Position numbers and translations under genes: made by a program | Shown here: positions 1-54,710 of the stretch, piece by piece | Layout: every line of letters starts with the position of its first letter | Position numbering within the stretch: position 1 is the stretch's first letter | Notes under the pieces: model-generated | What the model saw: only the letters and a program-made list of their open reading frames with translations | Database searches by the model: none | Told to the model about the DNA's origin: nothing | Assembly (NCBI GenBank): GCA_040754255.1 | Contig: JBFMDA010000003.1 | Location: forward strand, 1 to 54,710 | Source: Candidatus Omnitrophota bacterium | Lineage (GTDB): Bacteria > Omnitrophota > Gorgyraeia > Gygaellales > Profunditerraquicolaceae | Direction of reading: 5' to 3' | Length of the DNA: 54,710 nt

Positions 1-1639
1 TGAAGACCTCAAGTAGTGCGATAAGTTTATCCTGGGGCACGGAGAGCACCATCCGCTCCTGGGATTCGGAAATCCAGATCTCTGTGTACGTAAGGCCCCT
101 GTACTTTAACGGCACCTTGCACAGTTCAACCTTTGCCCCCAGATCCTTGCCCATTTCTCCTACGGCGGATGATAACCCGCCTGCGCCGCAGTCGGTAATG
201 GCATTATACAGGTTGAGGTCGCGCGCCTTGATGATAGTATCCAATATCTTTTTTTCTTCTATGGGGTTGCCGATCTGCACAGAGCCGCTGGAAACAATCT
301 CCGACTTATGCGTCAATTCCCCCGAAGAGAATGTTGCCCCGTGTATGCCGTCCCTGCCGGTTGCCCCGCCTACCAAAACAATCGCATCCCCCTTAAGCGG
401 CTCTTTAAACGATTTTTCCTTGGGTAAGATTCCGGCAGTGCCGCAATAGACAAGCGGGTTGCCGATAAACTGCTCGTGGAACAATATCGCGCCGTTTATT
501 GTCGGTATGCCCATTTTGTTGCCGTAATCGCGCACCCCTGAAACCACGCCTTTTAAAATGCGCTTGGGATGCAGGGTGCCTGCGGGCAGCTTATGCATGG
601 GGTAATCAAAGGGCGCGAAACAGAAGATGTCGGTATTGCAGACAGGCTTGGCCCCAAGCCCTGTGCCCAGGCAGTCCCTGATTACTCCGCCCACCCCGGT
701 ATTTGCCCCGCCAAAGGGCTCAAGCGCAGAAGGATGGTTATGCGTTTCTACCTTAAAACAGATATTGTGTTTTTCGTCAAATTTTATGATGCCGGCATTA
801 TCCTGGAATACCGAGATACACCAGCTTTTGTTTAATTCCCTGGTTACCCGCATGATGGTTGCCTTAAGCAGGTTATTGATCATTACGGGCCGGGAATGAT
901 TTTCGTAATATTTGATCTTGCCCCGGAAGGTCTTGTGCTGGCAGTGCTCTGACCAGGTTTGCGCAATGGTCTCCAGTTCGCAGTCAGTGGGGTTGCGCTT
1001 AAGCCCCTGAAAATAATGCTTGATCTGTTTCATTTCCTGGAGGCTCAAGAACAGCTGGCCCTGGCTGCTTATCCGTTTTAATTTCGTATCCGATGCTTTC
1101 AAGAGGTCAACCGTTAAGACACCTGCCTCATTTTTATCGGGCGCCCTGGGGTTTTCGTGGCTTAAGAATGCAGCGGGGTTTTTGACGATATGCTGGATTA
1201 ATTTATTGCAGAGCAATTTCTCGGAGATGACTTTAAGCTGCTGGTCGGTAAGCTTTCCTTCGATGCAATATTTTTTTGCGGTCCTGACACTGCGCACGCG
1301 CGAGATCCTTAAGTCGGCAATCCCCTTCATCGCCGATTCTTCAACCGGGTCCATCACGCCGGGGTTATAGGCGACGTAGATGACAAAGCGGCTGGTGCCT
1401 TTTAGGTGCGGGGATTCAAAATCATTGATGGCATACTCCTGGACAATGGGGTCGACGAGCAGGCGCTCGCTGATCCTGCGTATTTCTTCCTCAAGCAGGT
1501 TGCCTTCTATGATATATATTTGGCTGAAGCCTACGGAACTGACTGGTTTGACGCCTAAATCATGGACATCTTTTTTAACGCCCTCTCCGATGGCATCAAA
1601 GATGCCGGGCTTGTCCTTTACCTCGATGACCCAGAACAT
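1..1639 (-). CDS. purL: Phosphoribosylformylglycinamidine synthase subunit PurL with N-terminal PurS-like repeats (3' end runs off the window)
   Basis: Not in the ORF track because it is truncated. Manual translation from the ATG at 1639 (GAGGAG RBS upstream) gives [15 protein letters not shown]...[24 protein letters not shown]..., which includes the PurL WSEHC motif. Confidence 0.93.
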
Positions 1640-1702
1640 AGAAACTCCTCAAACCTAAGCGGCGGGAAGCGCCTCTTTTTATGCAGACCGGCTTTTGTAT
1701 CG

Positions 1703-2593
1703 TTACTGTTTGATAAGAAGTGGCTTTTTACGCAAATTCTCCTCGTCAGGGTTTACCGCCCGGAACATCGGCATATTCGCTTCTGTGGCAACATAAATGA
1801 CGTTAGGGTTCTGGTTCAGGGTGTTGATCCAGAGGTATTGAAGATACCGCGCAGTAAGGCTCTGGTCAATGATTGTCTGCGCATCGCGGATGCCTCCGGC
1901 CTCAACGCGTTTTCTCTCCGCTTCAAGGTTCTCCCTCTGTAAGATAAATTTCATCCGTTCTGCTTCCTGCTCGGCTTTCAGTTTCTGCTCAATCGCCTGG
2001 CTCACTGTGGGAGGAAGCTGAATGCCTCTTAACAGGACGCGCTCAAGGACAATTCCCCTGTCAGCAAGCATTTTCTGCAGGTCCTTGAAAACTGCCTGGG
2101 CAAGCATCTCTCTTTCGGAAGTATATAACGCCTTGGCCTCATAAGAAACAGTAACCCCTCGTGCCGCAGAGCGAAACGTCGGGGCAACGATTACATCCCT
2201 ATAGAATGGCCCGACTGTTTTATATATCTCTACGGCCTTGTTAGGGTCAAGCCGGTAGAGGATGGAGATATCCAAATTGATGGTCAACCCCTCTTTGGAA
2301 GGAACTGGCATAAGCTCCAGGGCCTCCAGGGTCCTGATGGAAAGGGGGATAACTTTTGCCAGGGGATTGACGAGGTTGATGCCGCTGCGCAGGTAATTGG
2401 GTGAAACCCGGCCGAAGAAGTCTACCACGCCGACGTATCCTGCAGGCACTATCCTTACCGCAGCAAAAAGAAGCCCTGCTACCAGGCCTATGATGGTAGT
2501 GATAACTACGGGCTTTATGGAGCCTGTCCTTGAAGTCTGCACAAAAATCACCCCTACCATAAATCCGAGCACAAGTATAATTAGAATCCCCAT
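1703..2593 (-). CDS. SPFH/prohibitin (band 7) family membrane protein
   Basis: N-terminal transmembrane helices, VRIVPAGYVGVV, SKEGL, and C-terminal AIEQKLKAEQEAER coiled coil typical of prohibitin-like proteins. Confidence 0.9.
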   Translation of the reverse strand: MGILIILVLGFMVGVIFVQTSRTGSIKPVVITTIIGLVAGLLFAAVRIVPAGYVGVVDFFGRVSPNYLRSGINLVNPLAKVIPLSIRTLEALELMPVPSKEGLTINLDISILYRLDPNKAVEIYKTVGPFYRDVIVAPTFRSAARGVTVSYEAKALYTSEREMLAQAVFKDLQKMLADRGIVLERVLLRGIQLPPTVSQAIEQKLKAEQEAERMKFILQRENLEAERKRVEAGGIRDAQTIIDQSLTARYLQYLWINTLNQNPNVIYVATEANMPMFRAVNPDEENLRKKPLLIKQ

Positions 2594-2772
2594 CTCCTGC
2601 CTCCTTTTCCTGTATGCCTAAAATACTCTTGTAATATTTTCTTTACCCCCAACGCCAAAATCCCTAGAAACGTCACAGCCAGCAGTTTCCCGGGCTTAAG
2701 TTTACGTTTGTACATCACCCAGGCTAAACCGGAAAGGAACCCAAGTATGGTAAAGGATAGAATGACAAACAT
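2581..2772 (-). CDS. Small hypothetical membrane protein
   Basis: 63 aa with two hydrophobic segments; fills the gap between purB and the SPFH gene. Confidence 0.5.
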   Translation of the reverse strand: MFVILSFTILGFLSGLAWVMYKRKLKPGKLLAVTFLGILALGVKKILQEYFRHTGKGGRRWGF

Positions 2773-2781
2773 CGTGAGGGA

Positions 2782-4074
2782 TTATAGCTTCAGCCTTCTA
2801 AAAATGGCGCTTATGTTGCGTAAATAATAATTGAGGTCAAAAAGCCTCTCAAGCTCCTTTGCGCCAAGCACTTTTGAGACTTCCTTATCTGCTAAGAGCT
2901 CCTCTTTAAACGTGCGATGGCCGCGCCAGGTCTTCATCGCGCACCTCTGGACCAGGTCATACGCCTTCATCCGGCCAAGCCCCTTATCCATGAGTGCTAA
3001 AAGCACGCGCTGCGAGAAAATAAGGCCTTTGGTCTTGATAAGGTTGGCCATCATATGCTCCGGATACACTAACAGCCCTTCCATTACTTCAATACATTTG
3101 TGCAGCATATAGTCAAGGGCAAGCGTTGCATCCGGTATGATAATGCGCTCTACGCTGGAATGGCTGATATCGCGCTCATGCCATAAGGTAATATTTTCCA
3201 TTGCCGCCACTGCATGGCCGCGCAATAAGCGGGCAAGCCCGCAGATACGCTCGCAGATAACCGGGTTTCTTTTATGCGGCATGGCTGATGAGCCTTTCTG
3301 GCCCTTGCCGAACGGCTCTTCCGCCTCTAAAACCTCTGTCCTCTGCAAATGCCTTATTTCAGTGGCAAATTTTTCCAATGACGAGCCGATAATGGCAAGG
3401 GTGGTAAGGTATTGGGCATACACATCGCGCTGAATGACCTGGGTAGAGATGGCAGCGGGCTTGAGCCCAAGCTTCCTGCACACATACGCTTCGACTGCGG
3501 GACTAATATTGGAGTAGGTGCCTACTGCGCCTGATATCTTGCCGGTTGCAACATTGGCTTCAGCTTCCTGCAGGCGCGCAAGATTGCGCACAGTCTCGTC
3601 GTACCAAAGCGCTAACTTTAAGCCGAATGTGGTCGGCTCTGCGTGCACCCCGTGCGTGCGGCCGATGCAGACAGTGTCCTTATGCAGCTTTGCCTTTTTG
3701 GCAAGCACACTGGCAAGCTTCTTTAAATCCTGCCGTAGTATTGTTGAGGCCTCAACCAGTTGGACACCAAGGGTGGTATCCAGGAGGTCAGAAGAAGTCA
3801 GCCCCATATGCAGGTATTTTGCGTCTGCCCCAAGATTTTGGCCTACGCAGGATACGAATGCCACCACATCATGTTGTGTCTTCTCTTCGATTTGCCTGAT
3901 ACGGGAGAGGCTGTATTTTGCCTTTTTCTTGATGCGCGTAAGTGCCGAGTGAGGGATGCTGCCTTGCGTTGCCTGCGCTTCAGCCACAAGCAGCTCGATT
4001 GAAAGCATTACCTTAAATTTGTTTGCGTCCTGCCAGATGGCAGCCATCTGCGGCAAGCTATATCTCTCAATCAA
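2782..4074 (-). CDS. purB: Adenylosuccinate lyase
   Basis: GSSAMPHKRNP signature, GRTHGVHAEPTT, HERDISHSSVER. Start reassigned to the TTG at 4074 (MIERYSLP), which follows an AAGGAG RBS. Confidence 0.97.
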   Translation of the reverse strand: MIERYSLPQMAAIWQDANKFKVMLSIELLVAEAQATQGSIPHSALTRIKKKAKYSLSRIRQIEEKTQHDVVAFVSCVGQNLGADAKYLHMGLTSSDLLDTTLGVQLVEASTILRQDLKKLASVLAKKAKLHKDTVCIGRTHGVHAEPTTFGLKLALWYDETVRNLARLQEAEANVATGKISGAVGTYSNISPAVEAYVCRKLGLKPAAISTQVIQRDVYAQYLTTLAIIGSSLEKFATEIRHLQRTEVLEAEEPFGKGQKGSSAMPHKRNPVICERICGLARLLRGHAVAAMENITLWHERDISHSSVERIIIPDATLALDYMLHKCIEVMEGLLVYPEHMMANLIKTKGLIFSQRVLLALMDKGLGRMKAYDLVQRCAMKTWRGHRTFKEELLADKEVSKVLGAKELERLFDLNYYLRNISAIFRRLKL

Positions 4075-4098
4075 GGCATTCTCCTTTGTAGGGCTCAT

Positions 4099-4127
4099 AT
4101 TATAACAAAAAAACAGGCATTCTGCAA
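4099..4127 (-). promoter_or_regulatory. Sigma70-type promoter of purB
   Basis: Minus strand TTGCAG-17 nt-TATAAT with an extended -10 TG. Confidence 0.7.
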
Positions 4128-4157
4128 ATAAAATAGATAGGCCCTTAAAAAAATATA

Positions 4158-4185
4158 TTGACAAAACCGGAAAAAGTGGTAGTAT
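4158..4185 (+). promoter_or_regulatory. Sigma70-type promoter of the cold-shock gene
   Basis: TTGACA-16 nt-TAGTAT with TG extension (TGGTAGTAT), divergent from the purB promoter. Confidence 0.65.
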
Positions 4186-4233
4186 TAATGAAATAGTTAA
4201 GAAGTTAGTAGATGTGGAAAGAAACCCAGAATT

Positions 4234-4274
4234 AACCGTAAAGCAATGTCACTAAAGCGCTTTACGGTTTTTTT
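4234..4274 (+). terminator. Terminator-like hairpin inside the csp 5' leader (possible attenuator)
   Basis: AACCGTAAAGC (4234-4244) pairs with GCTTTACGGTT (4259-4269), ending in a 7-T run; lies between the promoter and the RBS. Confidence 0.55.
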
Positions 4275-4306
4275 GTTAACGAGTGGAAGGGGGTGAAAAG
4301 TAACAA

Positions 4307-4519
4307 ATGGCACGAGGCAAAGTAAAATGGTTCAGCAACCAGAAGGGGTATGGTTTTATAACCTCTCAAGAAGGCAAGGACATTTTTGTACACTACAGCG
4401 CAATTAAAGGAGACGGGTATAAAAGCCTGCAGGAAGGCGATGAGGTCGAATTTGAGGTGACCCAGGGCCCTAAAGGCGAACAGGCAACCAACGTCAGCAA
4501 AGCCCAGGCAGCAGCATAA
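4307..4519 (+). CDS. Cold-shock protein (CspA family)
   Basis: GKVKWF, KGYGFI (RNP1) and DIFVHYS (RNP2) motifs; 70 aa. Confidence 0.97.
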   Translation: MARGKVKWFSNQKGYGFITSQEGKDIFVHYSAIKGDGYKSLQEGDEVEFEVTQGPKGEQATNVSKAQAAA

Positions 4520-4536
4520 TATAACCTAAAAAAATA

Positions 4537-4577
4537 AAAAAAGCCGTTGTAACTTATTAAGAGACAGCGGCTTTTTT
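4537..4577. terminator. Bidirectional intrinsic terminator after csp
   Basis: AAAAAAGCCGTTGT ... ACAGCGGCTTTTTT inverted repeat flanked by A and T runs. Confidence 0.8.
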
Positions 4578-4599
4578 GTTGGGGGGAGGGGACAAAAGG

Positions 4600-4646
4600 A
4601 GCCCCCCCCTTCTGCTATCATAGATATGAGAAGAAGGGAAATCTAA
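4600..4646. repeat. Boundary motif copy 1 (CCCTTCT..AT.ATAGA-N11-GGGAAATCTAA)
   Basis: Imperfect direct repeat of 7267-7312; the GGGAAATCTAA core also occurs at 5540-5550. Confidence 0.75.
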
Positions 4647-4693
4647 TGGGATTTTTAGTGCATCAAAAATGACTGGAAGGATAGGATTGTTTT

Positions 4694-5467
4694 TTATAGA
4701 AAGATTGGATGTTTATTGATCTTCTTTAACAATTCTTGATTTGTACCATCAACTTTTACTACATTATCAGTTATATCTTCACAAAACACATACTCGCTAA
4801 TCGTATATCCATTTAAAAAAAACATCATTTTTGAAAATAATTTTTGTAATTTAGCATGAAGAAAACTAACTTTATTAGTTAAATTTAATATTTTAATCAG
4901 AGTCTTTTCTGTATTATTACATAATTGCTTTTTAATTATAGAACGGTGTGGTAAATTATCATAAAAAACAATACAATCTCCCTCCGGGTCCTTTCTGCTC
5001 TTGAATTTGACGCCGTATATCTTCTTATTATTTAGCTCTTTCATATATAGACGGTAAAGCTCATGCTCAAAGTCGCTTTGCTCTTTTTCTGTTCTAAAAT
5101 ACTGATCGGGTCTTAAGTAATCTCTCTCGATACCTTGTTCATTACAAACTTGATTTAAATCTAAAATCCTTGCAATTTTGTGAATAACTTTTAGTTGATA
5201 AAGCCTCACGTTGCCCACATAATCCTCGGTTTCTTTAAAAACTGTATGCATTCTAGTGGTTGCATAAGAAGCAGCGGTAGGATGATAAGTAAGATAAAAT
5301 CCTTGTTTCTCGATTGGTGCGGCTGTCGTAAAAGTTGTGCTGCTGTGCTGAAATGCTAAGGGGTTTTTAGCTGTTCTTCTATAAAGAATAAAGTCTTTCT
5401 CCAGTATTATTAGATGCTTTTCTTCTATCCTATTAATATCTAAGTCTTTTATTGTCTTTTCGCTCAT
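4694..5467 (-). CDS. Degenerate RES-domain-like protein
   Basis: RES-like layout: ILYRR, FYLTYHPTAA, RILDL, GVKFKSRKDPEGDCIVFYD. The usual GRF arginine and conserved glutamate appear to be replaced. Confidence 0.55.
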   Translation of the reverse strand: MSEKTIKDLDINRIEEKHLIILEKDFILYRRTAKNPLAFQHSSTTFTTAAPIEKQGFYLTYHPTAASYATTRMHTVFKETEDYVGNVRLYQLKVIHKIARILDLNQVCNEQGIERDYLRPDQYFRTEKEQSDFEHELYRLYMKELNNKKIYGVKFKSRKDPEGDCIVFYDNLPHRSIIKKQLCNNTEKTLIKILNLTNKVSFLHAKLQKLFSKMMFFLNGYTISEYVFCEDITDNVVKVDGTNQELLKKINKHPIFL

Positions 5468-5539
5468 TTGCTAAATACTATACCACTACTACTTCAAAAT
5501 GGTAAGAGCACATTAAAGGAGTTAACAGGTGTGAGAAAT

Positions 5540-5551
5540 GGGAAATCTAAC
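5540..5551. repeat. Boundary motif core copy 2 (GGGAAATCTAAC)
   Basis: Identical 11-12 nt core between the SIR2-like and RES-like genes. Confidence 0.6.
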
Positions 5552-5561
5552 TTAGACATAA

Positions 5562-6551
5562 TCATATCAAGGTATCAAAAATAACAGTATTCCAAGCTTC
5601 GTTAATACATATCAATCTATTCGATCCTCCTATTGATTTTTTAGCCTCAGCACAATGATCTTGGTTTGAGTTAATATATACGAATTTCGTGCCTCTAGCA
5701 GGTATGGATTGAGAATAATCTTTTAGAAGTTCCCTAATAAAGATGTCGGCTGCTGGTAAAGAATAACCGACCACAAATACAAATTTTGCTATTTTCAAGT
5801 CCGCCTTTGCTAATCTCACTAACTCAGCAAATATTCCTTTATAGTTTTTTTGGATTAAGGGAGGAATAATAACTGGCGGCGAACGGAAAGCAATGTGAGG
5901 AACCGACGAATAGTTATTAAAACTATAGACATATTCTTGACTATTTCCATTTTTCCAAATAACATGCGGCTTCCAATCATTTGCCATATTCATATTTGGC
6001 ACATTGGCTTTCAGCCAATTAGCAGAACCATGGAGCTTTCGGATAAAGACACCGCTCGCGTCTACAACACTTCCTAAATAAACAACATTTTTCCCAATTT
6101 CTGAAATCATTTTTTCTAATACCAAATCATAATTTAAAGTGATAAATCTGATTTCGAATTGAGACATTTTTCCGCTTAACCATTTTTTAAAATCGTGGTA
6201 CCTCTTATCCCGACTAGCTTTATTTCCTAGTTCTAATAAATGACCACATAGATTATCCAAGTAAGCCTCATAATAACCTCTACCTGAATTTTGATTATTA
6301 AAGTTTGGTATTAAATCTTGGTAATTATCTATATAAGCAGACCATATAGAAAGTAATAATTCAATATCCCTAATATTATTATTGCGAAAATAAGAAATGG
6401 GATATTTCTTTAAGCATTGATTAAAATATTGCGGTACGGGATGACGAGCACTAAGACAGATATCCCAAAGCTCTAAAGAACTGGGAAAACCGAAGCCTTG
6501 AGAAAATCCATTACCTACAATAAATACACAGACTGGTTTTTGCATTATCAT
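5562..6551 (-). CDS. SIR2-like (SIR2_2/AbiH-related) protein, putative NADase
   Basis: FIVGNGFS, ITLNYD, KLHGS, IIPP and VVGYSLPAAD motifs of defence-type SIR2 domains. Confidence 0.85.
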   Translation of the reverse strand: MIMQKPVCVFIVGNGFSQGFGFPSSLELWDICLSARHPVPQYFNQCLKKYPISYFRNNNIRDIELLLSIWSAYIDNYQDLIPNFNNQNSGRGYYEAYLDNLCGHLLELGNKASRDKRYHDFKKWLSGKMSQFEIRFITLNYDLVLEKMISEIGKNVVYLGSVVDASGVFIRKLHGSANWLKANVPNMNMANDWKPHVIWKNGNSQEYVYSFNNYSSVPHIAFRSPPVIIPPLIQKNYKGIFAELVRLAKADLKIAKFVFVVGYSLPAADIFIRELLKDYSQSIPARGTKFVYINSNQDHCAEAKKSIGGSNRLICINEAWNTVIFDTLI

Positions 6552-6760
6552 TTATCCTTTTGGTTTAATTATACCACTTGCTTATCAAAATGGTGAATGA
6601 TTAAGAAAGGGCAACTATCAATTCACATCCGAATATTGCGTAGTGCTCACAATGCGCTAACTGTAAGTCTTCTAGCAGAATTTAACTGTTTTTTCGTGGA
6701 ATGTTTAAGGGGTTAAACTGGTCGCAATTTGCGGCCACCTCTTCTTTTCTAAAGCTATCC

Positions 6761-7261
6761 TTACATGCGAAATCCAATCGGAGGCTTAGGCTTTACTGCT
6801 GGCTCTAATAGCTGTTTAATTGCCTGGAACACTATCGCAAACTGTTTATCGTATTTCTTCTCCATTGCTTCAATTTTGCGGCGAAGGCCACTATTGGTCA
6901 AAAGCATACGCCTTAATTGGGTAAAGGCGCGCATAACCTGTATATTTACCATAATTGCGCGTTCACTATTTAATACGCTTGAGAGCATAGCTACGCCTTC
7001 TTGGGTAAAGACAAAAGGAGGGTATCTTCTACCTCCGCGTTTTGAGGTCGCAATTTGCGACCTCAAAAAATCAGCTTCTTCTTCTGTGAGCTGAAACATA
7101 AAATCCTCAGGAAACCTTTTTCTGTTCCTTGCCACCTGTTCATTTAATCGTTTTGTCTTTACCTCATAAAGTAGGGCCAAATCCTTATCCAGCATTACTC
7201 TTTTGCCTCTAATAATTAAAATCTTTGAGACGATTACTTCTGCGGGAACTGCATTTGACAT
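6761..7261 (-). CDS. ORF6N domain DNA-binding protein
   Basis: IRGKRVMLDKDLALLYEV, RNRKRFPEDFMFQL, FTQEGVAMLSSVL, C-terminal IGF. Confidence 0.92.
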   Translation of the reverse strand: MSNAVPAEVIVSKILIIRGKRVMLDKDLALLYEVKTKRLNEQVARNRKRFPEDFMFQLTEEEADFLRSQIATSKRGGRRYPPFVFTQEGVAMLSSVLNSERAIMVNIQVMRAFTQLRRMLLTNSGLRRKIEAMEKKYDKQFAIVFQAIKQLLEPAVKPKPPIGFRM

Positions 7262-7266
7262 CTTTT

Positions 7267-7313
7267 AGCCCTCCCTTCTACAATAATAGACGAGGGCAAA
7301 GGGGAAATCTAAC
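7267..7313. repeat. Boundary motif copy 3
   Basis: AGCCCTCCCTTCTACAATAATAGA-N11-GGGAAATCTAAC, matching 4600-4646; lies directly upstream of the ORF6N start. Confidence 0.75.
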
Positions 7314-7320
7314 TAGAAAT

Positions 7321-7346
7321 AAAAAAGAGGAGTTTTTAACTCCTCT
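7321..7346 (-). terminator. Intrinsic terminator downstream of tRNA-Phe
   Basis: Minus strand AGAGGAGT-TAAAA-ACTCCTCT followed by a T run. Confidence 0.75.
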
Positions 7347-7370
7347 GGGGGGGGTATAACTTCCTGATTA

Positions 7371-7582
7371 TTTAGCTCCGAACGCTTCTACTTTACAATG
7401 GGCGGGCGTTCGGAGTAAAATTCCTTGCAAAAAGATGCTGGGGGAATTTTAGCACCCCAGCTATAAAAAACATAGCTGGGGTGTAAATTGCCGGAACTAA
7501 ACTAGGGCAATTTATGCCTAGCTCCGAACTTTCTAGCTCCGAAATCCTAACGGAGTTCGGAGTCGGCACGTGAAGTAAAATT
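7371..7582. repeat. Array of five consecutive inverted repeats in the tRNA-Phe 3' trailer
   Basis: Stems 7376-7385/7406-7415, 7416-7424/7443-7451, 7453-7464/7472-7483, 7484-7492/7506-7514 and 7522-7530/7554-7562; TAGCTCCGAA occurs three times. Confidence 0.8.
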
Positions 7583-7583
7583 A

Positions 7584-7658
7584 TGGTGCCGAGGGAGGGA
7601 ATCGGACCCCCCACGCCGGCCTTTTCAGGGCCGCGCTCTACCACTGAGCTACCTCGGC
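7584..7658 (-). tRNA. tRNA-Phe (GAA)
   Basis: Cloverleaf: GCCGAGG acceptor stem, D arm GCTC/GAGC, anticodon arm CGGCC-CTGAAAA-GGCCG, encoded CCA end. Confidence 0.96.
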
Positions 7659-7764
7659 GTTAGCTTACTTCGTAAGGATACTTCTTTTCGTATTGCGTAG
7701 AGAGTATTGCGTATTGCGTAAACGCGCCATTATACAACAGAATAACCCGCCCTACAACCAAAAA

Positions 7765-8151
7765 TCACTGCGCGGTTTCAAGAATCCTGGTAAACAATTC
7801 CTGTGCCAGGGCAAGATTGGGAAAATGGTGCTTGCGGCTGGAAACCCGGATACGGGTAGTGGTGCGGGTAAGCTTTACCAGCCTGATCCAGACGCGGCTT
7901 GCATCCACCTGTGCTTCGATAGTGCCGGATGCATAATCTTCCTGCGTCACCGTCCCGCGGTTCCTGCTTATTTCCGTTGCCGCGCTAAAAAGGCCGTTGT
8001 AGGGCTTATCGGTGTCTCCCTGAATCGTATCCCTGCTTACTGCGTATACGCCTGCCCCGCCTGCTGCAACGCCAAGCAGTAACGGAGAGCAGCCTGAATG
8101 TACGCTTACCAACCACAATACCAGGATACAAAACCCAGCTATCCTTTTCAT
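7765..8151 (-). CDS. Lipoprotein, DUF3568-like
   Basis: Signal peptide with a lipobox-like SGC, a Gly/Ala-rich AAGGAG segment and a small alpha/beta domain. Confidence 0.6.
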   Translation of the reverse strand: MKRIAGFCILVLWLVSVHSGCSPLLLGVAAGGAGVYAVSRDTIQGDTDKPYNGLFSAATEISRNRGTVTQEDYASGTIEAQVDASRVWIRLVKLTRTTTRIRVSSRKHHFPNLALAQELFTRILETAQ

Positions 8152-8241
8152 TTAAGCTCCTTGCGCGAGAATACTTTTATAAAACAAAAAATGCTCACTG
8201 TCAATATAATACTCCAGGACACAATGAGGAATAATAGCCCG

Positions 8242-9816
8242 TTATACGTCATCTTCATTCACCGTTTTTTTCTTTCGCTTTTTCCAGGCAATCCTAACCA
8301 GCACCCCCAGCACGATAAAAACCACCAGGAGCACAAGCCGCGTGCCTAAGATAAAAGGCTTATCCTGCATAGATACGTTCTTCATCAGGATAATCGAAAG
8401 CCACTGCTGCCAGAACCACATCCCCAGGATAATGAACAAAAATGCCGGCGTAATATACTTGATGATGAATTTATAAATCCTGGGGATGCGCATATCCGCG
8501 CCCTTATGAATTTCGTCCCATGCCTTCTCCATCCCGAAGACCCAGGCAAAAAGGATTGTTTCAATCGTGGCAAACACTACCAGGAAAAAGGTCCCTCCCC
8601 AGAAATCAAGCTCATCCACTACCCCGTGTTTGAGGAAGAATATTGCCGGCTGGCAGAGGATAAAGGCGACAATGCCGAAAATCCAGACTGCTTTCCTGCG
8701 GTCAATATTGAATTCGTCTTCCAGGAATGCGATTGCCGGCTGTGCCAGCGATACCGACGAGGTGACCCCGGCCAAAAACAGAAGGAAAAACCAGAGGAAC
8801 CCGAACAGCGCCACAAACGGCAGCTTGCTCAACACAAGGGGCATAGTGACAAAACCGAGGTTAAATACGCCTGAATTCGCAATAGCCTGCATCTCTGTAG
8901 GCCCGAAAAATATGAAAGCTGCAGGTATGATGATGCTGCCGCCTAAAATGACTTCTGCCAGTTCATTGGTGCTTGCCGCGCTTAATCCTGACAACACGAC
9001 ATCGTCGCCTTTAGATAAGTAGCTGGCATACGTCAGGATAACGCCGATACCCACGCTTAAGGTAAAGAATACCTGGCCTGCTGCTTCAAGCCAGACCTTG
9101 GCAGATTTTAAGGCCTGGAAATCCGGGTTCCATAAGAAGCCGAGCCCGTTGGCAATATTCCAGTCAGGCCTTGCCGCATCGGGTGTTCCCAGGGTAAAGA
9201 CCCGAACCAGCAAAACCGCAGCGCAGCAAAAAAGCAGGGGCATTGCCCATTTGCAGAATTTTTCTATGCCGCCTTTTATCCCGTGGTAAATTACGACGAT
9301 ATTGATAAGGAAGGTAAAGGCAAAAAACAGGTATGCCCAGCCAATGCCGTTAAAGTATTGGTTGTGTTCCAGCCCCTGAAAGCCGTGCAGGAAGCTCTTC
9401 ATCCCTGACTCATTCGCCACATGCGCGTACTTGCCCATGAGCGAAAAAAAGCTATACGCCAGCGTCCATGATTCGATATAGGTATAATAGATAAAAATGA
9501 CTAAGGGGCCGAATATCCCGATTACCCCGAAGTATTTGATAAAACGGTTTTTGCGCCAGATATTATGGAATATGCCCGGGGCAGTGCCGTGCTCAAAGCC
9601 GCCTCCGAAACGGCCTAGGGTCCATTCTATCCACATCAGCGGGATACCCAGGAGTAATAGGGATATAAAATAGGGGATCATAAAAGCGCCCCCGCCGTTT
9701 GACGCTGCTTTTGCCGGAAAGCGCAGGAAATTGCCCAGGCCTATGGCAGAGCCTGCCACAGCCATGATCACCCCTAAACGCGAACCCCAGCTATCCCGCT
9801 TCTTCAGTTGATTCAT
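8242..9816 (-). CDS. Sodium-dependent transporter, NSS/SNF (LeuT-like) family
   Basis: RDSWGSRLG, AGSAIGLGNFLRFP, NGGGAFMIPY, QVFFTLS motifs; about 12 transmembrane segments. Confidence 0.95.
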   Translation of the reverse strand: MNQLKKRDSWGSRLGVIMAVAGSAIGLGNFLRFPAKAASNGGGAFMIPYFISLLLLGIPLMWIEWTLGRFGGGFEHGTAPGIFHNIWRKNRFIKYFGVIGIFGPLVIFIYYTYIESWTLAYSFFSLMGKYAHVANESGMKSFLHGFQGLEHNQYFNGIGWAYLFFAFTFLINIVVIYHGIKGGIEKFCKWAMPLLFCCAAVLLVRVFTLGTPDAARPDWNIANGLGFLWNPDFQALKSAKVWLEAAGQVFFTLSVGIGVILTYASYLSKGDDVVLSGLSAASTNELAEVILGGSIIIPAAFIFFGPTEMQAIANSGVFNLGFVTMPLVLSKLPFVALFGFLWFFLLFLAGVTSSVSLAQPAIAFLEDEFNIDRRKAVWIFGIVAFILCQPAIFFLKHGVVDELDFWGGTFFLVVFATIETILFAWVFGMEKAWDEIHKGADMRIPRIYKFIIKYITPAFLFIILGMWFWQQWLSIILMKNVSMQDKPFILGTRLVLLVVFIVLGVLVRIAWKKRKKKTVNEDDV

Positions 9817-9918
9817 AGGCCGTTGTAATAGGCTATTTGAAATTTATTATAACGGGGATTTTTTCGATTTTCAACAGTTAATCGTATGCCCTCTTGGCGC
9901 GCGCAACAGAAGGCACGG

Positions 9919-10572
9919 TCATAATGGTACGCCTAAATGTTTCACTAGTACCTTCCCGCAGCAACTAGGCCCATCTGCGACATTCATGCCGCGCTTTCTG
10001 GCGATAAAGGTAACAGTAGTATCTGCCTTTACGCAACTACCAAGTATTTTGCCGCTTGTTGCATCCAGGCCGGAAGGGATATCAACGGAAATAACATGCG
10101 CCTTTGCTGCGTTGATTATTCCGATTAAATCTTTATATATCCCCCTCACTTCTCCTTTTGCCCCAACGCCTAAAAGCGCGTCGATAATAAGCCGGCAGCC
10201 TAACATACGTTTCTTGGCTAACGCAAGGTTACGGCTGCTTATTTCAATGACCGGCTGTTTCAGTTTACAAAGGATATCGAGATTGACCCTGGCCTCATGC
10301 GTTACTTCGCGTTTTTTTCCTGCCAGAAATACCAAAGGCTTAAAGCCTGCGGCGGCAAGGTGGCGGGCTGCCGCAAAACCATCGCCTCCGTTATTGCCTT
10401 TCCCGCAGAAAAGTGCAATGCGCATATCCCCTGCAGCCTTTTTTACTGCTTCCTGTGCGACTGCAGAGCCTGCATTTTCCATCAGCAATACTACCGGAAT
10501 GCTGAACCGTTCTATAGCCAAGCGGTCAAGCGCTTTTGCGGCCGCCGAAGTCAAAGTGCGCACCCTGCCCAT
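9919..10572 (-). CDS. nnrE: NAD(P)H-hydrate epimerase (YjeF N-terminal domain)
   Basis: LMENAG, CGKGNNGGDG, IDALLG, SVDIPSG motifs. Confidence 0.93.
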   Translation of the reverse strand: MGRVRTLTSAAAKALDRLAIERFSIPVVLLMENAGSAVAQEAVKKAAGDMRIALFCGKGNNGGDGFAAARHLAAAGFKPLVFLAGKKREVTHEARVNLDILCKLKQPVIEISSRNLALAKKRMLGCRLIIDALLGVGAKGEVRGIYKDLIGIINAAKAHVISVDIPSGLDATSGKILGSCVKADTTVTFIARKRGMNVADGPSCCGKVLVKHLGVPL

Positions 10573-10989
10573 TTATTTAACCGGCGTGCTCACGCAGCGC
10601 TTCTCTAACGCTATGAATACCTTGCCTGCAATGAATTCTTTTGCATAGCTGTTGGGCGAAGAAACCTCTATGCGCACAGCTGCCTTATTTTCCTCTGTCA
10701 GGAATATCCCTACCGGCGTGGTGTCCGTCTGGGAAACATATACCGCAACCATTTTTTTATTGCTATCCTTGGCATACACATACGCGCCTATTTCTTTAAG
10801 GGTTGTAAGGATTGTATCGTAACAGTCAGATGGCGCGCATTGGAATGCCTTGCTAACCGCATCTTTGCGGCCCCTTTCAAGCTCCCTGGTTGAAATACCC
10901 AGGAACCCCTTTGCCCCTTCCTTGACGCCTGCACAGCCGCTTAGTATGGCTGCTGCCAACACACATGTAAAAAACGCATACCGCACCAT
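10573..10989 (-). CDS. Lipoprotein of unknown function
   Basis: Start at 10989 (MVRYAFF) after an AAGGAGG RBS; LSGC lipobox. Confidence 0.7.
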   Translation of the reverse strand: MVRYAFFTCVLAAAILSGCAGVKEGAKGFLGISTRELERGRKDAVSKAFQCAPSDCYDTILTTLKEIGAYVYAKDSNKKMVAVYVSQTDTTPVGIFLTEENKAAVRIEVSSPNSYAKEFIAGKVFIALEKRCVSTPVK

Positions 10990-11000
10990 AACCCCTCCTT

Positions 11001-13010
11001 TTATTCCTTGATAAGCTGCCATACCTTGTCGAGATTCCTGCGCATCTCCTCTTCGCCCCTTGCGGCGAACAGGGCTGCCTTATCTAATTCAAGCCAGTGC
11101 AGGCCAAGCGTGCTAGGATGCAATACGATATCGGCAAGCTGGCTTTCCTGCTTGGCAACTTCAGACTGCATGATTTCAAAACTGCTGAAGATTATATCCA
11201 GAATATTGGTCTTGAACTTATTCAAGAAGTGGCTGCGCACGCCAAGCCAGTCCTTTTTCTTGTCCTTCTCATCGACTATAATGTCCTCCTTGAGCCTCTC
11301 GTATTGCCTGACGATATCCTCTCTTGACGGTGTAACGTTGACTGCGATTATTTTCTTTACACCCATCTCAAAAAGCGGCTCTGTAGGCAGGGGGTTGGTA
11401 ACGCCTCCGTCAAAAAGCAGCTCTTCCTTGAATTTAAAGGGCTTAAAGACCCCGGGCATAGTGCAGCTTGCCATAATGGCATCGACCAATAAACCCTTTT
11501 CCAGCACGCGCGGCTCTTTGCGCTTCACATCGCTGGCAATAATCTTAAGCGGGATCTTGGTATCGTAAAATGTCTTTTCCCCAAAATGTTTTTTCAGGAA
11601 ATTGTAAAGCTTATTGCCCTTGATGAAGCCTAAGAAGGGAAAGGTAAGGTCCATAAAACCCCAGATCCCCCTTGAGGTCTTCAGTTCCTGGGTAATACGC
11701 AGGATTTCGGCCGAAGGTACGCCTAATGCCCAGAAACTGGCGATAATCGCGCCTATGCTGGCGCCGCAGATTATGTCTATGGGCATATGCTCTTCCTCAA
11801 TGACCTTAAGCACCCCGATGTGGCAGAACCCATACCCCACGCCCACGCCCAGCACCAGGCCGACAAGGCAATCCCCGTCCTGCCTGGCTATCCTGCGTAT
11901 TGCCCTGGCGTATTTTGAATCCGGGCTTTCCAGCACCAGCCTTTCGCTTAACCCGGCCTCTATCTTGGGCAATGTGGCAAAGATCGCCTGATTAAGGGTT
12001 TTGCTCCTTTCCTGGGGCGTTAAATCCGAGAATTTATACTCGTTGATGATAACCCTGATTTTTGCCGCGGGGAAATGGTATTCGTTTTTTAGGCTGTCGA
12101 TGAGCGAGCGCGTGCGTTTCAGGTCAAAACCGGTAGGGCTGCTTAAGATATGGATGAGGTCTGACTGATTCAATATTGCGACCATCTGCTGCTCGATGCC
12201 CGAAGGAAGGTCAAGGATGATGTAGTGGTAGTCGTTGACCAGGAGGCTGACAATATCCAGTATGCGCCTGAAACAATCGCTTTCGTTCTGCCGGTATGCC
12301 AAAAATACCGCATCAATGCCATGCACGTCTTGTATGATAAATTCCTTGATGGATGATACTTCTGCCCGCGGGAAAGAAAGGTCAAATACGCGGTAGTCTT
12401 TTTGCAGGGCAAGCTTCTTGGGGATCGTGGGTATTTTATCCTTGGCAAATATATCCAGGAGTATCGCTGTCTTACGGGTTTCCTTGCCCAGGCTTAAGGC
12501 CAGGTTGAGCGCATAGACGCTCTTGCCCGCTTTCGCATAGGAACTGAACACCGAAATAATAGTGCTCTCAAAAATCGTTTTCTCGTGGATATCTTTACGC
12601 TTGAGCCGGCGGCATAAGGTCTTGCTCAAGTCAATGGCCAGCGCCGGGATCTTTTGTAAGATTACATCAAAGTCTTCTTTTTTAATCACCAGGATCAGGG
12701 AATCATTGAGTGCCCTGGCAGTCACGGAATGCGGTTCTGCGGTCAACAGGGAAATGATGCCGAAGTATTTGCCGCGGTGGAGGTACTCAAGGACATTCTC
12801 CTTGCCGTGCCTGTCTTTACGGAACACCACCGCCCTGCCTGAGACGATACAATAAAACGCGCTGGGAGAAGAGTTCTCCTCATAAATAATCTCATTCTTC
12901 TTATACTCAATGATCCGGGACCGCTGTTCGACAAATGCCCGCTCTTTGCGCGAAAGCCCGGAAAAAAGAGGGATTTCGTTAAGTACGAGCCCTACCTTTA
13001 GCAGCTCCAT
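11001..13010 (-). CDS. Cyclic-nucleotide-binding domain + ParA/CpaE-like domain + patatin-like phospholipase fusion
   Basis: N-terminal cNMP fold (LHRGKYFGIISLL..PHSVTARA), central deviant P-loop (SSYAKAGKS, YIILDLP), C-terminal GASIG and DGG patatin motifs. Confidence 0.88.
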   Translation of the reverse strand: MELLKVGLVLNEIPLFSGLSRKERAFVEQRSRIIEYKKNEIIYEENSSPSAFYCIVSGRAVVFRKDRHGKENVLEYLHRGKYFGIISLLTAEPHSVTARALNDSLILVIKKEDFDVILQKIPALAIDLSKTLCRRLKRKDIHEKTIFESTIISVFSSYAKAGKSVYALNLALSLGKETRKTAILLDIFAKDKIPTIPKKLALQKDYRVFDLSFPRAEVSSIKEFIIQDVHGIDAVFLAYRQNESDCFRRILDIVSLLVNDYHYIILDLPSGIEQQMVAILNQSDLIHILSSPTGFDLKRTRSLIDSLKNEYHFPAAKIRVIINEYKFSDLTPQERSKTLNQAIFATLPKIEAGLSERLVLESPDSKYARAIRRIARQDGDCLVGLVLGVGVGYGFCHIGVLKVIEEEHMPIDIICGASIGAIIASFWALGVPSAEILRITQELKTSRGIWGFMDLTFPFLGFIKGNKLYNFLKKHFGEKTFYDTKIPLKIIASDVKRKEPRVLEKGLLVDAIMASCTMPGVFKPFKFKEELLFDGGVTNPLPTEPLFEMGVKKIIAVNVTPSREDIVRQYERLKEDIIVDEKDKKKDWLGVRSHFLNKFKTNILDIIFSSFEIMQSEVAKQESQLADIVLHPSTLGLHWLELDKAALFAARGEEEMRRNLDKVWQLIKE

Positions 13011-14230
13011 TATGCCAGTGCCCCCCTGCTGCATATTCCCGCAAATTGCCTGGCGCTCTCGCGTACCTTGCGGCTAAATGTCTGGTAATCAACTTCTATT
13101 AAGCCGAAGCGGGGCGCAAACCCTTTATCCCACTCGAAATTATCAAGCAGCGACCAATACAGGTAGCCGTTCACGTCAATCCCGTCCTGTATCGCATCTA
13201 AGACGCTTTTTAAATGTTCACGTATATAGGCGCTCCGTAAGGCGTCGTCATCCGTGCATATTCCGTTTTCCAGGATAAAGACGGGCTTTCCATATTTCTT
13301 CAGGCTTAACAGGACTTCATAGAGACCTGCCGGATAAATATCCCAGCCAAGGGAGTTTTTTTTAAGCTGGCTGTGGTTATCCGTGCACACATCGAGAAAT
13401 AAATGCCTCAAGCCCCATCCCTTTACCTCTACAAGGCTGCGCGTATAATAGTTAATACCTATGAAATCGAGCGCCTTCTTTGCCGTGAGCTTTTCGATGA
13501 ACTCGAAATTAAAGATGCGGTTGCGGGTTTTCGCTGCGAATGAATTCCTAAGGCCGGGCTGGCATGCCACAAAGGCCTGCATATTCTTGGCAATGCTTAC
13601 CCGGGGAGGAGGCAGTTTTTTTTCTGCGTAAATCCGGTGGATACACTCATATGCCTGCAGATGCGCGCGCATGAGGTTCTCTATCGCCTTGCGCGTAGCA
13701 ATGAATGATTTTTGCTGCGGAGGCCATGCGCCGAGCAGATAGGCATGGTAGACATAGACCATCGGCTCATTGATGGTGACCCAGAGGTTTACCTGGTCGC
13801 ACAATGCCTCAACGATGTTCCTGGTAAATTCTAAAAAATACGAAGGCGAGCTGCGGCTAAGCCATCCGCCGGCTTTCATAAACCATAATGGGTTGGTAAA
13901 GTGATGCAGCGTGACCACCGGCTCTAAGCCGCGTGATTTGAGGGCTGTTGCCACATCGCGGTAATGCTGGATTTCCTGCGCGCTGAATGCATCTTGTTGA
14001 GGCTGGATGCGGCTCCATTCGACGGAAAAACGGTGGGCATTATGATTGAGCTGCGCGGCTAAATCGAAATCCTGCGTATAGAGCTGATAGTGCCGGCAGG
14101 CCTGGCCGGAATGGTAGGGCAGCAGCCCTTGTTGCTCCCATTCCCACCAGTCGCAATTGGAATTATTGCCCTCAACCTGATACGCTGAGGTAGCTGAACC
14201 CCAGAAAAACTCTTTGGGAAATTCCCGCAT
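13010..14230 (-). CDS. Glycoside hydrolase family 1 (beta-glycosidase)
   Basis: FFWGSATSAYQVEG, RFSVEWSRI, TINEP acid/base, ILENG nucleophile, WSLLDNFEW. Confidence 0.96.
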   Translation of the reverse strand: MREFPKEFFWGSATSAYQVEGNNSNCDWWEWEQQGLLPYHSGQACRHYQLYTQDFDLAAQLNHNAHRFSVEWSRIQPQQDAFSAQEIQHYRDVATALKSRGLEPVVTLHHFTNPLWFMKAGGWLSRSSPSYFLEFTRNIVEALCDQVNLWVTINEPMVYVYHAYLLGAWPPQQKSFIATRKAIENLMRAHLQAYECIHRIYAEKKLPPPRVSIAKNMQAFVACQPGLRNSFAAKTRNRIFNFEFIEKLTAKKALDFIGINYYTRSLVEVKGWGLRHLFLDVCTDNHSQLKKNSLGWDIYPAGLYEVLLSLKKYGKPVFILENGICTDDDALRSAYIREHLKSVLDAIQDGIDVNGYLYWSLLDNFEWDKGFAPRFGLIEVDYQTFSRKVRESARQFAGICSRGALA

Positions 14231-14290
14231 AGTTGCTATTTATTATACTATAAAAATAAGAAATCCCAACACTTTGTTGGGATCTCTTAT

Positions 14291-14428
14291 AAAAAAAGCC
14301 GATAAAGGCGACGGCCAACATGTGTGCCATCTGTTCCTGCAACCCAGCTGCCATTTCCGGCGCCTGCCGCCGGGGGTAGGCCTGTGGCTTTGCGTCCCCC
14401 GGTTTCCCGGGGTTTGCCTTTATCGGTA
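14291..14428 (-). ncRNA. Cyclic di-GMP-I (GEMM-I) riboswitch with expression platform
   Basis: Minus strand CCGATAAAGGCAAACCCCGGGAAACCGGGGGACGCAAAGCCACAGGCCTA...GGCAGCTGGGTTGC matches the GEMM-I consensus; followed by GCCTTTATCGGC and a T run. Confidence 0.9.
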
Positions 14429-14469
14429 CTTAAAGTATGCCACAGGCGGGCATGTTTTTCAATAGCGCG

Positions 14470-14949
14470 CTATCTTTTCTTCCTGCCTGCGGGAGCTTCC
14501 TGGGGCACTGCTGCGGGGACAGGGGAAAGATGTGTGCGTAATAGGGACCACGTCTTAGGCCCCACTTTCCCGTCAGGCGTCAGGCTGTTCGCCTTCTGGA
14601 ATGCCATGATCGCCTGCTTACTCTTAGGGCCGATCTTGCCGTCAATTGAGCCCGTATAGTATCCGGCATTCTTCAAGGCTGTCTGAATATCCTCATTGGT
14701 AGGCTTATACGGCCCTGCAGGCGGCAAGGGTTCAGAAATATTTTTCACCGGCAAAGCCACAGGCCTGGATAAGGTTTCATTCACCGCGGGTATGGTGATA
14801 TTCTGGCTTTCCATAGCAAGCCTGTTGAGTTCCTCAGGCGACATAGGCTGCTGCATTGCTTCAAGCGGCTGCTGTTTCTTGGTACAGCCATACACGCACA
14901 CCATTACCGCGCATATTCCTATAATAAATACGGTTGTATTGCGCTTCAT
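14470..14949 (-). CDS. Lipoprotein with peptidoglycan-binding domain (PG_binding_1)
   Basis: VYGC lipobox; IQTALKNAGYY..IDGKIGPKSKQAIMAFQ...DGKVGPKTW. Confidence 0.9.
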   Translation of the reverse strand: MKRNTTVFIIGICAVMVCVYGCTKKQQPLEAMQQPMSPEELNRLAMESQNITIPAVNETLSRPVALPVKNISEPLPPAGPYKPTNEDIQTALKNAGYYTGSIDGKIGPKSKQAIMAFQKANSLTPDGKVGPKTWSLLRTHLSPVPAAVPQEAPAGRKKR

Positions 14950-15031
14950 TGTTTCACCTCCTTTCTTGCACGTGCTGTTGTGCACGCATATTACGATAAC
15001 TATAGAATAAAATCGGAAAAAATCAAATAAA

Positions 15032-15487
15032 TTATTGCACTTTCTTGTTCAAGCGCTCTTTCACTAAATCGCTCGCCAATTTTGCGTCTGCGCCGGCTCC
15101 TGCCTGTGCCAGGACCTCTTTCATTACCTTGCCCATGTCTTTCATATCCTGCGCGCCCGTTGAGGCGACCGCCTGTTCGATTATTTTCTTGAGCTCTTCG
15201 GGCGGGAGCGTGTGTGGCACGTAGCCTTTAAGCACTTCGAGCTCTTTTTTCTCTTTTTCCGCAAGGTCAAGCCTTTCGCCCTTGGTAAACTGCTCGATGG
15301 AATCCTGGTGCTGTTTTATGAGCTTTTTGATTACCGCGAGGCAGTCGTTATCGTCGCAATTCTTCTTTTTCTTTTCTATGGCGTAGTTCATCAGCTGGGC
15401 GCGTAAAAAACTGAGCGTTGAAGAGGCAATCGTATCTTTGCGCTTCATTGCCTCCTGGTAATCCCGGGTTATTTTTTCTTCAAGCAT
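15032..15487 (-). CDS. GatB/YqeY domain protein
   Basis: AMKRKD, KQHQDSIEQF, GAQDMKDMGKVM pattern. Confidence 0.93.
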   Translation of the reverse strand: MLEEKITRDYQEAMKRKDTIASSTLSFLRAQLMNYAIEKKKKNCDDNDCLAVIKKLIKQHQDSIEQFTKGERLDLAEKEKKELEVLKGYVPHTLPPEELKKIIEQAVASTGAQDMKDMGKVMKEVLAQAGAGADAKLASDLVKERLNKKVQ

Positions 15488-15522
15488 GTCCTCTTTTTCC
15501 TCCTTAGGTTTCTAAAAAGAAA

Positions 15523-16422
15523 TCAAAATGCGGCAATCTGCCTGAAATGCGCAAGCCTTCGCTGCAGGTCATGGCGGCTAAGGCGGGCGGTCTTTTCAAG
15601 GCCGAACCCTTCCACGTTAAAAGACGCGGCAACTGCTCCGCAGGCTATTGCGCGCTTTAACGTTTCCCGGTTGATTGTATTGTGTTGCGCAAGGCTGCCC
15701 ATAAAGCCTCCGGCAAAGGTATCCCCGGCGCCCGTGGGGTCAACCACGTTAGCGGTAGGATACGCAGGAATCGAAAACACAAATTTTTTGCTATGCAGCA
15801 AGACTCCATGTTCGCCTTTTTTTATAAGCACCATAGCCGGGCCGAGCCTTTCCAAGGCTGCCGCAGCTTTAATGAGGTTGTATTCGCCTGAAAGCAGCCT
15901 TGCTTCCTGGTCGTTGGCAACGTACATATCTACTCTCCCTAAAAGCTTCAGCAAGGACTTTTTCTTGTGGTGTATCCAGTAATTCATGCTGTCCAGGGCA
16001 ATCAGCTTCGGCGCATGCATACTCTCCAATACGCGCCGTTGTATATCAGGGTCGATATTTGCCAGGAAAAGGTATTCAAGCCTTCTCTCTGCTTCGCTCA
16101 ACAACGGCCTGAATTTCAAAAGCACGCCCAATTCGGTGCGCAGGGTGATTGCGGTATTAAGGTCGCCCTTGTATTCTCCGCTCCACTGAAAGGTCTTACC
16201 TTTGTCAACTAAGAGAGAAGCGAGTTTGATGCCTTTACGCGTAAGGAACGCAATATGCCTTGAGGGGAAATCGCGCCCTACGACCGCCACCAGGTTAACG
16301 CGGGTAAAAAGCCTGGCAGCCATCGCAAAATGCACGGCAGAGCCGCCCAGCATCTGCACCCGCCTGCCGTGAGGCGTCTTGACCGTATCCAACGCTACTG
16401 TGCCTACAACCGCAATACTCAT
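15523..16422 (-). CDS. PfkB family carbohydrate kinase
   Basis: GGSA N-terminal motif and VDPTGAGDTFAGG signature; start set at MSIAVVG. Confidence 0.93.
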   Translation of the reverse strand: MSIAVVGTVALDTVKTPHGRRVQMLGGSAVHFAMAARLFTRVNLVAVVGRDFPSRHIAFLTRKGIKLASLLVDKGKTFQWSGEYKGDLNTAITLRTELGVLLKFRPLLSEAERRLEYLFLANIDPDIQRRVLESMHAPKLIALDSMNYWIHHKKKSLLKLLGRVDMYVANDQEARLLSGEYNLIKAAAALERLGPAMVLIKKGEHGVLLHSKKFVFSIPAYPTANVVDPTGAGDTFAGGFMGSLAQHNTINRETLKRAIACGAVAASFNVEGFGLEKTARLSRHDLQRRLAHFRQIAAF

Positions 16423-17165
16423 CGTAAATATAATAAGGTAACTATCGCGACGACAAAACAATAATAGCCGAATAAATGGAATTTCGACGTAGTGATGCTT
16501 TTCTTCAAGAACCAGAGCGCAACGAGGCCGGCGAGAAAACTAAAAGCAAAACCGGCTGTATGGTATACTATGGCCCCCTGTATAGCGCCCTGTACCTCTT
16601 TTGCCTCCAAGGCCGCTGCTCCCAGGATAGCCGGGATAGAAGCGATAAAGGAAAATTTAAAACTCACCTCCCTGCTTATCTTACGGAATAAAAGCGTAGA
16701 GATGGTAATCCCGGAACGCGAAATGCCCGGGATGATCGCGCAGCCTTGCGCGAATCCCAGAATGAGGGCATCCTTTATGCGCAGCGACGGCCGTGTGCCG
16801 CCGCTCACATATTTCGAAAGGATAAGGATGGTGCCCGTTACAATCAGCGCCAGCGCAGCCAGGCGCGGCGACGCAAATAGCGCCTCGAACTGGTGCCTTC
16901 CGGCAACCCCTATGATACCGGTAACCGCAGTCACAATAAGTATCAAGAGGATAGTCTGCCTCTGGCGCATGGCCAGCAGTATGTCCTTAGAAAAAAATAC
17001 GCACAGCGCAGCAATAGTACCCAGATGCAGGACGACCGCGTTTACCAGGGCGATATCCTGCATCCTGAAAAGTTTCTGCAGTATTACCAAGTGCGCAGAG
17101 CTGCTCACCGGAAGAAATTCAGTAATCCCCTGCACAACTCCCAATACGATATACTGTAGCAACAT
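16419..17165 (-). CDS. uppP: Undecaprenyl-diphosphate phosphatase
   Basis: QGITEFLPVSSSAH and PGISRSG motifs. Confidence 0.96.
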   Translation of the reverse strand: MLLQYIVLGVVQGITEFLPVSSSAHLVILQKLFRMQDIALVNAVVLHLGTIAALCVFFSKDILLAMRQRQTILLILIVTAVTGIIGVAGRHQFEALFASPRLAALALIVTGTILILSKYVSGGTRPSLRIKDALILGFAQGCAIIPGISRSGITISTLLFRKISREVSFKFSFIASIPAILGAAALEAKEVQGAIQGAIVYHTAGFAFSFLAGLVALWFLKKSITTSKFHLFGYYCFVVAIVTLLYLR

Positions 17166-17179
17166 GGCGATTACCTTTT

Positions 17180-19009
17180 TTAGGGGCCAAAGACTTCTTT
17201 GATGCCCAAATCAATCAACAGGGGGTCCCAGTTATGCGCAAGTAACTCTTTTTTAAGCAGCCCTGTGTCGGCGCCTTGCGACTTCCTTGTTTCTAAAAAG
17301 GCCTTGAGGATCTTTAAGTTGTAGTGTTGCGTTGAGGTCAAGGCAAGCACGATATCGTTTTCCTTCTCATTCTTATTGAGGATGTAGGCAGCGGCTGCGA
17401 CCCCCAAGGGCAATACGAAAATAAAAAGAGAACCGCTAAACAAGAAAAGGCTGCTATGCCCGAATATGTATGCAGCCGAGCCCCAGAACACGTCAAAGAG
17501 ATAGTGCGCAATAAGCACCGCGATCAGGCCATAGCGTATGAATATGAAGCCGAGGAAACAACCCAGCAGCGTAACCTCAACGCTCCTGAACCACGTCGGA
17601 AATATCGCGTATCGCGCATGGCCCATGCCCCACAAGAGCGCACTGAAGAACACGCCTAAGGCGAGGCGCTTAAAGTATTTCGTTGCCCAGCTTACGCCGA
17701 ATAGCCTGAATATCACCTCTTCGTTAAGGCTGGCGGTTGCACCGACGACAAACGCGCTCACAAACGGCACATACGAGGAAGAGAGCTGGCTAAGCATCAG
17801 CCATTCCTTCCAGACGCCCAGATAGCGCTGCCCTATGTGAAAGATGCCTGCCTGCAACCCGAGCATCGCAAAAAATACAAGATAGCCCAGGAAGACAGAA
17901 CGGCTCAGCGAACGATTAAGCCAGCCGGAACGGAGGTAGTGCAGAAACGATGCGTGGGGTTTTTCAGGCAGCACTTCGCTGCGGATAGACTCCCCTGCCA
18001 GGCCGGGCATCACAAAGGCAATGCTGACGAATATGATATTCACGCATAACCTCAAGAGATAAAGCCCAAGGTATGCGGACATACGCGAGGTAGTGCCATA
18101 CCCCATGATAATACCCTGCATGTTGTTCACCACATAGACAAGGTTTATGGCTACCAAAAATATAATGAGGCCGAAATACAGTCTCCGGCAGGCGCGTATC
18201 ACAAAGGTATGCTGCCTCTTGACTACAAAATAAATCGACCATGCCAGCAATACCAAAAGGGCGATAAACGCAATAGTAGAAAGGTATTCCCCGGAAGTCA
18301 TCTGGTTTTCTATATAACGGTGGAACTTCTCCGGGATGTCTAGCACGCGTATGTAGTATTCGCGCACCTCGTTGCCGGAAATAGTCGCCCCGGTCAAAAG
18401 TTTTGCATACCCTTCGTTCTTCTTCCAGGGGATGTAGACCCCCTTCTTTTCCCAGCTGAAACTGTAGTCAGTGCGGTTGTCGTATTTCTGCACGCCCTCG
18501 GCATGGAAATCATACTCTTGCAAGTCAAGGCCCTGGGTATCGCGCAAGAATTCCTTTGCCCTGGCAAGCGCCATAGCCTTATCAAGCGCAGGCCTGGGCT
18601 CTGTGTCTTCTATCAAATGCTTAAAGCCTATGATTGCGCCTGTTTTGGGGCTGACTGCAACGGTATATTCTTCCTTGGAGAGCTCTTTAAAGAAACGCAC
18701 CTTCCAGGAAAATAGCTCGAAGCCGTGCCTTTGGATAAATTCCTTCTCTCCCTTAAAGCCGACGGTCTTCTGTAAATACCTGTCAGACCAGTCATCGGTC
18801 AGAAAGGTCACTGCCTTGGTATACCCGGCGGGATTGACTGCGCGCTGGAGGAGGTAGGCCTGCGCTTTTTCGATAGCCTTCTTTCTGTCTACCGACAAAT
18901 CCACAAACGCAAACTCGGGGTAGCCAAGCGCCAACCACACCTGAAAGGCAATAAGGGCAATACCAATCAACAGAATCCATTCTCTAATCTTTGGCTTCAT
19001 ATGGAGCAT
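17180..19009 (-). CDS. CPBP (Abi/CAAX) family intramembrane metalloprotease with large extracytoplasmic N-terminal domain
   Basis: EEVIFR, WGMGH and AHYLFD motifs in the C-terminal transmembrane region. Confidence 0.85.
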   Translation of the reverse strand: MLHMKPKIREWILLIGIALIAFQVWLALGYPEFAFVDLSVDRKKAIEKAQAYLLQRAVNPAGYTKAVTFLTDDWSDRYLQKTVGFKGEKEFIQRHGFELFSWKVRFFKELSKEEYTVAVSPKTGAIIGFKHLIEDTEPRPALDKAMALARAKEFLRDTQGLDLQEYDFHAEGVQKYDNRTDYSFSWEKKGVYIPWKKNEGYAKLLTGATISGNEVREYYIRVLDIPEKFHRYIENQMTSGEYLSTIAFIALLVLLAWSIYFVVKRQHTFVIRACRRLYFGLIIFLVAINLVYVVNNMQGIIMGYGTTSRMSAYLGLYLLRLCVNIIFVSIAFVMPGLAGESIRSEVLPEKPHASFLHYLRSGWLNRSLSRSVFLGYLVFFAMLGLQAGIFHIGQRYLGVWKEWLMLSQLSSSYVPFVSAFVVGATASLNEEVIFRLFGVSWATKYFKRLALGVFFSALLWGMGHARYAIFPTWFRSVEVTLLGCFLGFIFIRYGLIAVLIAHYLFDVFWGSAAYIFGHSSLFLFSGSLFIFVLPLGVAAAAYILNKNEKENDIVLALTSTQHYNLKILKAFLETRKSQGADTGLLKKELLAHNWDPLLIDLGIKEVFGP

Positions 19010-19631
19010 TATGTTGCTGCAAAAATAACTTAAAATATTCCGGCAGCGCAGACTCGACGCGTACCTCTTGGCCGGTTACCGGGTGACGGAATTCAAGCTG
19101 CTGCGCATGCAGGCAGAGCCTCTTGGCTTTTATGGCAAAGTCTTTCCTGAACGCAAACCTGCGCTCCCCCACCAGCGGATGGCCGATGCGTTTAAAATGT
19201 ATCCTGATCTGGTTCTTCCTGCCGGTTTCCGGCATAATCTTAACGACCGTGAAATCCTTGTATGCCTTAATCGTGTTATATTCGGTTAATGACGGCTGGG
19301 AGTCGATAGGATGACTGATGCGGCCGCCTGCCTTAACCAATGCCCCCTGTACAAAACCCAGGTAGGTCTTTTTGATTTTCTTCTCCTTGAACATGCGCAT
19401 CATCGCTTGCTGGAGGGATTTCCCTTTCGCATATATCACCAACCCCGAGGTGTCCCGGTCAAGCCGGTGGCACGGGTGCAGCCGGTATGCCAGGCCTTTG
19501 GCCTTTGCGTCGCTGTTGAGTATGCTCGTTAACGTGCGCGTTTCGTTCCTGGGCGTAGGGATCACTAAGAGGCCGGACGGCTTATCCATAATCATAAGCC
19601 ACTTATCTTCGTATGCTACCGGTATGTTCAT
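18984..19631 (-). CDS. RluA family pseudouridine synthase
   Basis: DKPSGL, HRLDRDTSG, TGRKNQIRIH, LCLHA motifs. Confidence 0.95.
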   Translation of the reverse strand: MNIPVAYEDKWLMIMDKPSGLLVIPTPRNETRTLTSILNSDAKAKGLAYRLHPCHRLDRDTSGLVIYAKGKSLQQAMMRMFKEKKIKKTYLGFVQGALVKAGGRISHPIDSQPSLTEYNTIKAYKDFTVVKIMPETGRKNQIRIHFKRIGHPLVGERRFAFRKDFAIKAKRLCLHAQQLEFRHPVTGQEVRVESALPEYFKLFLQQHNAPYEAKD

Positions 19632-20268
19632 CGCCAACTGTAGTAAGCGCCCATTTACAAAATTCGCACTCATCCCCGGCTGCCGGCACAGGACCGCGCA
19701 ATAATGCTACCGCCCTGCGGAATACCTCTTCGGCGCGGCTAGGGTCTGTCGTAATTTCCTTTACGGATGTTTCAAATTGGAATCCCCCCTTGGGGAGCAT
19801 TTTCTGCGGGATATAGTACACCAGGTACGCCTTCTTATGCGTGGGCAATTGGTTCTTTTCTAATAAAAACGTATACACATCCATCTGGAGCTGGTATGCC
19901 TCATGGACGGCATCCGGCACAGACCCTCTCGTTTTGTGGTCTAATGCCGCATAGACGTTATGTTCCACTTCTATGCATTCATCGAGGTAGCCTCCGAGTT
20001 TCGCGTCGTTTGCCTCGTCGGTAAATTCAAACCACCCCCTGTAAGGAAGCTTTGCCATTAATTTCCCGGGCACCCTGCCTTCAAGGAAAGGCGGCAGGCC
20101 CTGTGTGTTGCGGAAGAGGTTAAAGTATTCTTTGACTACACGGTCAAGCCCCGAAGTAATGGTAGCTACCGGCGGGCCGGGCCTTTTGATGCCCTTGTTC
20201 ACGTAAAGCCAGAAGCAGCGCGGGCAATCAAGAAAAAGGTTAAGGCTGCTGGGTGAGAGTTTGACCAT
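19603..20268 (-). CDS. PD-(D/E)XK nuclease (RecB/Cas4-like)
   Basis: LSPSSL..CPRC, GYLD..DHKT, QLQMDVY, C-terminal CEFC. Confidence 0.85.
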   Translation of the reverse strand: MVKLSPSSLNLFLDCPRCFWLYVNKGIKRPGPPVATITSGLDRVVKEYFNLFRNTQGLPPFLEGRVPGKLMAKLPYRGWFEFTDEANDAKLGGYLDECIEVEHNVYAALDHKTRGSVPDAVHEAYQLQMDVYTFLLEKNQLPTHKKAYLVYYIPQKMLPKGGFQFETSVKEITTDPSRAEEVFRRAVALLRGPVPAAGDECEFCKWALTTVGDEHTGSIRR

Positions 20269-20270
20269 TT

Positions 20271-21230
20271 TTAGATAATGGAAAGCATTGCGTCTATCGC
20301 CTTCTTGGCTTTACGGCGTATCCCTTCAGATACCCTTACCTCGGTCTTTAATTCCTCCAGGGCCCAGAGTATCTTCTCCTGGGTGGTCCTCTTCATGTTG
20401 GGGCAGATAGCCCTCTCGGAAAGCGGATAAAACTCTTTCCCCGGGTTATCCTGCTTGAGGCGGTATATCAAACCTACTTCCGTGCCCACCATGAATTCCC
20501 TGGCATCGCTTTCTTTGGCGAACTTCACCATCTGGCTGGTGGAAAGCACTGCATCAGCCATGTCCACTACCGAAGGAAGGCATTCCGGATGCACCATGAC
20601 TTTTGCTTTAGAGTGGAAACGCTTTTCCCTTTTTACGTCTTCCGGCAGTATTTTCACGTGGGTGGGGCAGAACCCGTTCCAGGCAATGAGCTTTTTGCCT
20701 GTGCGCCGGGACACATAATCGGCAAGGTATTTATCGGGGACAAAAATAATCTCTTTTTTCTTTCCGAACCTCTTGCCGCCGGTCTCGTAATCCCGCATGA
20801 TTGCGTTTACGACCGAAACGGCATTGGTCGAGGTGCAGCACACATCGAGCTCCGCCTTGACCTCGGCTGAGGTATTCACATAGCCTACCGCGATTGCGTC
20901 AGGGTGGTCTTTTTTTAATTTCTTTAGCTCTGATGCGGTAATCATGCCGGCCATAGGGCAGCCGGAATGTATATCCGGCATAATCACCTGTTTGTCCGGG
21001 CAGAGGATCGAGGCGGTCTCAGCCATAAAATGGACGCCGCAAAACACAATCACCTTTGCGTCGGTCTTTGCGGCCATACGGCTAAGCTCCAGCGAATCGC
21101 CCCTGAAGTCAGCGACATCCTGGACTTCGGGCAGCTGGTAATTATGGACGAGTATCACTGCCTTGCGTTGTTTTTTCAGCAGCCTTATCTTTTCTTCAAG
21201 CCTCGCAAACGGCATACTGCTCATTATCAT
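20271..21230 (-). CDS. nadA: Quinolinate synthase
   Basis: HNYQ, GDSLEL, FCGVHFMAE, GCPMA, CPTH, HPEC, CPNMK motifs. Confidence 0.97.
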   Translation of the reverse strand: MIMSSMPFARLEEKIRLLKKQRKAVILVHNYQLPEVQDVADFRGDSLELSRMAAKTDAKVIVFCGVHFMAETASILCPDKQVIMPDIHSGCPMAGMITASELKKLKKDHPDAIAVGYVNTSAEVKAELDVCCTSTNAVSVVNAIMRDYETGGKRFGKKKEIIFVPDKYLADYVSRRTGKKLIAWNGFCPTHVKILPEDVKREKRFHSKAKVMVHPECLPSVVDMADAVLSTSQMVKFAKESDAREFMVGTEVGLIYRLKQDNPGKEFYPLSERAICPNMKRTTQEKILWALEELKTEVRVSEGIRRKAKKAIDAMLSII

Positions 21231-22315
21231 TATGCAATTGCCTCCTGGATGATACCGCCGCCTATCACCGTATCTTTATCGTAAAATACCGCGGACTGGC
21301 CGGGCGTGATGGCAAACTGAGGCTTCTTGAATACGACCTCTGCCTTTCCGTTTCTTTGAGTCACAGTGGCCGGCTCCTCTTTGTGATTATAGCGTATCCT
21401 CACCCTTACCACAATCTTATTTTTCAGCGGCGTGCCGATACAATGCACGTCTTTAAGCACGCAGGCCTTGCGGAAGGCTTCTTCTTTCCTGCCGACCACC
21501 ACCGTATTTGTGGCCGGCTCTAACGCAGTGACATAAAGCGGGTACCCTGCAGCAATGCCAAGGCCCTGGCGCTGCCCGATAGTATATAACGCAATCCCCT
21601 TATGGAGGCCGAGCATATTGCCCGCCGTATCCATAATAGGCCCCGGCTTAATCCTGGCGGCGGCGCGGTGCCTTAAAAATGCGCGGTAATCATCATCGGG
21701 AAGAAAGCATATTTCCTGGCTCGCACGCTTGCCTGCAACGCTAAGCCCGTAGCCTTTAGCGAGTGCGCGCGCTTTTTCCTTGGTATAGCCGCCCAAAGGA
21801 AAGAGCAGCCTTGAAAGCTGCTGCTGGTCCAGGCGATAGAGGAAATAGGATTGGTCTTTGCGCAGGTCCTTTGCTTTTTTAAGCAGATACCCGTATCTGT
21901 GTGATGTGCTGCTTCGGCTCTTTTGTATGCGCGCATAATGGCCTGTTGCAAGGAACGCAGCGCCTAAGGATACGGCTTTCTTTAAAAGCGCTCCGAATTT
22001 AAGGTATTGGTTGCAGCGTATGCAAGGGTTAGGGGTCCTGCCGCGGAGGTACTCGTTGCAAAAATCGTCTATGACCTTATCCTGCAAGGCGGCTTTAAAA
22101 TTCAATACATAATGCCTTATGCCTAAGGCATGCGCGACCCTGCGTGCGTCTTCTATCCCCTGCAGCCCGCAACAAGACGGTTTTTCCCTTGCAGAATCAG
22201 CGATGTTGAAGCACATGGTAATGCCGATAACCTCGTATCCCTGCGTTACCAGTAACGCAGCAGCTACCGAAGAATCAACCCCTCCGCTCATTGCCACCAC
22301 AACACGTTTTTTCAT
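21230..22315 (-). CDS. mnmA: tRNA 2-thiouridine(34) synthase
   Basis: AMSGGVDSS, TPNPCIRCN, ATGHYA, KDQSYFL, SQEICF, TPGQSAVFY. Confidence 0.97.
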   Translation of the reverse strand: MKKRVVVAMSGGVDSSVAAALLVTQGYEVIGITMCFNIADSAREKPSCCGLQGIEDARRVAHALGIRHYVLNFKAALQDKVIDDFCNEYLRGRTPNPCIRCNQYLKFGALLKKAVSLGAAFLATGHYARIQKSRSSTSHRYGYLLKKAKDLRKDQSYFLYRLDQQQLSRLLFPLGGYTKEKARALAKGYGLSVAGKRASQEICFLPDDDYRAFLRHRAAARIKPGPIMDTAGNMLGLHKGIALYTIGQRQGLGIAAGYPLYVTALEPATNTVVVGRKEEAFRKACVLKDVHCIGTPLKNKIVVRVRIRYNHKEEPATVTQRNGKAEVVFKKPQFAITPGQSAVFYDKDTVIGGGIIQEAIA

Positions 22316-22387
22316 AATGCCTCATTATAACATAATTTGATATTTTAAAAAGGGAGGGGGGCGCTAAATCAGGGATACGGGGATTGG

Positions 22388-22690
22388 TCAGGCGCTGCCG
22401 TTACGCACCCGGTCAATAGTCTGCAGCTGATAATAACCAAGCACCTTTACCTTGGCCTTGGATTGAGAGACCAGCCAGTCATGCAATTTCTGCATGAACC
22501 GCTCATGGTCTTTTTTGGTCCTCCATTGGTATACGGAGGCATACTGGTTGCTGGCATCGCTCCTTTTCATGGTGAAATAGTTGATAAAGCCTTTCGCCTG
22601 TTTTGCATGGCGTGCCCACATCTTGCTGTCCCTGCGGTAATCCAGGACCTCGCGTGGCTTGATTTCGAATAATACCGTATGAAAAAACAC
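22388..22690 (-). CDS. Antibiotic-biosynthesis-monooxygenase-like (dimeric alpha/beta barrel) protein
   Basis: 100 aa with a GF...Y..W..DH pattern typical of ABM domains. Confidence 0.6.
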   Translation of the reverse strand: MFFHTVLFEIKPREVLDYRRDSKMWARHAKQAKGFINYFTMKRSDASNQYASVYQWRTKKDHERFMQKLHDWLVSQSKAKVKVLGYYQLQTIDRVRNGSA

Positions 22691-22777
22691 AGCGGCTCCT
22701 TTTTTTTAAGAAGTGTGTAGCGCGTTACGCAATGTATTATATCCTGAAAAACGCAAAACTCAACATTTTTTCCTGCC

Positions 22778-24610
22778 CTACCAATCGCAGCGCAGGCCCC
22801 ATTTTATCCACCGTGCCGGCTGCAAGACCCCTGCGACTTCTGAATAGTCGGTATCGGAAAAATTCTCAACGGCCAAAAAAGGCTCTAAGGTAAAGCCGTT
22901 GCGGGTTATCTTCTTTGACACATAGGCATCCCCTACGAAATATGTCTCGCCAAACTTACGTTCTATATACGAGAGCTGCCAACGCAGGTCTAAGCCGCAG
23001 ATGCGCTGGCGTATGCCTAAGAGCCATTGCTGTTTCGCGATATCGAGGGCGTATTTCGACTGAAAACCAGCCGCCTTATGGCGCGCTTCCTGAAATGCAA
23101 AAGATACCGTAACCTCCTCTAACCTTGTCCCCATATACCGCAAAGAAGGCTTTAGCGTACATCCAAGCTCTGCGCCCCTAAACTGTGCCTTACCCAGGTT
23201 TGTCGCCTGCCAGGCTTGCGAAGAAGTAGCGCGCGTCCAATCGATGAGATTACGGCCATTCCTTACGAATCCGTTAAGCTCAACTTCAAAAGGCGCATCA
23301 TACCAGCCGACCCCCAAAGAAAAATTATCCGACTTCTCTGCCTTTAAATCTGCATTCCCTTTATTTGCGGCATCGGAATAATAGAGTTCGGTGAACGTGG
23401 GAATCCTAAAGCCCCTGCTTACTTCGCCTTTCACCAATGCCCTGTGTTTGGCCGCCCAATACCCAAACCCGAGGTTATATGACGGCTGCTGCGGCCATTG
23501 TTGATAATGATCCAGCCGCACGGTTGCGTGCATATCTAATGCGTCGTGTATGCCGGAATGGATGCCTACAAGGCCGGCATTGAACAGGCGGGCGTGCTTG
23601 CCTAAGTTTGTCGAGTATATTTCATCCCTGCCTATGTCGCCGCCAAAGAGCAGGTCGCCGAAAGGTACGGCAACCGCGTATCTAGAATTTAGGCCATAGA
23701 CATAGGTCGTGTGATAATTGACCGAGGTAGGGCTATTTCTCCTTAAGATAAACTTGTCGCGGTGTTTTCTTAAAAATATACTATTGTGCAATTGCCCCGA
23801 ATACAGCTGGTTATCCAGGCCGGAACGCAGGAACACGGTTTCGGTGTGTTCTTCTTCTTCGGGGAACAGGTTAGAATAGAAGCTGTCAGCGCCAAAATCT
23901 TTTTTTTGGTAACCCAAGAGGAGGTCCTGGGTAAACCCATCCCATTCCTTGACAGCGTAGAGCGAGGCAATGGAATTCTTGAAATCGGTATTAGGCCTTG
24001 AGCCGCTTGAAACCGAATGATCAAAGGAGAGCCTGCCGGAAAAACCATCGCTAGGATACGATAACGAAAATGCCTGACCGAAGAGCGCATGCTCTCCGAA
24101 CGTCGCAGCAAGATGCGATTCTTTTTTAACCGGCTTCTTGGTGACGAAATTGATGCTTCCTGCCAATGCCCCGGTACCATAAAGAGAAGAGCTTGCATCC
24201 TTATGCACCTCTACCTTTTCAACGTCAAAGGCGGTAAGGGGCAGGTCCAGATTAAAATGGCCGGTCTGGGGGTCGTTGACACGCAGGCCGTCAATGAGTA
24301 TCCCTGCCTGCTCATAGGTAGAGCCTCTTAACGATATGTCTGACTGGATGCCGTATGTGCCGCGGCTGCGCACATCCAGGCCTTCTATCCTGTTCAGTAA
24401 TTCCGTAAAATAACCTCCGTGCGCAGGGCCCGCCATAGCGGCATCAACCGTATTCTTCCGGGATGCGGGGAAAAATGCATCAAACATATCCTGCCTGGGG
24501 GTTATGACGATTTTCTCAAGGGTATAGGAGTCATCGGCAAAGGCAATGCGGGGCAAGAAACACGCAAACGCAAGGAAAAAAGTAAGTCTCTTCTGTATGT
24601 GGTAACGCAT
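22778..24610 (-). CDS. TonB-dependent outer-membrane receptor
   Basis: Signal peptide, TonB box (EKIVIT), plug (ISLRG, ILIDGLRVND, VEKVEV..SSLYG.GALAGSIN), RIPTFTELY, LKAEKS, terminal aromatic residue. Confidence 0.93.
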   Translation of the reverse strand: MRYHIQKRLTFFLAFACFLPRIAFADDSYTLEKIVITPRQDMFDAFFPASRKNTVDAAMAGPAHGGYFTELLNRIEGLDVRSRGTYGIQSDISLRGSTYEQAGILIDGLRVNDPQTGHFNLDLPLTAFDVEKVEVHKDASSSLYGTGALAGSINFVTKKPVKKESHLAATFGEHALFGQAFSLSYPSDGFSGRLSFDHSVSSGSRPNTDFKNSIASLYAVKEWDGFTQDLLLGYQKKDFGADSFYSNLFPEEEEHTETVFLRSGLDNQLYSGQLHNSIFLRKHRDKFILRRNSPTSVNYHTTYVYGLNSRYAVAVPFGDLLFGGDIGRDEIYSTNLGKHARLFNAGLVGIHSGIHDALDMHATVRLDHYQQWPQQPSYNLGFGYWAAKHRALVKGEVSRGFRIPTFTELYYSDAANKGNADLKAEKSDNFSLGVGWYDAPFEVELNGFVRNGRNLIDWTRATSSQAWQATNLGKAQFRGAELGCTLKPSLRYMGTRLEEVTVSFAFQEARHKAAGFQSKYALDIAKQQWLLGIRQRICGLDLRWQLSYIERKFGETYFVGDAYVSKKITRNGFTLEPFLAVENFSDTDYSEVAGVLQPARWIKWGLRCDW

Positions 24611-24639
24611 GCGAGAGAGGCTTTTTGATTAAAAAAATA

Positions 24640-24667
24640 CCCGGCATTTATTATATGCAATGCCGGG
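24640..24667 (-). terminator. Hairpin terminator of the birA-containing operon, overlapping the receptor promoter
   Basis: CCCGGCATT/AATGCCGGG inverted repeat, followed on the minus strand by a T run. Confidence 0.6.
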
Positions 24668-24704
24668 CTAATTGTCAACCAGATAAAATTTATAAGTTTA
24701 CATT
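24650..24704 (-). promoter_or_regulatory. Consensus sigma70 promoter overlapped by a BirA-type operator
   Basis: Minus strand TTGACA (24678-24673)-17 nt-TATAAT (24655-24650); inverted repeat TGTCAAC-N16-GTTTACA (24673-24702) matches the BirA operator form TGTAAAC-N14/16-GTTTACA. Confidence 0.85.
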
Positions 24705-24709
24705 AGGTA

Positions 24710-25666
24710 CTAACGGCAATGTATCAGGTCACCCGCGGTCACTTTGTCTATGAGCCCTGCGTCGTTACGGATCAGGAGGCCTCCGTCGCTATCAATATCG
24801 AGCGCCTCTCCTTCGATGTGCCTTTTTTGATACACGACTTTTACCCTTTTTCCTATGGTGAGCGCATACGCACGCCAGCGCGCAAGAATCGGGTCCGGGC
24901 CTTCTTTTTTAAAAAGGAAATAGTGCTCCTCAAAGCTTTCCAGGAGGCATGTAAGCAGTGCCAGGCGGCTGACAGCGGTTTTAAGCTGCTCTTTCAACGA
25001 GGTAGCGCCTTCAGGCAATGCGCTCTTGTCGCTGTTGACATTTACGCCTATCCCGATAAGGACAAACGATACCGCATCGAGCTCTGCCTTCAATTCGGTT
25101 AAGATGCCTGAGACTTTACGGTGCGAGAGAAGGATATCATTAGGCCATTTGATTTGTGCCCCCAGGCCGGTTGTGTGTTTTATTGCTTCGCATACGCATA
25201 CGGCAGTCATAAGCGTTAAGAGCGGGGTTTGCGAGGGGATGATGTTGGGCTTGATAATCAAAGAAAGGTATATGCCTTTATATTTCGGAGAAGCCCAGGC
25301 CCGCCCCATCCTTCCCCTGCCGCCGCTCTGCGATTCGGCGATGACTACGGTGCCTTCCGGGGCACCCTCAAAACCCAGCTGCATGGCCTTATCCATGGTT
25401 GAAGAAAGTTTATCAAAATAATATATCTTTTTGCCGATGCAGCGCGTGCGCAGGCCAACGCTTACCTCTGGCGGGAAAAGCCTGTCAGGTACAGAAACGA
25501 GCTGATACCCTAGATGGGGGACCGCCACAATTTCGTATCCGGCATCCCGCAACTCCTGCACGTGCTTCCAGAGCGCCTGCCTGCTGACCTTAAGCCTGTG
25601 GGCAAGCTGGTCTCCCGACACATAGCCTTGTCTTTCTTTTAAAAACGCGATGATTTTATCCTGCAT
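24710..25666 (-). CDS. birA: Bifunctional biotin ligase / biotin operon repressor (with N-terminal HTH)
   Basis: N-terminal winged HTH (YVSGDQLA...VSRQALWKH), QSGGRGRMGRAW, KWPND, KVSGIL. Confidence 0.96.
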   Translation of the reverse strand: MQDKIIAFLKERQGYVSGDQLAHRLKVSRQALWKHVQELRDAGYEIVAVPHLGYQLVSVPDRLFPPEVSVGLRTRCIGKKIYYFDKLSSTMDKAMQLGFEGAPEGTVVIAESQSGGRGRMGRAWASPKYKGIYLSLIIKPNIIPSQTPLLTLMTAVCVCEAIKHTTGLGAQIKWPNDILLSHRKVSGILTELKAELDAVSFVLIGIGVNVNSDKSALPEGATSLKEQLKTAVSRLALLTCLLESFEEHYFLFKKEGPDPILARWRAYALTIGKRVKVVYQKRHIEGEALDIDSDGGLLIRNDAGLIDKVTAGDLIHCR

Positions 25667-26723
25667 TGGTTTTCTTGAGGTATTCTTCGAATTTCTGCCA
25701 GAACGGGTCTATGCGCGGATGGACCAATTTCTTTTTACGCCCGCCCTCATGCGTATAGATCCCTTCTTTGCGAGGGACTATTTCACCGGCAATACTGGCA
25801 GGTATGGCGTGTGCCTTTAGCGCCTTTACCACTGCATGCGCGCGCTGTTTTTTAACTATTGCAAGCAAGGTGCCCTCGCTGATTGCGCGAAAAAGGTCGA
25901 TATCAAAACACGCGCAGGTTTTGCGCACTGCCTCCTGGATAACTATACTGTCTAAATAGACGCGCATACCTACACGGCAATGCACGGCCATTTCGTATAA
26001 ACCGCCCAATATGCCGCATTCGGTCGCATCATGCATTGCCTGCACGCCCCCTACGGAAGCAGCAATCTGGGCGTCTTTGACAGTAGACATCTGATAATAG
26101 ACATCCTGCGCATCCTTCACGAAAGAGCTACCGTAACGGCTTCTAAGGAACCGGGGGAAATATGCAGCCATAAGCCCGGTGGTTTCAATAGCCGGGCCTT
26201 TTGAGATCACGATGAGGTCTCCTGGCCGGGCATGGGGGATGATTAATTCTTTTCTTGCGCCGACACCGATCATGGTAGCGCCCCCCACCATGGGGTAGTT
26301 ACAGCCGGCATACCGGGCAGTATGACCGGTGACTACATTGATACCCAGCGCGCGGCACTCGCTGTGCACGACGCTCCATAACCGTATTAATTCCTGCTCG
26401 GTGATTTCCGGGGGGAGGTTAAGGTCGACCGATAAGAATCTCGGCCGGATGCCGCTCACTGCGACGTCGCTGGCAATGATGTGGACCGCAAACCATGCGG
26501 CCTTTTCGATCCCTAAGTCCCGGGCGATATAAAAAGGGTCGGTGGATAGCACCACTACCTCTTTACCCAGTTCAATCACCCCAAAATCAACCCCGTGCTG
26601 CGGTTCAACCAGCACTGAACGGTCTTTGGCGCCAAGCCGGGGATAAATGATTTTAGTGAAAAACTCAGGAGTGATTTTGCCTAACGCAGGGAGTGCGGGC
26701 GAATCTGTTTTATTTCTGCGCAT
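25656..26723 (-). CDS. AIR synthase family (PurM/HypE/SelD-like) protein of unknown function
   Basis: GVDFGV, STDP, SDVAVSG, TGHT, AMHDATECG motifs. Confidence 0.85.
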   Translation of the reverse strand: MRRNKTDSPALPALGKITPEFFTKIIYPRLGAKDRSVLVEPQHGVDFGVIELGKEVVVLSTDPFYIARDLGIEKAAWFAVHIIASDVAVSGIRPRFLSVDLNLPPEITEQELIRLWSVVHSECRALGINVVTGHTARYAGCNYPMVGGATMIGVGARKELIIPHARPGDLIVISKGPAIETTGLMAAYFPRFLRSRYGSSFVKDAQDVYYQMSTVKDAQIAASVGGVQAMHDATECGILGGLYEMAVHCRVGMRVYLDSIVIQEAVRKTCACFDIDLFRAISEGTLLAIVKKQRAHAVVKALKAHAIPASIAGEIVPRKEGIYTHEGGRKKKLVHPRIDPFWQKFEEYLKKTNAG

Positions 26724-27892
26724 TATTTCTTATGGTAGAGAGGGGACATGGCACGTAGTTTTTTGACGATTTCAGGAAGGTAGCGCAAAAGCTGTTCTAT
26801 GTCCGATTTCTTACTCCAGCGCCCCAATGTCAGCCTTAAAGAACCGTGGGCGAGCTCGTGCGGCAGCCCGATAGCCAAAAGCACATGCGAAGGCTCAAGC
26901 GACGTTGATGTGCATGCCGAGCCGGTCGAGGCAGCAATGCCCAGCATATCCAGATTAAGAAGCAAGGATTCGCCTTCAATATAGCGTATGGAAAAATTAA
27001 CGTTATTGGGGAGCCTTTGCGTCGGATGGCCGTTGAGCACCACCTCTGGCACCTTCCCAGGGATTTCTTTGATGAGGGTGTCGCGCAGTTGCATCTGCAG
27101 CTTTGCTTCCGCATCCATTTGTTGCTGGCACAATTCTATTGCCTTGCCAAGGCCCACAATACCAGGCGTATTATGGGTAGAGGCACGCCTGCCGTTCTCC
27201 TGATCGCCGCCGTGCAAGTAAGTACCTACTCGCGTTCCTTTTCTGACATACAAGGCACCCACTCCCTTAGGCCCGTAAAACTTATGCGCGGAGAGCGACA
27301 ACAGGTCAACATTGAGCTCATCGACCTTAACCGGAATGTGGCCTACGGTCTGGACTGCGTCGCTGTGAAAATAAACCCCCTTCTCCCTGGCAATGCTGCC
27401 TATCTCGGCGATAGGCTGGATGGTGCCGATTTCATTATTGGCGTGCATCACCGAAATAAGAATGGTCTTTGAAGTGATCGCCTTTTTGATATCAGACGGG
27501 TCAACCAGGCCTTCCTTACTTACCTTGACGTACGTTACCTTAACGCCCTGCTTCTGGAGGAATTTGGCCGGCTCAAGGAGGGCATGGTGCTCGATGGCAG
27601 TAATAATAATATGGTTTCCTTTTTTTTCGTTTGCGGATACGACGCCAAAAAGGCTCATATTGTTCGACTCGGAGCCTCCGGAGGTAAAGATGATTTCAGA
27701 GGGCTTTGCCCCTAAAAACGAAGCGAGTGCCTGCCGGGCGTCTTCGATCCCTTTCTTGGCTGCCTGCCCGAACGAATGGATGCTTGAAGGGTTTCCGAAG
27801 ACGTCGAAGAAATACGGCTGCATAGCCGCAATGACTGCCGGGTCAGTCGGTGTGGTTGCCGCATAATCAAGGTAAACTTTTAGGTCTTCCAT
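26723..27892 (-). CDS. Cysteine desulfurase (NifS/IscS)
   Basis: YLDYAATT, GNPSS, NNEIG, SAHKFYGPKG, STGSAC; start set at MEDLKVY (27892). Confidence 0.96.
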   Translation of the reverse strand: MEDLKVYLDYAATTPTDPAVIAAMQPYFFDVFGNPSSIHSFGQAAKKGIEDARQALASFLGAKPSEIIFTSGGSESNNMSLFGVVSANEKKGNHIIITAIEHHALLEPAKFLQKQGVKVTYVKVSKEGLVDPSDIKKAITSKTILISVMHANNEIGTIQPIAEIGSIAREKGVYFHSDAVQTVGHIPVKVDELNVDLLSLSAHKFYGPKGVGALYVRKGTRVGTYLHGGDQENGRRASTHNTPGIVGLGKAIELCQQQMDAEAKLQMQLRDTLIKEIPGKVPEVVLNGHPTQRLPNNVNFSIRYIEGESLLLNLDMLGIAASTGSACTSTSLEPSHVLLAIGLPHELAHGSLRLTLGRWSKKSDIEQLLRYLPEIVKKLRAMSPLYHKK

Positions 27893-27893
27893 A

Positions 27894-28301
27894 TCAAAAA
27901 TGGATCTCCATTGCCTTAGTGGGGCAGATCTTGACGCACAATTCACAGGCAACGCATTTGTTATCGTAAAAGTGCACCTTACGGGTAAGGGGATCAACGA
28001 CCAGCGCCTGCGTAGGGCATACAGGCACGCACACCCCGCAATCCGTGCACTTGGCTTCATTACGGATCACGTCTTCGCTTAAAGGCTGGATCTTGACCCC
28101 GGAGGCCTGCAGATACTCGATGCCTTTTTTGAAATTCTCCTGCTTTCCGCTCAATTCCATTACCATCAGGCCTTCTTCCTGAGGAGTCACATAGGCCTTC
28201 AGGATATTGAAGGTCAGGTCGTATTCCTTGACTAATTTATATACGATCGGCTTTTCTGCGATACGCTGCGGGAAGTGCAACACTATGCGCTTGGAAATCA
28301 T
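27894..28301 (-). CDS. NIL domain + 2x[4Fe-4S] ferredoxin (MA1822-like partner of homocysteine synthesis)
   Basis: N-terminal NIL-like domain (KPIVYKLVKEYDLTFNILKA) followed by two CxxCxxCxxxCP motifs. Confidence 0.9.
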   Translation of the reverse strand: MISKRIVLHFPQRIAEKPIVYKLVKEYDLTFNILKAYVTPQEEGLMVMELSGKQENFKKGIEYLQASGVKIQPLSEDVIRNEAKCTDCGVCVPVCPTQALVVDPLTRKVHFYDNKCVACELCVKICPTKAMEIHF

Positions 28302-28308
28302 CTAGGCC

Positions 28309-28689
28309 TTAGCTCCCTGCCTGTTTCGTTTTATAATCCTCTATGGCTGCCTTCAAGGCCTGCTCTGCCAATACGGAACAATGAAGCTTATGCTGCGGCA
28401 GGCCCCCCAGCGCCTCGACCACCGCTTTATTGGAAACCTTAAGCGCCTCGTCAAGGGTTTTACCCTTCACCATCTCGGTCACGATAGATGAAGTCGCTAT
28501 TGCCGCGCCGCACCCTAAGGTCTTAAACTTTGCATCCGTGATGATATTATCCTCAACTTTAATATACAGCTCCATGATATCGCCGCAGACCACATTGCCT
28601 ACGCGGCCCTTGCCGCTGGGATTCTCGATCTCGCCCACATTGCGGGGGTGCAGAAAATATTCCATTAATTTATTGCTATAGCCTTCCAA
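28309..28689 (-). CDS. Fe-S cluster scaffold IscU/NifU
   Basis: PRNVG, CGD, GCGAAIA, KLHCS. Confidence 0.95.
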   Translation of the reverse strand: MEGYSNKLMEYFLHPRNVGEIENPSGKGRVGNVVCGDIMELYIKVEDNIITDAKFKTLGCGAAIATSSIVTEMVKGKTLDEALKVSNKAVVEALGGLPQHKLHCSVLAEQALKAAIEDYKTKQAGS

Positions 28690-28706
28690 CGTGCCCTCCT
28701 GTCAAA

Positions 28707-29909
28707 CTATGTAACCGGCCTCTCATGCAGGGGCTTAAAACTATAACCGGATTCAGCGCCCGGCAATGACGCAACAGGCTCACTCAAAATAAAATCCCTT
28801 TTCTGGATCCAGGATTTCAATTCCTCCGCTATCTCTTTTGCCTTCGCATAGCTGGAAAGCGCTCCCGTAGGAACGGCCTTGCCTTCTACTTTGATCTTTC
28901 CGGACTTTAGCTGTGCATAGCTTACTTCCCCCAGCGCCCCTGGTATACACTGCGGATAGTTCTGGCTGTAATCTACTATAGGCGCATAGAGGTCTTCGTC
29001 TTTGGTCGCAACCTGCTGCGCAATTTCTTCATTCAGGACGGGGATAGGTACCCCTATCCCGACGGTCAGTGTTGTGCCGTAGCCGACCATGCTGGTGCCT
29101 CGCAGCCACTCTGCCTTCATCTGTTTTAAATCTCCTATGACCGCCAATGTCCCTGAAGGGGCTGCCGGCACGCCATTGGGTTTTCTCTTTACCGAAGGGT
29201 TGTGCTGTGTGCCATGCCATGCGACATACCCTATGCCGCCGCCTAAAAAGATCTTAGTGCCGATGCCGATCGTCTTATAATAAGGGTCTTTTAAAAGCGG
29301 GGATAACTGGCCTGCCGAACAATAATTCGCATTGCCCAGGCGCGGCATGAGTACGCCCATATATGTGTAAATGATCTTTTCCGAAAGGTTAACCGCAACG
29401 TTATAATTCTGGTAACAATTCCTTATATTAAACAGCACTGCTTCGTTCATATCCTGGAGTTTGACCAATGTCTCCAGTTTCCTGCGAGGATAGCAATCCG
29501 TGCCGTAGGCAGCAGCTTCAAGCCGCACATCTTTTCCTTCCAGCAGCTCTTGGATGACGTGCCCTCCTCCATAGCGGAATTCTCCGGGATAGATCTTATT
29601 GCGCGGGTCGTCATCGGGAAGCGCGGTCGCGCCCAGATACACATCCACAGCGGCAAACCCGGTATACGCAGGCACATCGTTAAATTTACACATCCCCCCG
29701 CCCAGCTTCACCCGGGGCTTTGAGTGGCCGACATTAAAATACGCGCCCGAAGAACACATGGGGCCGAACGTCCCGGTGGTCACCACATCTACTTCCTGGG
29801 CTGCTTTTTTAATGCCCTTCTTTTCGGCCAGTTCTATGATTTCTTCGGCAGTCGCAACGACTACCTGGCCCTTTTTTATCTTCTCGTTGATTTCTTTGAT
29901 TGTTCTCAT
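28707..29909 (-). CDS. Homocysteine biosynthesis protein / L-aspartate semialdehyde sulfurtransferase (DUF39, MA1821-like, no CBS domains)
   Basis: RTIKEINEKIK, VDVVTTGTFGPMCSSGA, YGGGHVI, GTDCYPR, GTQH; the NIL-ferredoxin partner is in the same cluster. Confidence 0.9.
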   Translation of the reverse strand: MRTIKEINEKIKKGQVVVATAEEIIELAEKKGIKKAAQEVDVVTTGTFGPMCSSGAYFNVGHSKPRVKLGGGMCKFNDVPAYTGFAAVDVYLGATALPDDDPRNKIYPGEFRYGGGHVIQELLEGKDVRLEAAAYGTDCYPRRKLETLVKLQDMNEAVLFNIRNCYQNYNVAVNLSEKIIYTYMGVLMPRLGNANYCSAGQLSPLLKDPYYKTIGIGTKIFLGGGIGYVAWHGTQHNPSVKRKPNGVPAAPSGTLAVIGDLKQMKAEWLRGTSMVGYGTTLTVGIGVPIPVLNEEIAQQVATKDEDLYAPIVDYSQNYPQCIPGALGEVSYAQLKSGKIKVEGKAVPTGALSSYAKAKEIAEELKSWIQKRDFILSEPVASLPGAESGYSFKPLHERPVT

Positions 29910-30013
29910 ACGTCCGCTCTTTTGCTGCCGGTGATATAGCAGGAGGCCAAGGAAAAATTATATCAAATTTATGCCCTTAAAACAAAGGATTTTCCTATTG
30001 CCGGACACGCTGC

Positions 30014-30259
30014 CTACTGTGAGGCTAAGCCCAGCGCCTTGGTTATTCTTTCTTTATCAAAACCGATTATTATCTGTCCCGCAATATCCAGAACCGGCAC
30101 GCCCATCTGCCCTGATTTCTGAATCATCTCTTCGGCCTTTGCCTGGTCAGAAGACACATCATAGTTTTCAAAGGCGATATTATTATCCTTGAGGAACTGC
30201 TTCACCCTGATGCACCACGGGCATGTGGAAGTGCTATACACAATAACTTTCTGCTCCAT
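30014..30259 (-). CDS. Glutaredoxin-like protein (NrdH/YruB type)
   Basis: CPWC active site, GQMGVPV, IIGFD. Confidence 0.92.
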   Translation of the reverse strand: MEQKVIVYSTSTCPWCIRVKQFLKDNNIAFENYDVSSDQAKAEEMIQKSGQMGVPVLDIAGQIIIGFDKERITKALGLASQ

Positions 30260-30269
30260 CCCTTCCTCC

Positions 30270-30743
30270 TTAAAGCGTTTTGTGTTTTATCGGTACCGGC
30301 GCAAGGTCAACGATCTCCTCTACCTCCATCGCAATCATATATTCCGGCCTGGGCAACATGGCTTCCGGATGCAGGGGATGGCCTTTTTCGCCGCGTATGT
30401 TCTTTACGATCCTTTTTGAGATCCGGGAAGATATCTTGTCTTCCCATGCCTTTAGTATGTGGGGGCCTGCATCCTGGCTCTTCAGTATCTTTGCCTTCCC
30501 TTTAAGGCAATACCCCACAAACCGATGCTCATCGCATACCGTAATACTGATAGAGGGGTTGCGCTTGAGGTTGGCAAAGGTTTTTCTTAGGTAAAGGTCA
30601 AGCAGATAGATACGGCCTTTCTTTTCAATGTCCACTATCCCCTTGCAGGCGCTGTGTATCGAGCCTGAGGCATCGAGCGTACAAACAGTGACCGCTCCCT
30701 GATCGCGCAGGAGTTGCGTTATATCGTCGTTGAGCTCTTTCAT
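30270..30743 (-). CDS. Pyridoxamine 5'-phosphate oxidase-like FMN-binding protein
   Basis: KTFANLKRNP and GYCLKGKA split-barrel pattern. Confidence 0.8.
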   Translation of the reverse strand: MKELNDDITQLLRDQGAVTVCTLDASGSIHSACKGIVDIEKKGRIYLLDLYLRKTFANLKRNPSISITVCDEHRFVGYCLKGKAKILKSQDAGPHILKAWEDKISSRISKRIVKNIRGEKGHPLHPEAMLPRPEYMIAMEVEEIVDLAPVPIKHKTL

Positions 30744-30755
30744 AGGTAACGCGTA

Positions 30756-31151
30756 TTAGGCGATTTCTATCCGTTGGGTATTTTGCCAGAGGCCGTGGAT
30801 ATTGCAATACGAAACGGCAAATACGGTCCCGGGTTTCTCGGTCTTGAATTCAAAAGACACTGACGGCAAAGTAAGAACCGTGCTGGTATTCGGGCCTTGC
30901 GTTGATTCCCCGTGAGCGACAAATTCTGCCTTTGCAGCCTGATACGGAAATTTTTCTGCGTCGGGAAGAAAATACACCTCAATCCATCTGATATGGTGCT
31001 CGGTGGTATTGGGGTGCGGGATTTCCTTGCCCACACTCACTGTTACCTTAACCGCGTCCCCTTTTTTTATTTTAGCGGCTGCCTCAATGACAGGGACGTG
31101 CTTTTCTTTCTTCCAATCGGCAGCCTGAAATAATTCTTTAAATTCTGGCAT
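30756..31151 (-). CDS. Superoxide reductase (neelaredoxin, 1Fe-SOR)
   Basis: EKHVP, HPNTTEHHI and YCNIHGLW iron ligands; no N-terminal desulforedoxin domain. Confidence 0.95.
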   Translation of the reverse strand: MPEFKELFQAADWKKEKHVPVIEAAAKIKKGDAVKVTVSVGKEIPHPNTTEHHIRWIEVYFLPDAEKFPYQAAKAEFVAHGESTQGPNTSTVLTLPSVSFEFKTEKPGTVFAVSYCNIHGLWQNTQRIEIA

Positions 31152-31175
31152 CGCTTTTTCCTTTCTCTACATAAA

Positions 31176-31649
31176 TTACTTCAAATCCTCAAATGTTTCC
31201 TCATGCTGTGCCTCTTCGGAGAGGATATGGCAGACGAGCTGATAGGTAATATGGTCTTTGCCTTGGGTCTTTGAGGCAATCCTGTTATAGACATCAATAG
31301 CGCCTGCCTCGGCATCAGTGACTGTTTTGATAATCGCATCGTAATCATCAGTGGCCTTGGGGATCTTAGGATAGGGGTAATTGGCGTTCTTCTCAAGGTC
31401 AGAGATGCTCTCCACAAAAGTGCCGCCCAGCTCAAGGATACGGTTAGCCAGCTCTTGCGCATGCTCGGCTTCCTGTTTAGCGGTTTCCTCAAGCATCTCG
31501 GCCATATCTTCGTAACCGGCCCCGGTTACGGTGCGGGCAAGGTAGAGATAGGCATAATGCGCCAGCCACTCATCGGCATACGCCTTATTCAATTCATTAA
31601 GCAGGTCTTTCAGGTCGAGATTTGCGATTTTTTTAGCTTCTTTTCCCAT
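31176..31649 (-). CDS. Ferritin-like / DPS-like protein
   Basis: ADEWLAHY, EAEHA, EAGAI, EEAQHE di-iron pattern. Confidence 0.88.
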   Translation of the reverse strand: MGKEAKKIANLDLKDLLNELNKAYADEWLAHYAYLYLARTVTGAGYEDMAEMLEETAKQEAEHAQELANRILELGGTFVESISDLEKNANYPYPKIPKATDDYDAIIKTVTDAEAGAIDVYNRIASKTQGKDHITYQLVCHILSEEAQHEETFEDLK

Positions 31650-31681
31650 GATTTCCTCCTTGTGGCTTGGTGCTTCTCTTA

Positions 31682-31837
31682 TTATTTAGGCTGCATCTGC
31701 TCTCCGCAACAGACTATGTCGCAGGTATCAAGGCAGCCGCATTCAGTATCGACACTCACTACTAACCCGCAGGTAGTGCAGGCATAGCGTTTTTTGCTCT
31801 TTCTCCTCACTGCTTTCTTTTTTAACTTTTTAGCCAT
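31682..31837 (-). CDS. Small desulforedoxin-like Cys-rich protein (51 aa, absent from the ORF track)
   Basis: Manual translation MAKKLKKKAVRRKSKKRYACTTCGLVVSVDTECGCLDTCDIVCCGEQMQPK; AAGGAGG RBS; YxCxxCG...VCCGExM is the desulforedoxin signature. Confidence 0.85.
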   Translation of the reverse strand: MAKKLKKKAVRRKSKKRYACTTCGLVVSVDTECGCLDTCDIVCCGEQMQPK

Positions 31838-31866
31838 AGCAACCTCCTTTTTTTTCCTTAATTATG

Positions 31867-32568
31867 CTACATGCACAATCCCTCAAACACAAAATCCTTT
31901 TTACCGGCACCGCAGACGGGGCAGACCCACGTATCGGGTATCTGCTCAAAAGGGGTACCTGCAGTAACCCCGGAATCAGGATCCCCGACAAGAGGATCAT
32001 ACACATAGTTACAAACGCTGCAGCGGTATTTCTTCAGTGGGTTTGCCTGCTTTTTTAACGCCTCCTCTTTGATATAGGTAGGGGCGGTTTCAGGAGTTGT
32101 CCCCCGCTTGACTTGGTGGTAATACTCATATGTCATCGGCTTGGCTACTTTCAGGACTTTTGAGCCCTGCATCTCTCCGAGGAATACCGTATGGCTGCCG
32201 CAATCAAAGGACGCAACCACTTTTGCCTCAAGATAGCCGATACAGTTCTCTGTCACCGCAGGGCACCCTGACGCTAATGTCGTGTATTTGACACTCTGAA
32301 ATTTCTCTTCTGTCCTGCCGGTTTTAAAGCCAAACCTGCCTATAAAGATCAAGGGTGTGTCTTCTGCGAGTATGGAGATAGTAAACCTCTGCGAAATTGC
32401 GATAAATTCATGGGTCAGGTTTTTTTTGTTTATGCTTATCGCTATGGTAACCGGCTGGCTGGTTATCTGAAATACCGTATTCGCAACTTGTCCGTTCAGC
32501 TCACTCCCCTTATACGAAGAGACGATGTACATCCCATAGCTTAGGTTATGCAGAATATTTGGGTCCAT
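31867..32568 (-). CDS. Flavin reductase-rubredoxin fusion (high-molecular-weight rubredoxin)
   Basis: N-terminal flavin reductase domain ([16 protein letters not shown]) and C-terminal CSVC...WVCPVCG rubredoxin. Confidence 0.92.
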
Positions 32569-32616
32569 AGCTTAATATATATCTTGATACAAATCCCCGG
32601 CGATTGCAATGCTTTT

Positions 32617-33924
32617 TTAGGCCTTTGCCGCCTGTGTAGCCCCCAGCATAGCCTCTAGGTCCTTTGCCGGGGAGGAAATCAGCCTTACATCAAATGTATC
32701 TTTCAGTAATCCGAATACGTGCTGCGATAAGAAAGCGGGCGGGGTCGGCCCAATATACATACCCCTTATTCCCAGATGAAAAAGCGTCAGTAATATCGCG
32801 ACGGCTTTTTGCTCAAACCAGGAAAGGACAAAGCTCAACGGCAGTTCATTTACCGTGCATTTAAACGCGCGGGAAAGCGCCAGGGCGATCTGTATGGCCG
32901 AATATGCATCATTACATTGCCCTGCGTCAATAAGCCTGGGGATACCCTCGATTGCCCCGAACTTCATTTTGTTAAAACGATATTTCCCGCAGGCAAGCGT
33001 CAAGATCACGCAATCCTTCGGCACTAATTCTGCAAATTCGGTGTAGTAATTCCTTCCCGGCCTTGCTCCATCGCATCCGCCGATCAAGAAAAAGCGCCTG
33101 ATCTTGCCCCTTTTGACCGCATCGACGATTTTATCTGCGATGCCAAGTACCGCGCTATAATGAAAACCCGTGGTGACCGTATCCCCGCTCTTTTCTATAA
33201 GAGGCGGCGATGACAAGGCTTTTTCTATGAGAGGCGTGAAATCCCTGTTTGGGATATGGGCTGCGCCCGGGATACCGGCAACCCCTGCAGTAAACAATCT
33301 ATTCAGGTACGTGTGTGGCGGAGGCACCAGCACGCAGTTGGTGGTGGCAAGGATCGGGCCATTGAACTCGTTAAATTCTTTTCTCTGTTCCTGCCAAGCG
33401 CCGCCGTAATTTCCTGCGAGGTGCGCAAACTTCCTTAGCTCTGGATACCCGTGTGCAGGAAGCATCTCTGCGTGAGTGTAAATATTGATCCCTCTGCCCT
33501 GCGTTTGCTTGAGGAGTTCGTAAAGATCGAGGAGGTCATGGCCTGTCACGACAATCCCCGGGCCTGTCTTAATCCCTGTGCTCACTTCGGTGGGGGCCGG
33601 TTTACCGAATTTCTCTGTGTGGGCACGGTCGAGAAGCTCCATAGCTTTCAGGTTCATTTCTCCGCATTGTAACACCATTTGCAGGTACTGGTTGAGATCA
33701 AAACTTACGTTCGTTACATTCTTGAACAAGGCCTCGTGGGTAAAGGCATCTACTGCCTCGTCACTGGCTCCCAGCTGCCGGGCATGGTAGGCGTATGCCG
33801 CAATTCCCATCAGGCCGAAAAGAAGGGTATCCTGGAGGCTCTGGATGTCCTCATCTTTGCCGCATACCCCGATCTTTGTACAGCCTTTTCCTGCGGCAGT
33901 CTGTTCGCATTGATAACAAAACAT
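32617..33924 (-). CDS. hcp: Hybrid cluster protein (hydroxylamine reductase), short form
   Basis: MFCYQCEQ...CTKIGVCGK, TGHDL, THAEMLPAH, GGCDG, ACGKY, GQCND, SWFEQKA. Confidence 0.96.
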   Translation of the reverse strand: MFCYQCEQTAAGKGCTKIGVCGKDEDIQSLQDTLLFGLMGIAAYAYHARQLGASDEAVDAFTHEALFKNVTNVSFDLNQYLQMVLQCGEMNLKAMELLDRAHTEKFGKPAPTEVSTGIKTGPGIVVTGHDLLDLYELLKQTQGRGINIYTHAEMLPAHGYPELRKFAHLAGNYGGAWQEQRKEFNEFNGPILATTNCVLVPPPHTYLNRLFTAGVAGIPGAAHIPNRDFTPLIEKALSSPPLIEKSGDTVTTGFHYSAVLGIADKIVDAVKRGKIRRFFLIGGCDGARPGRNYYTEFAELVPKDCVILTLACGKYRFNKMKFGAIEGIPRLIDAGQCNDAYSAIQIALALSRAFKCTVNELPLSFVLSWFEQKAVAILLTLFHLGIRGMYIGPTPPAFLSQHVFGLLKDTFDVRLISSPAKDLEAMLGATQAAKA

Positions 33925-33937
33925 AGTTTCTCCTTCC

Positions 33938-34774
33938 TTACTGTAACCTTTCCCCCTGAATGCCTATGACGACTTCTTTAAAGGGGACCTGTTTGCCCGA
34001 AGCGCTGAGGGCGTTCTTTATGGCACCTATCAAACCGAAACAACAAGGCACTTCCATGTGCGCGTAGGTGACGGATTTGATGGTATTGTCTCTTAGGATC
34101 TGCGTTATTTTTTCTTCATAGAACTTGACATCATCGAGCTTAGGGCAGCCGACAAGCACTATTTTGCCCTTCAACAAGTCATCGTGAAACTGCGGGTATG
34201 CAAAGGGCACGCAATCAGCCGCAATCAAAATTTCGGCGTTTTTAAAATATGGCGCAGAGGAGGGCAGAAGGGTAATCTGTACGGGCCATTGGTTAAGCTG
34301 GGATTCGCCAGAAACCGCCCTCTCTTTCGCCGCATCTTTTTTCCCTTTATTTCTTAGGTCCATTGTCCGCGAGCCGGGACAACCGCCAAACGCATGGTGT
34401 CCGGACGTATTGTCATCGCAGAGAGAAACTTCTATGTTTTTTTCCTTAAGATAGTTAAGCGCCTCCCGTAAAAACCCTTCTTCTCCGTGCCCCTTAAGGT
34501 GCATAAGATGGGCCTTGATGACATTTTCTCCCTGGGCGACGATATTGGCCATCACCTTTCTTTCGTCGTAGGGCTTGGCTTCCCGCTCCTCTGTAGTAAT
34601 TGCGCCCTGCGGGCAATGGCCTATGCAGGCCCCCAGCCCGTCACAGAATAAATCGCTTATGAGCCTGGCCTTGCCGTCAATAATCTGCAAGGCGCCCTCG
34701 GGACAATTAGGAATGCATACGCCACAGCCGTTGCATTTCTTTGCGTCAATTTTGATTATCTTTCTTTTAGCCAT
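33938..34774 (-). CDS. 4Fe-4S dicluster protein (hcp-associated)
   Basis: Two ferredoxin motifs, GGCPGS, QWPVQ, AADC, GCPKLD, MEVPCC; start set at MAKRK. Confidence 0.88.
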   Translation of the reverse strand: MAKRKIIKIDAKKCNGCGVCIPNCPEGALQIIDGKARLISDLFCDGLGACIGHCPQGAITTEEREAKPYDERKVMANIVAQGENVIKAHLMHLKGHGEEGFLREALNYLKEKNIEVSLCDDNTSGHHAFGGCPGSRTMDLRNKGKKDAAKERAVSGESQLNQWPVQITLLPSSAPYFKNAEILIAADCVPFAYPQFHDDLLKGKIVLVGCPKLDDVKFYEEKITQILRDNTIKSVTYAHMEVPCCFGLIGAIKNALSASGKQVPFKEVVIGIQGERLQ

Positions 34775-35186
34775 GGCGCCCACCCTTCTTTTGTAATAAA
34801 TCGGCGATGCGTATTGAACGGACCTGCGAAATGACATAACGCTCAATGGCATCTATTTTTTTCTTCAAGCAACAGTTTTTCTTGTGAGGGCAGAGCATAT
34901 TCCTCAGCAAGCACTCGTTTAAGCGTAAAGGCCCCTGGAATATTTCTATAAGGTCGACAAGAAAAATTTTATCGGGCGGCGTAGACGCCTTAAACCCTCC
35001 TCCTAACCCCTTAGTCGAACTCAACACTCCTTTCTTGTTGAGTACCTGTAAAATCTTGCGCAGGAAAGGCCGGGGTATGTGTAATTTGCTGACCATTTCC
35101 GCCGACGAAACCACTTTGTTGCCGCCTTTCATGATATAACAAAGGGCGCGTATCGCATAATCGGTATCGCGGGTAATTAATTTCAT
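34767..35186 (-). CDS. Rrf2 family transcriptional regulator (Cys-containing)
   Basis: DYAIRAL, FLRKILQVL, GLGGGF, C-x5-C-x5-CC. Confidence 0.93.
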   Translation of the reverse strand: MKLITRDTDYAIRALCYIMKGGNKVVSSAEMVSKLHIPRPFLRKILQVLNKKGVLSSTKGLGGGFKASTPPDKIFLVDLIEIFQGPLRLNECLLRNMLCPHKKNCCLKKKIDAIERYVISQVRSIRIADLLQKKGGRHG

Positions 35187-35229
35187 CGTTTTTCGGATGG
35201 GGGGATATCGTTATAAAGGAACAGGCAGT

Positions 35230-35313
35230 TTAACGTCGTGCCCAGGACATGCGACTGCAGCCCTCTTTGCAATGAGCGACGGGGCGAAGCATGTATTTAA
35301 TCGTAATATCCAT
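35230..35313 (-). CDS. Putative 27-aa leader/small peptide upstream of rrf2
   Basis: MDITIKYMLRPVAHCKEGCSRMSWARR*, preceded by AAAGGAGG with 7-nt spacing, directly downstream of the promoter. Confidence 0.5.
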   Translation of the reverse strand: MDITIKYMLRPVAHCKEGCSRMSWARR

Positions 35314-35334
35314 CGTCATCCCTCCTTTGGGTAT

Positions 35335-35363
35335 AATGATACCATATTTGTATCATTTGTCAA
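35335..35363 (-). promoter_or_regulatory. Promoter of the Rrf2-hcp cluster with overlapping palindromic operator
   Basis: Minus strand TTGACA-16 nt-TATCAT (extended TG); perfect inverted repeat AATGATAC-N7-GTATCATT (35335-35357). Confidence 0.75.
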
Positions 35364-35397
35364 GTATTTTTTAAAATTTTTTTTACGCCCCTTGCGG

Positions 35398-36219
35398 TTA
35401 TGTGCGTGCGCTCCCTAAGGGTAGGCCTTCTTCTTTCGCCGTGAACACTCTGCGGCATTCCGTTAATGCCGCCTGTGCTGCCTTTTTCCCCGAAAAGAGC
35501 ATTGCAGAAAATGTAGGGCCCATACGCGGCAGCCCGTATGCAGAAGAAACTGCCATTCCGCAGACAATAAGTCCGGGGTATATACAGCCCGTCTTTTCAA
35601 CGACCGCCTCTTCCGACACATTCACGTCCATCGGCCCACAGCCCGGCAGTTCCAGCAGCTTCCTCTTATGTAACGCAAGGCATACCTGTGCATCATGCCC
35701 GGTTGCATCAATTACTATCTTTGATTCCAGCGTAATCGGGTCAACGCAGGTAATCTGCCGGGGTAGGCTTGAAACAGCGGTCCAGTTAATTACCGCACCT
35801 TCCACCCTGCCTTTGCGCAGCAGCACATCATCGAACTTAGTCATATTAAGCACTTTTGCGCCTGCATCGCAGGCAGCGCTGATTAATTTCGCACAGGCAC
35901 AAGGGCCGTCAGCGACAAACAAACCCTCATCCTTTTCTTTATACGGTATGCCTAATTCTTCCAGTATTTCCTGGCCGGGCGAGCGGAAGGTGAGCGTATT
36001 CATAAGATAACCGCCGATCCAAAAACCTCCTCCAAGGTAGTTATTCCCTTCGAGGATGAGCGTTTTTAACCCGGCATGCGATAATTCTCGTGCTGCCATC
36101 AGGCCGCTTGGCCCTGCGCCTACGATAATCACATCGCAGACTAGGTACTCTTTAAGCCATTGTGAAAATTCATCCACAATAGCCCTACTGATAGATGCTT
36201 CGCTTACCCGCGCAAACAT
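35398..36219 (-). CDS. thi4: Thiazole synthase Thi4
   Basis: DVIIVGAGPSGL, GGGFWIGG, CVDP, DATGHDA, PRMGPTFSAM; start set at MFARVSE; TPP riboswitch upstream. Confidence 0.95.
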   Translation of the reverse strand: MFARVSEASISRAIVDEFSQWLKEYLVCDVIIVGAGPSGLMAARELSHAGLKTLILEGNNYLGGGFWIGGYLMNTLTFRSPGQEILEELGIPYKEKDEGLFVADGPCACAKLISAACDAGAKVLNMTKFDDVLLRKGRVEGAVINWTAVSSLPRQITCVDPITLESKIVIDATGHDAQVCLALHKRKLLELPGCGPMDVNVSEEAVVEKTGCIYPGLIVCGMAVSSAYGLPRMGPTFSAMLFSGKKAAQAALTECRRVFTAKEEGLPLGSART

Positions 36220-36244
36220 TGTTTGCCTCCTTTCGTTGTGTAAC

Positions 36245-36273
36245 AAAAAACCCCTATGGCCACCATAGGGGTT
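36245..36273 (-). terminator. Riboswitch expression-platform terminator
   Basis: Minus strand AACCCCTATGG-TGG-CCATAGGGGTTTTTT between the aptamer and the thi4 RBS. Confidence 0.85.
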
Positions 36274-36288
36274 AGAAAAGGGAGATTA

Positions 36289-36456
36289 TTCCTACGCTGG
36301 TATTATCCAGTCCTCCTGCTGGCGCTGGTGCGCTTCGGAGGATCCACCGTAACCCATCGTCTTTCTTACTTTAAATTCAAGGGGTGAAGGTGGAATCAGG
36401 TTCTCGGGTCATCCGTTTCCCACGGAACTCTCAGGCCGGCTTACGACCTCCCCGTT
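36289..36456 (-). ncRNA. TPP riboswitch with an internal 84-nt insertion
   Basis: Minus strand GGGG...CTGAGA...ACCC..GAACCTGAT-[insert]-CTGGATAATACCAGCGTAGGAA, upstream of thi4. Confidence 0.88.
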
Positions 36457-36499
36457 TTTTATTATTATACACCTACATATATGAAAACGTCAATCCCTC

Positions 36500-37450
36500 T
36501 TACAATGACTTTTTAGCCAAAGACAATAACTTGCTGATTGCCTTCTTGGAATTCGGGATAGAGCAGCCGGCAACATCAAAATGCCCTCCCCCGCCGAACG
36601 TTTCGGCAATAGAAGCCACATTGAGGTTATCTTTTGACCGCAAGCTCACCCGCAGCAGCTTTTTGTTCTTTTCCCTGAACAGCACTGCAATCTTTACTCC
36701 TTTAATGGAGCGTATCTCATCGGCAGCAGCGTCGACATCTTCGTCTTTGCCTCCTACCTTGCGGAAATCCCTTCTTTTGACAATCGACCAGGCAAGCCTG
36801 CCTCGTTTTAAGAATACGCAGCGCGAAAGGCAGATGCCGGTCAAGATCGCCGATTCATTAGACTTCGACCAATATACCATATCGACTAGTTTATAAAAAT
36901 CTACGCCTCTTTGCATAAGGTCCGCGCACATCCTAAACGTAAACGCCCGAACGTTGGGCAGGCGGAAAGAATTTGTTTCTACGACTAACGAGGTCAAAAG
37001 ATTCTGCCCTATCCGAGCGTCGATTCCAATGCGCAATTTTTTTAGCAATAGGTAAATCAGTTCGCCTACTGCCGCTGCCTTGTGGTCGAGTATCTGGATA
37101 GTGCCGAACGGCCTGCGGAATTCATGGTGGTCGATTTCAAGTACATCCCTGGATTTACGGAACATCGCATAGGTATCGCCAAGGATCTCTTTGTTGCTGC
37201 AATCTACGGTAATCGCCAGGTCAACCGGAAAAGGCACTTTTTTTCGTATGCGCGTTGCGCCCGGCAAATTCCTGTAAGGCCTCGGTACGCCGTCGGCGCT
37301 GACCATATATACCTTCTTGCCTAATTTCTTAAGTGCCAGCCCCAAAGCCAACAGCGAGCCGATTGAATCTCCGTCGGGGTTAATATGCCCGGAAATCGCT
37401 ATTGAGCGGGCTTCGCTTACCTTTTTCTTTGCCTTCTCAAATTCCATCAT
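36500..37450 (-). CDS. DHH family phosphoesterase (NrnA-like oligoribonuclease/pAp phosphatase)
   Basis: HINPDGDSIGS, VDC, IDHH, VSLRS, GGGGH. Confidence 0.93.
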   Translation of the reverse strand: MMEFEKAKKKVSEARSIAISGHINPDGDSIGSLLALGLALKKLGKKVYMVSADGVPRPYRNLPGATRIRKKVPFPVDLAITVDCSNKEILGDTYAMFRKSRDVLEIDHHEFRRPFGTIQILDHKAAAVGELIYLLLKKLRIGIDARIGQNLLTSLVVETNSFRLPNVRAFTFRMCADLMQRGVDFYKLVDMVYWSKSNESAILTGICLSRCVFLKRGRLAWSIVKRRDFRKVGGKDEDVDAAADEIRSIKGVKIAVLFREKNKKLLRVSLRSKDNLNVASIAETFGGGGHFDVAGCSIPNSKKAISKLLSLAKKSL

Positions 37451-39907
37451 CTAAATCCTCTTGCGGTAGCTTTTCATCATCAGCGAATTTGACACTACCG
37501 ACACCGAGCTAAACGCCATGGCAATACCCGCAACCATAGGATTAAGCAGGAAGCCGGTAACAGGGTAGAGGATCCCCGCGGCAACAGGTATACCGATTAA
37601 ATTGTAGAAAAATGCCCAAAATAGGTTCTGTTTTATTTTCCGCAAGGCATAGCGTGAAATATCAAGCGCTACCACCACATCCCGCAGGTCATTTTTGATT
37701 AAAATAATATCCCCCGCCTCAATAGCAATATCGGTGCCTGTGCCGATGGCAATGCCGACGTCTGCCTGCGCTAATGCCGGAGCATCATTTATCCCATCCC
37801 CCACCATCCCGGTCTTTATGCCTTTGGCCTGCAGCTTCCTTATTTCTTCCGCCTTATGCTGGGGCAGCACCTGTGCCAATACCTTTTCTATTCCTGCCTG
37901 GCGGGCAATGGCTAAAGCGGTAGTATGGTTGTCTCCCGTAATCATTATGATTTCTTTGCCCATCCTCTGCAGGGCGGCAATTGCCTGCCTGGAATGGTCT
38001 TTAATCGTATCGGCTATTGCCAATACACCGGCCAATTTTTTCCCATAGGCAAGCAGTATCGCAGTTTTGCCCTGGTTCTCAAATTGTGCGAGGGCGCTCT
38101 TGGCCTTAGAGATGTCAATCGCGTTCTCTTCCATGAGGGCGCGGTTGCCCAATAGGACGGATTCGCCTTCTACCTGCGCGCTCAATCCCTTACCCGGGAT
38201 AGCTTGAAAATGTTCGGCTGTGTTAAGCCTGATATTATTAGCCCGCGCGTTGTTGACAATTGCCTCGGCAAGGGCATGTTCGGAATTCTTCTCTGCGGAA
38301 GCAGCAAGCATGAGCACATCGTACTCGTCCTTATCGTAGGGGACCACGTCGGTCAATTCAGGGATCCCTTTTGTCAGCGTCCCTGTCTTATCAAAGACTA
38401 ACGCATGCAGGCGGTGGGTCGACTGTAGTGCATTTGCATTTTTTATCAATATGCCGTGCTGGGCGGCGATTCCCGTAGCTACCATAATAGCGGTCGGGGT
38501 AGCCAGGCCAAGCGCGCAGGGGCAGGCAATGATCAAGACAGAGATAAAAACGGTGAGTGAAAAAATAAAACTTTCCCCTGCCAAGAGCCATATCAGGAAC
38601 GAAAACCCGGCAATTAAAACCACGGCGGGAACAAAATACGCCGAAACGATATCCGCCAGTTCCTGTATAGGGGCTTTCGAGCCTTGCGCCTCTTCAATGA
38701 GCCGGATGATCTGGGCCAGCGCGGTATCTTTACCGACTTTGGTTGCCTTAAACCTGAAAGACCCCGTTTTATTGATAGTGCCCCCTACTACCGATGAGCC
38801 TTTCGTTTTCTCCACAGGCAAGCTCTCGCCTGTCACCATCGATTCATCAACACTGGAATACCCGTCAAGCACCATGCCATCAACAGGAATCCTCTGCCCC
38901 GGCTTTACCACGATTACGTCTCCTACCGCGACATCCTCTATAGCTACTTCTTTCTCCACTCCTTCCCTGTATACGACTGCTGTCTTGGGCCGTAAGCCCA
39001 TCAGTTTTCTTATGGCCTCGGAAGTTTTGCCTTTGGCGATAGCTTCCAGCAATTTACCAAGCAGAATAAAGGTAATAAGAAACCCGGCAGTTTCGTAATA
39101 TAAGTTATGCGCGCCCAATCCTCCTATTCCCGACCATATCGCGATTGAAACATATAGGCTGTAAAGATACGCAGCCCCTACTCCCAGCGTCACAAGCGTA
39201 TCCATAGTAGCGGTCCTTGCCTTGAGCACCGCAATAATACCTTTCTGAAAAAATTGATACCCCAAAATCATAATAGGCGTCGCAAGCGCTAATTGGACTA
39301 AGGCAAGATAAGGGGCGGCTATTGCAGGCACAGGGAATCCAAGCTGCGGCGCCATGGCAAGGTACATAAGCGGCAGCGAAAACAAAAGAGAGAGGATAAA
39401 CCTCACCCTGTAACCGGTTATTTCCCTTGCGCGCGCTCTTTTTTCAAGGTCTATCGAATCACGCTCGTCAACCGCCACGTATCCTGCCTGTTTTATCGCA
39501 GCCACGATCCCTTCTGCAGCAATAACGGAACTGTCGTATTGGATTTTTGCTTTTTGAGTTATGGAAAGCTCAAGCTTCCGTATCCCCTTAAGCCTCTTTA
39601 ACGCGCTATTCACCGTACTGAGGCAATGGGGGTTGTCCATGCCGATAACCTTAAGATACAAAACTTCCTTTTTCCCCGCCGCAGGAATTTCATTCGGCTT
39701 CAGCGTCTTATAGCCTGCATCCCTGATCGCCTGATGCAATTGTGCCAGGCTGATGTTCGCATCGTCATATTCGACAAAAGCCTTTTCGTTGTTAAAATTT
39801 ACGCTTACGCCTTTGACGCCATCAAGGCGCATTAATTTCTTCTCGATGGTAGCCACGCAGCTTGCGCAGTGCATACCTATAACCGGAATTATCGCCTTTG
39901 TATTCAT
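37451..39907 (-). CDS. copA: Copper-translocating P1B-type ATPase
   Basis: GMHCASC metal-binding domain, [25 protein letters not shown], and YN and MAFSS Cu(I) signatures. Confidence 0.95.
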
Positions 39908-39911
39908 GCCC

Positions 39912-41180
39912 CTAGCCCTTCCATACCACCCATACAAACAAATATGCCGCACTGACAGCGGCAAGCGTAAACGGCAGGCCGATCTTGGCGAAATCGCCGA
40001 ATTTTACATTGTAGCCTTCTTTTTTAAGTAAACCACAGGCGACAATATTAGCCGAAGCGCCGATTGGGGTAATATTACCCCCGAGGCTTGCGCCGATAAG
40101 CAGCCCGAAAAGGAATAATGAAGGGTTGATCCCCAGTTTCATGGACATAGAAAGTGCAACCGGCAGCATAGCCGCCAAGAACGGGACGTTATCGATAAAC
40201 GCAGAAAGGATAACGGAAATAAAAACAATAAGCGTGTAGCCAAGAAAGATGTTGCCTCCGATTATCGCGGAGAGGAAGGTTGAGATCGAATCGATCCAGC
40301 CTGACAGGGTAATACTGCCGACGAGTATGAATATCCCGACAAGAAAAAAAGTAGTCTCCCAGTCCAAGGACCTTATACCCTCCAAAAGCGGCGTCCTGCT
40401 TATATATTTTTTCCAGAAAAGCGAAATAATTCCGAATATCATGCAAAGCATTCCTGCCAAAGAAGAAAAACCCGTATCCAGAAACGATGAAAACGCAAGC
40501 AGCAATATGAGGCTTACCAGAATAATTGTTGGCGTCCAAGACTTCACTTTTTCGACGGGGATAAGCCTGATTTTCTCCTTATGCTTTCTGAATACATACA
40601 ACAGGACTATGAATGAAACGAGTGCACCCAGCTCTACTGCAAAAAAAATGCTTGGCCTGCCCTGATAAAAAAAGAAGTCCGTAAAATTCATTTTGGCGAA
40701 GCCGCCTAAAAGCATGCTTGGAGGATCTCCGATAAGGGTAGCGGTCCCCTGCAGATTACTAGATACGGCAATAGCGATCATCATATTAACAGGGCTTATC
40801 TTTAACTTTTTTGCGAGCGAAAGCGCAATAGGGGCAACGATTAATACCGTGGCCACGTTTTCCACGAACGCAGATACAAAACCTGCGAGTGCACAAATGG
40901 CAAGGATCGCCCACGCAGTATTCTTTGCGCGGTCTACCACAACCTCCGCAATATAGGCAGGTACTCGGCTCTCCATAAATATGTCTGCAACCACCAGCGT
41001 CCCTACAAAGATACCCATTACATTCCAATTTATGGCAAAGAATGCCTCGTGCAAAGAAATAGTTTTGCTTAGCAAAAGTAACCCGGCCGCCCCTAAGGCA
41101 ATCAAGGTCCTTTTTTTAGGAAAGAAAACAAAGCATATATAAGAGGATAGGAAAATAGAGAGGGAAAATATCTTTTCCAT
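39912..41180 (-). CDS. ArsB/NhaD/SLC13-type ion transporter permease
   Basis: [36 protein letters not shown] repeated motifs. Confidence 0.88.
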
Positions 41181-41323
41181 GGAAATCAGTATACTGTCAA
41201 TTGAGTATCCTGGCAAGCGTTCTTTAACCGTAAGGCTTCAGCGTGCTGCTCGCTTGGAGCGGAGTATAATAATTCCGCTAAAATGAGGAGAAAAGCTGTA
41301 TTGCGCGATACGCACTTCTTCTA

Positions 41324-42034
41324 TCAGTCATGCACATCCGCTTCTATTCTTAAAGCGACCTCGGAATAGAGAGGGTCGTTACTGGCAATAAAAATATCTC
41401 TGACTTGCCTGCCTTTTGTCATTGAGGGATGGGCCACGTCCAATAAAACCTCCAATACGCCGGATTTGCCGGGCGTAATTACTGCCTGCCATCCAGAAGC
41501 TGCTCCTGCAATACCAAAATAAGGGCTCTTGTCCTTCCCTACCCTTAAAGAGGCGCCAACGCAGCTGCAAGAAACCCTTATATTGGTAATCACCAAATCT
41601 GAATTCCCCTTATTATACACTTTAAAACTCTTGCGGATTTCGCCTTGTTTCTTGCGCACCTTGCCGAAGTTAAAAGAAGCGGCTTCCAGCACGAGTTGCG
41701 GCCGTTTCTTGCCCGCCTCCTGGGCCATCCTGCTCTTGACCAATGCCTTTACCTTTTCGTCCCTTATCGTTGCGAGAGAAAATTTCTTTGCGACTTTATA
41801 GAAAATATCCTCGTGCCTGACCCCTGTTTCGATAAGCGCATCAACAAGAATCTTTATCTCTTTGGCTTCGGGACAATTACAAGTATTGAAAGAAACATCA
41901 CAGGTGCAACATTGCAGCTTAGAATAGATTGCCTCTTCGGCGGATTGTACCTCTTTCCCAGTTATGGCTTGAGAAAAGAATGCAAAACAAAGAAAAGATA
42001 GGAAGATTGTCTTGGGCTTAAGAAGATTCGGCAT
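41324..42034 (-). CDS. Exported Cys-rich protein with C-terminal DUF1573-like Ig domain
   Basis: Signal peptide, LQCCTC..TCNC cluster, then FNFGKV..F.VYNKGNSDLVI..SCSC...SNDP. Confidence 0.7.
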   Translation of the reverse strand: MPNLLKPKTIFLSFLCFAFFSQAITGKEVQSAEEAIYSKLQCCTCDVSFNTCNCPEAKEIKILVDALIETGVRHEDIFYKVAKKFSLATIRDEKVKALVKSRMAQEAGKKRPQLVLEAASFNFGKVRKKQGEIRKSFKVYNKGNSDLVITNIRVSCSCVGASLRVGKDKSPYFGIAGAASGWQAVITPGKSGVLEVLLDVAHPSMTKGRQVRDIFIASNDPLYSEVALRIEADVHD

Positions 42035-42219
42035 GCAACTCACCTTTCTGTATACTCTTTTTTCTGTAGCGGTGCAATTAATGGCAGGCCCGGCGAGGCG
42101 ACCTTGAATGGCCGCCTGCACCTTTCTGGCTTGTCGCACAACCGGAAATCACCATCGCTATAAGCAGAAATACCAACAATAGCGCTTTTTTCATCTTGAC
42201 CCCATGCACCAATTCAGTA

Positions 42220-42660
42220 TTACATATGGCTATGCTCGTGTTCCTGGGGCAATTGTTCTTTTTCGCCCTCTGCTGCCTTTTCCTGCTTTTCTTGTGCTAT
42301 TTTCTGGATATACTTTTGAGGGTCTTTTTTAAATTCCTCGATGCAGGAAGTACAGCAGAAATTATAGATTTTCCCGTCATATTCGTACGTTGCTTTCGTC
42401 TTTTCGTCAATCTTCTCCCCAGAGACCGGACATACTGTATTACCGACCTCCTCTGCGACAACTGTCTTGGAAGCAGCGGTTTTGGTGTCGGCTTCCTGTG
42501 TCTGCATGTCTTCGCTTGGCTGGCCAGCCTGCGCGTACTCACCATGCACTGAATGCTCGGCACACATCATCGCAAAAGATATATTAGTCATTCCAAGAAT
42601 TAATATTACTCCGACCAAAAATATAGATAGTCTTTTTACCATTTTTCTCGCTCCTTTCAT
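42220..42660 (-). CDS. Exported YHS-domain metal-binding protein
   Basis: CPVSGE...YEYDGKIYNFCCTSC...FKKDPQKY; His/Met-rich termini. Confidence 0.88.
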   Translation of the reverse strand: MKGARKMVKRLSIFLVGVILILGMTNISFAMMCAEHSVHGEYAQAGQPSEDMQTQEADTKTAASKTVVAEEVGNTVCPVSGEKIDEKTKATYEYDGKIYNFCCTSCIEEFKKDPQKYIQKIAQEKQEKAAEGEKEQLPQEHEHSHM

Positions 42661-45600
42661 ACTTTTTGCCTTAACAGCCGCTTTTCTTCTCTCCAGGAAT
42701 AAAGCACTGGTACCACAAACCAGGTAATCATCTCAATCATCATTCCGCCGATAGACGGAATCGCCATCGGCTGCATTACTTCCGCACCCGTCCCTTTTAA
42801 AAACAGTATTGGCAACAACGCCACAATGGTAGTTACGGTAGTGAGAAATGCCGGGCGGATACGCCCTAAACCCGCATAGAGCGTAGCTTCAGCTATATCC
42901 TGTTTTGTCTTTATCTTATTCCGGCGCTCTCTGAATACATCATCAAGATAAGTAGTCATGAGTACCCCGTCGTCAACTGCGATCCCGAATAAGGCGATAA
43001 AGCCTACCCAGACCGCAACAGAGAAGTTAAACCCGGAGAAGGCCAGAAGCCAAACTCCGCCTGCTAAGGTTACCGGGACTGCGGTAAAGATAAAGACGGA
43101 CTTTATGATAGAGCGGAAATTCATATAGATGAGCATAAAATTAATCAGCAGGCTTATGGGCAACAATACGGCTATTGTCTTTTTTGCGCGCACCTGGTTT
43201 TCAAACTGGCCTGACCACTGTAGAAAATATCCCTGGGGAAGCGTGATCTTTTCTGCCACTACCTTAGATGCCTCCTCCACAAAGCCCACCATATCCCTGC
43301 CGCGCACATTCATCAGCACATAGGCACGCAAAAGTCCGTTCTCGGAGTTAATCATTGCGGGACCGGTAACAAAGTATATATCTACCAATTGCGCGATCGG
43401 AACTTGCGCGCCGCTTTTGACAGAGATAAGCACACGGCGGAGCGCATCGATATTATCGCGCAGTTCCCGGGCATAACGCACGCGTACAGGATAACGCTCT
43501 CTGCCCTCAACCGTAGTAGTTAAATTCTCGCCGCCTATTGCCATCTCAATTACATCCTGTACCTCCCGGACAGAGACGCCGTATTTGGCAAGTTGCTCCC
43601 TCTTTATCTTAAATTCAATGTAGGGCTTACCTACGATTTTCTCGGAATACAGGTCTATTGCCCCCGGAATTGTTTCCACTACTTTCTCTACTTCCGTAGC
43701 AATTTCTTCTATCTTTTGCAAATCCGGGCCAAAGACCTTTACACCCACAGAGGTCCGGATTCCGGTTGCCAGCATATCAATGCGGTTAACTATGGGCTGG
43801 GTCCAGATATTCGATACCCCTGGTATTTGCAACGCAGCATCCATTTCGCGGATAAGCTTGTCTTTGGTTATGCCTTTACGCCACTGATTTTTTGGCTTTA
43901 GGGTAATAATGGTCTCGAACATCTCTACCGGCGCAGGATCGGTTGCTGACTCTGCCCTGCCAACCTTGCCTACCACCATATCTACTTCGGGAAAAGACTT
44001 GATAATCTTGTCCTGAATCTGGATAACGCGAATTGCCTCAGTCAGAGATACCGAAGGCCGCATTACCGGCATAAACAGGATTGAGCCTTCATCAAATGGC
44101 GGGAAAAATTCGCGGCCGATGCGCGGGGCGAACCAAAACCAACCCACGCTGAATGCAGTAATTATTGCCAAGGCTATAAATGACTTTACCTTCCTAGGAA
44201 GGAGAAATAACAGAACACCGATCACAATCACTAAAAAAATGACAATAGACATGGTATCTTTGGGAAACATAAACGCTAAACTCGTAATCAGTATTGTCGC
44301 CGGGATAAGCAAAAAACCTACCCGATGATTCAAACACCAGCGTAAAATCTTCTCATAATAATGTTGCAGTCTCTTTACCAAAAAATTTTCCTCTGGTGGG
44401 CGCAGCCTGCCTTTCAAGAAATAAAGGGCAAGGACAGGGGTAAGGGTCAACGCTACCACTACCGAGGCAAGCAGGGTAAAGGTTTTGGTATATGCCAAGG
44501 GCCTAAAGAGCTTTCCTTCTTGCGCCTCTAACGCAAATACCGCCAGGAAAGAAACCACAGTAGTTAAGATAGCGGTTATTACGGCCGATCCAACCTCACT
44601 GGCAGCGCCGAATACTACATCTAGGCGTGTCTTTAATCCTTTCTTTATAGCTTCGGCATGAATGATAAGATGCCGGTACGCATTTTCAGTCATCACAATA
44701 CCCATGTCTACCAGGGTTCCGATAGCAATCGCAATACCGGATAAAGACATAATATTAGCATCGACCTTTAGGTAATACATTGCAATGTAAGCCAGTAATA
44801 CTGAGAATGGCAGGGATATACAGATCATTATCCCTGCCCAGATATGCGCCAGAAACGGCACCACCACTGCCATGGTAATAATGAGCTCTAATATCAGGGC
44901 TTCGCGCAGGGTCCCAATGGTTCGATGGATGAGTTCAGTGCGGTCGTAGAAAGGAACTATTCTTACCCCCGTTGGCAGGCCTTTTTCTATTTCTTTGATG
45001 GCTTCTTTGACGCGATGGATTACCTGCATGGCATTTTCCCCATAACGCATCACTACCACGCCACCCACTGCTTCCTGGCCTTCTTTATCCAGCGCGCCGC
45101 GCCTGAACTCCGGACCTAACTGCACCGAGGCAATACTCTTTACGGTTATCGGCACGCCGTTATACTCATCCAGCACGATATTTTCAATATCTTCCACAGA
45201 TTTAATAAAGCCTAAGCCCCGGATGATATACTCCATCGCGTTGTTCTCTACAACCTTAGCACCCACATCAATATTGGACTTTTTAACTGCCTCCATTACC
45301 TCGCCTAAATGTACGTTGTAGGCAAGCATCTTATTGGGATCAATGTCAATCTGATACTGCTTGACGAAACCGCCGATTGAGGCAACCTCCGAGACCCCTT
45401 CCACGGAATTTAGTTGATAACGGATAAACCAATCCTGCAGGCTTCTTAATGTATCCGGGCTGTAACCTTTTCCTTCAACCGTATACCAAAATACCTGCCC
45501 TAAACCGGTGGCATCGGGGCCTAATACCGGCACTACCCCGGTAGGCAGCCTGGCGGAGGCAAGGTTTAATTTCTCCAACACCCTTGCACGTGCCCAGTAA

Positions 45601-45908
45601 TAATCCACGCTGTCTTTAAAAATAAGGTACACTTCGGAGAAGCCGAACGCAGAAGAGGCGCGGATTGTCTTGACTCCAGGCACCCCGCGCAAAGAAACAG
45701 AAAGCGGATAGGTAACTTGGTCTTCCACGTCTTTTGCCGAACGGCCGGGCCAGTCCGTATAGACGATTACCTGTTTTTCTCCGATATCCGGTATGGCATC
45801 AACCGGGATATTGGTTATTGCCCACAAACCCCAGAAGAAGACTGCAATGTAAATAACAAATACCACAAAGGGAGTCCGTAAACAGTAATGAATTAGTTTA
45901 TTGATCAT
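42657..45908 (-). CDS. cusA: CusA/CzcA family heavy-metal RND efflux permease
   Basis: VDAIPDI, EDQVTYPL, NIMSLSGIAIAIG, TDPAPVEMFET, Met-rich; 1083 aa. Confidence 0.93.
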   Translation of the reverse strand: MINKLIHYCLRTPFVVFVIYIAVFFWGLWAITNIPVDAIPDIGEKQVIVYTDWPGRSAKDVEDQVTYPLSVSLRGVPGVKTIRASSAFGFSEVYLIFKDSVDYYWARARVLEKLNLASARLPTGVVPVLGPDATGLGQVFWYTVEGKGYSPDTLRSLQDWFIRYQLNSVEGVSEVASIGGFVKQYQIDIDPNKMLAYNVHLGEVMEAVKKSNIDVGAKVVENNAMEYIIRGLGFIKSVEDIENIVLDEYNGVPITVKSIASVQLGPEFRRGALDKEGQEAVGGVVVMRYGENAMQVIHRVKEAIKEIEKGLPTGVRIVPFYDRTELIHRTIGTLREALILELIITMAVVVPFLAHIWAGIMICISLPFSVLLAYIAMYYLKVDANIMSLSGIAIAIGTLVDMGIVMTENAYRHLIIHAEAIKKGLKTRLDVVFGAASEVGSAVITAILTTVVSFLAVFALEAQEGKLFRPLAYTKTFTLLASVVVALTLTPVLALYFLKGRLRPPEENFLVKRLQHYYEKILRWCLNHRVGFLLIPATILITSLAFMFPKDTMSIVIFLVIVIGVLLFLLPRKVKSFIALAIITAFSVGWFWFAPRIGREFFPPFDEGSILFMPVMRPSVSLTEAIRVIQIQDKIIKSFPEVDMVVGKVGRAESATDPAPVEMFETIITLKPKNQWRKGITKDKLIREMDAALQIPGVSNIWTQPIVNRIDMLATGIRTSVGVKVFGPDLQKIEEIATEVEKVVETIPGAIDLYSEKIVGKPYIEFKIKREQLAKYGVSVREVQDVIEMAIGGENLTTTVEGRERYPVRVRYARELRDNIDALRRVLISVKSGAQVPIAQLVDIYFVTGPAMINSENGLLRAYVLMNVRGRDMVGFVEEASKVVAEKITLPQGYFLQWSGQFENQVRAKKTIAVLLPISLLINFMLIYMNFRSIIKSVFIFTAVPVTLAGGVWLLAFSGFNFSVAVWVGFIALFGIAVDDGVLMTTYLDDVFRERRNKIKTKQDIAEATLYAGLGRIRPAFLTTVTTIVALLPILFLKGTGAEVMQPMAIPSIGGMMIEMITWFVVPVLYSWREEKRLLRQKV

Positions 45909-45934
45909 GGTATTTTGCTTTTAATTTTGCTGCA

Positions 45935-47053
45935 TCAATGCACGTGTTTCGTTTTTACGCCTTCCGGAGCTTCCTCTTCTTGTTTAATCTCTGTGGCGCT
46001 GCCCCACAAAGCCGACATTCCTCCTGAAAGCTGGCTCTGTGAATCTATCAGGAAGTTTCCGTTGGTTACTATAATCTCGTTTTCCTTAAGGCCTTTAATA
46101 ACCGGAAAGAATTTATGCTCCTGGCCTTCAATCAAGGTCACTGCCTCTGGACCCAATTCTACTTCCCGCGCGGCAAATTGCCCCTTGCCTAAATCTACAT
46201 AGATAATCTTTCTCAATCCCGTATCCAAAACCGATTCTTTGGGAACAGCTAAATTATTACCTAAATCAATATGGATAAGGGCATCTGCGTACATATTGGG
46301 TTTCAATTTAGCTTGCGGATTGTTAATTTGTACGCGCGCACGGACACTACGAGTATTCGCATCCAACACAGGATCCATAGCTACAATCGTACCGCTAAAT
46401 TCATCTGCCGGATACGCAATTGTCATTAAGACCACATGATCACCTACTTTTACTGAACCTAAATCATATTCGTATATGGTCAAATATGCCCACACATATG
46501 GACTTAGGGTATCCGAAAGCAATAACGCGCGTTCAGACTGAGTCTTGGTTTTTAATTCCTCAATCTGCTCATCGCTTAACCCTTGGAGTTTAAGCTTAAA
46601 AACACTGGCAATAACCATGGCTTGTAGGCGCTCGCTGATTATGGGGTCTTGGCTTGGCTTTAGCGCTTCACTAGTCTTATATGCCTGGATAAATTCCTGT
46701 TGGGCCTTATATAGCTCAGGATCATAGGCAATCTTTGCCACCGTACGGATCATGCGCATTAATGGCCTGGATACGAGGGGTTCGGTTTTCACTCCGATTA
46801 GTTCCTGCTGGCTTTTACTTATCCTGACCAACGCCTCTCCCCGGGAAGATTGTTCTGCGGTCTCCTCATATACAGGAATATAATCCATTCCCATGGAATC
46901 CTTCATAAAAGTCGGAGAGGTTATACTGGGATTCATCGGGTTACGATAGTAGAGGACTTTTTTGCCCTTTTCTTCGGCAAAAGAGGCGGCCGCGTTCACA
47001 AATAATACTATAACTACAAGCATGAGTGTATGGGTAATATTATTTTTTTTCAT
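45935..47053 (-). CDS. cusB: CusB-like RND periplasmic adaptor
   Basis: YYRNPMNP...KDSMGMDYIP metal-binding motif, TRSVRAR, LKPNMYA, GNFLIDSQS. Confidence 0.9.
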   Translation of the reverse strand: MKKNNITHTLMLVVIVLFVNAAASFAEEKGKKVLYYRNPMNPSITSPTFMKDSMGMDYIPVYEETAEQSSRGEALVRISKSQQELIGVKTEPLVSRPLMRMIRTVAKIAYDPELYKAQQEFIQAYKTSEALKPSQDPIISERLQAMVIASVFKLKLQGLSDEQIEELKTKTQSERALLLSDTLSPYVWAYLTIYEYDLGSVKVGDHVVLMTIAYPADEFSGTIVAMDPVLDANTRSVRARVQINNPQAKLKPNMYADALIHIDLGNNLAVPKESVLDTGLRKIIYVDLGKGQFAAREVELGPEAVTLIEGQEHKFFPVIKGLKENEIIVTNGNFLIDSQSQLSGGMSALWGSATEIKQEEEAPEGVKTKHVH

Positions 47054-48318
47054 TCTTTCACCTCTTTTAGATCCCGGCCTATATTCTTTTCTAAATCTGC
47101 CAGGTTCATATAGTAGTCAACCAGCGCCTTATAATAATCCATCCTGGTTGCGACCAACATCCTTTCGCTATCCAACAGCATCATTATGTCGCCTTTACCC
47201 GTGCGATACGAAGAAAGCGAAGCTTCGATAGAACTCTCCAATATAGGTATTTGATTATTCGTATATAATTTTATCTTCTTTCTGGCAATCTCTACCTTTG
47301 TGGCTAAATCCTTGGTTTCAGCCAGTGCCTTGTTTTTCATGGACTGATACGCTGCCTGCGCTTCTTCTAAGTTAGCGATGGCTTCCTTCACCTCGTAACG
47401 CTGCTTGGTCCAGAACCACAAAGGGGCGGTAAAAGACAGCATTAGGTCCCAGGGGCCTATGCTGCCGGTCGAAAGGCCGCGCATCGCTATGCCTGCCATT
47501 AAATCGGGGAAAAAGCTCTTTTTGGCCAAAGATTTGGCATATTTGTTTTTTTCTATCGCATAGGAAAAAATAAGCAATTCCGGCTGGCTCTGCAAGGTAG
47601 CTTTGTACAGGGAAGCAATGTCTAGGCGCAATGGCGTTATATCTTCTTCTAAATAAGGTGTGCCTAACGGGCTTTCGGGCTCCCTGTTTAATATGCTATT
47701 GAGATACGTCTCCTTGGCACGCTTCTCTTGCGTGAGGTTTATAATATCAGTGTCGAATTTGGCAATCTCAAGGTTTATCTTAAAGATATCTTCCTGGGCA
47801 ATTTCTCCTACCACGTACTTGGCTTCGGCAACCTTGGCAATGATTTCAAGGAACCTGAGGCTCTCTTTTTTTAACTCTATTTCTTTGTGATTCATAAATA
47901 AATCGTAATACGCATTCTTGACTTTATTGATAATCTCCAGCTCCTTGTTCTTGTATTCGCTGGCAAACATCTGCGATTCAACCAGGGCAATCTTTCCTTT
48001 CAAGGGCAGCTTCCCGAACCAGGGTAGCATTTGGGAAACAGAAAGCATCCTATCCATGGCTGGTGTGGTATCCAGGTTAAGAGGGTTTCCTTTTGCCTTT
48101 TCAAACTTTAGCCCAATAACAGGATCGTCTAATGACTTTGCCTGAGGAATACGCGCCTTAGCTGCTTCATAGCGCTTCAGGGCCGAGAGGATCTCCGGGT
48201 TATTCTTGCTTGCTTCCTGGATAAGGCCTTCCAGAGGGAGCAGGCCTTCAGCGTAGACACCAACGGAACTGAAGAAGAAAATAAAGACCGTGCATATAAT
48301 ATAAATTTTCTTACGCAT
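47050..48318 (-). CDS. TolC family outer-membrane efflux protein
   Basis: Signal peptide, NNPEIL, SQMLPWFGK, SYRTGK pattern; in operon with cusBA. Confidence 0.9.
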   Translation of the reverse strand: MRKKIYIICTVFIFFFSSVGVYAEGLLPLEGLIQEASKNNPEILSALKRYEAAKARIPQAKSLDDPVIGLKFEKAKGNPLNLDTTPAMDRMLSVSQMLPWFGKLPLKGKIALVESQMFASEYKNKELEIINKVKNAYYDLFMNHKEIELKKESLRFLEIIAKVAEAKYVVGEIAQEDIFKINLEIAKFDTDIINLTQEKRAKETYLNSILNREPESPLGTPYLEEDITPLRLDIASLYKATLQSQPELLIFSYAIEKNKYAKSLAKKSFFPDLMAGIAMRGLSTGSIGPWDLMLSFTAPLWFWTKQRYEVKEAIANLEEAQAAYQSMKNKALAETKDLATKVEIARKKIKLYTNNQIPILESSIEASLSSYRTGKGDIMMLLDSERMLVATRMDYYKALVDYYMNLADLEKNIGRDLKEVKE

Positions 48319-48319
48319 C

Positions 48320-48604
48320 TTAAGCAATTTTTCGGAACCTTGAAAGTAGCTCCACAATTTCATCGATTTTCTTCGTCTTTTCTATTTCCGACTTTCCTTT
48401 TAGTGCGTTCACCACGCAACCCTGGACATGCTTCTTGAATATCTCATGTTCCACCCGGTAAAGCGCCCCGATAATCGAGTGGACCTGCGTGATAATGTCG
48501 GGGCAATACCTTTTGTCCCGGATCATCCTTTCAATACCACGGATCTGGCCTTCTATTTTGTTTAAGAATTGCAGCTGCTCTTCATGGGTAGTTGGTTGGA
48601 TCAT
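48320..48604 (-). CDS. csoR: CsoR family metal-sensing repressor
   Basis: KIEGQIRGIERM, YCPDI and HVQGC (C-H-C copper ligands). Confidence 0.92.
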   Translation of the reverse strand: MIQPTTHEEQLQFLNKIEGQIRGIERMIRDKRYCPDIITQVHSIIGALYRVEHEIFKKHVQGCVVNALKGKSEIEKTKKIDEIVELLSRFRKIA

Positions 48605-48631
48605 CGGCTTTGACCTCCTTCTCTTGTAGAG

Positions 48632-48661
48632 AGTATACCATACCCCCCTACCCTATGTCAA
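48632..48661 (-). promoter_or_regulatory. csoR-cus promoter with G-tract CsoR-type operator
   Basis: Minus strand TTGACA-18 nt-TATACT; the spacer TAGGGTAGGGGGGTATGG has the G-tract typical of CsoR/RcnR operators. Confidence 0.7.
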
Positions 48662-48716
48662 GGGAAATGTTAAAAACCTTAGTCTCGTTAAAAACTGGGC
48701 CTTCTCGTATTCTCGG

Positions 48717-49859
48717 CTATACCGCCGACAACGCCTGTTGCAGGTCGCGCTTTAGATCAAATTTGTTTTCGATACCAACAGAGATTCTTACCAGGTTGTC
48801 CTTTATCCCCCTCTTGAGCCTTTCTTCAGGCGACATAGACGCATGCGTCATCTGCGACGGGTAGCAAATAAGCGATTCTACCCCTCCCAAGCTTTCTGCC
48901 AGAAGAAAAATTTTAAGAGAAGCGAAGAACCTTTCCACCTCTTTCCTGCCACCTTTAAGCTCAACGCTCACCATCCCCCCAAAACCCTGCATCTGTTTCT
49001 TTGCAAGCGCATAACCCGGGCTGGCGCGCACACCGGGATAATATACCCGGTCAATCTTAGGGTGGCGGCTCAAGTAACGGGCAAGATATGCCGCGTTCTC
49101 TTGATGCACCTTCATTCTCACCGCCAGTGTTTTCATTCCGCGCAGCACTAACCAACTATCCCATATCCCGGGGACAGCGCCGGCTGCATTCTGATAAAAC
49201 TTAAGCTGGCGGCAAAGTTCTTCGTCATTGGTAACTACCGCACCTCCTATCACGTCACTATGACCGGCAATGTATTTGGTCGTGCTATGCACAACGATGT
49301 CAGCGCCCAAAAGAAGGGGATTCTGAAAATAGGGACTGGCAAAGGTATTATCAACTGCCAGTGTAACGTTATGCCGATGGGCTACAGAAGAGAGCTTTTT
49401 TATATCGATTATTTTCAATAGGGGATTAGTGGGTGTTTCAATCCAGATAAGCCTTGTTTTTTTTCTAATCAAGCGCTGGAAGGAATGCAAGGTATCGACA
49501 TCGGCATAGCTAACCGAAAGCCCCCATTTTTTGAAGACCTTTTCGAGTAATCTAAAGGTACCTCCATAGATATCGTCTCCCACTATCACATGGTCGCCTG
49601 TTTGCAATGCACTAAAGACCGCGGTGGTTGCAGCTACGCCGGAAGAAAAAGCCAAGCCATACCGCCCTTCCTCCAAGGAAGCGATTGCGGCCTCTAACGC
49701 TGTGCGCGTAGGATTGGCGGTGCGAGAATATTCATACCCTTTATGCCTACCGATAGCTTCCTGAAAAAAAGTTGAGGTCTGATATACCGGAACAATCACT
49801 GCCCCGGTTGCCGCATCAGGATCCTGGCCGGCATGGATTGCCTTCGTCTCAAAACGCAT
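48717..49859 (-). CDS. Cystathionine gamma-lyase/gamma-synthase (Cys/Met PLP-dependent enzyme)
   Basis: YEYSRTANPT, ETPTNP, DNTF, HSTTKYIAGHSD, AESLGGVESL. Confidence 0.93.
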   Translation of the reverse strand: MRFETKAIHAGQDPDAATGAVIVPVYQTSTFFQEAIGRHKGYEYSRTANPTRTALEAAIASLEEGRYGLAFSSGVAATTAVFSALQTGDHVIVGDDIYGGTFRLLEKVFKKWGLSVSYADVDTLHSFQRLIRKKTRLIWIETPTNPLLKIIDIKKLSSVAHRHNVTLAVDNTFASPYFQNPLLLGADIVVHSTTKYIAGHSDVIGGAVVTNDEELCRQLKFYQNAAGAVPGIWDSWLVLRGMKTLAVRMKVHQENAAYLARYLSRHPKIDRVYYPGVRASPGYALAKKQMQGFGGMVSVELKGGRKEVERFFASLKIFLLAESLGGVESLICYPSQMTHASMSPEERLKRGIKDNLVRISVGIENKFDLKRDLQQALSAV

Positions 49860-51228
49860 GGAGCCCCTCTTCTTTTTGTGTTATCCAATAGCTGACTAAA
49901 TCTGTTCTGGTAAGCAAGCCTGCCGGAACGCCGTCATGCATAACCACGATGCCGGTTGCCCCGGAGAGAAGCACTCTGTATGCTTCCGAGATATCGGTAT
50001 TCTCATCCAATGACGGTAAAGGTTTACCCATAACCGTCGCTATATCCTGCTTGTCAAATTCAACGCCATCGTGCAGAAGTTGCATAAGGGATGCTTCATT
50101 TAGGCTTCCTACGACATCATTATTATTGATAACCGGCAGCTGCGAAATATTAAATTCCTGAATGAGTGAGGCTGCCCGGATAAGTTTATCCTGACGGGAG
50201 ACTGAAATCAGAGATGGAAGGCTTTTCTTTCCCGCAAGTACCTCCTTTATGACCACTGTACGTAACTGCTTGCCTTCCCAAAAACCATTCTCCTGCATCC
50301 AGCGATCCGAGAATACTTTATTAATATAGTTTCTTCCCGTATCGGGCAAGAGCACTACGATATATTTTGCCTCTTCAAGACGCTTGGCATATTTTAACGC
50401 AGCAGCCACAGCTGTTCCGGCCGAACCGCCCACCAGCAGGCCTTCTTCTCTGGCAAGGCGCCTGGCAACATTAAATGATTCTTTGTCGTTCACCCGCACC
50501 ATTTCATCAACAATCTGGCGGTTAAATGTCTTTGGGATAAAATCTTCTCCTATGCCTTCCACTTTATAAGAGCAAGGGCTATCCCCGGAGAGTATCGAGC
50601 CTTGCGGATCAGCGCCAACTATGGTGATATCGGGATTCTTTTCCTTAAGATATTTTGCTGTTCCCGATATAGTGCCACCGGTACCCATTCCCGCAACAAA
50701 AACTTCTACCTCACCCCTGGAATCTTCCCATATCTCGGGGCCCGTAGTTAAGTAATGCGCCAGGGGGTTATTTTGATTTTCAAATTGATTTGGCCTGAAC
50801 GCATTAGGGATTTCTTCGGCCAGCCTGTCTGCAACTCCGTTATAGCTCTCGGGCGAATCAGGGGCAACCGCAGTAGGCGTGATAACGACTTCAGCACCGT
50901 ATGCCTTAAGCAAATTCACCTTCTCCTGGCTCATCTTATCCGGCATGACGAATATGCAACGGTAGCCCTTGACTGCGGCAACCAACGCAAGCCCTACCCC
51001 CGTATTTCCCGCAGTTGCCTCAATGATTGTGCCGCCGGGCTTCAGTTTTCCTTCCCGTTCGGCTGCCTCAATCATCTTCAGGCCTATTCTGTCTTTTACG
51101 CTTCCGCCGGGATTAAGAAATTCTGCCTTTACATAGATCCGTGAGCGCACATTTTTCGTTATGGCATTCAGCCGGATCAGCGGCGTTTTGCCTATCGCAT
51201 CCAAGATAGTATTCAGTGCCTTTGCCAT
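49849..51228 (-). CDS. Cystathionine beta-synthase with C-terminal CBS domains
   Basis: NPGGSVKDR, EATAGNTG, GTGGT, YKVEGIGED; C-terminal CBS pair (ISQLPV). Confidence 0.92.
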   Translation of the reverse strand: MAKALNTILDAIGKTPLIRLNAITKNVRSRIYVKAEFLNPGGSVKDRIGLKMIEAAEREGKLKPGGTIIEATAGNTGVGLALVAAVKGYRCIFVMPDKMSQEKVNLLKAYGAEVVITPTAVAPDSPESYNGVADRLAEEIPNAFRPNQFENQNNPLAHYLTTGPEIWEDSRGEVEVFVAGMGTGGTISGTAKYLKEKNPDITIVGADPQGSILSGDSPCSYKVEGIGEDFIPKTFNRQIVDEMVRVNDKESFNVARRLAREEGLLVGGSAGTAVAAALKYAKRLEEAKYIVVLLPDTGRNYINKVFSDRWMQENGFWEGKQLRTVVIKEVLAGKKSLPSLISVSRQDKLIRAASLIQEFNISQLPVINNNDVVGSLNEASLMQLLHDGVEFDKQDIATVMGKPLPSLDENTDISEAYRVLLSGATGIVVMHDGVPAGLLTRTDLVSYWITQKEEGLHAF

Positions 51229-51232
51229 GCGT

Positions 51233-51826
51233 CTATTTTGAAATTAAAAAAAGCGCTGTGTGAGCGAAGAGATTCGGCCAGAGCCGCACTTGCTTCTCTG
51301 TGTGCAAGTAAGCCCTCTTCTCGACTTTGACTTGCGCTGTGCGGCAATAGCCTAAAAAATCCGCAATACTAAAAAAGTGCAGATTGGGCGTTTCATACCA
51401 TGCGTAGGGAAGGGAAGCGGTGACCGGAACTTTCCCATGGAAGAAAAGCTGAAACCGCGCAGCATAAGAGGCAAAATTCGGGAATCCTACGATCACTTTC
51501 TTGCCTACCCTTAAGGAATCAAGGAGAACGTTATTCAGATGTTTGACCTGCTGCACACTCTGATTTAAAACCACGTAGTCGAAGGATTTATCGGAATACT
51601 CTGCCAGCCCCGAATCAATATCTCCGTGAAATACGTTCAGGCCTTTCGCCACGCAATCATAAATTGCCTGGTCGTCAATTTCGATACCCTGGCCGCGGAC
51701 TTGCTTCTCCTTAATTAAAACGTAGAGGAGCTCTCCGCTGCCGCAACCTAAGTCAAGCACGGAGCTCTTTGGCTCAACCCATTCCAAGATTACCCGGTGT
51801 TCTAGGCGAATCGTCTCATATCTCAT
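51233..51826 (-). CDS. metW: Methionine biosynthesis protein MetW
   Basis: VLDLGCGSG, FPNF, LPYAWYETPNLH; adjacent to metX. Confidence 0.92.
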   Translation of the reverse strand: MRYETIRLEHRVILEWVEPKSSVLDLGCGSGELLYVLIKEKQVRGQGIEIDDQAIYDCVAKGLNVFHGDIDSGLAEYSDKSFDYVVLNQSVQQVKHLNNVLLDSLRVGKKVIVGFPNFASYAARFQLFFHGKVPVTASLPYAWYETPNLHFFSIADFLGYCRTAQVKVEKRAYLHTEKQVRLWPNLFAHTALFLISK

Positions 51827-52970
51827 ACGTTCCTGTCACCTCGTATTCATAGAATACTTTTTTCAAAAAATGCTTGATAAGATGCGTTTCTTCTTTGACT
51901 TCCAGCAAAAATGCATCGTGGCCATACGTGGAATTTATTTCACAATACGTCGCCTGCAGGCCCGCAAGCTTACAGGCCTTGGCAATCTCTTTAGACTGGT
52001 ACGCCGGATACAGCCAGTCAGACTTGAAAGCGACCACCAATACCTTTACTTCTCTATTCTTAAAGACCTCATGCAACGGCTTTCCGTCCGATGCATCAAA
52101 ATTATCCATAGCCTTAGTGATATAGAGGTAGGAGTTGGCGTCAAAGCGTTTTACAAAATTGTCTCCCCGGTATTGTAAATACCCCTCGACTTCGAAATCA
52201 GCCGTGAATTTAAACGGCTGCCTCCTGTCTTTTTTCTGCCTGCCGAATTTTTCGGCCATGGAAGTATCGCTCATGTAGGTAATGTGGCCGACCATCCTGG
52301 CTACTGCCAGCCCTTTTGAAGGACCAGGGCCTGCGTAGTAATTCCCCTCGTGCCATTGTGGATCCGCCATAATTGCCTGACGGCCGACTTCATCAAATGC
52401 AATCTGTTGCGGAGAATGCCTCGCAGCAGTAGCGATGGGTATCGCGCTTTTCACCCTTTCCGGGTATCTCACTAACCATGCCAATGCCTGCATCCCGCCC
52501 ATCGAGCCGCCTACTACCGCCAATAGTTTTTTTATTCCCAGGTAATCTATGAGGTGCCTCTGGCATTCAACCATATCTGCGATACTCACCAGCGGAAAAT
52601 CAAGCGCGTATGGTTTCGCTGTCTTGGGGTTGATGCTTGACGGTCCGGTTGAGCCCTGGCATCCCCCCAGTATATTTGAACAGATGACAAAATATTTTTC
52701 CGTATCAAATGCCTTGCCCGGCCCGACCATAGAATCCCACCACCCGGGCCTTTGTTGGCCTTTATGAAAGCCGGCTGCGTGCGCATCTCCGGAGAGTGCA
52801 TGAAGCAAAAGGACTGCGTTACTTCTTTCTTTATTAAGCTCGCCGTAGGTTTCATACGCCAAAGTAACGGGACCAAGCTTTTCGCCGCTTTCTAAGACGA
52901 GCTGGTTGGCTGCCTGGGCAAATGTGTAATATTTTGTTTCAACAATTCCTACGCTGTTTTTTTTCTCCAT
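51816..52970 (-). CDS. metX: Homoserine O-acetyltransferase
   Basis: HALSGD, GGSMGG, RFDANSY, SDWLYP, GHDAFL. Confidence 0.95.
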   Translation of the reverse strand: MEKKNSVGIVETKYYTFAQAANQLVLESGEKLGPVTLAYETYGELNKERSNAVLLLHALSGDAHAAGFHKGQQRPGWWDSMVGPGKAFDTEKYFVICSNILGGCQGSTGPSSINPKTAKPYALDFPLVSIADMVECQRHLIDYLGIKKLLAVVGGSMGGMQALAWLVRYPERVKSAIPIATAARHSPQQIAFDEVGRQAIMADPQWHEGNYYAGPGPSKGLAVARMVGHITYMSDTSMAEKFGRQKKDRRQPFKFTADFEVEGYLQYRGDNFVKRFDANSYLYITKAMDNFDASDGKPLHEVFKNREVKVLVVAFKSDWLYPAYQSKEIAKACKLAGLQATYCEINSTYGHDAFLLEVKEETHLIKHFLKKVFYEYEVTGTYEI

Positions 52971-52984
52971 AAGACTTTCTTATA

Positions 52985-53914
52985 TCAATGTTCCTGAAAT
53001 AACCAAGTAGAAAGATACCTTTCTCCGGTGTCCGGTAATACCACTACTATCACTTTACCTTTATTCTCCTGCCTCTTGGCAACCTCAATCGCTGCCCACA
53101 GGGCTGCCCCGCTTGAAATCCCGGCAAGGATCCCTTCCAGTTTTGCCAGGAGCCTTGCGGCCTCTCCTGCATCGTCGTTGGTAACGCGGATAACCTCATC
53201 AATAATATCTCTGTTTAACACTTCAGGAATAAACCCTGCGCCTATTCCCTGGATTTTATGCGGCCCTGGCTGGCCCCCGGATAATACCGGTGAAGCGTCC
53301 GGCTCAACGGCAATTGCCTTAAAGCTCTTTTTCCTCTTCTTGATCACTTCGGCAACACCGGTAATAGTCCCGCCTGTGCCTATTCCCGACACCAAAATAT
53401 CTACTTTGCCGTCGGTATCGTTGTAAATTTCTTCAGCCGTAGTCTGCCGGTGTATCTGAGGGTTAGCAGGGTTGTTAAATTGCTGCAGGACTACGGAATC
53501 GGGCGTTTCTTTTGCCAGCTCTTCAGCGCGCCTCACTGCGCCTTTCATGCCTTCAGCGCCGGGAGTAAGCACCAATTCCGCTCCAAATATCGATAGCAAC
53601 TGCCTCCTTTCAATGCTCATGGTATCAGGCATAGTCAGGACAAGCTTATACCCTTTGGCTGCCGCAACAAACGCAAGCGCAATCCCTGTGTTACCGCTGG
53701 TTGGTTCAATAATAACCGAGCCTTTCTTTAAGACACCCCTTCGTTCTGCGTCTTCAATCATCGCAACGCCAATACGGTCCTTTACGCTGGACAGGGGGTT
53801 AAAGGATTCGAGTTTTGCGAGCAGCTCGGCCTCAAGCCCCTTGCCGATACGGCTTAACCGCACCAAAGGAGTATTGCCAACGGTCTTGGTGATATCATCA
53901 AATATACGTGCCAT
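52985..53914 (-). CDS. cysK: Cysteine synthase A
   Basis: [36 protein letters not shown]. Confidence 0.96.
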
Positions 53915-53925
53915 ATCCCCTCCTC

Positions 53926-54710
<785 letters not shown>

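Follow-up and report, generated by a model that had tools for sequence, protein, structure and literature searches.

In Escherichia coli, bioA and bioBFCD are controlled at bioO, a TGTAAAC-type inverted repeat lying over the promoter, by BirA, a bifunctional ligase-repressor that reads biotin status. Read directly from the sequence, the site between bioA and bioB is TGTAAACC-N16-GGTTTACA. The published BirA signal is TTGTAAACC-[N14/15]-GGTTTACAA, with the form TTGTcAACC-[N14]-GGTTgACAA in Geobacter (PMC545781). The sites of Geobacter and Desulfuromonas, present once or twice per genome, control biosynthesis (bioB, bioF, bioW), and no receptor appears among the BirA sites tabulated in that source (PMC545781).

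The described biotin transporters (BioY/ECF) are all inner-membrane proteins, and no named protein is known to account for outer-membrane biotin concentration in Gram-negative auxotrophs. YigM is a known inner-membrane biotin transporter whose fold is unrelated to that of a TonB receptor. At the outer membrane, BtuB is a vitamin-specific TonB receptor that is shut off when a sensor detects the vitamin it imports, and the TonB-dependent thiamine receptors of Bacteroides, said to be riboswitch-controlled, offer a precedent for a vitamin as small as biotin. A TonB-dependent biotin importer was not found in our full-text literature search, although mention in older or subscription journals is possible.

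Here we analyzed a 54,710-nucleotide stretch of a Candidatus Omnitrophota genome (contig JBFMDA010000003.1), referred to as the window, in which a TonB-dependent receptor, a candidate outer-membrane biotin importer, follows birA. Both genes lie on the minus strand: birA at 24710..25666 (318 amino acids) and the receptor at 22778..24610 (610 amino acids, with a signal-peptide-like N-terminus), separated by a gap of 99 bp (24611..24709). As claimed in the preliminary description, this gap holds a perfect TTGACA-17-TATAAT promoter facing the receptor (12/12 consensus match, 17-nt spacer), with the -35 at 24673..24678 and the -10 at 24650..24655, both on the minus strand. The other part of that claim, that the -35 box forms one arm of an inverted repeat reading TGTCAAC-N16-GTTTACA on the plus strand, also held: on the minus strand, TTGACA (24678..24673) lies inside the right arm of a candidate BirA operator, TGTAAAC-N16-GTTGACA (24673..24702), which starts 7 nt past the birA stop codon.

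The extended form of the site, aTGTAAACt-N14-GGTTGACAA, fits both the published BirA consensus and the Geobacter sites, with which it shares its spacing and a G variant in the right arm. Compared to bioO of E. coli, the spacer in the window has 2 nt fewer, the operator lies at the birA 3' end inside a composite of terminator and promoter, and the target is an outer-membrane receptor rather than a biosynthesis operon. The gap box is more than a chance occurrence. Searching the whole genome for TGTAAAC-N12..18-GTTTACA at no more than two mismatches returned 21 matches, among which only the gap box had a single mismatch. With a weight matrix trained on 65 sites from other genera (lowest training site, 26.3 bits), the gap box scored 40.6 bits and the second-best position in the 1.49-Mb genome 16.8 bits, so that the search for further BirA boxes suggested in the preliminary description yielded one strong site.

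Around the -10 lies a hairpin followed by a run of seven T residues (24631..24668, minus strand), with arms at 24668..24659 and 24648..24639, a loop of 10 nt and the T7 at 24637..24631. Its folding energy is -22.2 kcal/mol (z, -2.92), and it is likely the intrinsic terminator of birA. It was missing from the list produced by our terminator scan because its loop exceeds the 8-nt limit of that scan. Equivalent hairpins were seen in relatives, and all nine pairs showed changes on both sides, with a covariation score of 0.405 against 0.222 +/- 0.038 and none of 500 shuffles as high; the nine pairs were set by hand from the hairpin of the window itself, a choice that favors it. RNAalifold found no consensus structure across 18 promoter regions because the stems are out of register, and no such hairpin was present at L059, a bioB locus that does not adjoin birA. 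The position of the -10 within the loop of the terminator hairpin is an observation that the preliminary description did not contain. With the promoter so placed, the receptor transcript is expected to start within the 3' arm of the hairpin.

The upstream birA product retains its N-terminal DNA-binding helix-turn-helix (HTH), in agreement with the preliminary description: domain search placed HTH_11 at residues 3-55 (E 2.8e-16), alongside BPL_LplA_LipB and BPL_C. The ligase model TIGR00121 scored 221.8 bits against a cut-off of 83.1, a level at which we rejected the reading as a lipoate ligase, and the repressor-domain model TIGR00122 scored 53.1 bits, below its cut-off of 70. We also considered whether a BirA dimer near -45 might activate rather than repress, and rejected this reading: the promoter already matches the consensus at every base, and BirA is known only to repress.

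The receptor has the expected plug and barrel domains (Plug, 2.8e-15; TonB_dep_Rec_b-barrel, 8.3e-21), and its Atlas model (pTM 0.89) has generic TonB receptors as its nearest clusters. Its N-terminus reads MRYHIQKRLTFFLAFACFLPRIAFA and then DDSYTLEKIVITP, in which a putative TonB box was assigned by visual comparison with the usual consensus; residues L31 and I34 are nearly invariant in the alignment. The genome also encodes two TonB_C proteins and one MotA_ExbB protein as an energy supply. The best match among proteins of solved structure was 8blw (E 3.3e-25), with E. coli BtuB at about 1e-21. Public sources name the receptor only generically, under an automatic label of iron-complex or B12 receptor. 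Membership in the BtuB or siderophore families, raised in the preliminary description as an outcome that would speak against a biotin importer, did not emerge: each NCBIfam model scored far below its cut-off and no curated subfamily was reached, either for BtuB (the equivalog TIGR01779, TonB-B12, 92.9 against 599.7; NF007926, 82.3 against 836) or for siderophores and haem (TIGR01786, 105 against 323.75; TIGR01783, 59.4 against 223.5; TIGR01785, 75.2 against 316.85). Unlike BtuB, the receptor would be governed by a protein repressor rather than a riboswitch, and no cobalamin riboswitch was found within the window. The only other Plug-domain receptor of the genome, on contig 23, lies behind a cobalamin riboswitch (92.5 bits). 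With one receptor at a BirA box and one at a cobalamin riboswitch, each thus appears to be wired to a vitamin sensor.

Profile searches of the genome found neither bioB nor bioA above cut-off and no bioD, while BioY and two biotinyl-domain proteins were present. Judged by this gene content, the bacterium cannot make biotin. The biotin precursor proposed in the preliminary description as an alternative cargo is accordingly unlikely, since without bioB dethiobiotin could not be converted. BioY, the S-component of an ECF transporter, serves biotin acquisition, as proposed for the receptor, co-occurs with the receptor and belongs to BirA regulons elsewhere, and differs in being an inner-membrane protein of unrelated fold. 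No BirA box was found upstream of BioY in this genome, so regulation would touch the outer-membrane step only.

Both the palindrome and the linkage to birA are conserved in orthologues of the receptor, as the preliminary description had anticipated for a biotin-linked receptor. We drew the 30 best receptor loci from a close sample of 61 genomes (60 relatives and this genome); birA lies directly upstream on the same strand in 29/30, and a box with at most two mismatches is present in 28/30. The exact form, TGTMAAC-N16-GTTKACA, occurred at 33 sites in 32 of the 61 genomes (reversed-pattern control, 0). All but one of these sites (32/33) were no more than 60 nt from the 3' end of birA, 30 before a receptor and 2 before bioB, and a search of the 10 genomes with an HTH-less BirA gave no exact box. 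Relatives that have both an HTH-containing BirA and bioB carry the box before bioB-bioF: with no more than one mismatch in five genomes, with two mismatches in a sixth, and in another two even though bioB is unlinked from birA.

These arrangements share a backbone, nifS-birA-[slot]-mnmA-nadA, in which the slot holds a receptor, bioB-bioF or nothing, depending on the genus. A receptor orthologue was found in 38/61 genomes and bioB in 16/61, with both in a single genome, G033, where bioB coexists with a boxed receptor. BioY was present in 41/45 genomes lacking bioB and in 2/16 bearing it. Eight bioB-less genomes have no receptor orthologue, of which three are 64-76% complete and one has birA at a contig end. 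In the three f2 genomes, the receptor homologue (28% identity) lies away from birA and lacks a box, and BirA lacks the HTH. The anticorrelation between bioB and the receptor may rest on few events, because the resolution of the BirA tree (45 genomes) does not allow independent switches to be counted (5/42 branches supported; minimum changes, 8 and 7; one independent pair on supported branches). An ABM-like protein of 100 amino acids with no signal peptide, at 22388..22690 on the minus strand in the window, is frequently encoded just 3' of the receptor (same strand in 23/53 loci).

More widely, the box was found in 84/227 sampled genomes of the same class and in 0/74 from other classes, and is therefore not phylum-wide; the reversed-pattern control matched 2/301 genomes in this wide sample. 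Among 20 class-level sites picked by hand from 13 other families, 13 precede bioB-bioF, 3 precede birA-bioF and 1 precedes a radical-SAM gene with bioY; 2 precede receptor homologues, and 1 precedes nothing related. A biotin-gene context (bioB-bioF, birA-bioF or bioY) is thus present at 17 of these 20 sites and in 8 relatives. One locus of the class, L188, has BioY in a BirA-boxed operon, and boxed receptors also occur away from birA, at three loci with the 17-nt spacer and at two in family f15. Two sites considered as further regulon members were discarded as probable chance matches: one inside the start of a Phenol_MetA_deg-like gene beside a B12 radical-SAM gene, and one palindrome between rpsI and argC. 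Because the same box precedes classical biotin genes within the class, its behavior as a BirA operator, and with it a regulatory link from BirA to the receptor, is strongly supported by comparative evidence. Distant receptor homologues in other phyla (28-35% identity) had neither birA nor a box at the receptor, no biotin genes nearby and no riboswitch; one record labelled Syntrophobacter has the order birA-DUF1284-receptor with no detectable box.

From this regulation and gene co-occurrence, we infer biotin as the cargo of the receptor. As the sole BirA target in a biotin auxotroph, the receptor probably imports biotin itself or a compound that contains it, for instance biocytin, via TonB, a reading that we favor with reservations; counting against it, biotin is small and is not known to need a TonB transporter in model bacteria. 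Further points against it are the unboxed BioY, the coexistence of bioB and a boxed receptor in G033, the unboxed homologues of the f2 genomes and of other phyla, the eight genomes with neither bioB nor a receptor orthologue, and the TIGR00122 score. TonB would energize passage of the cargo through the outer membrane, with BioY responsible for the subsequent inner-membrane step. At high biotin, BirA bound to biotinyl-5'-AMP would dimerize on TGTAAAC-N16-GTTGACA, covering the -35 of the consensus promoter and blocking RNA polymerase. At low biotin, or once unbiotinylated acceptor protein has drained the adenylate, the operator would be left free and the receptor made. Transcripts coming from birA would stop at the hairpin and T-run wrapping the -10, while those from the receptor promoter would begin inside the hairpin and, having no 5' arm, continue through it, so that receptor expression would depend on the BirA-controlled promoter alone.

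It is unlikely, if well worth weighing, that BirA controls the receptor and the cargo is not free biotin. The receptor would then take up a larger biotin carrier, such as biocytin or biotinylated peptides of host or prey origin, or else a different nutrient that is needed more when biotin-dependent carboxylation fails. TonB transporters usually handle substrates that are too bulky or too rare to be supplied through porins. The receptors in the slot are 27-50% identical between genera, compared to 50-63% for BirA, and because they diverge more than BirA they could differ in specificity; the divergence to 27-30% identity would suit a cargo other than free biotin. BirA regulons may also hold non-biotin genes, such as fabF, fabH and acpP in Desulfovibrionales (PMC5343134), and Omnitrophota are described as host-dependent (PMC10066038; bioRxiv 10.64898/2026.06.07.730766). 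Against such a cargo, receptor and bioB-bioF alternate behind a common operator and BioY is found together with the receptor, a pattern that points to the supply of biotin itself. A biotin carrier as cargo is further disfavored by the lack of a conserved peptidase- or biotinidase-like partner beside the receptor, where the conserved 3' genes are those of the ABM-like protein and mnmA.

Still less probable is that the box is a regulatory relic of an ancestral birA-bioB arrangement, into which an unrelated receptor, whether it serves iron, B12 or something else, was inserted and so inherited the operator and promoter. The varied occupancy of the slot after birA, the automatic annotation of the family as iron-complex or B12 receptors and the missing biotin link of the distant homologues would all fit such an origin. 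However, the box, -35, -10 and hairpin have been kept across receptor divergence to 27% identity in at least four families, and the five boxed receptors located away from birA are difficult to reconcile with a relic of that locus. For B12 in particular, the receptor on contig 23, with its riboswitch control, already serves that function, and no cobalamin riboswitch lies near the slot receptor. It is very improbable that the palindrome is not a BirA site and instead belongs to a conserved promoter upstream region or to the birA terminator region: the right arm amounts to no more than a consensus -35 and TIGR00122 fell short of its cut-off, but the left arm TGTAAAC keeps a fixed distance of 16 nt, the box with both its arms also precedes bioB-bioF with no birA or hairpin nearby (L059; 13 class-level loci), HTH-less BirA is accompanied by absence of the box in 10/10 genomes, and the reversed pattern matched 0/61 and 2/301 genomes.

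Returning to the receptor as a BirA-controlled importer of biotin or a biotin-containing compound, a broader reading, on which we are evenly divided, is that such receptors make up a family devoted to TonB-powered import of vitamin B7 and would be the first biotin transporters described for the outer membrane. Within this class of Omnitrophota, the BirA operator would then serve as a "make or take" switch, with the bioB-bioF cassette swapped for an uptake receptor during evolution. Ultra-small cells that depend on a host may in this way scavenge biotin or biocytin of host origin when very little of it is available. A promoter within a terminator would act as a compact insulating device, and in many relatives the 3' arm of the terminator and its T-run also encode the start of the receptor signal peptide.

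If the proposed function is correct, vitamin B7 would join the cargo list of TonB-dependent transporters. Omnitrophota genomes are described as reduced, with a patchy biotin pathway (PMC10066038; bioRxiv 10.64898/2026.06.07.730766), and such a receptor would explain how these bacteria meet their biotin need. The locus provides a specific protein for expression, an operator of 30 bp for testing and perhaps a means of bringing these bacteria into culture.

The 99-bp gap between birA and the TonB-dependent receptor gene very probably carries a BirA operator laid over the receptor promoter, judging from its sequence and genomic contexts. Both genes are on the minus strand. The birA gene (24710..25666) encodes a 318-aa protein with an N-terminal HTH_11 domain, a biotin ligase core and a BPL_C domain, and 7 bases separate its stop codon from the box, TGTAAAC-N16-GTTGACA (24702..24673). 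The receptor (22778..24610) has 610 aa, with a signal-peptide-like N-terminus, a Plug domain and a barrel. The preliminary description had reported a perfect promoter in the gap, a -35 doubling as an arm of the inverted repeat, and a BirA with a DNA-binding HTH. The promoter, TTGACA-17-TATAAT, indeed matches at 12 of 12 positions, and its -35 is the final six bases of the box; the HTH is also present, although BirA falls below the cut-off of the repressor-domain model TIGR00122 (53.1 bits against 70) while exceeding that of the ligase equivalog domain TIGR00121 (221.8 against 83.1).

Directly 3' of the receptor lies a gene for an ABM-like protein of 100 aa that lacks a signal peptide (22388..22690, minus strand). 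It occupies this position in 23 of 53 loci, and birA loci without the receptor gave no match to it. Elsewhere in the window, a c-di-GMP-I-GGC riboswitch aptamer (RF03167; 14334..14427, minus strand) scored 65 bits (gathering score, 59).

As the preliminary description had suggested, we searched the window's own genome for biotin synthesis genes, and found neither bioB nor bioA above cut-off, nor any bioD. Because it nevertheless encodes BioY and two biotinyl-domain proteins, this genome needs biotin and must import it. Among 61 mutually related genomes (60 relatives and the window's own), bioB was present in 16, BioY in 43 and a receptor orthologue (E ≤1e-50, or a fragment adjoining birA) in 38. 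bioB occurred together with the receptor only in genome G033, and together with BioY only in G003 and G033; BioY was present in 41 of the 45 genomes lacking bioB. In the backbone nifS-birA-[slot]-mnmA-nadA, the slot holds the receptor (often with the ABM-like gene), bioB-bioF with a bioH-like gene, or nothing; in genome G035 it is empty, and bioB lies at another site with its own box. With a BirA tree too unresolved for counting independent swaps, this alternation of bioB and receptor is suggestive, not statistical proof. In one bioB-bearing relative (L049; G040:C1, 1085..1209), the slot contains an FMN riboswitch (117 bits) and neither receptor nor bioB.

Exactly two Plug-domain proteins are encoded in the window's own genome, and each of these TonB receptors appears wired to a single-vitamin sensor. 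The second, a 690-aa receptor on contig 23 (locus in L199, 2108..4430, minus strand), has a cobalamin riboswitch upstream (92.5 bits; gathering score, 31.5) and a TonB_C protein downstream. As it fills the B12 role, B12 is disfavored as the cargo of the birA-linked receptor. Membership of a characterised BtuB or siderophore family had been named as evidence against biotin import; the birA-linked receptor reached none of the curated receptor subfamilies. Among solved structures, its best matches are BtuB and CirA (E 1e-25 to 1e-21), and its public names are generic or automatic. We consider biotin or a biotin conjugate the probable cargo; a BirA-controlled receptor that carries something else seems rather unlikely.

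The arrangement recurs in the receptor's orthologues, bearing out the expectation of conserved birA synteny and boxes. Among the best 30 receptor loci (own included), 29 have a same-strand birA immediately upstream (contig ends truncate four of them), and 28 carry the box at N16 with at most two mismatches; at locus L015 the box is weaker, and L033 (family f2) lacks both birA and box. Across these 30 loci, receptor identity runs from 94% down to 27%, and BirA identity from 50 to 63%. With each species represented by a single genome, 79 loci were obtained, of which 33 have birA and a box (one mismatch at most) ahead of the receptor, and at L105, L114 and L160 the receptor is preceded by a box with a 17-nt spacer, without birA. 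The closest loci come from records titled Candidatus Omnitrophota, with a few boxed loci titled, for example, Planctomycetales or Margulisiibacteriota (titles as given). For homologues with 28-35% identity, in records titled Ignavibacteria, Melioribacter, Elusimicrobia, Bacteroidota, Zixibacteria and others, neither birA nor a box nor a riboswitch accompanies the receptor, and the adjacent genes are housekeeping ones, for instance dxr-rseP and tonB. We regard it as quite improbable that an unrelated receptor has inherited a relic promoter. Two loci show other neighbourhoods: in a record titled Candidatus Saelkia (L109, 987..4093), a homologue of 32% identity is directly adjoined by a sodium:solute symporter gene, and a Syntrophobacter-labelled record (L172, 895..4081) has birA(HTH)-DUF1284-receptor with no detectable box.

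The BirA signal in the literature is TTGTAAACC-[N14/15]-GGTTTACAA (PMC545781). In Geobacter and Desulfuromonas, the sites ahead of bioB, bioF and bioW read TTGTcAACC-[N14]-GGTTgACAA (PMC545781), identical to our box in spacing and right-arm G; in the E. coli site, inspected directly, the spacer is longer by 2 nt. In the window's own genome (1.49 Mb in 97 contigs, 95% complete), TGTAAAC-N12..18-GTTTACA at up to two mismatches gave 21 matches, the box being the sole one with a single mismatch. A weight matrix from 65 sites in other genera (lowest-scoring training site, 26.3 bits) gave the box 40.6 bits and the runner-up 16.8, so that the proposed scan for further boxes left one strong site and the own-genome BirA regulon comes down to a single operator.

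Across the 61 genomes, exact TGTMAAC-N16-GTTKACA occurred at 33 sites in 32 genomes, and the reversed pattern at none. By coordinates relative to BirA matches, 32 of the 33 lie within 60 nt of the birA 3' end, 30 preceding a receptor and 2 preceding bioB (G043 and G048). The site in G032 (L092; G032:C45, 1501..1530) covers part of the start of an unrelated gene, including its start codon, and adjoins a B12-binding radical-SAM gene; the unrelated gene encodes a Phenol_MetA_deg-like protein of outer-membrane-channel type (247 aa). Neither bioB nor a receptor orthologue was found in G032. The site was rejected as a regulon member and is probably a chance match, an alternative outer-membrane route being conceivable.

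A broader set of 301 genomes from the phylum, each at least 85% complete, had the exact box in 84, all in the window's class (84/227), and in none of 74 from other classes, which gives no support for a phylum-wide distribution. We hand-picked 20 sites from the listed matches, in 13 other families of the class: 13 precede bioB-bioF, 3 precede birA-bioF, 1 precedes a radical-SAM gene and bioY, 2 precede receptor homologues with no birA nearby, and 1 lies in the unrelated rpsI/argC gap. These contexts place the box on classical BirA targets within the same lineage, the best evidence, short of a binding assay, for a putative BirA operator. A box that is not a BirA site is hardly credible, given a reversed control in only 2 of the 301 genomes, the position before bioB-bioF in the class, and the absence of the exact box from all 10 genomes whose BirA lacks the DNA-binding domain (match starting no earlier than residue 49). 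At the bioY locus (L188; G086:C9, 2510..4337), the box is followed by a 407-aa radical-SAM gene, whose product is not BioB by tblastn, and then bioY.

The promoter -10 falls within the loop (10 nt) of a hairpin (gcccggcatt/aatgccgggt, then T7; -22.2 kcal/mol, z -2.92) that the preliminary description had not noted and that the terminator scan misses because of its 8-nt loop limit. In relatives, the 85 nt beyond the -35 form a hairpin that spans the -10, or the -10 together with the start codon, with a T-run after it in most cases. Read by eye, the folding energies reach at least -13 kcal/mol in 27 of the 29 receptor loci with a box; the two weak ones are L025 and L036. Stems vary in sequence among relatives. 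Aligning 18 sequences revealed changes on both sides in each of the 9 pairs of the window's stem, with a covariation score of 0.405 against 0.222 ± 0.038 for shuffles (0/500 as high; above all slid controls), on a structure taken from the window's own hairpin and thus biased in its favour. L059, a bioB locus away from birA, has box and promoter without the hairpin, which fits a role of the hairpin as birA terminator. In standard promoter geometry, transcripts start ~7 nt past the -10. The receptor transcript would then start within the hairpin and be unable to form it, and birA read-through would halt there, leaving the receptor fed solely by the BirA-controlled promoter; we infer a terminator-insulated receptor promoter. 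In many relatives the ATG lies 6-9 nt past the -10, or immediately after the T-run, and the hairpin 3' arm and T-run code for the first signal-peptide residues (e.g. ...RCGLFF...). Receptors of L022-L036, L046 and L056-L058, ~30% identical to the window's, have the 3' arm and T-run within the first signal-peptide codons, giving ...R-C/Y-G-L-F-F..., and their ATG 6-9 nt past the -10 suggests leaderless or near-leaderless mRNAs.

In the accessible literature, the members of BirA regulons are bio genes and bioY, joined in Desulfovibrionales by some fab genes (PMC545781, PMC5343134); TonB-dependent receptors appear in the accessible text of the latter under other regulators only (PMC5343134). The available portions of Omnitrophota papers describe a patchy biotin pathway and do not mention BirA boxes or a biotin receptor (PMC10066038; bioRxiv 10.64898/2026.06.07.730766), and we found no TonB-dependent biotin importer in the full-text literature searched. 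BirA and the TonB transporter fold are both known; the target class is new, and the cargo of the birA-linked receptor is probably new as well.
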